Shown piece after piece: positions 1 through 44,714 of a DNA stretch of 44,714 nucleotides. Under the pieces are notes generated by a model, which was not told where the DNA came from, did no database searches, and saw only the letters and a list, made by a program, of their open reading frames with translations. Source of the DNA: Bacillota bacterium. Its GTDB lineage: Bacteria; Bacillota; Limnochordia; Darwinibacteriales; Darwinibacteriaceae. Each line of letters opens with the position of its first letter. The stretch's first letter is position 1. The translations under genes and the position numbers were made by a program. The stretch lies in NCBI GenBank assembly GCA_012520355.1, contig JAAYOK010000201.1, forward strand, positions 1-44,714. Reading direction: 5' to 3'.

Positions 1-3
1 AGC

Positions 4-1239
4 CTAGCTCAGTTTGTGGATGAAAAGTCCGCTGAGCAGTTTCGGTTCAAACCAGGTGGATTTCGGTGGCATCACCTGGTTACTATCGGCAACATCGAAA
101 ATTTCGTCAATGGAGGTGGGATACATGGAAAACGCCACCTGCATACCTTCCTTCACACGCCGTTCTAACTCACCAACGCCTCGAATTCCTCCCACAAAAT
201 CGATTCTAGAATCGCGGCGAGGGTCCTGGATGTTAAGAATGGGCTCTAAGAGGTGGTCTTGCAGAACTGCAACATCAAGGTCTTTGATGATGTCCTCGGT
301 ATCAACCAGACCAGGTTTAGGCGTGAGTTTATACCAAGTGTCGCCTAGATACATGCCGTAGCTCTGGCGCTCTGTTGGCTCAAAGGGTGAGCTTGGGGCC
401 CTTTCAACCACAAAACTCTCTTCCACCTTCTGCAAAAATTCGGCCTCAGAGTAGTTGTTTAAGTCAACGACAACCCGATTATAGGGCCAAATTTTTAGAT
501 CAGAAGCAGGGAAGATGACAGATAAAAAGTAGTTGAACTCCGCCTTAGGGTCAGGATTCTCTTGGCGCATCTCCATGCCCACGCGGCAGGCCGCGGCAGA
601 GCGGTGATGTCCATCGGCAATATAAAGATAATCAATGGCGGCAAATAGATCGACGAGCTTTTGGACCGTGGTGGGGCAATCGATCACCCAGCAAATGTGG
701 TCAACATTATGGGCTGAAAATTCATAGACCGGTTTGTGATCATCAATCCATTCATTAATCACCCGGGTCACTTCGGCCTGGTCCCGATAGGTTTGGAAAA
801 TAGGACCTGTCTGGGCATGGAGGGCTTTAATATGATCGATGCGATCTTGTTCCTTATCAGGTCTGGTAAACTCATGCTTTTTAATGACATTATTGTTGTA
901 ATCGTCAACAGACGCACAAGCTACAAGACCAGTTTGGGCCCGACCATCCATAATTTGACGGTAAATATAGAGGCAGTCTTCTTTATCTTGAATCAGATGC
1001 CCTTCTTGCACCATACGATCAAGGATTTCCCTCGCCTTGGCATAGACCATTGGTTCGTGGGGATCTGGCATCTCCGCGAAGTTGATTTCTCCTCGGTCGA
1101 TGCGTAGGAACGAATAATCATTGCCTTGCACCATTATCTTTGCTTCCTCAGAGTTCATCACATCATAAGGAAGTGCTGCGACCTTGTCTGCTAGGTCGGG
1201 ACGTGGCCTGAGGGCCTTGAAAGGTTTAATTATAGCCAT
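4..1239 (-). CDS. DUF1015 family protein
   Basis: Complete 411-aa ORF. The N-terminus MAIIKPFKALRP and the internal YIADGHHRS motif are characteristic of DUF1015. It lies 21 bp downstream of the serA-like gene on the same strand. Confidence 0.8.
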   Translation of the reverse strand: MAIIKPFKALRPRPDLADKVAALPYDVMNSEEAKIMVQGNDYSFLRIDRGEINFAEMPDPHEPMVYAKAREILDRMVQEGHLIQDKEDCLYIYRQIMDGRAQTGLVACASVDDYNNNVIKKHEFTRPDKEQDRIDHIKALHAQTGPIFQTYRDQAEVTRVINEWIDDHKPVYEFSAHNVDHICWVIDCPTTVQKLVDLFAAIDYLYIADGHHRSAAACRVGMEMRQENPDPKAEFNYFLSVIFPASDLKIWPYNRVVVDLNNYSEAEFLQKVEESFVVERAPSSPFEPTERQSYGMYLGDTWYKLTPKPGLVDTEDIIKDLDVAVLQDHLLEPILNIQDPRRDSRIDFVGGIRGVGELERRVKEGMQVAFSMYPTSIDEIFDVADSNQVMPPKSTWFEPKLLSGLFIHKLS

Positions 1240-1260
1240 GAATAAGCCTCCTTGTGGATA

Positions 1261-2205
1261 TTATTGACTAAAGTTGACACTGTTTTCTACCGGCTTGCCC
1301 GTGGCAAAGCGGAGGACCTCCTCTGCTACAACGCAGGCCACCTTGAGCTGGGCTTCTTTGGTAGAAGCAGCAATATGTGGGGTGGCTACCACCTGGTCCA
1401 TCTTTACGAGATCAAAGTTGGTTAAGGGCTCGAGGGAATAGACATCCATGGCCGCACCAGCCACATGACCGATTTCTAAGAAATGTTTCAAAGCGGCTTC
1501 GTCAATGAGGGGACCACGGGCAGCGTTGATGATCAAAACCCCTGGCTTCGTGGTCTTCAGGGTCTCTGCGTTCAGCAGTCCCTTGGTTTCTGGGGTCAAG
1601 GGCAGATGTAAAGTGATAATATCAGCAGTACGGATAATCTCTGAGCGTTCCATGCGGATGACTCCACGGACCTCGGCCTCTTCGTCAGTGAGGAGCGGGT
1701 CGCAAGTGACGACCTTCATTTGAAAGGCCCGGGCCCTTTTGGCAACTTCCTTACCAATACGCCCGAAACCAATGATACCAAGCGTTTTCCCGTATAGCTC
1801 AGTGCCTTGGAAGGCAGAACGATTCCACTCTTCGTTACGAATGGATTCATTGGCTCGGCAGAGTTTACGAACTAAAGCGAGCATCAGGGCGAAGGTAAGC
1901 TCAGCGGTGGCAATGGTGTTACCTGAAGGAGCATTGACCACATTAATTCCCCTGAGCGTCGCGGCGGGAATGTCGATATTATCTACACCGACTCCAGCTC
2001 TGCCAATAATTTTCAGATTCGGCATTTTGCTCATGATTTCATCTGTCACTTTGGTAGCGCTCCGCACGAGCAAAGCATCATAGGTGTCCAGGTCATCAAC
2101 GTCATTGACGTTCTTTTCTACCACCTCAATCTGATCGCTTTCCAGGAGAGGCTCTAGACCTTCTTTGGCAATTTTGTCCGAGACTAAGACGCGAAACATT
2201 GGCAT
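1261..2205 (-). CDS. serA: D-3-phosphoglycerate dehydrogenase-like 2-hydroxyacid dehydrogenase (short form, no ACT domain)
   Basis: 314-aa ORF with an NAD-binding GIIGFGRIGKEVA motif and the D-isomer 2-hydroxyacid dehydrogenase catalytic region (ARGPLIDEAAL, TPHIAAST). It is divergent from serC. Confidence 0.75.
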   Translation of the reverse strand: MPMFRVLVSDKIAKEGLEPLLESDQIEVVEKNVNDVDDLDTYDALLVRSATKVTDEIMSKMPNLKIIGRAGVGVDNIDIPAATLRGINVVNAPSGNTIATAELTFALMLALVRKLCRANESIRNEEWNRSAFQGTELYGKTLGIIGFGRIGKEVAKRARAFQMKVVTCDPLLTDEEAEVRGVIRMERSEIIRTADIITLHLPLTPETKGLLNAETLKTTKPGVLIINAARGPLIDEAALKHFLEIGHVAGAAMDVYSLEPLTNFDLVKMDQVVATPHIAASTKEAQLKVACVVAEEVLRFATGKPVENSVNFSQ

Positions 2206-2244
2206 TCTCCTTTTCTAGTCCGTACTTTCTTAATACTTTCATTA

Positions 2245-2253
2245 ATTATATCA
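2245..2253 (-). promoter_or_regulatory. extended -10 element (TGaTATAAT) for serA
   Basis: The minus strand reads TGATATAAT, ~40 nt upstream of the serA ATG (2205). Confidence 0.4.
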
Positions 2254-2335
2254 CAAAAAATAGAGACGAGTCATGTTTGACAAGAAACACATTGTTAACT
2301 CGCGGTTAACCAGCATGGGCCTGTGTTTCATCTTA

Positions 2336-2344
2336 TGCTATAAT
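2336..2344 (+). promoter_or_regulatory. extended -10 element (TGcTATAAT) for serC
   Basis: TGCTATAAT at 2336-2344, ~48 nt upstream of the serC ATG (2392). Confidence 0.45.
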
Positions 2345-2391
2345 GTGGTAGTATTAGGGAAAAGGTAAAAAAGATGAGGAGGCAGACGGAG

Positions 2392-3474
2392 ATGAAACGA
2401 GCGTTTAATTTTAACGCGGGTCCAGCAGCATTACCACTGGATGTCTTGAAGGAGGCCCAAGCAGAGCTCCTGGACTTTAATGGGACAGGTATGTCTGTGA
2501 TGGAGTTGAGCCACAGAAGCAAGGATTACGAGGCAGTCCATAACAAGGCCCAGGAGCTTTTGGGGAAACTCCTCGGCATTCCAGACAATTACGCTGTCTT
2601 GTTTGTTCAGGGCGGGGCCAGCCAGCAGTTTAGTATGGTACCCATGAATCTCTTGGGGGAAGGCCAGACTGCCAACTATATCTTAACTGGTGTCTGGTCT
2701 GAAAAGGCCTTGGAGCAAGCCGAAAAAGAAGGTAAGACCAGGGTTGGGGCATCCAGCGCGGATTCGAACCATAACTATATTCCCGACCTAGCCCAGCTCG
2801 ATCTACAGGCAGACGATGCTTACGTTCATATTACATCCAATAATACCATTTATGGTACCCAGTGGAAGAGATTCCCTGATACCAAGGATGTGCCTTTGAT
2901 TGTGGATATGTCCAGTGATATTCTCTCTAGACCCCTTGATATTAGTAAGTTTGGTCTTATTTATGCCGGTGCCCAGAAAAACCTAGGACCATCTGGTGTG
3001 ACCGTGGTTATTATCCGGAAGGACCTCTTGGAGCGCAGCCCCAAGAACATGCCAACGATGCTCGACTACAACACCCACGCATCCAAGAATTCCATGTTTA
3101 ACACACCTCCCACCTTCGGCATTTATCTCCTAGGTAAAGTCCTAGCCTGGGTGGAGCGCTATGGTGGAGTCAAGGCCATTGAGAAAGTGAATGAACTCAA
3201 GGCCAGTATGCTCTATGATGCCATTGATCAGAGTGATGGATTTTACAAGGGGCATGCTGATAAAGGAAGTCGCTCGTTGATGAATGTGACCTTTAATCTG
3301 TCTTCGGAAGAGTTGGAGAAGAAGTTCTTGGCTGAAGCGAAGGAAGCAGGTTTTGTTGGTTTGAATGGTCACCGTTCCATTGGCGGCTGTCGTGCGTCCA
3401 TTTACAATGCCGCGCCAGTGGAATCTGTGGAAGCCTTACGCCAATTTATGCTAGACTTTAGAGCAAAGAACTAA
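2392..3474 (+). CDS. serC: phosphoserine aminotransferase
   Basis: MKRAFNFNAGPAALP matches the SerC N-terminus. GAGGAGG RBS at 2376-2382, 9 nt before ATG 2392. The track ORF starts 18 nt earlier. A terminator follows. Confidence 0.9.
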   Translation: MKRAFNFNAGPAALPLDVLKEAQAELLDFNGTGMSVMELSHRSKDYEAVHNKAQELLGKLLGIPDNYAVLFVQGGASQQFSMVPMNLLGEGQTANYILTGVWSEKALEQAEKEGKTRVGASSADSNHNYIPDLAQLDLQADDAYVHITSNNTIYGTQWKRFPDTKDVPLIVDMSSDILSRPLDISKFGLIYAGAQKNLGPSGVTVVIIRKDLLERSPKNMPTMLDYNTHASKNSMFNTPPTFGIYLLGKVLAWVERYGGVKAIEKVNELKASMLYDAIDQSDGFYKGHADKGSRSLMNVTFNLSSEELEKKFLAEAKEAGFVGLNGHRSIGGCRASIYNAAPVESVEALRQFMLDFRAKN

Positions 3475-3496
3475 GATCAAATCGGATGGAAGGAAA

Positions 3497-3525
3497 GGCT
3501 ACCCACTGCACTGGGTAGCCTTTTT
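3497..3525 (+). terminator. intrinsic terminator after serC
   Basis: 9-bp stem GGCTACCCA/TGGGTAGCC, 6-nt loop, then TTTTT. Confidence 0.85.
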
Positions 3526-3631
3526 CATGGCAAAATTGAGGTTTACCCTTGAATAAAGCGTTAAGAAATGGTAATATTCAAGTGTAAAATATAACATTTG
3601 TTCTGTTCCATTAATAAAGAGGAGGTAGTTT

Positions 3632-4972
3632 ATGTCTAAGATTAAGGTCATTATTATCGGTGCGGCAGGTCGGGATTTCCACAACTTCAACACCTACTAT
3701 CGAGACAATGAAACGTACGAGGTCGTCGCCTTCACTGCAACGCAGATCCCCGATATCCATGGACGTCAATATCCACCGGAACTTGCTGGAAAGTTATATC
3801 CAGCTGGCATTCCCATTTATGATCAGGCGGAGTTGGTGGACCTAATCCGAAAACATGAGGTTGACGACTGCGTCTTCTCCTTTAGTGATATCCATTATAT
3901 CGATCTCATGAATCTTAGTTCCATCGTCAACGCCGCTGGGGCCAATTTTATCCTCCTAGGACCTAAGCAAACAATGCTCCAAAGCCAAAAACCGGTGGTG
4001 GCCGTCTGTGCTACCCGGACGGGTACAGGTAAGAGTCAGACGAGCCGCACCGTGGCTGAGTATCTGATGAAACAGGGTCTCAAGGTGGTTGCCATTCGGC
4101 ATCCCATGCCCTATGGTGATTTAGCCGCGCAGAAGGTTCAGCGCTATTCAAGCATTGACGACCTAGCGAAACATAAATGTACCATCGAAGAGATGGAAGA
4201 GTACGAACCCCATATTGAACGGGGGAATGTGATCTACTCTGGCGTAGATTACGAAGCCATCTTACGGGAAGCGGAGCAAGATCCTGAAGGCTGTGATGTG
4301 ATTCTCTGGGATGGTGGCAACAATGACTTCCCCTTCCTCAAGCCCGATTTAATGATCACCGTGGCTGACCCCCACAGGGCTGGGCATGAGCTCTCCTATT
4401 ATCCAGGTGAAGTGAATATGCGGATTGCTGATGTAGTTGTGATCAACAAAATTGACAGTGCCTCCCCAGAGGGGATTGAGACTGTGCGGCAAAACACACG
4501 TAAAGTCAATCCCAATGCCGTGATTGTTGATGCGGCTTCACCCATTCGGGTCGATCAGCCTGAACTCATTAAAGGAAAACGGGTCTTGATTGTGGAAGAT
4601 GGTCCCACATTGACCCATGGCGATATGAAGCTAGGTGCAGGTACCATTGCTGCCCAGAAGTTCGGAGCTGCTGAGATCATCAATCCCCGTGATAAGGCCG
4701 TTGGCAAACTAGCCGAAACGTATGAGCTCTATCCCCATATTGGCGATCTCTTGCCGGCCATGGGCTATAGTGACCAGCAAAGGGCCGACCTAGAAGCAAC
4801 CATCGCCAATGTAGACTGTGATGCGGTCATCATCGGCACTCCCATCGACCTCAACCGCATTGTGAAGATCAAACAGCCCAACACCCGCGTCTACTATGAC
4901 TTACAGGAAATCGGCTCACCGAATCTCAGCGAAATTTTGGCCGATTTTATCAAGGAACATAAGCTGGGCTAG
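3632..4972 (+). CDS. COG2403-type P-loop protein (cyclic 2,3-diphosphoglycerate synthetase-like, annotated 'predicted GTPase')
   Basis: 446 aa. The N-terminus KVIIIGAAGRDFHNFN and the Walker A motif ATRTGTGKSQTS resemble the bacterial COG2403/CPGS family. GAGGAGG RBS upstream. Confidence 0.65.
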   Translation: MSKIKVIIIGAAGRDFHNFNTYYRDNETYEVVAFTATQIPDIHGRQYPPELAGKLYPAGIPIYDQAELVDLIRKHEVDDCVFSFSDIHYIDLMNLSSIVNAAGANFILLGPKQTMLQSQKPVVAVCATRTGTGKSQTSRTVAEYLMKQGLKVVAIRHPMPYGDLAAQKVQRYSSIDDLAKHKCTIEEMEEYEPHIERGNVIYSGVDYEAILREAEQDPEGCDVILWDGGNNDFPFLKPDLMITVADPHRAGHELSYYPGEVNMRIADVVVINKIDSASPEGIETVRQNTRKVNPNAVIVDAASPIRVDQPELIKGKRVLIVEDGPTLTHGDMKLGAGTIAAQKFGAAEIINPRDKAVGKLAETYELYPHIGDLLPAMGYSDQQRADLEATIANVDCDAVIIGTPIDLNRIVKIKQPNTRVYYDLQEIGSPNLSEILADFIKEHKLG

Positions 4973-4992
4973 ACAGCTAAGGAGATGATTGC

Positions 4993-6198
4993 ATGGCCCG
5001 AACCGACGAGTTCATCCGAGATGTAGAACGTTATAGTGCGAATAACTACCACCCTTTACCCATCGTGATTGAAAAAGGAGAAGGGGTCTGGGTCACGGAT
5101 GTGGAGGGTAAGAAATATCTCGACATGCTTTCCGCTTACTCCGCCCTCAATCAGGGACATCGACATCCCAAGATCATTGGGGCCCTCATGGACCAAGCCC
5201 AGAAGGTGACCCTTACATCCAGGGCCTTTCATAACGAAACAATGGGGGGCTTTTTAAAGACGCTCTGCCAAATGTCTGGCTTCGACAAAGCCCTGCCCAT
5301 GAATACTGGGGCAGAAGCAGTGGAGACCGCCCTTAAGGCCGCTCGCAAGTGGGGTCTGGTCAAGAAGGGTGTACCGGAGAATCAAGGGGAGATTATTGTT
5401 TGCGAGAACAATTTCCATGGCCGTACTGTAACCATCGTGAGCTTCTCCACGGAAGAACAGTACCGCTATGGCTTTGGTCCCTTTACACCTGGTTTTGTCA
5501 GCGTACCCTTCGGTGACGCCGAGGCCTTAGAAAAGGCCATTACCGAGAATACGGTGGCGATTTTGGCTGAACCGATTCAAGGGGAAGGGGGAGTGTTGGT
5601 TCCTCCCGCCGGCTATCTCGCCCAAATGCGGGAGCTGGCCACCCGCCACAATGTCTTGATGATGCTCGATGAGATTCAGACAGGTCTGGGCCGGACCGGC
5701 AAGCTCTTTGCCTACCAGTATGAAGATGCGAAGCCCGATGTCCTCCTCTTAGGTAAAGCCTTAGGTGGCGGTGTTTATCCTGTTTCCGCCATGCTCGCAA
5801 GCGATGGGGTGATGGATGTCTTCGGTCCTGGCGATCATGGTTCCACCTTTGGGGGCAATCCCCTGGGTTCGGCGGTGGGTCTCGCGGCACTTGAGGTCCT
5901 GGAAGATGAAAACTTGGTGCAGCAAGCCTATACCCTAGGACAGCACTTCATGGCAGGCCTTAAGGCCATCGATAGTCCCTTGATTAAGGAAGTCAGGGGT
6001 AAGGGGCTTTTAATTGGCGTTGAAATCAAGCACGAGTATGGCAAAGCTCGGCCTTTCTGTGAGCGCCTCATGGAGCTTGGTATCTTGTGCAAAGAAACCC
6101 ATGAGTATACCATTCGCTTTGCTCCACCCTTGACCATCACCAAGGAACAGATCGATTGGGCCCTAGAGCGCATCGCCAAGGTTTTGACCGAAGCTTAG
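4993..6198 (+). CDS. rocD: ornithine--oxo-acid aminotransferase (class III PLP aminotransferase)
   Basis: 401 aa with NYHPLPIV, NNFHGRT, DEIQTGLGRTGK and STFGGNPL motifs typical of RocD/OAT. It starts 21 nt after the preceding gene. Confidence 0.85.
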   Translation: MARTDEFIRDVERYSANNYHPLPIVIEKGEGVWVTDVEGKKYLDMLSAYSALNQGHRHPKIIGALMDQAQKVTLTSRAFHNETMGGFLKTLCQMSGFDKALPMNTGAEAVETALKAARKWGLVKKGVPENQGEIIVCENNFHGRTVTIVSFSTEEQYRYGFGPFTPGFVSVPFGDAEALEKAITENTVAILAEPIQGEGGVLVPPAGYLAQMRELATRHNVLMMLDEIQTGLGRTGKLFAYQYEDAKPDVLLLGKALGGGVYPVSAMLASDGVMDVFGPGDHGSTFGGNPLGSAVGLAALEVLEDENLVQQAYTLGQHFMAGLKAIDSPLIKEVRGKGLLIGVEIKHEYGKARPFCERLMELGILCKETHEYTIRFAPPLTITKEQIDWALERIAKVLTEA

Positions 6199-7100
6199 CG
6201 GAGAAATAAAAGAATTACGCCAAAAATGGAAATGAGTGCTCCTAAGATCTCCCTTGGGAGCACTTTCTCTTTGAAGATCCCCATGGAAAAAGGTATGATC
6301 AAGATGGGGGAGATGGAAGTCAAAGTTGAGACAACGCCTGCAGGGGCATACTGCAAAGCCACAAGGGAGAAGGTGACGCCTACAAAGGGGCCTAAGAAGG
6401 CGCCAATGGCGATCTGACCTATGGCTTGTTTATCCTGAAAAGCCCGTCCAATCTCCGGCCATTTCTTCCAGATGGTAATCAGGACGGTAAAGGTGATGAA
6501 GGCTGCGATAATTCGGATCTGGGTAGCAGCCAGTGGATTGTAAGAACCCATGCCAAGCTTACTAAAAATGAGGCCCAAGGCCTGACCCACGGCTCCTAGG
6601 AAGGCAAAGAAAATACCTCGGAAGGGGCGGTTAAACCTGACCCTCTTTTCTTGGGGATTGCGACTTAAAATCACAAGGGAGATACCGAACATAGTAACCA
6701 TCATACCCAAAAGGCCCAGAGGGGAGATCTGTTCTCCTAGAAGCAAGAAACCGGCTAAAGCGGCTAGAGGTGGCCCCATGGACTTGATTAACAAGGTGAT
6801 CCGGGAGCCGATTTCCACCAAGGCCTGGAAAAGAAAGATGTCTCCTAAGACAAAACCAATCAGCCCCGAAAGAGAGAGATAGAGCCAGGCATTGGAACTT
6901 GCGTCCATGGGTAAGGCTTGTCCCCGGGTAAAAAAGGCAGTAATCATCAAGAGGGGAAATGCGATAAAGAACCTAATGTAATTAACCGACAGTGAGCCCA
7001 CCTTTTTACCGGCAGCCTCAAAGGCCATGGCGTTCATGGTCCAGCAGATGGCTGTGGCTAAAGCTGCGACTTCTCCGAGATGCGCTTCGAGCAGATGCAT
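6195..7100 (-). CDS. EamA/DMT family transporter
   Basis: Ten-TM-like hydrophobic profile. Start chosen at MHLLEAH (ATG 7100) with a GGGAGAG RBS. The track ORF extends 39 codons further upstream without an RBS. Confidence 0.75.
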   Translation of the reverse strand: MHLLEAHLGEVAALATAICWTMNAMAFEAAGKKVGSLSVNYIRFFIAFPLLMITAFFTRGQALPMDASSNAWLYLSLSGLIGFVLGDIFLFQALVEIGSRITLLIKSMGPPLAALAGFLLLGEQISPLGLLGMMVTMFGISLVILSRNPQEKRVRFNRPFRGIFFAFLGAVGQALGLIFSKLGMGSYNPLAATQIRIIAAFITFTVLITIWKKWPEIGRAFQDKQAIGQIAIGAFLGPFVGVTFSLVALQYAPAGVVSTLTSISPILIIPFSMGIFKEKVLPREILGALISIFGVILLFLR

Positions 7101-7253
7101 GTACGTCTCTCCCTTATTCGATGTCAGACACTGTTTACTATTATAACTGTCTGGGGCGCGCAAATAAAGGGATATTGACGGGGAACGGAGAAAGCGCAAT
7201 AATATGCAAAGGATCACGAATACTATGCGCTAGAATGGGAAGTGGAGGAAATA

Positions 7254-7985
7254 ATGGAACGAGCAATCATCACGATGGAAAAGGTGCATAAATGGTATGA
7301 TAAGCTCCATGTTTTGCGAGGTGTCGATCTCAAGGTGGCCCCAAGTGAGGTTGTGGTCTTGATTGGGCCGTCGGGTTCGGGGAAATCCACCCTGCTACGG
7401 ACGTTAAATGGCCTCGAGGAAATTCAAGAGGGACGCATCGTGGTCAATGGAGTTGAGCTACAGGACCAAAAAAGCTTGGTGGAACTGAGAAAAGATGTGG
7501 GCTTTGTGTTCCAGTCCTTTAACCTCTATCCCCATATGACCATCTTAAACAATGTGACCTTAGCCCCCCGCACTATTCGAGGTATGGCTAAGGAAGAGGC
7601 AGAAGAACTGGCCATGGGTTATCTCAAACGGGTGGGTATTGGCGATCAGGCCCTCAAGAAGCCTGGAACCCTCTCAGGTGGGCAACAGCAAAGGGCCGCT
7701 ATAGCAAGAGCCTTGGCCATGAATCCAAAGATCATGCTGTTTGACGAACCTACGAGCGCCTTAGACCCTGAGATGATTGGGGAGGTACTCCAGGTCATGA
7801 CCGATTTGGCTGAAGGGGGTATGACCATGTTAGTGGTCTCCCATGAGATGGGCTTTACTCGGCAAGTGGCCGATCGGGTCATCTTTATGGATGGAGGCGT
7901 GATTGTGGAAGATGCACCTCCAGAGGTGATCTTTGAAAATCCCAAGGAAGAGCGAACCAGACAGTTCCTTAGGCAAATTTTATAA
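7254..7985 (+). CDS. amino-acid (GlnQ/polar amino acid type) ABC transporter ATP-binding protein, orphan
   Basis: Walker [10 protein letters not shown], signature LSGGQQQR, Walker [12 protein letters not shown], and the ~243-aa size typical of GlnQ/HisP. GGAGG RBS 5 nt before ATG 7254. Confidence 0.85.
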
Positions 7986-8006
7986 AGCTTAAAGGGGGCG
8001 ATCTTT

Positions 8007-9623
8007 ATGCTCAAATGGTGGCAAGAGCGGGTCGTGTATCAAATCTATCCCCGTAGCTTTAAGGATACCAATGATGATGGCATTGGGGATCTGCAGGGTA
8101 TCATTGCCCAACTCGATTATCTGGCTGATTTAGGGGTAGGTATCATTTGGCTCAGTCCAGTGTATCCTTCACCCAATGTGGATTATGGTTATGACATTAG
8201 CGATTACAAAGCCATTCATCCCGAGTTTGGCACCATGGCAGATATGGAGCAGCTCCTAGCCGAGGCGGAGAAGCGGGACATTAAGATCGTCATGGACCTG
8301 GTGATTAACCACACCTCGGATCAACATCCCTGGTTTCAAAAGAGCCGGGCCAAGGTGGACCCCTACACCGATTACTATATTTGGCGGCCAGGCCAGGGCA
8401 AAAAACCCCCCAACAATTGGACGGGTTTCTTTGGCGGTGGCACCTGGCAGTATGATGAAGTGCGGGGCGAGTACTATTTGCACCTTTTTGCCAAGAACCA
8501 ACCCGATCTCAACTATCATAACCCTAAAGTGATCCAGGAAGTCATGGGTATTATGCGTTTCTGGCTGGAAAAGGGAGTCGCGGGGTTTCGCTGCGATGTG
8601 ATCAATATCCTCTATAAATCGAGTCTTGCAAATGGTAAACCGCGGCTAATTCTCACCGGTAGTGAACATTATCTCACCCAAGAAGGTACCCATGAGATTT
8701 TGCGTACTCTGCGCCGGGATGTGCTGGATCACTTCCCTTGCTTTACCGTGGGGGAGACCGTTTTTGTCACTCCACAGGATGCCCTAGACTTGATGGAGCC
8801 CAGCCGGGGAGAACTTGACATGGTTTTCTCCTTCGAGCATATGGAAACAGATCAGTACATTGTGAAGTGGTTCAAACGGAGGTTTCACGCTGGGCGTTTC
8901 GCAAGGAGCATCAGTAAATGGCAAAATGCCCTGCCCTGGAATGCCAATTATTTGGAGAATCATGATCAACCCCGTTCCGTCTCTCGTTTTGGTGATGATG
9001 GCACCTATTGGGAAAAATCGGCCAAGCTTCTCTGCATGATGCTACTGAGCCTGCGGGGAACGCCCTTTATCTACCAGGGCCAAGAGATTGGCATGACGAA
9101 TTTCGACTTTGCCTCCATGGCTGATTTGAAGGATGTGGAATCACACAACATCGACAAAATCGCCAGGCGTCTAGGTTTCCCCCAGGCTTTGCGCTGGAAG
9201 ATGATGCAAGAAACGTCAAGGGATAACGCTCGAACCCCCATGCAGTGGAATTCAGGAAAACATGGTGGATTTACAGAAAGTCAACCCTGGCTCGCTGTGA
9301 ACAAGAACTATACCACGATTAATGTAGCTTCCCAGCTTGATGAAGCGGATTCCATCCGAGCTATGTATAAGAAAATGATAGCTCTCCGGGCTCAAAGTGA
9401 GGTCTTGCAGGGGGGCACCTTTGAAGCAGTAGAAGTCTCCCGAGACTTCTTTGCCTACCGGCGTAAGCTGGGGGAGCGATCGCTCCTTGTCCTTTTGAAC
9501 TTCGCAAAAAAGAACAGAGATGCTTCTTTTGCAGGGGCAACGCTGGTTTTATCGAACTATGATCGCAAGGTCTATGATGGTAAACTACAGCCCTATGAAG
9601 CGGTGATTCTCAAGGAATCGTAA
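8007..9623 (+). CDS. GH13 alpha-glucosidase / oligo-1,6-glucosidase family
   Basis: 538 aa with YQIYPRSFKDTNDDGIGDL, DLVINHTS, GFRCDVI and NHDQPR, the conserved GH13 regions I-IV. Confidence 0.85.
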   Translation: MLKWWQERVVYQIYPRSFKDTNDDGIGDLQGIIAQLDYLADLGVGIIWLSPVYPSPNVDYGYDISDYKAIHPEFGTMADMEQLLAEAEKRDIKIVMDLVINHTSDQHPWFQKSRAKVDPYTDYYIWRPGQGKKPPNNWTGFFGGGTWQYDEVRGEYYLHLFAKNQPDLNYHNPKVIQEVMGIMRFWLEKGVAGFRCDVINILYKSSLANGKPRLILTGSEHYLTQEGTHEILRTLRRDVLDHFPCFTVGETVFVTPQDALDLMEPSRGELDMVFSFEHMETDQYIVKWFKRRFHAGRFARSISKWQNALPWNANYLENHDQPRSVSRFGDDGTYWEKSAKLLCMMLLSLRGTPFIYQGQEIGMTNFDFASMADLKDVESHNIDKIARRLGFPQALRWKMMQETSRDNARTPMQWNSGKHGGFTESQPWLAVNKNYTTINVASQLDEADSIRAMYKKMIALRAQSEVLQGGTFEAVEVSRDFFAYRRKLGERSLLVLLNFAKKNRDASFAGATLVLSNYDRKVYDGKLQPYEAVILKES

Positions 9624-9644
9624 CGGGGCCAGGAGGGGAAATGG

Positions 9645-11018
9645 ATGGAAACTGCAACAAGACGCAATATCTATGCCTTTGGGCTCGGAACCATTGGGCG
9701 GGATATGGTCTATGCTATGGTGACGATGTACTTAATCTTCTATCTCACAGATATTCTGGGAGTCTCCGACGCAACGCTCTGGTGGATTAACGGCATTATC
9801 TTACTGGCGCGGATTTTCGATGCCGCAAACGATCCTGTCATGGGCGTGATTGTGGATAATACGAGAACCAGGTATGGCAAGTTCAAACCCTGGATCGCCT
9901 TTGGGGCAGTCTTTTCCGGCATCATTACCGTGCTTTTATTTACCGATTTTGGCCTCACAGGAACCGCTTTTGTCGTTGTCTTTGGCATACTCTACCTCCT
10001 TTGGGGCATATCGTATACCACCAATGATATCTCTTATTGGTCGATGTTACCGGCTTTGAGCATGGACCAAAAAGAAAGGGAGAAAATCGGCTCCTTCGCC
10101 AAAATTTGCGCCAATATCGGTCTCTTTACCGTCGTGGCCGGGATTGTACCCCTCACCACCATGCTCGGCGAGAGGTTTGACAGTATGACCCAAAGTTATA
10201 CCTTTTTCACCCTGGCCTTAGTTGTTGTGATGTGGCTGGGGCAGGCCATAACCCTCATTGGAGTGAAGGAGAAGAAGGACGCTTTTAAAGTGGAAGAAGC
10301 TACAACACTAAAAGGCATGCTGCGTGCGATTATCGATAATGATCAACTGCTTTATACTGCGATTTCTATGTCTCTATTTATGATCGGCTATGTGACCACC
10401 ACCAGTTTCGGGCTTTATTTTTTCAAGTACGCCTATGGTGATGAGGGGATGTACTCCATTTTCGCCGTCATCCTCGGTATCTCCCAAATTGGGGCCTTGG
10501 CTGTCTTTCCCCTTTTTAGTCAGCGTTTTAGCCGTCGAACCCTGTATACGGCGGCTACGATCCTGGTTGTCGTGGGTTATCTGATCTTTTTCTTCTCACC
10601 CATGAATATGCTTTTCATTGGTACTGCCGGGATTTTAATGTTTCTAGGGCAGGCCTTTATTCAGATCCTGATGCTGATGTTTCTAGCTGATACCGTTGAG
10701 TACGGCCAGTGGAAGCTCGGGAAGCGAAACGAAAGCGTCACCTTCTCCCTACAACCCTTTATCAATAAGATCGGGGGAGCCATTGCTAGTGGAATTGTAG
10801 GTGCCACCGTGATTCTCTCTGGCATTAACTCCGCGGTAGTTCCCTCGGATGTGAGCCCACAGGGTTTGCTTCTCATGAAGATTGCCATGATGATCCTGCC
10901 TCTGCTCTTTATCCTTGCAGGCTACTTCGTATACTATTACAGGTACAGAATTGATTCCGACATGTATCAAACGATGCTTACGGATCTACAAGAACGGGGA
11001 GATTTGAAGCTCAGTTAA
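9645..11018 (+). CDS. glycoside-pentoside-hexuronide (GPH):cation symporter
   Basis: 457 aa, 12-TM profile. FDAANDPVMGVIVDNTRTRYGKFKPW is the MelB/GPH signature. AGGAGG RBS. Confidence 0.85.
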   Translation: METATRRNIYAFGLGTIGRDMVYAMVTMYLIFYLTDILGVSDATLWWINGIILLARIFDAANDPVMGVIVDNTRTRYGKFKPWIAFGAVFSGIITVLLFTDFGLTGTAFVVVFGILYLLWGISYTTNDISYWSMLPALSMDQKEREKIGSFAKICANIGLFTVVAGIVPLTTMLGERFDSMTQSYTFFTLALVVVMWLGQAITLIGVKEKKDAFKVEEATTLKGMLRAIIDNDQLLYTAISMSLFMIGYVTTTSFGLYFFKYAYGDEGMYSIFAVILGISQIGALAVFPLFSQRFSRRTLYTAATILVVVGYLIFFFSPMNMLFIGTAGILMFLGQAFIQILMLMFLADTVEYGQWKLGKRNESVTFSLQPFINKIGGAIASGIVGATVILSGINSAVVPSDVSPQGLLLMKIAMMILPLLFILAGYFVYYYRYRIDSDMYQTMLTDLQERGDLKLS

Positions 11019-11119
11019 TCCCAAGAAAAACCTTGTTTTTTGAGAAGGGACTTGGTCCCCTTTGCAGAAGTGTGAGATCAGTTAGTAGCGTTGTAGATCG
11101 ACGAAGGGAGCAAAAACAG

Positions 11120-11716
11120 GTGAGCCAACAGAACGCCATGGAACTCGTGGAGAAACTCTATGGCACACAGCGCAGGGAAGGATTGGAGAAGTTTAGTGTG
11201 CAACATCCCAAGGATGTTGTGGATTATTGCTTCTTACACTTGCAGAAAGACAACATCCGCATTATTCGCCTCTTGAATGTCGCCATCCTCCATGATGTGG
11301 TGGAGGATTATGCTCAAGAGGGATACACGGTGGAGCGAGTTCAAGCGATGGTGGGTTTAGGCCCGAAAGAGACAAAACTCTTGGATTTAATCGCTCGCAA
11401 ACAAGACCCAGAGTACGCCTACTTGCGGGATCTCTTTGCGATTGAGGATGGAGTCATCGTCAAACTCGCTGATCGAATTGCGAACTTGAAGGATTTGCAG
11501 AAGTGGGTAGACAAGGAGCAAGGCTTTACCCAGCGGGCGATGGATATCTTCGAGACGTACCGCTTTGAAACCGTGGCCATGCTAGATTTAGTCATCCTCC
11601 ACTACGCGGAGCAAATGCAAGACCCAGACCATCCTATTAGTCGCCAAGTTCAGCTCTTGCAGGAGGTTTTTCGCGACTTGGAAACGCGGTACAAAGAGGC
11701 AAAACGCCAGAAATGA
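11120..11716 (+). CDS. HD-domain protein, RelA/SpoT-type (p)ppGpp hydrolase-like (small alarmone hydrolase candidate)
   Basis: AILHDVVEDY and VKLADRIANLKDL match the SpoT hydrolase-domain motifs HDVxED and KLADRLHN. GTG 11120 follows GAAGGGAG. No synthetase domain is present. Confidence 0.6.
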   Translation: MSQQNAMELVEKLYGTQRREGLEKFSVQHPKDVVDYCFLHLQKDNIRIIRLLNVAILHDVVEDYAQEGYTVERVQAMVGLGPKETKLLDLIARKQDPEYAYLRDLFAIEDGVIVKLADRIANLKDLQKWVDKEQGFTQRAMDIFETYRFETVAMLDLVILHYAEQMQDPDHPISRQVQLLQEVFRDLETRYKEAKRQK

Positions 11717-11757
11717 TAAAAAAACCCGTATGCTGCTCAGCAGTACGGGTTTTTCTT
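11717..11757. terminator. bidirectional intrinsic terminator between the HD gene and hcp
   Basis: Stem CCCGTA(TGCT)/(AGCA)gTACGGG, flanked by an A-run on the left and a T-run on the right. Confidence 0.7.
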
Positions 11758-11766
11758 TCTTTTTAC

Positions 11767-13395
11767 CTAGGCACCTACGAAGAGCTCTAGATCTTCTTCA
11801 ACCGTCTGGATGCCTGCGATATCAAAGTTTTCCACAAGCACCTTGGCAACATTGGGCGATAAGAAGGCTGGGAGGGTTGGTCCTAGATGGATATTCTTAA
11901 CGCCGAGGTAGAGGAGGGCGAGAAGAATAATAACAGCCTTTTGCTCATACCAAGCAATGTTATAGACAATGGGTAGGTCATTGATGTCCTCGAGCTGGAA
12001 GACTTCCTTGAGTTTCAAAGCAATCAAGGCCAGAGAGTAGGAGTCATTACATTGGCCTGCATCGAGTACCCGGGGGATCCCTCCAATATCACCGAGATCA
12101 AGTTTGTTATACCAGTACTTGGCGCAGCCGGCGGTTAAAATAACATTGTCTTCTGGCAGTTCACGGGCGAAGTCTGTATAGTACTCCCTTTCTTTGTGGC
12201 GACCATCACAGCCGGCCATGACAAAGAATTTCTTGATGGCTCCAGACTGCACAGCTTCCACCACTTTGTCCGCGAGGGAAAACACTTGTTGGTGGGCAAA
12301 GCCTCCCACAATGGTTCCTGTTTCGATCTCCGTTGGAGAAGGACAGGTCTTGGCCAGCTCGATGAGGGGGGTAAAGTCTTTTTTGCCGTTTTCGTCTGCT
12401 TCAATATGGGTGCAGCCAGGATAGCCAGTAGCTCCCGTGGTGAAGATCCGTCCCCGGATTTCTTCCTTCCTAGGAGGTACAATACAGTTTGTGGTGAAAA
12501 GAATCGGTCCGTTGAAGGAATCGAACTCCGTCACTTGTTTCCACCAGGCATTGCCATAGTTACCCACAAAGTGCTCGTACTTTTTGAAGGCAGGGTAGTA
12601 GTGGGCGGGTAGCATTTCACTATGTGTATAAACGTCCACGCCTGTGCCTTCCGTTTGCTCCAGCAGTTGCTCCAAATCGGTGAGATCATGACCAGAAATC
12701 AAGATAGCTGGGTTTTTTCTCACTCCGATATTAACCTCCGTAATTTCGGGAGTGCCAAAACGGGAGTTGTGGGCTGAGTCTAGAAGTGCCATCACATCGA
12801 CACCAAATTTTCCAGTCTCCAAAGTTAAGGCTACCAGTTCATCGATGCTGAGCTCGTCACTTAGGGTGGCATCAAGAGCCCTATGGATAAAGGCATAGAT
12901 TTCTTCGTTTTCTTCCCCAATGTTGAGGGCATGATGGGCGTAAGCTGCCATTCCCTTGAGGCCGTAGATAATCAACTCTCGTAAAGAACGTACATCTTCA
13001 TCGGTAGTGGAAAGAATGCCGACTGCAGTGGCCTTATTCAGCATATCCTCACGGTCTGTTACTTGGAATGTGGCGGCATCATGCAGGGGAGCGCTACCCG
13101 TCACCGTGCTTCTTAGTTGGTCTCTGATCTCAAGCATCTTGCGAATTTGCCTTTCGATGGCATCTTCATCGAAATTGGCATTGGTGATGGTACTAAATAA
13201 ACTATTTAAGATTTCATGATTCACCTCACCAAGCTGGCTCATATCTAAGTGATTCGCCTGAACGATATGGGCGATACCCTTCGTAGTGTAGATCAACAGA
13301 TCCTGGAGATTTGACACCTCGGGGCTTTTTCCGCAGACGCCCCTAACAGTACAACCAACGCCTTGGGCAGCTTCTTGGCATTGGAAACAAAACAT
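11767..13395 (-). CDS. hcp: hydroxylamine reductase / hybrid-cluster protein
   Basis: The N-terminus [23 protein letters not shown] (Cys cluster) and the overall ~540-aa Hcp pattern. Start placed at ATG 13395, with AGGAGGT upstream. Confidence 0.9.
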
Positions 13396-13441
13396 GCTCA
13401 ATCTAAATCTACCTCCTATTTGTGAACTCGTTCTCGAACTA

Positions 13442-13470
13442 ATATTACTTACGAACTTAGGAATTGTCAA
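13442..13470 (-). promoter_or_regulatory. sigma-A type promoter of hcp (TTGACA-17-TAATAT)
   Basis: On the minus strand, TTGACA at 13470-13465 and TAATAT at 13447-13442 with an exact 17-nt spacer, ~45 nt upstream of the hcp ATG. Confidence 0.55.
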
Positions 13471-13490
13471 GTCCTGTTTTCTAGATCCAA

Positions 13491-13516
13491 AGAGGCAGCT
13501 CCCCTGAGCTGCCTCT
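13491..13516 (-). terminator. GC-rich hairpin downstream of xth
   Basis: Perfect 10-bp stem AGAGGCAGCT/AGCTGCCTCT with a 6-nt loop, starting 8 nt after the xth stop. The U-tract is weak. Confidence 0.5.
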
Positions 13517-13523
13517 CTGTTTC

Positions 13524-14279
13524 TTAGATTTCAATTTCAAGTTCGACCGGGCAATGATCGCTTCCAAAGACTTGGTCATGAATTCGGGCTTCCACGAGCT
13601 GTTTTTCTAGTGCTTCAGATACTAAGAAGTAGTCAATTCTCCAGCCGATGTTCCGTTCTCTGGCATTGGAAAAATAGGACCACCAGGTATAAGCATCCGT
13701 CTTGTCCGGATAAAAGTGGCGATAGGTGTCAATGAAGCCCGAGTCTAAAAGATCCGAAAACTTGTTACGTTCCTCATCGGTAAAACCAGCGTTTTTCCGG
13801 TTGGTTGAGGGATTTTTAAGATCGATGTCCTTGTGGGCCACGTTGAGATCGCCGCAGACGATAACAGGCTTTTGTTCTGCTAGATCGCCTAAGAATGCAC
13901 GAAAGGCATCCTCCCAGGTCATCCTGTAATCGAGGCGGGCTAAACCCCGCTGGGAGTTAGGCGTATAGCAAGTGGTCAGAAAAAACGAATCATATTCCAG
14001 GGTAATCAAACGGCCTTCTTGGTCATGTTCTTCCATACCCAAGCCATAAAAAACGGATTGAGGTGTATGTTTGGTGAAAATGGCGGTACCAGAATACCCT
14101 TTCTTAACCGCACTATTCCAGTATTGTTCGTAGCCTGGTAGCTCGATTTCCAGTTGTCCCTCTTGCATCTTTGTCTCTTGGATGCAGAAAAAGTCGCTAT
14201 CTATATCATGGAAAAAATCCAGGAAACCCTTTTTTACTGCAGCTCTTAGTCCGTTTACGTTCCATGAAATCAGTTTCAT
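13524..14279 (-). CDS. xth: exodeoxyribonuclease III (AP endonuclease)
   Basis: [28 protein letters not shown] and SDHCPV are canonical ExoIII/Ape motifs. Start at the internal Met (14279). Confidence 0.9.
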
Positions 14280-14408
14280 TCTATCCCTCCTGCACCCATG
14301 GTTCTCCATCTACGAAAGGCATTCCTGCCCAGAGCCCCTTTGGGTTTTTTAAGAAGGATTATGACTATCCAGGGAGAAAATACAGGTAAACCATAAGGGA
14401 GGCGAGTT

Positions 14409-14720
14409 ATGGCTACGATAATTATCGCCATAGTGGCAATCAGTGCCGTATTGAGTATTTTGGTTGCTATCAATCAGTTAAGTCAACGAGTGGATCAGAT
14501 GAGCCAGTACTTAAGGGGTATCGTTCAGCATCTTGGCGTGCATGATTCTGTGCTCGCTAGCATGGAGGAAGAATTGAAGGTCTTGCTGCAACGGGGCAAG
14601 AAGATTGAAGCCATTCGTTTGTATCGGATAACGACTGGGCTGAGTCTTAAGGAAGCCCACGATCATATTGAAAAGCTTAGCTTGGAGGAAAAAAATGAAG
14701 GTGTATCAGGTAAAAATTGA
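14409..14720 (+). CDS. small membrane-anchored protein with a ribosomal L7/L12 C-terminal-like motif
   Basis: 103 aa. N-terminal TM helix TIIIAIVAISAVLSILVAI. The C-terminal KIEAIRLYRITTGLSLKEAHDHIE resembles the L7/L12 CTD (KIxVIKxVRExTGLGLKEAKDLV). GGGAGG RBS. Confidence 0.6.
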   Translation: MATIIIAIVAISAVLSILVAINQLSQRVDQMSQYLRGIVQHLGVHDSVLASMEEELKVLLQRGKKIEAIRLYRITTGLSLKEAHDHIEKLSLEEKNEGVSGKN

Positions 14721-15333
14721 GATGAAGGGCTCCGAGCCCCACATTTGGCGCCGCGTGCTCGTCGCGGCGAACACGGACTTCCAGGAGCTTCATCAGATGA
14801 TTCAACATGTCTTTCATTTTAGGGACAATCATGTGTACATGTTTTCGCTTCCCGATCATAATCTAAAAGTGACGACCGATGAAGAAACCCTAGAGGTATA
14901 TGGGGAGTATCTGGCGAATCGAGAACAGATTGAGAAGACCCTTGGCGCTTTAGCCACACCTTTTGCCAAAGAGCAGTTGGCCAAATACCGGACAGAGGTC
15001 CAAAGACCGGACGGTCTTTTTATCGAGCCCTATGTAGAACCCGGTATCTGCTTTGAATATGTCTATGACTTCAAAGCTCAGTGGGAGATGGTCTTAACCA
15101 TTGAAGGTACCTTGGAGGACTATGCTTTGAACCACCCCGTCTTACTGGCGGGGGAAGGAGCTGCGCCACCAGAGAAAATCGGCGGACTCCAGGATTTCCA
15201 AGACTTCCTTGTGGCCTATCAAAATCCCGACCATCCAGACCATAAAGGGGCCAGGCAGTGGGGGTTGCAGGAGGGTTTTACTGATTATAATAGCGAGGCG
15301 ATTCAGGAAAGACTCAAGGTATGGAGGGAATAG
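14695..15333 (+). CDS. pRiA4b ORF-3-like (PF07929 / MM3350-like) domain protein
   Basis: MKVYQVKIEMKGSEPHIWRRVLV and the later GAAPPEKIGGLQDFQDFL resemble PF07929. GGAGG RBS at 14684-14688. The start overlaps the upstream gene by 26 nt. Confidence 0.65.
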   Translation: MKVYQVKIEMKGSEPHIWRRVLVAANTDFQELHQMIQHVFHFRDNHVYMFSLPDHNLKVTTDEETLEVYGEYLANREQIEKTLGALATPFAKEQLAKYRTEVQRPDGLFIEPYVEPGICFEYVYDFKAQWEMVLTIEGTLEDYALNHPVLLAGEGAAPPEKIGGLQDFQDFLVAYQNPDHPDHKGARQWGLQEGFTDYNSEAIQERLKVWRE

Positions 15334-15338
15334 GCAGA

Positions 15339-16340
15339 ATGCGAATTTTGGTAACGGGCGGGGCAGGCTATATTGGTAGTCACACCTGCGTGGAACTCAT
15401 GCAGAACAAGCACGAAGTGATCATTGTGGACAATTTGGTGAACAGTAAGGAGAGCGCGGTCGAGCGTATTGCAGCCATTACAGGTAAGGCTCCCCTTTTT
15501 TACAAAGCAGATGCCACAGATGACCAAGCCATGGATCTCATTTTCTCCACCCACAAACCAGATGGGGTGATCCATTTTGCAGGCTTGAAGGCAGTTGGAG
15601 AGTCGGTGGCGGTGCCGCTGGCGTATTACCGGAACAATCTACTGAGTACCATGGTCATCACAGACAATTGTCTCAGGCACGGGGTGAATCGTTTTGTCTT
15701 CAGCTCTTCCGCCACTGTCTACGGTGACAATCAAGTGCCCTTTTTGGAGACCATGGAGCTTTTGCCTAGGACCAATCCTTACGGCGAGACTAAGGCCATG
15801 TGTGAAAGGATTCTAACTGATGTGGCCAAAGTCAACCCAGAGTTCTCCGTTACCTTGCTACGTTATTTCAATCCCGTCGGGGCCCATACAAGTGGGTTGA
15901 TTGGCGAGGCTCCCCAGGGGATTCCCAATAATTTGATGCCGTATATCACCCAGGTGGCCAAGGGTATCCGCAAGGAACTTAGGGTTTTTGGTAATGATTA
16001 TCCCACCAGTGATGGCACTGGAGTGCGGGATTATATTCACGTTGTTGACCTGGCTGAAGGGCATGCCTTGGCCATCGAAAAGGCAGAGCCAGGGGTTGAA
16101 GTCTATAATCTAGGCACCGGGAAGGGTACCTCCGTGCTGGAACTGGTCAAGGCTTTTGAAGAGGCCAATGATTTACAAATCCCCTATTCGATTGTAGAAC
16201 GTCGGCCGGGGGATATTGCGGAGTGTTATGCGGATGCCAGTAAAGCCAAAGAGAAGTTGGGTTGGGTGGCCAAACGGGGGATCGTGGAGATGTGTCAGGA
16301 CGCCTGGCGCTTTGAAAAGTCATACGAAGCTCGGGCTTAA
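15339..16340 (+). CDS. galE: UDP-glucose 4-epimerase
   Basis: MRILVTGGAGYIGSH, SSSATVYG and YGETK are the SDR/GalE catalytic motifs. Confidence 0.9.
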   Translation: MRILVTGGAGYIGSHTCVELMQNKHEVIIVDNLVNSKESAVERIAAITGKAPLFYKADATDDQAMDLIFSTHKPDGVIHFAGLKAVGESVAVPLAYYRNNLLSTMVITDNCLRHGVNRFVFSSSATVYGDNQVPFLETMELLPRTNPYGETKAMCERILTDVAKVNPEFSVTLLRYFNPVGAHTSGLIGEAPQGIPNNLMPYITQVAKGIRKELRVFGNDYPTSDGTGVRDYIHVVDLAEGHALAIEKAEPGVEVYNLGTGKGTSVLELVKAFEEANDLQIPYSIVERRPGDIAECYADASKAKEKLGWVAKRGIVEMCQDAWRFEKSYEARA

Positions 16341-16357
16341 AGTAGGGAGGCTTAGCT

Positions 16358-18262
16358 GTGAAACGTTGGAGTTCGGTTCGTGCCAAAATTGTTGTCTTGC
16401 CCTTGGTCCTAGTCTTCCTAGGTATAGGCTTGTTAGCCATGGTTAATCTCGCATCGGTGTACGATGAATTAATGGAGTCCAAGCGTCTAGGTGGCCTTGC
16501 CGTGACACAGCAAGTGAAGGCACGGGTCGAAGCCAATGCCCGTTCAGTGGCTCGAATTGAGGCTATGCTGATGGATACCATCTTGCATGTGGCCGACTTG
16601 GTCCTGGCCCAAGAGGAGCTCAGTGATGCGTATCTTACAGAAATAGCAAACTCTCTGGGGATTGGCGCTCTCCACTGGTACAATCCCCAGGGTGTGATCA
16701 TCTATTCAGCCTTCGGGGACTATGTGGGCTGGCAGGCACCAGCGGATCATCCCGCCTCCTTGTTCCAAAAAAGTGGACAAGAGTACTTAGTTGAAGAAAT
16801 TCGCCAAGATAGTGAAAGTGATCTGTACTACAAGTATGGTTATAAGAAAGGCCCAGACGGCTCCATGGTTCAGGTAGGAATTGAAGCCAATGATGTCCAA
16901 GCGCTCACCGAAGACTTTAGTTCGGAGACACTTGTGGCGGATTTAATTAGCGGTGCTACCCTTTCCTACGCAGCCATTTTGGATCGTCATAACGAACTAG
17001 ACGCAGCCACAGGAGGTTTAGCTAAGTCCACCTTGTTTGCGGATCAGAGCAAGATAGAAGCGTTGGAGAAGAGGAGCAACTTCTATCTCTTAACGACCGA
17101 TCCTGGGACCGGTGAGACTGTCTATGATATCTTGATGCCTCTTTACGTGGATGACGAGCATTATGGTGCTGTCAATGTGGGCATCGCCCTAGACATTGTG
17201 GCCAAGATTATGGCGGAGCGGATGCTCTTTACGGGAATCCTCGCGATCTCGGCCTTTCTTATCATCGCCTTGGTTCTTTACTACAATGCCTCGGGGATTG
17301 TTAAGGCTGTAGGTCAAATCAATCAGCACATCACCTTGATCGCAGCAAGGATTTTGCACGAGCCGATACCCGAGAATCTACTCCAGAAAAAGGATGAACT
17401 AGGCGTGATGGCCAAGGGAATTGGGGAGATGCAGGCCTCATTGCGGGGAGTTTTGCAGGAGGTCTTAGATGCCTCGAGTGCTACCGCGACTGCCAGTCAC
17501 GAACTTTCTGCCTCCACAGAACAGTCCAGTGCCTCTGTGGATGAGGTGGCCAACACAACCAATGAGTTTGCGGCAACGGTTCAAACCATGACCTATCACG
17601 TGGACGACATGGTCAAAGTGGCCCAAGGGATTCAAACGTCCGCGACCGCAGGAAGTACCTCTGTGGAACGGGCCGTTACCATGACCAGAGATGTTAAAGA
17701 TAGCATGGCCACCATGGCTGAAGTTGTGAGGGGATTAGGTCAGCAGTCTCGGGAGATCGGGCAGATCGTTGAAGTGATCACGGGGATTGCGGATCAGACC
17801 AACCTTTTGGCCTTGAATGCGGCCATTGAGGCTGCCCGGGCTGGGGAGCAAGGTCGCGGTTTTGCCGTTGTGGCTGAGGAGGTACGACAACTAGCGGAAC
17901 AATCGGCCAAGGCCACCACTGAGATCAGTGACTTAGTGCAGAGTATTCAACGGGAGACGGAACGGACTGTACGAGGCATCCATCAAGGAGCCACAGACGC
18001 GACAGAAAGTGCCCTGGCAGTGGAGGAAGGTGGTCAGCTCCTACATGCTATTATCAGGGAGATTGAACAGATCACCGCAGCCATACTGGAAGTTTCCGAG
18101 GGAATTCAGTTCATCGCGGGAGGTAGCGAACAACTCGCGGCAACGACAGAAGAACAGTCCGCATCCCTTGACTCCATTGCCCATGCGGCGCAGGAACTGA
18201 GTCAGATGTCAGAACGCTTACGTAATGTCGTTCATCAGTTTCATTTAGACCGGAAAGATTGA
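16358..18262 (+). CDS. methyl-accepting chemotaxis protein with a ~260-aa extracytoplasmic (double-Cache-like) sensor domain
   Basis: GTG start after GGGAGG. Two TM segments flank the sensor region. The highly conserved MCP hairpin tip is present (IADQTNLLALNAAIEAARAGEQGRGFAVVAEEVRQLAEQS). Confidence 0.9.
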   Translation: MKRWSSVRAKIVVLPLVLVFLGIGLLAMVNLASVYDELMESKRLGGLAVTQQVKARVEANARSVARIEAMLMDTILHVADLVLAQEELSDAYLTEIANSLGIGALHWYNPQGVIIYSAFGDYVGWQAPADHPASLFQKSGQEYLVEEIRQDSESDLYYKYGYKKGPDGSMVQVGIEANDVQALTEDFSSETLVADLISGATLSYAAILDRHNELDAATGGLAKSTLFADQSKIEALEKRSNFYLLTTDPGTGETVYDILMPLYVDDEHYGAVNVGIALDIVAKIMAERMLFTGILAISAFLIIALVLYYNASGIVKAVGQINQHITLIAARILHEPIPENLLQKKDELGVMAKGIGEMQASLRGVLQEVLDASSATATASHELSASTEQSSASVDEVANTTNEFAATVQTMTYHVDDMVKVAQGIQTSATAGSTSVERAVTMTRDVKDSMATMAEVVRGLGQQSREIGQIVEVITGIADQTNLLALNAAIEAARAGEQGRGFAVVAEEVRQLAEQSAKATTEISDLVQSIQRETERTVRGIHQGATDATESALAVEEGGQLLHAIIREIEQITAAILEVSEGIQFIAGGSEQLAATTEEQSASLDSIAHAAQELSQMSERLRNVVHQFHLDRKD

Positions 18263-18381
18263 TTCCGAGACGAGTTTAGCTTGCTCTCAGAGCGTTTTTG
18301 TTATATGCTTGAAAAAAATGCGGAGAAAGTGAGGTGGGCCAGGTGATCAAGAGTAGTCGAGTTCAAGTGTTGGAAAAACTA

Positions 18382-18481
18382 GGCGTTGGCCTGCCAAAAC
18401 TCGGTGTTGAGGATTAAAGCTCAGCCCTGTTTTGCCATGAGAGGCCAACGCCCACCACCAGGACAGAAGGGGGACGTTGGC
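18382..18481 (+). promoter_or_regulatory. structured 5' leader with mutually exclusive helices upstream of the CD3324-like gene
   Basis: GGCGTTGGCC (18382-18391) is a perfect complement of GGCCAACGCC (18443-18452). A second copy of CGTTGGC (18475-18481), lying between the RBS and the ATG, can pair with the same GCCAACG. Confidence 0.4.
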
Positions 18482-18485
18482 TTTA

Positions 18486-18758
18486 ATGTATGTAAATGCC
18501 GAGGAAGTCTTGCCGGAGAGTCTCCTCGAGGCTATCCAAGAGTATGTGCAGGGAGTAGAACTGTATATTCCTAAACGACCTGGAGAGCGGCTCGGTTGGG
18601 GAGAGGTTAATGGAACCCGCAAGCAAATTTATCAGCGTAATCGTGAAATCGTAAAGAGAGCTACCAAGGGTGAGAGCATCCCATCGTTGATGGAAGAATA
18701 TCACCTCAGCTATGATAGCATTCGTAAGATCATCAGTGCCGGAAAGAATAAGTCCTAA
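18486..18758 (+). CDS. CD3324-family / Mor-like helix-turn-helix protein
   Basis: MYVNAEEVLPESLLEAIQEYVQG...YIP...WG and the C-terminal HTH (YHLSYDSIRKII) resemble the small clostridial CD3324 family. AAGGGGGA RBS 11 nt before ATG 18486. Confidence 0.6.
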   Translation: MYVNAEEVLPESLLEAIQEYVQGVELYIPKRPGERLGWGEVNGTRKQIYQRNREIVKRATKGESIPSLMEEYHLSYDSIRKIISAGKNKS

Positions 18759-18900
18759 GTAAGCTCGGGAGGCACCGCTTTCCAGGGATGATACAATGAG
18801 ATCAGTGGGACCCACAATTTTTGCGAAGGGGGGATGATCAAGATGATCTTCAGGAGGTATGGTAAACTCTAGCCAAAGCTTGAGTTTCCAAGATAGCAGG

Positions 18901-18934
18901 CCTGGTCGTTTTGGAACGACTAGGTCTGTTTTTT
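18901..18934 (+). terminator. intrinsic terminator ~140 nt downstream of the CD3324-like gene
   Basis: 10-bp stem CCTGGTCGTT/AACGACTAGG (one G-U pair), loop TTGG, then TCTGTTTTTT. Confidence 0.7.
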
Positions 18935-19094
18935 GCTGAGCAGGATTTCTCCAGTAAGGTGCGAATAAAGCAGAATATGGAAGACTGGGGGTAGGACCAT
19001 GATACGGTGGAGGAGGCTCAAGGCGAGATATCGCCTTTGGCGAAGCCAGCTCAGGAGTAGACGGACCACAGACAAAGAGATAGCGGGAGAGGCG

Positions 19095-20183
19095 ATGCAT
19101 GCAACCGTGCAGCGCATTTTTTGGACAGCTCCAGTGATGGCCCTGGGGAATTTCCTTGGTGCCCTGGGCTTTTTACTGAGCGAAGAGCCCCTCGTAGCGG
19201 TGGAACAATTGTGGCGGGAGTTGGTTATCCAAGCGAATCTCTTTGTCAGCGCCACGAGCCTCGGCATTTGGCTTGTAGCCTGGCGCCTGAAGAAGAAGCC
19301 TGTGGGGAGCAAAAGCCAACCTGTCTTTGCCTACTTTGTGGTGACCTATGTCTTAACGGTAGGACTTGCGATCTCCCTCATTGACAATCTTGTGATGACG
19401 AGTATTATTCCCTTCCTGCTCTGTGTGACCATTGTAGGAACGTTTTGCTACTTGCCTCCACGGGGTGCTGTCTTGGTATTTGGCCTGAGTCTGGTTGTCT
19501 TTGGCTTCGCCTTTGGCTCTCTCCTCACCCTGCCTGCCCACATCCTTGATTCTATTTTAGTCAATGGCATGATGGCCCATGCACTAGGGTTGGCCTTATC
19601 TACGGTGGGCTGGAGGCATTTTCGCAGTTCCAAGCTACAAGAAAAGACCATTGCTCAGCAACAGGCCGCTTTGACAGAAATGGCCTATCAAGATTCCCTC
19701 ACGGGGCTGCCCAATCGGCGTTTCCTAGATGAGTTAGTGGAACGGGAAGTTGCGTTGGTGAGGCGAGGAAGAACCCAGTCTTGTCTGATCATGTGCGATA
19801 TTGACAACTTTAAAGCAGTGAATGATACCTTTGGTCATGTGGCGGGCGACAAGATGCTGCGAGCCTTTGCAGACCTACTTCGTGGGATGACCCGGAACAG
19901 TAATACCGTCGTTCGTCTGGGGGGAGAGGAGTTTGTCATTTTAGCTCCTCAGACCTCCCCGCAAGAAGCCATGGTTTTGGCAGAACGCCTCCGCAAGATA
20001 GTTGAAGAGCATGGGTTTGAGGTGAATGATAACATTCTGCGAATTACGGCTAGTTTCGGTGTAGCGCGCTTGGAGGGTAGCGAACGAGAGCAAGACTATT
20101 ACCACCGTGCTGATCAAGCCCTCTATCAAGCGAAGTTCACCGGTAAGAATCGGGTGGTTATGACGCAGGGCAAAGTGGGCTAA
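19095..20183 (+). CDS. membrane-bound diguanylate cyclase (GGDEF domain)
   Basis: N-terminal multi-TM region and a C-terminal GGDEF domain with an intact RLGGEEF active site. GGGAGAGG RBS before ATG 19095. Confidence 0.85.
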   Translation: MHATVQRIFWTAPVMALGNFLGALGFLLSEEPLVAVEQLWRELVIQANLFVSATSLGIWLVAWRLKKKPVGSKSQPVFAYFVVTYVLTVGLAISLIDNLVMTSIIPFLLCVTIVGTFCYLPPRGAVLVFGLSLVVFGFAFGSLLTLPAHILDSILVNGMMAHALGLALSTVGWRHFRSSKLQEKTIAQQQAALTEMAYQDSLTGLPNRRFLDELVEREVALVRRGRTQSCLIMCDIDNFKAVNDTFGHVAGDKMLRAFADLLRGMTRNSNTVVRLGGEEFVILAPQTSPQEAMVLAERLRKIVEEHGFEVNDNILRITASFGVARLEGSEREQDYYHRADQALYQAKFTGKNRVVMTQGKVG

Positions 20184-20265
20184 CATGGCGGCAGGAGTTC
20201 ACTTGGGTTGTAGCGAAGATCGATGTCCTTGTCTGGGGAATGGACATACAAGGGGGCTAGGGTAG

Positions 20266-20577
20266 ATGGATATCAACGAGCAGTTCGAGCGAGTCTTTGA
20301 TCTCATTGAGGGTCTTTATACCCATACGACGGTACAATTCGAGGAAGTGAAACGTGATATCTCTGAGTTAAAGACGGATATTGCGGTGCTAAAGCAAGAT
20401 ATTGCCGTACTGAAACGAGACATTAGTGAGTTGCAGGCAGATGTTGCTGAGCTAAAGGTGATTACAGCCGCTAATGCTGAGTCCATCGGTGGAGTGGACA
20501 AGGAACTCAAGAGAATGAATGAAAAAGTCTATAGCCATGATTTGGACATTCACCTCCTAAAGAGGGCGATGGCTTGA
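20266..20577 (+). CDS. coiled-coil heptad-repeat protein of unknown function
   Basis: 103 aa with five consecutive heptads (DISELKT DIAVLKQ DIAVLKR DISELQA DVAELKV). AAGGGGG RBS. A strong terminator follows. Confidence 0.6.
   Translation: MDINEQFERVFDLIEGLYTHTTVQFEEVKRDISELKTDIAVLKQDIAVLKRDISELQADVAELKVITAANAESIGGVDKELKRMNEKVYSHDLDIHLLKRAMA
20356..20460 (+). repeat. 5 x 21-bp degenerate in-frame tandem repeat (encodes the heptads)
   Basis: Units start at 20356, 20377, 20398, 20419 and 20440. Each begins GA(T/C)(A/G)T and ends with a (A/C)A(A/G)-rich Lys/Gln codon region. Confidence 0.8.
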
Positions 20578-20593
20578 TGAAGGATGTGTGTTA

Positions 20594-20626
20594 TCTGGGA
20601 CGTGAGGTGTACGTCCCAGATTTTTT
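20594..20626 (+). terminator. intrinsic terminator
   Basis: Perfect 10-bp stem TCTGGGACGT/ACGTCCCAGA, 7-nt loop, followed by TTTTTT. Confidence 0.85.
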
Positions 20627-20644
20627 CTCGGGGAGGTTATTGAC

Positions 20645-20866
20645 GTGAAAATACTCGATCTGAATAAGACTGTTTATGAATTGGTGACAGAGTATCCTGA
20701 GTTAGTTGAGATTATGCAGAAGGTAGGATTCTCTAGCATCGTGAATCCCAAGATGCTCCGTACGGTGGGTCGGATCATGACCATTCCCAAAGGTGCCACC
20801 ATGAGGGGGCTGGATCTTGAGACGATTAAGGAAGAGTTTGAGAAGCATGGATTCTCATGCAAATAG
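20645..20866 (+). CDS. DUF1858 domain protein (hybrid-cluster-protein-associated redox domain family)
   Basis: 73 aa. The pattern ILDLNKTVYELVTEYPELVEIM...TIPKGATMRGLDLETI is typical of DUF1858. GTG start 8 nt after GGGGAGG. Confidence 0.65.
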   Translation: MKILDLNKTVYELVTEYPELVEIMQKVGFSSIVNPKMLRTVGRIMTIPKGATMRGLDLETIKEEFEKHGFSCK

Positions 20867-20892
20867 CTGACCTTATTTGACCTTCTCTGACC
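20866..20892. promoter_or_regulatory. three phased TGACC heptads resembling a CtsR operator (distal array)
   Basis: GCTGACC-TTA-TTTGACC-TTC-TCTGACC, with TGACC at 20868, 20878 and 20888 (exact 10-bp phase). This matches the reverse complement of the CtsR consensus (A/G)GTCAAA-NAN-(A/G)GTCAAA. Confidence 0.45.
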
Positions 20893-20959
20893 TTGAAAAA
20901 TGGAGAAAAAAGGCGACGTCACAGGTTAAATCCATCATAATCAACCCAGATCATGTTTT

Positions 20960-21005
20960 CTTGACCTTAACTGACTTTGACCTTCCCTGATGTATGTGGG
21001 AGAAT
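20960..21005 (+). promoter_or_regulatory. hsp20 promoter region with overlapping CtsR-like heptads (proximal array)
   Basis: CTTGACC-TTA-ACTGACT and TTTGACC-TTC-CCTGATG (20960-20992). TTGACC (20977-20982), a 17-nt spacer, then TGgGAGAAT (extended -10, 20997-21005), ~45 nt before the hsp20 ATG. Confidence 0.45.
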
Positions 21006-21050
21006 AGGGTTGAGCAAGAAAACATAAACTATCTATGGGGAGGTTTTAGT

Positions 21051-21467
21051 ATGTACAGAATGATGCCTTTCTCGAGAAGAAGCCGTGGAGACTCTTTCTT
21101 CCCACCAGGATTACAGAACTTTTTTAGCTGGCCGGAACTAACGTGGCAAGGGTTCAGTGTTGATGTGAAGGAAACCGATGACGGTTACGCCATCCAAGCA
21201 GATCTACCTGGTGTGGCTAAAGAGAATATCAAGCTTTCTCTCGAAGATGGTTATCTAACCATTGGGGTCCAACAAAACGAACTCCGTTCCGAGGACCAAG
21301 AAAACTACATCTGTCGTGAGCGGAGGCAAGTGTCAAGTCGACGTAGCTTCTATGTGGGGAATGTGAGTCCTGGCGATGTTCAAGCACATTACACCGACGG
21401 TGTCTTGCATGTGAAAGTACCCAAAGCCACCGATAGGCAAGGTCAAAGCGAAATCCAAATTCAATAA
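21051..21467 (+). CDS. Hsp20/alpha-crystallin family small heat-shock protein
   Basis: Alpha-crystallin domain (VDVKETDDGYAIQADLPGVAKENIKLSLEDGYLTI...GVLHVKVPK). GGGGAGG RBS before ATG 21051. Confidence 0.9.
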   Translation: MYRMMPFSRRSRGDSFFPPGLQNFFSWPELTWQGFSVDVKETDDGYAIQADLPGVAKENIKLSLEDGYLTIGVQQNELRSEDQENYICRERRQVSSRRSFYVGNVSPGDVQAHYTDGVLHVKVPKATDRQGQSEIQIQ

Positions 21468-21474
21468 TCTGCGG

Positions 21475-21499
21475 GGGGTGAGAAATCACCCCTCTTCTT
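21475..21499 (+). terminator. intrinsic terminator after hsp20
   Basis: Stem GGGGTGA/TCACCCC with a GAAA loop, followed by the T-rich TCTTCTT. Confidence 0.55.
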
Positions 21500-21568
21500 A
21501 TGCCTTCTAGCAGGAGGATAGCCGCTCTATGAGGAAAAAGATGGAGACAGACTAAAAGGAGCGAGGCA

Positions 21569-23587
21569 ATGAAGACAAGAAAAGTGAATGTAACGGATGA
21601 TTTCCATGGAACCCTCGTAGCTGATCCCTATCGCTGGCTCGAAGGAGACGATCCAGAGGTCGAGAGCTGGGTAGACAAGCAGCATGAGCGTTTGGAGCAA
21701 TTCTTTGCTGGTGACGATGTACGCCTGAAGTATCAAGAACGCCTCAATCAACTCTGGGATTATCCTCGGAGGCTGATTCCTCGTAAGAGCGGTCCTTGGT
21801 ATTTCTACCAAGAAAACAGCGGTCTCCAAAACCAGCCCGTTCTCTATCGCCAGAAGGGTCTAGGAGGCGAAGGGGAGGTCGTGCTAGATCCAAATCTTTG
21901 GAGCTCCGATGGGACGATTGCCTTAAGTAATTATAGTGTTTCTAACGGGGCAAGATATCTAGCGTATACTGTATCAGCTGGCGGCAGTGATCGCCAAGAG
22001 ATCCACATTCGGGATCTGGAGACAAAGAAAGACCTGGCTGACGTGATTCAGTGGTGCCGCTTCACAAGTATGGCGTGGCTGGGCGAACGAGGTTTTTACT
22101 ATACGCGCTTTCCTGAACCTGGCACAGTGGCGCCAGAGGATGAAGTGAACTTCAGCCAAGTGTATTGGCATGAATTGGGGACAGCACAAGCAGACGATCG
22201 CTTAGTGTTTGAACTGCCTGAAGAAAAGGAACTGGGTTTTTCGCCCTTCCTAACCTCGGATCAGGCCTATCTTTTGCTCCGTGTGAGCCATGGTACCGAA
22301 CCCCGCAATGGTTTGTATTATAAGAAGGTTGGCGAAGGGGAGCCCATCGTTCGCCTACTTGAACCAGGCGAGGCAAGTTACAGTTTTCTGGGTAATACAG
22401 GATCCGTCTTTTACTTCCTAACCGATCTCGATGCTCCCCGGGGCCGCATCATTGCCATTGACAGCGAAAAACCAGAGAGGGAACATTGGCTCGAGATCAT
22501 TCCGGAGCAAGCAGAAGTAATTTCCCAGGGGCTCTATCTAAACGGTACATTTGTCCTCTCGTTGCTACAAAAAGCCCATTCGATCCTCAGAATCTATGAA
22601 GAAAACGGGGAATTCAGAAGAGAGATCCCCCTACCGACTCTAGGATACATCGAAGGAATGTCTGGCCGGCAGGAGCAGACAGAGTTCTTTATCAACTTTA
22701 CATCCTTCTTGTACCCTGCAACCAATTTCCATTATGATCTGAACACAGAGACCCTCAGTCCCTTTGGGGAGCAAGAGTTGAAGTTCGATCCGAACCTCTA
22801 CCAGACGTCCCAGGTGTTTTATCCTTCCAAAGATGGCACCCAGGTCTCCATGTATCTTGTGCATCGCAAAGGTCTTAACCTTGATGGCAATAATCCCTGC
22901 CTGCTCTACGGATACGGCGGGTTTAATATCTCCGTCACCCCTTCCTTTTCGGCCTCCCGGATTTTGTGGCTCGAACTAGGGGGTGTCTATGCGGTAGCCA
23001 ACTTGCGAGGCGGTAGCGAATACGGAGACACCTGGCACCGAGCTGGTATGCTGGAAAACAAGCAAAATGTCTTTGACGATTTCATTGCCGCAGCGGAGTG
23101 GCTGATCAATAACAAGTATACAAGGCGGGAGAGACTGGCCATTGAAGGGCGCAGTAATGGTGGTTTGCTGGTTTCTGCCTGTCTGACCCAAAGACCCGAT
23201 CTCTATGGGGCGGTCCTTTGTATCGTTCCAGTTACTGATATGCTACGGTATCACAAATTCACCGTTGGTCGCTACTGGATTCCAGAGTATGGGGATCCAG
23301 AGAATCCGGATCATTTCCAGTTTCTCTATGCGTATTCACCCCTCCACAATGTGAAAGGGGCAGACTATCCCGCCACACTTGTAGTTACCGCCTATGGCGA
23401 TGATCGGGTGGTACCAGGTCATGCCTTCAAATTCGCAGCTACCCTCCAGGAGGCCCAACAAGGGAAGGCACCCATCATGCTCCGGGTGGATAGCAAGTCA
23501 GGTCACGGTCATGGTAAACCCATCGCCAAGATCATCGCCGAGCATGCCGATATCTATGCTTTTATGCGTAAAGTGTTTAATATTTAG
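21569..23587 (+). CDS. prolyl oligopeptidase (S9A serine peptidase)
   Basis: 672 aa. DPYRWLE at the N-terminus, a beta-propeller region, the catalytic GRSNGG nucleophile elbow, and the downstream Asp/His region (GDDRV, GHG). Confidence 0.9.
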   Translation: MKTRKVNVTDDFHGTLVADPYRWLEGDDPEVESWVDKQHERLEQFFAGDDVRLKYQERLNQLWDYPRRLIPRKSGPWYFYQENSGLQNQPVLYRQKGLGGEGEVVLDPNLWSSDGTIALSNYSVSNGARYLAYTVSAGGSDRQEIHIRDLETKKDLADVIQWCRFTSMAWLGERGFYYTRFPEPGTVAPEDEVNFSQVYWHELGTAQADDRLVFELPEEKELGFSPFLTSDQAYLLLRVSHGTEPRNGLYYKKVGEGEPIVRLLEPGEASYSFLGNTGSVFYFLTDLDAPRGRIIAIDSEKPEREHWLEIIPEQAEVISQGLYLNGTFVLSLLQKAHSILRIYEENGEFRREIPLPTLGYIEGMSGRQEQTEFFINFTSFLYPATNFHYDLNTETLSPFGEQELKFDPNLYQTSQVFYPSKDGTQVSMYLVHRKGLNLDGNNPCLLYGYGGFNISVTPSFSASRILWLELGGVYAVANLRGGSEYGDTWHRAGMLENKQNVFDDFIAAAEWLINNKYTRRERLAIEGRSNGGLLVSACLTQRPDLYGAVLCIVPVTDMLRYHKFTVGRYWIPEYGDPENPDHFQFLYAYSPLHNVKGADYPATLVVTAYGDDRVVPGHAFKFAATLQEAQQGKAPIMLRVDSKSGHGHGKPIAKIIAEHADIYAFMRKVFNI

Positions 23588-23703
23588 GTGCAGAGGATAA
23601 CTTTCCGTTAACTATCTGTGTGGCAGAAGGGAATTGCCCCCAAAATACGAAAGGAATGTAGCTGAAAAAGTTTGTAGACCAAATAGATTTGGAGGTTGAG
23701 TAT

Positions 23704-24723
23704 ATGAATTTCGGTGTTTTAACGGGTGGAGGAGACTCTGCAGGTATTAACGACTTTCTCTATTTCCTGGCCAAGCGTCTAGAGCTCGACGGACACACCC
23801 TGACAGGTTTTCGTAGTAGCTGGGTTGGTATGGTGAACAATGATGCCATTAGCCTGAATCGGGCTATGCTCGAGCCACATCGCCACACCCCAAGTACCAT
23901 GTTGGGTAGCGAACGGAAGAACCCCATCAAAGACGGTGAGATGGATAAAGTCTTAGCCACTTTAGAGGATCGCAAAATCGATGCCATGATTTGCATGGGT
24001 GGCGACGATACCTTAGGCGTAGCCGCTCACTTAGCTGAGCTCGGCTTCAATGTTGTGGGCGCACCTCAAACCATCGATGACGACTTGCGCTTTACAGACC
24101 ATACCCTTGGCTATGAGACCGCTGTTCGTCAAGCATCCACCTACATCAATAGCATAATTAACAGTAATGTGGGTCATGACAAAGACATGATCGTGGAAGT
24201 TATGGGCCGTGATGCTGGTTGGTTAGCTCTGGCCACCGCCATGAACACACCAGCTTGTGCCTGTATGTGTCCAGAAGGACCCATGGAACTTGAGGAAATG
24301 ATTGCCGCCATGACCGATTACAAGAAGCGGACTGGGCGTGCAGGCCTCGCCATCGTATCTGAGGGAATCGAGCTGAAGGGTGTAGACCGTGGTGAACTGC
24401 GGAAAGACGCTTTCGGTAACGTTTATACCGCAGGTGTGAGCCACATTGTGGGCGAAAAGTATGAGGCAGCAACGGGACGTAAGCCCCGCGTGCAAGTGAT
24501 GGGTTATCTACTCAGAGGCGGAGTACCTTCTCCCTACGATGTAGATTTGGCCTTGAGTTTTGCCAACCAAGCCGTTGATTTGGCCTTAGCTGGCAAGACT
24601 GGCTATATGGTAACTCGTTACGAAGGACGCGACCAAGCGATCCCCCTGAAAGATGTAGCAGGCGGTAAGAAGTATCTTGATCCTGATTTCTTAGCCCAGC
24701 AATTAGCTAGAGTTCTAGCCTAA
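23704..24723 (+). CDS. 6-phosphofructokinase family (PfkA family, divergent; phosphoryl donor uncertain)
   Basis: GVLTGGGDSAGIN, GGDDT, TIDDD, MGRDAGWLA and LRGG motifs. GGAGG RBS 9 nt before ATG 23704. Confidence 0.8.
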   Translation: MNFGVLTGGGDSAGINDFLYFLAKRLELDGHTLTGFRSSWVGMVNNDAISLNRAMLEPHRHTPSTMLGSERKNPIKDGEMDKVLATLEDRKIDAMICMGGDDTLGVAAHLAELGFNVVGAPQTIDDDLRFTDHTLGYETAVRQASTYINSIINSNVGHDKDMIVEVMGRDAGWLALATAMNTPACACMCPEGPMELEEMIAAMTDYKKRTGRAGLAIVSEGIELKGVDRGELRKDAFGNVYTAGVSHIVGEKYEAATGRKPRVQVMGYLLRGGVPSPYDVDLALSFANQAVDLALAGKTGYMVTRYEGRDQAIPLKDVAGGKKYLDPDFLAQQLARVLA

Positions 24724-24747
24724 GCTAGGTGCGACAAAAAACAACGG

Positions 24748-24784
24748 AGTGGTGGGGGGCGTAGCCTAACCCCACCACTTTTTC
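24748..24784 (+). terminator. intrinsic terminator after pfk
   Basis: 10-bp stem AGTGGTGGGG/CCCCACCACT followed by a T-run. Confidence 0.8.
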
Positions 24785-24802
24785 CTACTAAGGAGGTAGA
24801 GT

Positions 24803-25165
24803 ATGGAGCGCTCTTTCTTTTGTTATTCAAGATGAAGTACCTGTCGCGCGGCCAAGGCTTGGCTCGATGAAAAAGGTATTAGCTACACCTTGCGGGACAT
24901 TACCCAAGAAACACCCAGCACCGAGGAACTAACGGAGTGGGTAGAACGGGGTACCTATCCCCTGAAATCCTTCTTTAACACAAGTGGTAAACGTTATCGG
25001 GAGCTTGCCCTCAAGGATCGTCTACCGAAACTCTCCGAAGCAGAGCAGATCCAGATGCTCGCAGCTGATGGTATGCTTATCAAACGGCCCATCCTAGTCG
25101 ATTCCAGGACCCTTCTGATCGGTTTTAACGAACAGAAGTGGGAGAAAATGTTTGCCTTAAGTTAG
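24803..25165 (+). CDS. ArsC/Spx/YffB-family thioredoxin-fold protein, candidate selenoprotein (TGA 24833-24835 read as Sec, UxxC motif)
   Basis: ATG 24803 lies 6 nt after a perfect AGGAGG. The same frame as the track ORF (24890..25165) gives MERSFFCYSR-TGA-STCRAAKAWLDEKGISYTLRDI, so the TGA sits where family members have the first Cys of CxxC. The 120-aa total fits the family size. A hairpin follows the TGA. Confidence 0.55.
24838..24878 (+). promoter_or_regulatory. SECIS-like interrupted hairpin downstream of the in-frame TGA
   Basis: TACCT (24838-42) pairs with AGGTA (24874-78), TCG (24844-46) with CGA (24865-67), and GCCA (24851-54) with TGGC (24860-63). The apical loop AGGCT lies ~20 nt 3' of the TGA. 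Confidence 0.45.
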
Positions 25166-25232
25166 GAAGGAGATCCCCTCGGTTTCTAGAATGTTAAGTA
25201 TGTACAAAAATTCTAGTGAAGGGGATAGAAAA

Positions 25233-26222
25233 ATGAAAAAAACCGCATTATATGTTTTGGTCCTGGTTTTACTGGTTTCCACCATTGCCGCTGCGCAAGA
25301 GAGGGTAACCGTTTATACCACATTGTTCGAACCAACTGCACGCCTCTTGTTTGAAGCATTCGAAGAAGATACTGGCATCCGCGTCGACTTTGTCCGTCTT
25401 TCTGGCGGTGAAGCAGTAGCTCGTATGGACGCAGAACGCCGTAATCCCCAGGCTAGTATGTGGTTTGGCGGTGTTGGTCTCGATCATATGACCGCTAAGA
25501 ATATGGGCCTAACAGAGCCTTATATCTCACCCAATGCAGAGAACATTCTACCCCAGTTTAGAGATCCAGAACATTATTGGACTGGTATTTATGTTGGAGC
25601 ACTCGGATTTATCTCCAATAACAATCGCTTAGCAGAACTTGGCATTGAAGCCCCAAGATCTTGGGCTGACTTGCTTAGACCAGAACTGAAAGGCGAGATT
25701 CAAGTGGCGAACCCAGGCACCTCTGGTACAGCCTATAACTTTATCGCAACCCTTGTGCAACTTTGGGGCGAAGATGAAGCCTTTGAGTATCTCAAAGAGT
25801 TCCATAAGAACGTTCAACAATATACCCGTTCGGGTAATGCACCCAACCCTGCAACTGGCCTAGGTGAAGTGGCTGTTGGTATTGGATATGCCCATGACCA
25901 AGTGACTGTAGTCCAAGAAGGCTACCCCGTGCAAATTACCTTTGCCGAAGAAGGAACTGGCTACGAAGTGGCCACCATCTCCTTGATTAAGGGTGGCAAA
26001 GAAATGGAAGCTGCTAAGAAACTCTATGACTGGGCCTTAACGGAACGGGCCGCGATTTTGCTGGCCTCCACCAATGTGGTTCCCATCATTGATGTTCCCC
26101 TCAACGAAGGTGCAGTACCCATTTCAGAAGTCAATGTCATCGACCAAGATGATCTTTGGGCAGCGGCAGAGAAAGAACGCCTTGTAGAGAAGTGGAATAA
26201 CGAAGTATTCCGTGGACGATAA
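25233..26222 (+). CDS. ABC transporter substrate-binding protein (Fe(III)/family-1 solute-binding type)
   Basis: Signal peptide MKKTALYVLVLVLLVSTIAAAQE (no lipobox Cys) and an iron/thiamine-type SBP fold pattern. It precedes a fused two-domain permease and an ATPase. Confidence 0.8.
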   Translation: MKKTALYVLVLVLLVSTIAAAQERVTVYTTLFEPTARLLFEAFEEDTGIRVDFVRLSGGEAVARMDAERRNPQASMWFGGVGLDHMTAKNMGLTEPYISPNAENILPQFRDPEHYWTGIYVGALGFISNNNRLAELGIEAPRSWADLLRPELKGEIQVANPGTSGTAYNFIATLVQLWGEDEAFEYLKEFHKNVQQYTRSGNAPNPATGLGEVAVGIGYAHDQVTVVQEGYPVQITFAEEGTGYEVATISLIKGGKEMEAAKKLYDWALTERAAILLASTNVVPIIDVPLNEGAVPISEVNVIDQDDLWAAAEKERLVEKWNNEVFRGR

Positions 26223-26249
26223 GTAGGTACCGCCGTTGAACGATCAAGG

Positions 26250-26279
26250 GGTCCCTCCCATCAGGGGGGGACCTTTTTT
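26250..26279 (+). terminator. strong intrinsic terminator between the SBP and permease genes (intra-operon attenuator)
   Basis: 10-bp stem GGTCCCTCCC/GGGGGGGACC (one G-U pair), loop ATCA, then TTTTTT. Only 18 nt separate the T-run from the permease ATG. Confidence 0.8.
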
Positions 26280-26297
26280 CGAAGGAGGACGAAGGCT

Positions 26298-27989
26298 ATG
26301 GCCGTCGCGAAGCTGCGCAAACCCAAGCACCGAGTTGGGGGCACCGGTTGGTGGCAACTGAGGCAAGACCCCGTACTTTTCATTACGTTGATCATTATTA
26401 GCATATCCTTACTGGTCTTTATCGTATATCCCTTGTTCAAAGTGTTTTTGTTGAGTATCCGACCACGTGATGCTTTCACCTTTGATGTCTATCGCGGGAT
26501 TTTTGGCCAATGGTGGCTGCGGCAAAGTCTCTATAACAGTCTACTACTAGGTACCATTACGGCCACAACCTCCACCATCATTGGATTTCTTTTTGCCTTT
26601 GCTTTAAATCGAACGAATATACCCTGGAAGGGGTTCTTTGGTCAGATGGTCCAACTGCCCATGATCTCCCCGCCCTTCATGTTCACCTTGTCGGTGATCT
26701 TACTTTTGGGTCGCAATGGTCTGATTACAAAGGGGATTTTGGGGCTGACCAACTTCTCCATTTACGGCCTCAATGGACTGGTTTTGGTCCAGACCATCAG
26801 CATGTTTCCCATTGCCTTTCTGACCTTAAATGGAGTGATGCAAGGGATCAATCCCGATCTAGAGGAAGGAGCTCTCGATCTAGGTGCTAGTCGTTTTGCC
26901 GTGTTTCGCAGCATTACACTGCCCCTTTCCGTCCCGGGTTTGGCGAGCTCGTGGCTTTTAGTCTTTGTCACATCACTAGCGGACTTTGCCAATCCCATGG
27001 TCTTAGGCGGGACCTTTGATGTTCTCTCGGTCCAGGCCTACCTGCAATTTACCGGAATGTTTAATGCACCCCGGGGAACAGCCCTCGCCATGATGCTCTT
27101 GATTCCCGCTATGGTAGCCTTCTTGGTGCAGCGCTATTGGGTATCAAAGAAATCCTATGTGACTGTGACGGGTAAACCATCGAGCCCGAGGATTTTGGCT
27201 GTCAGTCCCTGGCTCCGTTGGAGTCTCTTTGCCCTTTGTAGCTTAGTCTGTTTGGTGATCTTGGCCTTTTATGGCACTGTGATCATGGGGGCCTTTGTGA
27301 AGACTTGGGGTGTTGATTTCTCCTTTACCCTGGAACACTGGCGCTATGCTTGGGATGTGGGGGTCAATAGTATCAAGTCCACTGTCTTCTTGGCCTTGAT
27401 TGCCACACCGATTACCGGGATTTTGGCCATGATCATAGCTTTTATCTTGGTTCGCAAGCACTTCCCTGGGAAGAAACTCTTAGGGCTCACATCCATGTTG
27501 GCCTTTGCAGTACCAGGAACGGTGGTTGGTATTGGCTATATTCTCGCCTTCAATGAACCGCCCTTTATCCTAAGTGGTACCGCAGCCATCATTGTGCTTT
27601 GTTTTGTCTTTCGGGAGGTACCGGTTGGGATTGAATCGGGGGTCGCTTCACTGATCCAAATTGATCGGTCGATTGAAGAGGCGTCTACGAACTTAGGGGC
27701 TTCTACGGGCTACACCTTCTCCCGGATTACGTTGCCACTGATTCGGCCGGCTTTTCTGGCAGGACTCTTCTTTGCCTTTACTCGGTCCATGACCGCGGTC
27801 AGTGCCATTATTTTCTTGGTGTCAGCTCGCTGGCATCACCTGACTGTTCTGATTCTGTCCCAAACAGAAATTATGCGCCTTGGTGCAGCTAGTGTTTTGA
27901 GCCTGATCTTGATCATTATTGTCCTAGGCGCTTTCGCCATTATGCGTCTTGTGGTGAGGGACACCACAACGAGGCAGCTGCCAAGATAA
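26298..27989 (+). CDS. ABC transporter permease, fused double-domain (FbpB/iron(III) type)
   Basis: 563 aa, ~12 TM, with two EAA-like loops (EGALDLGASRFAVFRSITLPL and EEASTNLGASTGYTFSRITLPL). Confidence 0.85.
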   Translation: MAVAKLRKPKHRVGGTGWWQLRQDPVLFITLIIISISLLVFIVYPLFKVFLLSIRPRDAFTFDVYRGIFGQWWLRQSLYNSLLLGTITATTSTIIGFLFAFALNRTNIPWKGFFGQMVQLPMISPPFMFTLSVILLLGRNGLITKGILGLTNFSIYGLNGLVLVQTISMFPIAFLTLNGVMQGINPDLEEGALDLGASRFAVFRSITLPLSVPGLASSWLLVFVTSLADFANPMVLGGTFDVLSVQAYLQFTGMFNAPRGTALAMMLLIPAMVAFLVQRYWVSKKSYVTVTGKPSSPRILAVSPWLRWSLFALCSLVCLVILAFYGTVIMGAFVKTWGVDFSFTLEHWRYAWDVGVNSIKSTVFLALIATPITGILAMIIAFILVRKHFPGKKLLGLTSMLAFAVPGTVVGIGYILAFNEPPFILSGTAAIIVLCFVFREVPVGIESGVASLIQIDRSIEEASTNLGASTGYTFSRITLPLIRPAFLAGLFFAFTRSMTAVSAIIFLVSARWHHLTVLILSQTEIMRLGAASVLSLILIIIVLGAFAIMRLVVRDTTTRQLPR

Positions 27990-28003
27990 GGGAGGATTTA
28001 GCA

Positions 28004-29074
28004 ATGTGTGCACAAAGAGTGGAACTCCGCCAATTAGTTAAAATATTTCCTGCACCCGGTGGTAGTGAAGTGCGGGCTGTAGATGGAATTGATTTAGTGA
28101 TTGAACCAGGTCAAATGGTTACATTTCTGGGCCCCTCTGGTTGCGGTAAGACCACCACACTACGGATGGTGGCTGGTTTTGAGATGCCCACTGCCGGCGA
28201 AATTCGCATCGGGAATGAAGATGTATCCACCAAGGCTCCCAATGAAAGGGATACAGCCATGGTGTTTCAGAGCTATGCCTTGTTTCCCCATATGACGGTG
28301 GAAGAGAATATTGGTTATGGTCTGCGTTTTCGCAAAGTGAGCAGGAAGGAATCGCAGGAACGGGTGGAGCGGATCATGTCCCTTGTAGGTTTAGAGGGTA
28401 TGCAGAGGCGAGCCCCCGGTCAACTCTCAGGGGGTCAGCAACAGAGGGTGGCACTGGCCAGGGCCTTGGTTGTAGAACCCCAGGTACTGCTCTTCGATGA
28501 ACCCTTGTCGAATCTCGATGCCAAGCTCAGGGAGCAGATGCGGGAAGAAATTCGCCGGGTGCAGCAGAGACTAAAAATCACAGCCATCTATGTAACCCAT
28601 GATCAAAGTGAGGCCATGGCCCTTTCGGATAAAATCGTCGTGATGCACCAGGGGAAGATCGAACAAGTGGGTTCACCCCAGGAGATCTACCAGCGTCCCG
28701 CCAGCAAGTTTGTGGCGGACTTCATCGGTAAGGTCAATTTCGTACCCTGTCAGGTTGTGAAACGACAAGACCAGGAGACAGTGGTAGAAGCCTTTGGTCA
28801 GAGTTTTACTATCTATAATGTTCCTCGGCTTGATGGCGAAGCGGTCTTGGTGGTACGACCAGAGGCTATGTCTCTTAGTTCTGGTGAAGGGATCCCTGTA
28901 CGGGTTGAGAGCACGGTCTATCTCGGTTCCGCCATGGAGTACAGAGTGGTCTTACCCAATGGCGAGCGGGTTACGATCAATGAGAGTAATCCGAATTTGA
29001 GTAAGCTCTTCAGCCCAGATACAGAAGCCTTTTTACAGCTTGATCCCCATGCGTCGCATCTTTTACCAGCATAA
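28004..29074 (+). CDS. ABC transporter ATP-binding protein (FbpC/PotA type with C-terminal TOBE-like domain)
   Basis: Walker A GPSGCGKTT, signature LSGGQQQR, Walker B LLFDEPLSNLD, plus a ~110-aa C-terminal regulatory domain. Confidence 0.9.
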   Translation: MCAQRVELRQLVKIFPAPGGSEVRAVDGIDLVIEPGQMVTFLGPSGCGKTTTLRMVAGFEMPTAGEIRIGNEDVSTKAPNERDTAMVFQSYALFPHMTVEENIGYGLRFRKVSRKESQERVERIMSLVGLEGMQRRAPGQLSGGQQQRVALARALVVEPQVLLFDEPLSNLDAKLREQMREEIRRVQQRLKITAIYVTHDQSEAMALSDKIVVMHQGKIEQVGSPQEIYQRPASKFVADFIGKVNFVPCQVVKRQDQETVVEAFGQSFTIYNVPRLDGEAVLVVRPEAMSLSSGEGIPVRVESTVYLGSAMEYRVVLPNGERVTINESNPNLSKLFSPDTEAFLQLDPHASHLLPA

Positions 29075-29127
29075 AGGATCGGCATACCATCAGTCTTTCT
29101 GCCATGGAGAATCACCTTAGATAGACG

Positions 29128-29164
29128 AAGTCCCTGAGCATCGAAGAGTGGAGCTCAGGGACTT
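29128..29164. terminator. 12-bp hairpin between the convergent ABC ATPase and hydrolase genes
   Basis: AAGTCCCTGAGC/GCTCAGGGACTT with a 13-nt loop. A T7 run occurs 16 nt further on (29181-29187), so the U-tract is not adjacent. Confidence 0.5.
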
Positions 29165-29185
29165 ATACTGCCCCTACGGGTTTTT

Positions 29186-30103
29186 TTAACCTTCTACCTG
29201 TTCTTGCAGCCAGCGGAAAATGTCCTTCATCACTTCGTCTCGATTTGTTTCATGTAAAAGTTCATGTCTTGCCCCAGGATAGAGGATCATCTCCAGCTTG
29301 TTGAGGCCAAGGGTTCTCAGTTGGCCCACAAACTCGGCCACGCCGCGACCATAACCGCCAACGGGATCTCCATCACCACTCACAACTAAGAGTGGGAGGT
29401 CCTTGGGTATCTGGTCAATGAAGGCCGGATTATGGATCATGTCGAGCCCAGTAAAGAGGTCCATAAAGAAACTGCAACTACACACAAAACCACAATAGGG
29501 ATCCTCCATGTATTTTTGCACTTCTTGGGGGTCCCGTGTGAGCCAGTCGAATTTCGTCTGGGCTTGTTCAATACCCCGATTATAGAGGCCGAAGGCCATG
29601 CTGTCCAGGATCTTGGAGGGTCTCGCTGGATCGGATCGCATCTGGAGGCGGGCGATCAATTTGCCAAGTTTGATGGCGAAACCAGGATGGCCTCCCGAAC
29701 CCATTAGGATAGCTCCATCGAGCATATCTCCATACTTTTGCAGGAAACGCCGCGTCAGGAACGAACCTAGACTATGTCCTAAAAGGAAGGTGGGAAGGTC
29801 CGGATACTCCTCCTGGATCCAGTCCTGAATCTGGGCGAGATCATCCACCACACGATCAAAGCCGTCTTGCTCGGCAAAATAGCCTAAGACACCAGAGATA
29901 TCCGCAGTTTTCCCATGTCCCCGGTGATCACTTCCGATCACCACAAACCCCCGCCGGTTACAAGCCCGAGCGAAGCTGTCATACCGTGCACTATGTTCAG
30001 CCATTCCATGGGCCAGTTGCAAAACCCCTTTGGGACTTCGTACTTGATCCCATTTCCGCAGGAAAATTTGAGCCCCATCATCCATGTTCAGATACATGGC
30101 CAT
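29186..30103 (-). CDS. alpha/beta hydrolase, lysophospholipase/monoacylglycerol-lipase-like
   Basis: 305 aa with an HGMAEHSARY oxyanion region, the GHSLGS nucleophile elbow, and a C-terminal His (ARHELLHE). Confidence 0.8.
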   Translation of the reverse strand: MAMYLNMDDGAQIFLRKWDQVRSPKGVLQLAHGMAEHSARYDSFARACNRRGFVVIGSDHRGHGKTADISGVLGYFAEQDGFDRVVDDLAQIQDWIQEEYPDLPTFLLGHSLGSFLTRRFLQKYGDMLDGAILMGSGGHPGFAIKLGKLIARLQMRSDPARPSKILDSMAFGLYNRGIEQAQTKFDWLTRDPQEVQKYMEDPYCGFVCSCSFFMDLFTGLDMIHNPAFIDQIPKDLPLLVVSGDGDPVGGYGRGVAEFVGQLRTLGLNKLEMILYPGARHELLHETNRDEVMKDIFRWLQEQVEG

Positions 30104-30284
30104 CCCCCTTGTACTTCTCTTCCACTGGACACTTCAAGATCGGTTGGCATTGTCCTTCGTTTTTCCCTCAAATATTGTCATTCTAAGCAAAGGATCTGGT
30201 TCGTCTACGTCGAAATGTGTCTTGCCATATAGATACATTTTAAGGTCTAATTTTGCAGATAAGATACGATGTCCCAGGACGCGA

Positions 30285-30316
30285 AAAGACGCTAGGCGAC
30301 AGTGCTTAGCGTCTTT
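30285..30316 (-). terminator. hairpin terminator downstream of the thioredoxin-like gene
   Basis: 10-bp stem AAAGACGCTA/TAGCGTCTTT with a 12-nt loop, 9 nt after the stop on the minus strand. Confidence 0.55.
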
Positions 30317-30324
30317 CTGAAGGT

Positions 30325-30903
30325 CTAAACGAGATCGCAGGCCTCCACGGGCATCCAATGTGGATCCATCCCATCCCATTTGACATTACAGCCAACGGGG
30401 TTGGTGAGGGGCGTTGTGATGGGCTTGCCAGCCACTAACTCTTCTAACGCCTGCTCCAAGTCAAACGAGGTAATCTTTTCTGGCTCCCGGGGACTATCCA
30501 CACCTCGGCTGGTGTACACTAATTTGCGCTCTTGATCGAAGACAAAGAAGTGTGGTGTGCGCAGGGCACCATAGGCTTTAGCCACATCTTGGGTGGCATC
30601 ATGGAGGTAGGTCCAGGGAAACTGATGCTCTTCCATCCGTTTGATCATATTTTCATAGGAGTCCTCTTCGTAGGTATTGGGACTATTGGAGTTAATGCCT
30701 ACAAAACTGACACCTTGCTTCTGGAAGGTTTCCACCGTTTTACGGGTGAGTTCATCGGAGTTAATGACGTAGGGACAATGGTTACAGGTGAAGAAAACCA
30801 CCAGATAGGGACGGTCAAAATCCTGTAGACTGTAATGTTTACCATCGGTTGCAAGCAAAGAAAAATCTGGAGCTTTGCTCCCAAGCGGTAGGGTAAATGA
30901 CAT
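30325..30903 (-). CDS. thioredoxin-fold (AhpC/TSA-redoxin-like) protein with CxxC
   Basis: [16 protein letters not shown]...[12 protein letters not shown] redox motif and a C-terminal GCNVKW extension. AAGGAGG RBS before ATG 30903. Confidence 0.8.
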
Positions 30904-31034
30904 AATCTCAACCTCCTTTCCCTCTGATTCCATGAAGGGAATGGATTTCCTGCCAAAAGGCGGCGGATAATTTCAGAAGGTTATGGGTGGCAGATGCAGA
31001 AGTTGATCAGGAATGTATTTTTTGGAGGTAGTGT

Positions 31035-31760
31035 ATGAATCGCTTTAAACTCATTGCACTTGATATGGATGGTACGCTCTTGAATCGGGAACAAAAGATT
31101 TCAGAGCAAAACCTCCATTGGATAAAAAAGGCGGAGGAAGCGGGTTTGATCGTCTCCTATGCCACCGGCCGGGGACGTGAGTCCTCAGAGCCCTATTGGG
31201 GAGCACTTTCTCCCCAGGCCCCCATGGTACTATCAAATGGGGCAGAGATTTGGAAAAACCACTCGGAGCTCTTGGCCCGCTACACCTTGCCAGGGGAACA
31301 GGTCCCCCGCCTGATCAACTTGGCTCGGGAGCACGGTGCCAAGTATTGGACCCTGGGGAACTGTTCCGATGACCCGAATCAAGTCGGTAGCCAGTGCCTA
31401 AAGGTAGGGATGTACCACGAAGACAAAGAAGTCATAAACAAGCTACGGGCGTTGGTCCGAAGCTGGGATCTAGTGGAGGTTTCTGCTTCGGCACCTACTA
31501 ATATGGAAATGAACCGCAAGGGAGTCACCAAGGCCGCTGGTCTAGCTCAAGTGACTGAACTTCTGGGGATTAAACCCAGTGAAGTGGTGGCCGTTGGTGA
31601 CAGCCTCAACGATCTGGCCATGATCAAGTGGGCGGGCTTCGGTGTAGCCATGGGCAATGCCGAAGAACCAATCAAAGCCGCAGCCGACTGGATTACCGCC
31701 AGCAACGAAGAAGATGGGGTAGCTCAAGTGATCCAGTTAATCCTCAAAGAGGTAGGCTAG
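31035..31760 (+). CDS. Cof-type HAD-IIB family phosphatase
   Basis: [11 protein letters not shown] (motif I), SYATGR (motif II), and GDSLNDLAM (motif IV). Confidence 0.85.
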
Positions 31761-32183
31761 GTGGCCATACCCTTCCCCGGCCAATTCTTCCCGGGGAATG
31801 AAGCGTAGTGCGGCGCTGTTGATACAGTAGCGCAGGCCCCCTTTGTCTTTTGGTCCATCGGTAAAGACATGTCCTAGATGGGAATCGGCCTCGTTACTAC
31901 GGACTTCGGTGCGGACCATCCCGTGGGATCGGTCTTTGGCGAAGCTGACTCCCTTTTGCTGAATGGGTTCGGTGAAGCTTGGCCAGCCACAACCTGCATC
32001 GTATTGATGGGTTGAGGAAAAGAGAGGTTCCCCTGAAACCACGTCTACGTAGATGCCGGCCCTTGTGTTATCCTAATAGGCGTTTCTAAAGGGTGGTTCT
32101 GTTCCGTTTTCTTGGGTGACGTGAAACTGCATTTCTGTCAATTTTTCCCGTAACTCATCCCGTGAAGGTTTTCCTTTCACCAT
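31737..32183 (-). pseudogene. msrB: peptide-methionine (R)-S-oxide reductase MsrB interrupted by an in-frame TAG (Trp codon position)
   Basis: Reading from ATG 32183 (GAGGTG RBS) gives ...[18 protein letters not shown](32073-32075)[18 protein letters not shown]...GCGWPSF...RYCINS. Homologues have YWD at this position. The track shows only the 101-aa tail. Confidence 0.75.
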
Positions 32184-32230
32184 GATCACCTCTCGATCTA
32201 TCTTACCACAGTTGGATAAGGAGTAGTTGC

Positions 32231-33253
32231 ATGAAGATTACCATGGCGGAGTTGGCCCAAAAGTGTGGTTACTCCAAGGCGACAGTATCTAGGGCTCTCG
32301 CGGATGATCCCCGGGTCAAACCCGAGACGAAGGAACTGATTTTAGCAATGGCCGAGGAGTATAATTATCGGCCCCATATGGTGGCCAGTAACTTGGCCAG
32401 ACGTCGAACGAAGACAATTGGCCTCTTGTTTCCCCGAGCACCTCGGACCATTGCGGATCCCTTTTTCCTCGAATATCTGCAGGGCGTGAGTGAAACACTC
32501 TTTGAAGAAGGCTTTAGCTTATTGATTCCTCAGGTGAAAAAGAAAAGGGGAACCGAAACCATCGCCCAGCTCGTAGCCCATAGCAGGGTGGACGGAATTA
32601 TTTTAACCGAGCCCCAGTTGGAAGATGAGCGGATTCGCTTGCTGAGAGAATCGGGTGTCCCCTTTGTCTTTTTGGGCAGCACCATGGATCCTGAAGTCTC
32701 CTGGGTCGACGGAGATAACCGGGGAGGGGCCTTAGCGGCGGTGCGGGCTTTAGGTTCCCTCGGTCACCGGCGCATTGCCGTGATCACGGGCGATCCAGGC
32801 TTGGTGTCCACAGAAAAAAGGCTGGCTGGCTATTTCGATGGCTTGGCCGCTCTGGGGATTGAACCCCAGTCTGATTTAGTCTGGCAGGGAGATTTCACTC
32901 GCCAGGGAGGCTATGATGCAGTCCGCAACCATATGGAACAAGTGCGAAGGGGAAAGGTTACCGCCATTTTCGCCTGTAATGATCTCATGGCCATCGGTGG
33001 TATTCAGGCCTTGAAAGAGGCAGGGTTTGCCATTCCAGCCCAGATCTCCATTATGGGTTTCGATGGAATTGAAGTAGGGCAGTTCCTCTATCCTCCCCTC
33101 ACCACGGTTCAGCAGCCTGTTTTTCGCTTAGGCCAAGAAGTTGCCCGGGTGCTCCTTGCCCAGATTGAGGATCCGAAAAAACCCGTGCAAATGACCCTTC
33201 CGGTGCAGATGATTAATGAGACAAACACCATCGGACCAGCTCCTAAGGGATAA
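32231..33253 (+). CDS. LacI family transcriptional regulator
   Basis: N-terminal [24 protein letters not shown] and a periplasmic-binding-protein-like effector domain. Confidence 0.9.
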
Positions 33254-33335
33254 TTGTGCTGCGACAGTAAGAAAAAGACATCTAGACACGAATGCTATGA
33301 TGGATAGAGAAAAGGGAACAATTGGAGGGATTGAC

Positions 33336-33719
33336 ATGCGCAGAGCGATGCGATTGGTCCTTGTGCTGGCCATAGCCATGGTTTTGACGGGTTGTCAAGG
33401 GAGGTTTGTCCTCAATTTGGATCTGCCCATCGTGGTCGAGCCGGCCAGGCCGCCATACCGGGCCGAGACTTGGGGTTACCTCTCCTATAATCCAAGGGAC
33501 CATCACATAGTCTACACGATTGGCCGAAATTCCCACCGGAGCTATCAGCCCTTACGGGATGCCAAGGTGACAATTGTCGGAACTGGACTAACAGTACATA
33601 CGGATCATGCTGGTTATTTTTACCTCAGTGGGGTACCCCATGGGCGATTGACCCTCTTAGTACAGCACAGACGGGTTGGGCCTTCGAATGGAGTCTATAT
33701 TCAAACGACCTCTAGGTAA
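33336..33719 (+). CDS. lipoprotein with carboxypeptidase-regulatory-like beta-sandwich motif
   Basis: MRRAMRLVLVLAIAMVLTGC lipobox, and VTIVGTGLTVHTDHAGYFYLSGVPHGRLTL resembling a CarboxypepD_reg domain. GGAGGG RBS. Confidence 0.65.
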   Translation: MRRAMRLVLVLAIAMVLTGCQGRFVLNLDLPIVVEPARPPYRAETWGYLSYNPRDHHIVYTIGRNSHRSYQPLRDAKVTIVGTGLTVHTDHAGYFYLSGVPHGRLTLLVQHRRVGPSNGVYIQTTSR

Positions 33720-33732
33720 AGAATTAGGCGAT

Positions 33733-33770
33733 AAAGTAGGCCGTTGCAACTTGTGCAACGGCCTACTTTT
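33733..33770. terminator. bidirectional intrinsic terminator (lipoprotein gene / SASP gene)
   Basis: Perfect 16-bp stem AAAGTAGGCCGTTGCA/TGCAACGGCCTACTTT with a 5-nt loop, an A-run on the left and a T-run on the right. Confidence 0.85.
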
Positions 33771-33959
33771 CTAGCCAGGCCCGCTCCCCTGCTTACTCAT
33801 GAGCTTCTCAGCACGCTCAATGGCAGCCCTTACTAGGGAACCGGCCTCTCGGGTGGTGATGTTTCCCCAATCCCCGTCTTTCACTTTGTGCGAAAAACCG
33901 AGTTCATCGGCGAGCTCGTATTTCAGTCGCTCCGACATGATACCTCGACGACGCTTCAT
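33771..33959 (-). CDS. alpha/beta-type small acid-soluble spore protein
   Basis: LKYELADELGF...TTREAGSLVRAAIERAE matches the two conserved SASP blocks (KxEIAxEFGV and GGxITKRLVxxAE). Start ATG 33959 (GGGAG RBS). The alternative ATG 33938 is also possible. Confidence 0.7.
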   Translation of the reverse strand: MKRRRGIMSERLKYELADELGFSHKVKDGDWGNITTREAGSLVRAAIERAEKLMSKQGSGPG

Positions 33960-33979
33960 TTGGCCATCACTCCCACTTC

Positions 33980-34008
33980 TAGTTTGTCCTCTGGGGTGTC
34001 GAATATGC
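33980..34008 (-). promoter_or_regulatory. forespore sigma-G/F-like promoter of the SASP gene
   Basis: On the minus strand, GCATA (34008-34004), a 17-nt spacer, then CAAACTA (33986-33980). Compare the sigma-G consensus GHATR-N17/18-CATxxTA. Confidence 0.5.
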
Positions 34009-34108
34009 AAAGTGTCAGGAGGAAACATGTGTCGCCTTGGGGAATTAGTTCGTAGACGAGTAAACTAGCAAGTTTTTCGCACAAAATAGATTAGAGAAGG
34101 ACGATTGA

Positions 34109-35581
34109 ATGGAACAAATTGAAGATACGTATGAACAGCAGACGACAGAAAAAAAGCAACACCGTCTAGCTTTAGACTTAGTTGAAACGGGGCAAGGCAA
34201 CATCTCTGAGGGAAGGGTCAGCAAACATCTGCCCCAGGGCATCACCTCTTCTATGCTCTATTCCGATGTGGTCCGGCTCGCCTGGCCCTCACTTTTGGAA
34301 CTCACCTTGACCCAATTAACCTCCATGGTGGATCTGATGATGGTGGGCGGACTCGGGGCCTGGGCCATCACTGCCGTTGGTCTCACGACCCAACCCAAAT
34401 TTCTTTTGATGACGATGTTTATTGCCATGAACGTAGGTGCTACAGCCATGGTCGCCCGCTACAAGGGAGCTGGGGAACACAAAAAGGCCAACGAGATCTT
34501 ACGTCAGGCCTTATTTTTGACCTTCGGCCTGTCCCTCATAGGCTCCATTCTTGGTTACCTCTTTTCTGAAACCATGGTGCGCTTTATGGGAGCGGCGGAC
34601 CCAGAGACCTTAGCTGGTGGAACAGTGTATTTGAAGATCCAGATGATTGGTCTGGTTCCCCTAGCCCTCACATCGACCTTCACAGCTACACTCCGGGGGG
34701 TAGGACATACCAGGGTGGCCATGTACTATAATCTGGCGGCGAACTTGGTGAACGTCGTGCTTAATTATGTGCTCATTAATGGGCACTTTGGTTTCCCTCG
34801 CCTAGAGTTGGCTGGTGCGTCCTTGGCCACCATCATTGGACAACTGGTGGCCTTCGTCATGGCCTTGCGAGTTGTCCTAAAGGGCGATCATTATCTTCAT
34901 CTTCGCCTCAAAGAAGGCTTTAAGCTTCAGGGGCAACATGTGCGCAATATTGTCCAAATCGGTATTCCCTCCATGCTGGAGCAGCTTGCCATGCGTACTG
35001 GGGTTATTGTTTATGCTAGAACAGTGGCATCCTTAGGTACAGTGGTCTACGCCACCCATCAAGTGGCCATGAATATTCAAGCCATGTCCTTTATGACCGG
35101 ACAAGCCTTTGCGGTTTCCGCCACCTCCTTGGTGGGTCAGAGTTTGGGTAAGAAACGCCCAGATATGGCCCAAAGCTATAGTAACCATACTAGGCGCGTT
35201 GGCATGGTCGTCTCCCTAGTCTTAGCGGCGGTTTTCTTTTTTTTTGGCCGACAAGTGGTCAGTCTCTATACCGACGATACGGCCATTATTGAACAAGGGA
35301 CCCGTATTTTGAAACTGGTCGCCTTGGTCCAGCCCTTCCAATCGTCCCAGTTTATTCTAGCCGGTGCTCTCCGTGGTGCAGGGGATACAAGGGCCACCAT
35401 GGTCATCACGTTTCTCACTGTGATGCTGGTCCGTCCGATCTTGGCCATTGTCTTAATTAATCATTTTAACTGGGGTCTCGATGGGGCTTGGATCGCTTTG
35501 GTGACTGATCAGGTCTTACGCAGTGGTCTCGTGCTCCTTCGTTACCGATCGGGTAAATGGAAAAAAGTTAGGATAAAGTGA
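34109..35581 (+). CDS. MATE family efflux transporter
   Basis: 490 aa, 12-TM profile with typical MATE repeats (PSLLELTLTQL..., GDTRATMVI). Confidence 0.85.
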   Translation: MEQIEDTYEQQTTEKKQHRLALDLVETGQGNISEGRVSKHLPQGITSSMLYSDVVRLAWPSLLELTLTQLTSMVDLMMVGGLGAWAITAVGLTTQPKFLLMTMFIAMNVGATAMVARYKGAGEHKKANEILRQALFLTFGLSLIGSILGYLFSETMVRFMGAADPETLAGGTVYLKIQMIGLVPLALTSTFTATLRGVGHTRVAMYYNLAANLVNVVLNYVLINGHFGFPRLELAGASLATIIGQLVAFVMALRVVLKGDHYLHLRLKEGFKLQGQHVRNIVQIGIPSMLEQLAMRTGVIVYARTVASLGTVVYATHQVAMNIQAMSFMTGQAFAVSATSLVGQSLGKKRPDMAQSYSNHTRRVGMVVSLVLAAVFFFFGRQVVSLYTDDTAIIEQGTRILKLVALVQPFQSSQFILAGALRGAGDTRATMVITFLTVMLVRPILAIVLINHFNWGLDGAWIALVTDQVLRSGLVLLRYRSGKWKKVRIK

Positions 35582-35587
35582 GGGCAT

Positions 35588-36286
35588 ATGATGCAAAGTA
35601 GAGGTTGGAAACTGCGTTTTCCTGTGCTGTTTTTACTCTTTGTCTTGGTCCTGGTCCTGCGCTGGTTCGGGCCAGCAGGGGATCCTACCCCTGGGGCCAA
35701 CCAGTCAGGTGAGGTCGCGGAATCTGCCGCCCGGGATGTACGGATCTATCTTCCGCCCTTGACCAATCTCACGTTTTTTTATCAAGGGGAAGGGAATGAG
35801 TACGCCAGCTTCACCCGGACGATTACCCATGCAAGTCCAGAGGCTCTCCAAATGGAAGATGCTAGTGGGACCAATCTTGCCCAGGTGGTGGAACTTACGC
35901 CAGAACAGCTCCGGATGGTATGGTCTGAAGAGGAGTTCTACGAAGCTGTGAGCCTCTTGCCTGAAGAAACTCGGCAGACACGAGAGTTCGGGCGGGCCTT
36001 AGATTTAATCCTTTTGGCCGCACCCATTGTGGAGGGTCAAAGCTGGACTGATGCACACTACCAACGGGAGATTATTGCCACCGATGAAACGGTGACGGTG
36101 CCTCTTGGCACCTTCTATGAGGTGGTTGTGGTGAAGAGTCGTAGCCTTGAAGCGGAGGATTTTCTCACCTACGAGTATTATGCCAAGAATGTTGGTCTCA
36201 TTAAGCGCGTCAGTGTCTCGGAAGGTGAGGAAGCCTATGCCATTGTATCGAGCCTCGCTCACCTCACGACGCCAGGTGACCTATAG
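35588..36286 (+). CDS. membrane-anchored extracytoplasmic protein of unknown function
   Basis: 232 aa with the N-terminal anchor FPVLFLLFVLVLVLRW. I recognise no motif. It starts 6 nt after the MATE gene, and the hydantoinase-like gene begins 11 to 17 nt after it (GTG 36298 or TTG 36304). Confidence 0.55.
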   Translation: MMQSRGWKLRFPVLFLLFVLVLVLRWFGPAGDPTPGANQSGEVAESAARDVRIYLPPLTNLTFFYQGEGNEYASFTRTITHASPEALQMEDASGTNLAQVVELTPEQLRMVWSEEEFYEAVSLLPEETRQTREFGRALDLILLAAPIVEGQSWTDAHYQREIIATDETVTVPLGTFYEVVVVKSRSLEAEDFLTYEYYAKNVGLIKRVSVSEGEEAYAIVSSLAHLTTPGDL

Positions 36287-36303
36287 TTCAAGGAGGTGTG
36301 GGC

Positions 36304-37986
36304 TTGACAAGTTACATCATAGGAATCGATGTAGGGGGTACGAATACCGATGCCGCTCTACTTTGTGGTGCAGAGGTTGTGGCCTTGCTCAAGGTTCCAA
36401 CTAACCATGCTGATTTACTCCAGAGTACGGGCGAGGCACTGCAAAAGATCCTTGAACACCATCATGGTCCCGAGCCTGTCACCCTCCATCTTTCCACCAC
36501 GCTCCAGACCAATACCATCGTGGAGGGAAAGGGTGCCAAAACAATGGCTGTGGTGGTACCAGGCCCAGGCGTAAATTTGGCTTCTTTGGACTTACCCTTT
36601 CCCTTGATCGAATTGAGTGGCTCGGTGGATCATCGGGGGCGTGAGGTGGCTCCCCTTGACCTCGATCAAGTGCGGCAACTGAAGGACGTGCTCGAGGAGG
36701 TCGAGGCTCTGGCCATTGTAGGCAAATTCTCCCAGAGGAACCCCTGCCAAGAAGTGACGCTAGCTAGCGAACTTTCTCCTTGGTTCAAGGGCCATCTGAG
36801 TCTGGGTCATCGCCTGTCTGGTCGCGCCAATTTTCCGAGACGAATCATTACAGCCTGCTTAAATGCTAGCATCGCCCAGAAACAGCTGGAATTCCTCCAA
36901 ATCTGGGAGGAAGCCCAAGAAACTTCGGTAGAGAAGATTGCCATCCTGAAAGCAGATGGAGGTACCATGACCCTGGCAGAATCTGCCCAGCGGCCGGTGG
37001 AATCCATTTTATCGGGTCCTGCCGCGAGTATTATGGGAGTGAAGGCCTTAAGTCAGTGCGCGGCCCAGAACTATGTCATCATCGATATTGGCGGGACAAC
37101 CACTGACTTGGCGGCGGTTGTGGCAGGTGAAGTCCTTTATGAGCGGGATGGTGCCACCATCGGGGGTTACAAAACGTTGGTACCCGCGGTCTTGGCCCGT
37201 TCCATCGGTTTGGGCGGAGACAGCGAGTTAGCCTATGAGCCAGAACGAGGCATCACAATCGGACCACGGCGGGCTGGAACTCCCGTATGTCTAGGTGGTG
37301 ACGCCTTAACCCCCACCGATGCGGTGGTAGCCCAGGGTTTGGTTGAATTAGGCTCCAAAGAAAAGGCCCAAGTGGCCTGGGCAGCCTGGGCTAAAGGTTT
37401 AGACATCAGCCCAGAACACTTGATTCAGTCCGTACTCCATGCTTTTACTCAGAGCCTCTGTGAGGCCGTGGAGGCCTTCTACCAAGAGCTTGAAGCCATA
37501 CCCCTTTATACGGTGGAGGAGGTCATGCATCCACCTAGGCTGAGGCCCGATGCAGTCGTAGGTTTAGGGGCTCCAGCAGGGGTTTTTCTGCCACCCCTGG
37601 CAAGCGCCTTACAGCTTCCCTGGGAGGTTCTTCCCTTGAGCGCCGGCGCCAATGCCATTGGGGCTGCGGCCGCGAGGAGCACCGTAGGCGTTACACTGCA
37701 CGCCGATACGGAACTTGGTACCATTACCATTCCGGAAATGGGCTACCAAGGCAGCATGGAGCGTAATCTGTTTTTTGATCTGCCCAAAGCTCGGCAGTTA
37801 GGGGAAGAAAAGACCCGGGAATATGCACGCTCCCTGGGCCATGATGCCACAGGTGAGGTTGAGATCGTAGAAGAAGAGAGCTTTCGGATGGTCCGGGGTT
37901 TTCGTACCGTTGGCCAAAGGCATCTGGTACGCACCCAACTTCGGCCAGACGTTCGCCAGATCCGCGTCGGGAGGGAGCAGATGTGA
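36304..37986 (+). CDS. hydantoinase/oxoprolinase (HyuA-type, ASKHA fold) family protein, short form
   Basis: YIIGIDVGGTNTDAALL (N-terminal phosphate-1 motif) and a second ATPase motif IIDIGGTTTDLA. TTG 36304 lies 7 nt after AAGGAGG. The track uses GTG 36298. Confidence 0.7.
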   Translation: MTSYIIGIDVGGTNTDAALLCGAEVVALLKVPTNHADLLQSTGEALQKILEHHHGPEPVTLHLSTTLQTNTIVEGKGAKTMAVVVPGPGVNLASLDLPFPLIELSGSVDHRGREVAPLDLDQVRQLKDVLEEVEALAIVGKFSQRNPCQEVTLASELSPWFKGHLSLGHRLSGRANFPRRIITACLNASIAQKQLEFLQIWEEAQETSVEKIAILKADGGTMTLAESAQRPVESILSGPAASIMGVKALSQCAAQNYVIIDIGGTTTDLAAVVAGEVLYERDGATIGGYKTLVPAVLARSIGLGGDSELAYEPERGITIGPRRAGTPVCLGGDALTPTDAVVAQGLVELGSKEKAQVAWAAWAKGLDISPEHLIQSVLHAFTQSLCEAVEAFYQELEAIPLYTVEEVMHPPRLRPDAVVGLGAPAGVFLPPLASALQLPWEVLPLSAGANAIGAAAARSTVGVTLHADTELGTITIPEMGYQGSMERNLFFDLPKARQLGEEKTREYARSLGHDATGEVEIVEEESFRMVRGFRTVGQRHLVRTQLRPDVRQIRVGREQM

Positions 37987-39302
37987 CCAAGGTAGGTCTA
38001 GTGTTTTTCCCAGCCTTTGACTGGGCCATTAGTCCGGATCACCCTGAACGTCAAGAACGCCTCCTTTATACTCGGGACCAGATTCAGGAGGAGGGCCTCT
38101 TTGATCAACCCTCCATCAGGGAATATCGTCCCCGCTTGGCCACAGATGAAGAGATCGTTCGGACCCATGTGGTCCTACCCAGTTTGGAACAGAGAGTGAC
38201 AGAGTCGCACCGCATCGCGGCTGGAGGAACCATTGTTGCCGCTGATCTTGTGATTGATGGCTTGGCAGAACGTGCCTTTGCCCTCCTCAGGCCACCGGGA
38301 CATCACGCCGGGCGCATTGTCCATGGTGCCCGGGGATTTTGTCTCCTCAACAATGAGGCAATCATGGTGGATCATCTCCGCAGTCGCCTTGGTCCAGACT
38401 TGAAGGTGGCCATTGTGGATACAGATGCCCATCATGCCGATGGCACACAAGACATTTTCTACAATGATCCTGGCATCTTACATATCTCCTTGCACCAAGA
38501 TGGGCGCACCCTCTATCCTGGAACCGGTTTCATTTCGGAACGGGGAGGTCCTGGTGCCTATGGTCAGACGGTGAATATTCCCTTGCCCCCAGGTACTGGA
38601 GATGAAGGTATGCTCATGGCTCTGGAGAGGGTTGTCCTACCTATTTTGCAGGATTGGCAGCCCGACTACATCATTAATGCTGCAGGGCAAGACAATCACT
38701 TTTCTGATCCCATCACCAATATGAATTTTTCGGCCCAAGGCTATGCCCAGCTCACGGAGCTCTTAAGCCCGGATTTGGTCGTCTTGGAAGGGGGCTACTC
38801 CATCGAGGGTGCCCTACCCTATATCAATGTTGGTCTACTCTTGGCCTTGGCGGGACTTGATTATTCTAAGGTGCAAGAACCCCTTCCCCGAGGCGAAGGG
38901 GGGAGACAGTCCAAGAAGATTACGGCGGAGGTTGCCAGGGTTTGCCAAGAGATAATGGAACTTTGGGAGCAAAGATCCAGTGTAGATCGGCGCCAAATCT
39001 TTGGTACGGGTCGCTTCTTTGAGCGCCAAAGCCAGATCTATTATGATACAGATAATATCTACGAGCACCAGCAAGAATTGATCCGTCTGTGTCCCAGTTG
39101 TGCGGGCTGGCGGGTCATTTCCACGAGTTCCACAAGGAGTCGGGGGCTTGTAGCCGCGATCCTGTTACCGTGGCAGCCATGCCCTAGTTGTCAAGGGGAA
39201 GCCAGGGATCAAGAGACGCGACTTCTGGCAGAGGGCAGCTTTGAGCAGGTTGTTTGGCAGAGTCCTTCAGAGATCGGGGTAACTGGAGGAAAGAGCCAAT
39301 AG
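37983..39302 (+). CDS. histone deacetylase-family (class II HDAC / acetylpolyamine-amidohydrolase-like) enzyme with C-terminal Cys4 zinc ribbon
   Basis: RPPGHHAG, DTDAHHADGTQD and LEGGYS catalytic motifs. The C-terminal extension carries CPSC...CPSC. GTG 37983 overlaps the upstream stop (ATGTGA). Confidence 0.8.
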   Translation: MTKVGLVFFPAFDWAISPDHPERQERLLYTRDQIQEEGLFDQPSIREYRPRLATDEEIVRTHVVLPSLEQRVTESHRIAAGGTIVAADLVIDGLAERAFALLRPPGHHAGRIVHGARGFCLLNNEAIMVDHLRSRLGPDLKVAIVDTDAHHADGTQDIFYNDPGILHISLHQDGRTLYPGTGFISERGGPGAYGQTVNIPLPPGTGDEGMLMALERVVLPILQDWQPDYIINAAGQDNHFSDPITNMNFSAQGYAQLTELLSPDLVVLEGGYSIEGALPYINVGLLLALAGLDYSKVQEPLPRGEGGRQSKKITAEVARVCQEIMELWEQRSSVDRRQIFGTGRFFERQSQIYYDTDNIYEHQQELIRLCPSCAGWRVISTSSTRSRGLVAAILLPWQPCPSCQGEARDQETRLLAEGSFEQVVWQSPSEIGVTGGKSQ

Positions 39303-39366
39303 TTGACAGGATTTCGAAAACTTGTGACGAATGTAACTTGGATGAGTTAAAAGGGTGGGGGATGGC

Positions 39367-41301
39367 ATGAAGTATTGGAAACGATCTTGGTTTTTTCTGT
39401 TATTTGACATTTTAGCTGTAAACGTAGCTTTTATTGGGGCCTTTTTACTCCGTTTTGAGAGTGTTTCGTCCCAGCAATGGCAGTTTTATCTCTCTGTGTT
39501 CATACCGTATACCATCATTCGGATCCTGAGCCATTACTTCTTTGGAATCTATAGGCGGGCCTGGCGTTATGCATCCATTGATGAGGTTTTGGCCATCGTC
39601 GGAACCGTTTCTGTGGGCTCTGTGATCGCTTTTATGCTGAGTTTTATGTGGTTTGGTACCCTTCCTCCCCGGAGCATTATTGCTCTGGATTGGTTTCTAA
39701 ACATTGCTATCTTGGGAGGAAGTCGTTTCGCTTGGAGGCTGGTTGCTCGTCACACCAATGGTCACCTCCCGGTGACACAGCCCGTCGATGCCAAAAACGT
39801 TCTAATTATTGGTGCCGGTGATGGCGGTGTCTTGGTAGCACGGGAACTTCGGAACCATTACGCTGGCCGGGTACGGCTGGTTGGTTTTGTTGATGATGAC
39901 TTGGCCAAGCAAAACCAGAGAATCCTCGGTTTTCCGGTTTTGGGGACGAAGGAGCAGATTCCTGATCTTGTGGAGAAGTATGGGGTGGGTGAGATCATTA
40001 TCTCCATGCCCTCTGTACCCCGTAATGTCATTCGGGAGATTGTTGCCATTACGCAAGAAACTGGGAAGACGGTCAAGATTCTTCCAGGTGTCTTTGATCT
40101 CATTGAAGGCAATGTGACGGTGAATAAGATTCGCGAAGTCCAGATTGAAGACCTTTTGGGTAGAGACCCAGTCAAGGTGGACATTGCGGGCATGAGCAGT
40201 TACATTACAGATCATGTGGTTTTGGTGACAGGTGCTGGTGGTTCCATTGGTTCTGAGCTCTGTCGGCAAATTGTAGCCCTCAAGCCTCGGACCTTGCTCC
40301 TTTTGGATAATTGCGAAAACAATATGTATGATATCGAAATGGAGCTCAAAACCACAAGTGAGGTCCCACTGGTGGCCTTAGTGAAGGATATCCGGGATCG
40401 CAAAGCCATTGAAGCTGTTTTTGCGCGGTACAAGCCTCAAGTGGTCTTTCATGCCGCAGCCCATAAGCATGTGCCTTTGATGGAGCAAAATCCGGAAGAA
40501 TCCATTAAGAATAATGTCTTCGGTACATATCAAGTGGCCTCAGCTGCCCATAGACATGGTGCGGATCGCTTTGTTCTTGTTTCTACCGATAAAGCGGTCA
40601 ATCCCACCAGTATCATGGGGGCATCGAAGCGGATTGCAGAGATGATCATTCAACATCTTGATACCATCAGCTCCACCACCTATGTGGCGGTCCGTTTTGG
40701 TAATGTCCTGGGAAGTAGAGGTAGCGTCATTCCCCTTTTCCGTAAGCAGATTTTAAATGGGGGACCTGTAACCATCACCCATGAGAAGATGATTCGCTAT
40801 TTTATGACCATACCCGAGGCTGTTCAGTTGATTTTGCAGGCCGGTGCCCTGGCCTCCCGGGGAGAGATTTTTGTTTTGGACATGGGCGAGCCGGTCTCCA
40901 TTATGGACCTGGCCACCACTTTGATTCGCCTCTCTGGTCTGCAGCCCTACGTGGACATTGATATTAGGGTGACGGGTATGAGACCAGGGGAGAAACTCTT
41001 TGAAGAACTTCTCACGGACGAAGAGGGTGTCAATGCAACGACCCACCAGAGGATCTTTGTGGCCAAGCCATCTTGCCTCGATACAGCCCTTCTAGAGGGA
41101 ACTATCAAGGCCTTCGAGCAAAATCCCAGCTTGGTTTTACCCACGAATCAGGAAACCACCACCCGCTTTATTCAAGGCTTTTTACCCGACTTTGTGGTGG
41201 TCACCAATGAAGCAGATGATGGTAAGGACAAGCTAACGAGAGATACGGTGGATCAAGTGGCAGCGACAAGTAGTTTGGGGGAAACGGTATGGAACAATTA
41301 A
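39367..41301 (+). CDS. membrane-bound polysaccharide biosynthesis protein, CapD/PglF/WbpM-type nucleotide-sugar 4,6-dehydratase
   Basis: Four N-terminal TM helices, two Rossmann motifs (IIGAGDGG and VTGAGGSIGSEL), and the SDR catalytic region STDKAVNPTSIMGASKR. Confidence 0.85.
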   Translation: MKYWKRSWFFLLFDILAVNVAFIGAFLLRFESVSSQQWQFYLSVFIPYTIIRILSHYFFGIYRRAWRYASIDEVLAIVGTVSVGSVIAFMLSFMWFGTLPPRSIIALDWFLNIAILGGSRFAWRLVARHTNGHLPVTQPVDAKNVLIIGAGDGGVLVARELRNHYAGRVRLVGFVDDDLAKQNQRILGFPVLGTKEQIPDLVEKYGVGEIIISMPSVPRNVIREIVAITQETGKTVKILPGVFDLIEGNVTVNKIREVQIEDLLGRDPVKVDIAGMSSYITDHVVLVTGAGGSIGSELCRQIVALKPRTLLLLDNCENNMYDIEMELKTTSEVPLVALVKDIRDRKAIEAVFARYKPQVVFHAAAHKHVPLMEQNPEESIKNNVFGTYQVASAAHRHGADRFVLVSTDKAVNPTSIMGASKRIAEMIIQHLDTISSTTYVAVRFGNVLGSRGSVIPLFRKQILNGGPVTITHEKMIRYFMTIPEAVQLILQAGALASRGEIFVLDMGEPVSIMDLATTLIRLSGLQPYVDIDIRVTGMRPGEKLFEELLTDEEGVNATTHQRIFVAKPSCLDTALLEGTIKAFEQNPSLVLPTNQETTTRFIQGFLPDFVVVTNEADDGKDKLTRDTVDQVAATSSLGETVWNN

Positions 41302-42407
41302 GGAAGATCATTGAGCACTTTGACTTTGTAGGCCAGTATCAAGGGGCCGAAGAGTGTGTGACGGGGCATATTAATGATACGTTTATCCTCCGGTATCAGT
41401 TCGAGGGAGGCCCTAGGCGCTATGTCCTCCAGAGAATCAATCAGCATGTGTTCCACCATCCCCCTGAGGTGATGCAAAACATCGGGGCTGTCACAGAGCA
41501 TCTCCGTGCCAAGATTCTGGCCCGGGGGGGAGAGCCCAGGCGAGAGGCTCTCCGGGTGATTCCCACGCAAGATGGCAAGCTTTTCTTCCATAGTCAGGAG
41601 GATGAGTATTGGCGGGCCTATGACTATATTGAAGGGGCCCGTAACTACGAACAGGTAGAAAACCCCCTTCATTTTTATCACGCAGGCCGTGCCTTTGGTC
41701 AGTTCCAGTACTTACTGAGCGACTTTCCCGCTGAATCTCTCTTTGAGACCATTGAACGTTTTCATGATACACCAAAACGCTTGGCTGATTTACTCCAGGT
41801 GATCAAGGCAGATCCCCTAGGGCGAGTGAGTTTGGTTTCAAGGGAAATTGACTTTATCCTAGAGCGGAGCGCTGACACCGCGATCATCGTCGATTTGATG
41901 GAAGCAGGAGATATTCCTCTCCGGGTTATACATAATGATACCAAGTTCAATAATATTATGATCGATGATGTTACCGGCGAGGGAATCTGCGTCTTAGATC
42001 TGGATACGGTGATGCCAGGTTCGGCCCTCTATGACTTTGGCGATTGCATTCGCTTTGGGGCTAGTACCGCCAAGGAGGATGAGCCAAATCTGAATCTTGT
42101 TTCCCTTGATTTGGAGCTCTTTAGGGAGTTTACCCGGGGCTATTTGGAAATGGCTCGGGAGTTTTTGAATCCTGTGGAACTTGAACATCTGGCCTTTTCT
42201 GCCAAGCTCCTGACCTTGGAAACGGGGATTCGCTTCTTAACCGATTATCTGGATGGGGATCACTATTTCCGCATCGATCATCCCCAGCACAATTTAGACC
42301 GAGCCCGCACGCAGCTCAAATTAGTTGCGGAGATGGAAGCTCAAATGTCGGTGATGGAAGGGATTGTCCAGGAGATCCTCACAGGTGATCTCAAAGAGGG
42401 TGCCTAA
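41289..42407 (+). CDS. APH-fold phosphotransferase, N-acetylhexosamine 1-kinase (NahK)-like
   Basis: GHINDTFIL...YVLQRINQHVF and the catalytic IHNDTKFNNIM...LDLDT resemble NahK/LnpB-type anomeric sugar kinases. It overlaps the CapD-like gene by 13 nt. Confidence 0.65.
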   Translation: MEQLRKIIEHFDFVGQYQGAEECVTGHINDTFILRYQFEGGPRRYVLQRINQHVFHHPPEVMQNIGAVTEHLRAKILARGGEPRREALRVIPTQDGKLFFHSQEDEYWRAYDYIEGARNYEQVENPLHFYHAGRAFGQFQYLLSDFPAESLFETIERFHDTPKRLADLLQVIKADPLGRVSLVSREIDFILERSADTAIIVDLMEAGDIPLRVIHNDTKFNNIMIDDVTGEGICVLDLDTVMPGSALYDFGDCIRFGASTAKEDEPNLNLVSLDLELFREFTRGYLEMAREFLNPVELEHLAFSAKLLTLETGIRFLTDYLDGDHYFRIDHPQHNLDRARTQLKLVAEMEAQMSVMEGIVQEILTGDLKEGA

Positions 42408-42408
42408 G

Positions 42409-43332
42409 ATGGGTAAAAGTATGAAGCTACTCATCCTGGTAGCTACCTTTGTGGTAGTCACGGGATCGCTTGTGATTATGGCCTTTCTGCCCTATTTGGC
42501 CACAGGTAGTGTCATTAATCGCCATATTGACTTTACCCAGGTCTACGATCCCGGCGATTGGGGCTTAGACGCAGTACCCCTTTCCCTCAAGACCCAAGAT
42601 GGGTATACTCTAGCCGCTTGGGATTTAGCCATCCCGGAACCTCGGGCCGTGTTGATCTTCTTTGGGGGACTAACAGACCCTCCCGTGAGTGCCTTCTGGG
42701 GTCATGCGAAAGTTCTCGCTGAACATGGCTACGGATCCCTTTTGATCGAACTTCGGAGCCATGGGGCAAGCTCGGGTAACCAGGTCTATCTAGGTTATGC
42801 CGAACATTTCGATCTTCTGGCGGGACTGGACTATGTCAAGAGTCAGTATCCGAACTCTCCCGTCGTTGTCTTCGGCGCCGATCTAGGTGGAGTTGTTGCC
42901 ATTAACGCAGCTGGTTTATATCCAGATGTGGCAGGTCTGATAAGTATTGGGGCTTTTTCTTCCTGGGCCGACTTGTTCACCGATAATCTCTATTTCAGCG
43001 GTACTCCCCTAGCCTTTGCCCTGCTGGAAAAACCCTTTGTCAATCTCTATCTCGCTGGGAAGTTTGGCCTGGCCAGCCGTTCCCTGACTCCCAAAAAGCA
43101 GATGGCTAATCTAGGAGACAGACCTGCTTTGCTCATGCATGGGGAAGGAGACTCTTTGGTCTCGCTTCTCAATCTAGAGCGGCTCTTAGCCCATCTTCCA
43201 GCCCAGGGTAGTCAGGTGGAGACCTGGATTCGGCCAGGTGAGGAACATTTAGTTACCACAGATTTTCTTCAGCCGGACAACGATCCGGAATACATAGGGC
43301 GGATCCTTGATTTTCTGGATCGCCACTTCTAA
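42409..43332 (+). CDS. membrane-anchored alpha/beta hydrolase
   Basis: N-terminal TM LLILVATFVVVTGSLVIMAF, an alpha/beta fold with nucleophile-elbow-like GADLGG, and a C-terminal HGEGD...EH region. The ATG is 1 nt after the upstream stop. Confidence 0.65.
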   Translation: MGKSMKLLILVATFVVVTGSLVIMAFLPYLATGSVINRHIDFTQVYDPGDWGLDAVPLSLKTQDGYTLAAWDLAIPEPRAVLIFFGGLTDPPVSAFWGHAKVLAEHGYGSLLIELRSHGASSGNQVYLGYAEHFDLLAGLDYVKSQYPNSPVVVFGADLGGVVAINAAGLYPDVAGLISIGAFSSWADLFTDNLYFSGTPLAFALLEKPFVNLYLAGKFGLASRSLTPKKQMANLGDRPALLMHGEGDSLVSLLNLERLLAHLPAQGSQVETWIRPGEEHLVTTDFLQPDNDPEYIGRILDFLDRHF

Positions 43333-43353
43333 TCCTCAGATGGGAGTTGTGCC

Positions 43354-44247
43354 ATGATTCGAGCAGCTGTGATTGGTTATGGAAATATTGGAAGGTATGC
43401 GGTTCGGGCTATCCAAAAGGCCCCTGATTTTACCTTGGCCGGTGTAGTTCGCCGCCAGGTGAGTGAAATACCCCTGGAGTTACGTGACGTCCCGGTTGTA
43501 AGCGATCTGCCGGAACTAGGTCCGGTGGATGTGGCGCTCCTTTGCGCTCCAACCCGCAGTGTACCTGAGCTCGCCAAAAAAATCATCGCTCAGGGAATCA
43601 ACACCGTGGATAGTTTCGATATCCACGGGGAGCCTCTACTTGAGTACCGGAGGGAACTGGGCGCGGTAGCGAAGCAGTCTGGAGCCGCTGCGGTGATTTC
43701 CGCTGGCTGGGATCCAGGGAGCGATTCCTTGATTCGTGCTTTGCTAGAAGTAATGGCCCCCCAGGGAATCACATTTACGAATTTCGGACCAGGGATGAGC
43801 ATGGGTCATTCGGTGGCGGTCAAGGCTATTCCTGGCGTCAAGGATGCTCTTTCCATGACTATGCCAGCAGGATCTGGCGTCCACCGGCGCCTTGTCTATG
43901 TGGAACTCAGTCCTGAAGCAGACTTTGCCCAAGTGGAGGCGTTAATTCGGGAAGATGCCTATTTCAAGCATGACGAGACCCATGTCTATCAAGTGGACTC
44001 CATCGCTAATTTGAAGGATGTGGGTCACGGGGTGATTATTGAACGCAGGGGTACGTCTGGCGAGACGGCGAACCAGAGTTTTACGTGGGAGATGCGGATT
44101 AACAATCCAGCCCTCACAGCTCAGGTTATGGTTGCGGCGGCTCGGGCCAGTACCAAGCAAAAGCCTGGTTGCTACACACTTTTAGAGATTCCGTTAGTAG
44201 ATTATTTTTCCGGAGATTGTGATGAATTGATACGGCGTTTGGTTTGA
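43354..44247 (+). CDS. ddh: meso-diaminopimelate D-dehydrogenase
   Basis: [27 protein letters not shown] and the overall co-linearity with Corynebacterium Ddh, down to the C-terminal LIRRLV-type tail. Confidence 0.85.
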
Positions 44248-44263
44248 GACGAAACGAAAGGCG

Positions 44264-44311
44264 AAAGAACCTAGGAGTCTTTTTGCGGAAAGACGCCTAA
44301 GGTTCTTTTTT
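44264..44311 (+). terminator. intrinsic terminator after ddh
   Basis: Long imperfect hairpin AAAGAACCTAGGaGTCTTT/AAAGACgcCTAAGGTTCTTT followed by TTTTTT. Confidence 0.75.
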
Positions 44312-44418
44312 ATTCGGTTTTCGTGTTTAAAAAGTGTTAATTTCCCGATAACCACGAAAGGGATTTCGTAATCCTTTGCGAATAGTACTCGTATAATATC
44401 AAGGACGGAGGATGGTCG

Positions 44419-44714
44419 ATGAAATACGCTGGTTTAACTGTAGGAGTACCTAAGGAGATTCTAGCCGGTGAGCGGCGAGTCTCAGCAACACCTGAGACGG
44501 TGGAACAGTTTGTGAAAGCAGGAGCAAAAGTTTTGGTGGAAAGAGGAGCAGGCTTAGGAGCCTTCTTTAGTGATGAGGCTTATCAAGCAGCTGGTGCCAC
44601 TCTTTGTACCGTAAAAGAAGTTTTTGCTGGTGCTGACCTGATCCTTAAGGTAAAGGAACCACAGTTTAATGAAGAACTAGGTGTCCACGAAGTTGATCTG
44701 ATGCGTGCTGGGCA
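44419..44714 (+). CDS. pntA: NAD(P) transhydrogenase subunit alpha (N-terminal part; runs off the window)
   Basis: MKYAGLTVGVPKEILAGERRVSATPETVEQFVKAGAKVLVERGAG aligns with the PntA/alanine-dehydrogenase-fold N-terminus (E. coli PntA: IGIPRERLTNETRVAATPKTVEQLLKLGF). GGAGG RBS. No stop codon before the window ends. Confidence 0.7.
   Translation, partial: MKYAGLTVGVPKEILAGERRVSATPETVEQFVKAGAKVLVERGAGLGAFFSDEAYQAAGATLCTVKEVFAGADLILKVKEPQFNEELGVHEVDLMRAG

Follow-up and report, generated by a model that had tools for sequence, protein, structure and literature searches.

A predicted U-S-T-C selenoprotein related to ArsC and Spx, and its Sec-form and Cys-form orthologues

The gene at 24803-25165 on the plus strand of the 44.7-kb stretch of DNA analyzed here (the window, 44,714 nucleotides) very probably encodes a selenoprotein of the ArsC/Spx-related family TIGR01617, in which UGA 24833-24835 would be decoded as selenocysteine (Sec). 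A UxxC selenoprotein had been proposed at this site in a first-pass annotation. Two comparative results now sustain that proposal: the TGA is kept in approximately 105 intact homologues, syntenic orthologues among them, and an apical hairpin behind it is enforced at synonymous sites.

Gene structure and family of the predicted protein

Re-reading of the sequence reproduced every element of the gene as originally described. A Shine-Dalgarno sequence, AGGAGG, lies at 24791-24796 on the plus strand and is separated by a 6-nt spacer from ATG 24803. The frame then runs through the in-frame TGA at 24833-24835 to TAG 25163-25165, for a total of 120 codons. Residues MERSFFCYSR precede the TGA, and STCRAAKAWLDEKG... 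follows it. Read as Sec, the UGA becomes residue 11 and occupies the N-terminal nucleophilic Cys position of the CxxC motif. TGT 24842-24844 encodes Cys14, the resolving Cys of the resulting U-S-T-C motif, in an alignment column that is nearly invariant. On every public contig examined, the gene is called as a 91-aa, TTG-initiated open reading frame (P0001; 24890-25165, plus strand), a miscall caused by the UGA.

For profile searches, the TGA was translated as Cys. The product scored well above the cut-offs of Pfam ArsC PF03960 (69.2 versus 24 bits) and NCBIfam TIGR01617, "arsC_related" (104.1 versus 75 bits), but below those of Spx NF002459 (59.3 versus 123 bits), the glutaredoxin-type ArsC model TIGR00014 (46.4 versus 106 bits) and the YffB-type reductase model (48 versus 121 bits). 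The proposed ArsC/Spx-family membership thus holds at the level of the broad families and not at that of the curated Spx and arsenate reductase models, and the window protein is neither Spx nor an arsenate reductase proper. The selenoprotein model NF041106, "ArsC family (seleno)protein", gave 28.4 bits against a cut-off of 85. Two of four other clade members scored 26.8 and 28.9 bits with this model, and the other two were absent at 1e-5. Because the window protein falls short of NF041106 and exceeds TIGR01617, it belongs to a different branch of the ArsC superfamily.

Alignment with homologues, a check suggested in the first-pass annotation, confirmed the placement of Sec. The TGA aligns with the first, catalytic Cys of C-[ST]-T-C, a motif shared without exception by 14 full-length homologues. 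The window protein keeps every one of the 26 residues that are invariant in the family, and the 109 codons after the TGA contain no further lesion. The nearest solved structure is 3GKX from Bacteroides fragilis (E 5.6e-33), with "ysrcstcraakawl" of the window protein aligned to "ypacstcqkakkwl". Matches to 3GKX, 3FZ4 and 2M46 ranged from E 5.6e-33 to 4.8e-25, and all three proteins have CSTC at the aligned position. Their length of about 120 aa and the place of their motif equal those of the window protein, marking them as its true family and the read-through product as normal in length, as had been claimed. They differ in having Cys instead of Sec and are structural-genomics proteins without assigned function.

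Spx (Bacillus subtilis YjbD; PDB 1Z3E) belongs to the same superfamily, has an N-terminal CxxC followed by KA[KR]xWL, and places its redox switch at the same two positions. However, Spx is a 131-aa protein with a C-terminal extension that the 120-aa window protein does not have, and nothing in this analysis supports RNA polymerase binding by the latter. ArsC of the R773 type (TIGR00014), including its UxxS form, shares the Pfam family and the N-terminal position of the nucleophile, but its motif is UxxS or CxxS where the window protein has UxxC. No ars genes occur in the neighbourhood of the window gene.

Sec and Cys forms across species

To find homologues with the same stop codon, TTYNNNNNNTAYNNNMRNTGAWSNACNTGYNNNNNNGCNNNNNNNNNNYTNGA, a degenerate DNA pattern that keeps the TGA constant, was back-translated from the motif region and scanned over a species-representative genome collection and a metagenome collection. 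Matches were found in 63 genome stretches (more than 60 genomes) and 54 metagenome stretches. Of the 118 matches, approximately 105 continue past the TGA as intact ArsC-like frames of 105-116 aa with U-[ST]-T-C, and the only chance matches were L045 and L108 from Verrucomicrobia. Pseudogenes would not hold on to a single stop codon ahead of an open, conserved frame over so wide a host range. Hosts of the Sec form include Tissierellia, Sedimentibacter, many Clostridia MAGs, Synergistaceae and Ca. Darwinibacter acetoxidans, along with the cultured Lachnospiraceae Dorea sp. D27, Sellimonas caecigallum, Wansuia hejianensis and Faecalicatena faecalis. A scan of viral contigs added just two loci, both of the Cys form.

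Several individual loci deserve mention. TGA-bearing copies in L087, L094, L119, L056, L105, L100 and L074 stop or shift frame 25-59 codons on, or are fused to unrelated sequence, and probably represent gene decay or misassembly. The gene of Vagococcus acidifermentans LMG 24798 (Lactobacillales; L020) is an intact Sec form that has the canonical core described below; selenoproteins are not generally expected in Lactobacillales. Clostridia bacterium DTU068 carries two Sec-form paralogues 2.7 kb apart on one contig (L103:7824-7876 and 10490-10542; also L012 and L036). In GenBank, relatives appear as short calls only: KMZ52562.1 of Dorea sp. D27 is a 76-aa "ArsC family protein", and BDF36657.1 and BDF32648.1 are 56-aa hypothetical proteins. 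These calls belong to loci L011, L017 and L064 (proteins P0137, P0139 and P0131).

To assess synteny, the proteins encoded around the window gene were compared with the fetched loci by tblastn, and identities are expressed relative to the window proteins. Among Sec-form loci, L039/L121 most fully preserves the arrangement, with HSP20 (72%), prolyl oligopeptidase (POP, 76%) and PFK (90%) ahead of the gene and SBP (93%) after it. L014/L097 and L043/L114 have PFK at 65% and SBP/permease/ATPase at 78-87%; L009 (Ca. Darwinibacter) retains the hydrolase (58%), AhpC (70%), HAD (56%) and MsrB (72%). The same gene order surrounds Cys forms, with TGC in L126/127 (P0002; PFK 93%), L128/129 (P0004; PFK 87%) and L140 (P0008; PFK 87%) and TGT in L138 (P0005; PFK 90%). 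Thus, the clade is a mosaic of Sec and Cys orthologues. The question raised by the first-pass annotation, whether close relatives carry TGA or a Cys codon, has a divided answer: TGA in the syntenic loci L039/L121, L014, L043 and L009, and TGC or TGT in L126, L128, L138 and L140.

Exchange between the two forms may have been frequent. Parsimony on a neighbor-joining tree of 87 Sec and 119 Cys forms required at least 17 Sec/Cys changes, a count that is indicative only for so short a protein. In Sellimonas, the Sec form of S. caecigallum JCM 35759 (L064) and a Cys form (P0132; WP_288723584.1) are approximately 98% identical, with two other residues differing, which denotes a very recent switch. 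By distance, the closest sequences to the window protein are the Cys forms P0002, P0003 and P0004. Between the window gene and TGA-bearing orthologues, pS was 0.72-0.91 (saturated) and pN 0.18-0.36, and dN/dS against L126 was approximately 0.09. By these substitution measures, the window gene is under purifying selection.

A terminator-like hairpin with a U-run lies 3' of the PFK gene at 24746-24783 on the plus strand (-23.9 kcal/mol; z -3.85; none of 200 shuffles as stable). It ends 8 nt ahead of the Sec-gene ribosome-binding site (RBS) and is part of the context, not a recoding signal. No sigma-70-like promoter was found on the plus strand between 24500 and 25350; transcription of the Sec gene could come from terminator read-through out of the PFK gene or from a promoter inside that gene. 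Downstream, three ABC transporter genes (25191-29074) encode an SBP_bac_1 binding protein, a 563-aa double permease and an ATPase with TOBE_2. In the window, L039, L014, L043 and L138, the transporter separates the Sec gene from the hydrolase gene; L126, L128 and L140 lack it at this place. Judged by this gene order, it is an insertion/deletion polymorphism of the locus.

Window neighbours include an AhpC/TSA-type protein, MsrB and HSP20, a setting that, as context, hints at oxidative-stress defence. Two of these genes were considered as further Sec candidates and rejected. The AhpC/TSA gene (30325-30933), with its overlapping upstream open reading frame call, had the look of a Sec-split gene and encodes an intact CxxC protein. 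The msrB (SelR) gene at 31737-32189 on the minus strand is interrupted by an in-frame TAG (32073-32075) at a Trp codon, not by TGA at a Cys codon. This TAG replaces the conserved Trp of NxYW, which is TGG in L126, L128, L140 and L009; the frame is otherwise intact. Strain L001 (99.6% identical) has this TAG too, and a nonsense mutation that has become fixed is the probable reading.

A short hairpin written in codons 17 to 21

The first-pass annotation described a three-part SECIS-like hairpin after the UGA. Such a structure is present as the minimum-energy fold of the window sequence, which pairs 24836-24880 on the plus strand in three helices (-17.6 kcal/mol), but only the apical GCCA/TGGC helix is conserved in the family. 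The lower helices (AGUACCU/AGGUAUU and UCGCG/CG.UGA) are a feature of the window sequence and are paired in only 25-43% of 83 Sec-form sequences. The extended hairpin was unexceptional against dinucleotide shuffles (z -0.55; 54 of 200 folding as well) and against synonymous-codon shuffles, 21% of which folded as well.

The conserved core is smaller. It occupies 24850-24864 on the plus strand, begins 15 nt after the UGA, and pairs GGCCA (24850-24854) with UGGCU (24860-24864) within codons A17-K18-A19-W20-L21. An extra A-U pair in the window sequence, 24855/24859, leaves a GGC loop at 24856-24858. In the family alignment, the core helix joins columns 30-34 with columns 40-44 by the pairs R-U, G-C, C-G, Y-G and A-U. 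All five pairs are present in 60 of 83 Sec forms versus one of the seven Cys forms with DNA in hand. The six-pair helix, which includes 24855/24859, is formed in 84% of cells over the 83 sequences, compared with 8-60% when the 3' partner is slid. The apical loop starts approximately 20 nt past the UGA and, with few exceptions, contains a G among its first two bases. GGAAA, AGGCT and AGAAG predominate, and AGTCT also occurs. A small, G-containing apical loop downstream of the UGA is a described feature of bacterial SECIS elements (PMC1088965) and is seen here.

Codon choice provided a further indication that the RNA structure is maintained. Ala17 was encoded by GCY in 79 of 83 Sec forms versus 166 of 331 Ala codons elsewhere in the same genes (Fisher p 3.5e-16), Leu21 by CTN in 82 of 83 versus 633 of 997 Leu codons elsewhere (Fisher p 1.4e-14), and in 66 of 83 genes the 48 nt past the UGA exceeded synonymous shuffles made within the gene in folding stability (Wilcoxon p ~1e-7); related sequences were treated as independent, so these p-values overstate the evidence, although its direction is clear. 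The search pattern allowed GCN and YTN and did not itself impose this bias. Trp20 is present in 87% of Sec forms versus 53% of Cys-form proteins, and the complete A[KR]xWL motif is also found in 35% of the latter. In L055/L099 (L055:4396-4479), a Trp20-to-Cys change (TGG to TGC) is accompanied by a GCC-to-GCA change at Ala17, and together they restore a register-shifted 5-bp helix, GGCAA/TTGCC. This compensated change supports an RNA structure, as read from the sequence.

General structure searches were negative. RNAalifold gave no consensus structure for the 83 aligned Sec-form sequences (84 nt) because the helix is too short, and the named pairs and codon usage were therefore counted instead. 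The covariation score of the paired columns in the same 83 sequences was not above shuffles; the paired bases fall within the codons for Ala17, Trp20 and Leu21, a constraint that hides ordinary covariation. Rfam had no matching model, with nothing in the window at gathering thresholds and nothing relevant near the site at E values up to 10.

The window core is the modal Sec-form core, GCCAAGGCTTGGCT, and is identical in L039. At the core residues, the Cys sisters have KDY (P0002 and P0004) or RAF (P0003). Together, a TGA and the modal core are what an inherited, working Sec gene predicts and what a fresh Cys-to-stop mutation does not. Cys/Sec exchange has been reported as frequent, with remnant SECIS-like structures in Cys homologues (PMC1794560). 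Three Cys forms, L128:6001-6366, L138:6001-6369 and L140:6001-6357, retain 5-bp hairpins where the SECIS core would lie, built from other sequences and amino acids (CCAAG/CTTGG, CAAGG/CCTTG and CCAGG/CCTGG, respectively). They may be remnants of a SECIS after Sec-to-Cys conversion, with chance a possible source given only three cases.

Rival readings, proposed mechanism and significance

That the closest sequences are Cys forms keeps alive, in principle, a pseudogene in which a TGY Cys codon has mutated to TGA and the SECIS likeness is a by-product of A-K-x-W-L coding. We consider this improbable; the first-pass annotation had called a random nonsense mutation less likely. The sister orthologues P0002 and P0004 do carry TGC, and msrB, 7 kb away and broken by its fixed TGG-to-TAG change, shows that the source genome does carry nonsense mutations. 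The hairpin of the window, taken individually, is not significant, and more than a third of Cys-form proteins share A[KR]xWL. Yet the same TGA, each time with an intact frame, recurs at the syntenic position in four other species-level lineages and in about 100 genes besides. By our estimate, a random nonsense mutation would strike this codon in roughly 1 of 30-40 mutable codons. The unbroken downstream frame with its full set of invariant residues, the RBS and ATG kept in variant alleles, and the exact modal core kept in the window but lost in the Cys sisters are likewise at odds with decay.

It is still less probable that the UGA is a genuine stop between a 10-residue leader and a 91-aa fragment started at TTG 24890, a gene without selenium. 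Gene callers report exactly this on every contig, but the fragment would be without the beta1-CxxC-alpha1 unit found in all full-length homologues and solved structures, and no RBS precedes TTG 24890. The stretch from the TGA to 24890 is conserved at the protein level. In other TGA-bearing orthologues, the first start codon past the TGA falls anywhere from codon 15 to codon 65, a scatter that leaves no conserved internal start. The chance of a base-call or assembly error, or of TGA reassigned to Trp or Gly, is negligible; the bare presence of an in-frame stop is all that speaks for either. The TGA was present in ten of ten independent contigs from several biogas and fermenter studies, eight with the 91-aa call and two with near-identical variants. 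This agreement among independent assemblies rules out sequencing error and settles the base-call doubt raised in the first-pass annotation. The TGA-bearing alleles differ at residue 4, at one synonymous site and in the RBS region, where L001 and L002 have GGAGG. Of 37 window genes, 21 end in TAA, 11 in TAG and five in TGA; all three are ordinary stops, so the code is not reassigned. Moreover, the motif could not survive a Trp or Gly in place of its nucleophilic Cys.

Under the selenoprotein reading, the in-ORF stem-loop with its core at 24850-24864 would recruit SelB and Sec-tRNA(Sec), and the ribosome would insert Sec at UGA 24833-24835 instead of terminating. The predicted product of 119-120 aa would have an ArsC/Spx-related thioredoxin fold with its U-S-T-C redox centre where helix alpha1 begins. 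Following the established chemistry of CxxC and UxxC thioredoxin-fold proteins, Sec11 would be the nucleophile attacking an oxidised substrate such as a disulfide or sulfenate, and Cys14 would resolve the intermediate via a selenenylsulfide. Such a redox centre points to a putative thiol/selenol-disulfide oxidoreductase or redox sensor. SelB-dependent insertion in the source organism and the catalytic role are both inferred.

The conserved gene itself suggests that the source organism is competent for Sec. No selA, selB, selD or tRNA-Sec gene lies within the 44.7 kb of the window. The window contains no tRNA gene of any kind, ARAGORN screening of 60 related loci was likewise negative for tRNA-Sec, and tblastn with E. 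coli SelD and SelA gave no match in the window or any fetched locus. Glycine reductase and formate dehydrogenase are typical selenoenzymes. Genes for both have been reported from Ca. Darwinibacteriaceae MAGs of the related order, in a study that does not mention selenium (PMC12663870). The GC content of the window (~50%) differs from that of the genus of those MAGs (~59%), so the source belongs to a different genus.

ArsC-like selenoproteins have a considerable history. A UxxS form was described from the Sargasso Sea in 2005 (PMC1088965), an "ArsC-like" selenoprotein in 2006 (PMC1794560) and the UxxC protein "Arsenate reductase 2" (cd03032) in 2008 (PMC2398784). Reviews of 2022 and 2026 list ArsC-like selenoproteins, with the UxxC family mapped to NF041106 (PMC9312934, PMC13188914). 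Those UxxC proteins resemble the window protein in their ArsC-superfamily thioredoxin fold, in Sec as the first Cys of an N-terminal CxxC, and in a SECIS located in the ORF just past the UGA. Their Cys homologues are also widespread and their function is uncharacterised. Hosts differ: NF041106-type proteins are from marine bacteria or Deltaproteobacteria, whereas the window clade is from anaerobic Bacillota and Synergistota of digesters and guts. ArsC-like UxxC selenoproteins are therefore already established, and the window clade is outside NF041106 and truncated in GenBank.

We tentatively raise the possibility, which we hold at somewhat less than even odds, that the clade constitutes an uncatalogued Sec subfamily of the 3GKX/TIGR01617 type, with a U-[ST]-T-C motif, a range of anaerobic Bacillota and Synergistota, a minimal 5-bp SECIS and unusually frequent toggling between Sec and Cys. 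If so, NCBI selenoprotein models have missed a group whose spread includes cultured human-gut Lachnospiraceae and whose SECIS is built from the codons of A-[KR]-x-W-L. The window gene opens no new category of system, and gene callers routinely truncate genes of this kind. Nonetheless, corrected annotation would add one more selenoprotein to many digester and gut anaerobes; in cultured gut bacteria, relatives of the window gene now stand in the databases as "ArsC family" or hypothetical proteins of 56-76 aa. With Sec and Cys forms alternating in synteny and a SECIS written in the codons of a protein motif, the clade would offer a natural experiment on Sec gain and loss and on the minimal size of a bacterial SECIS.
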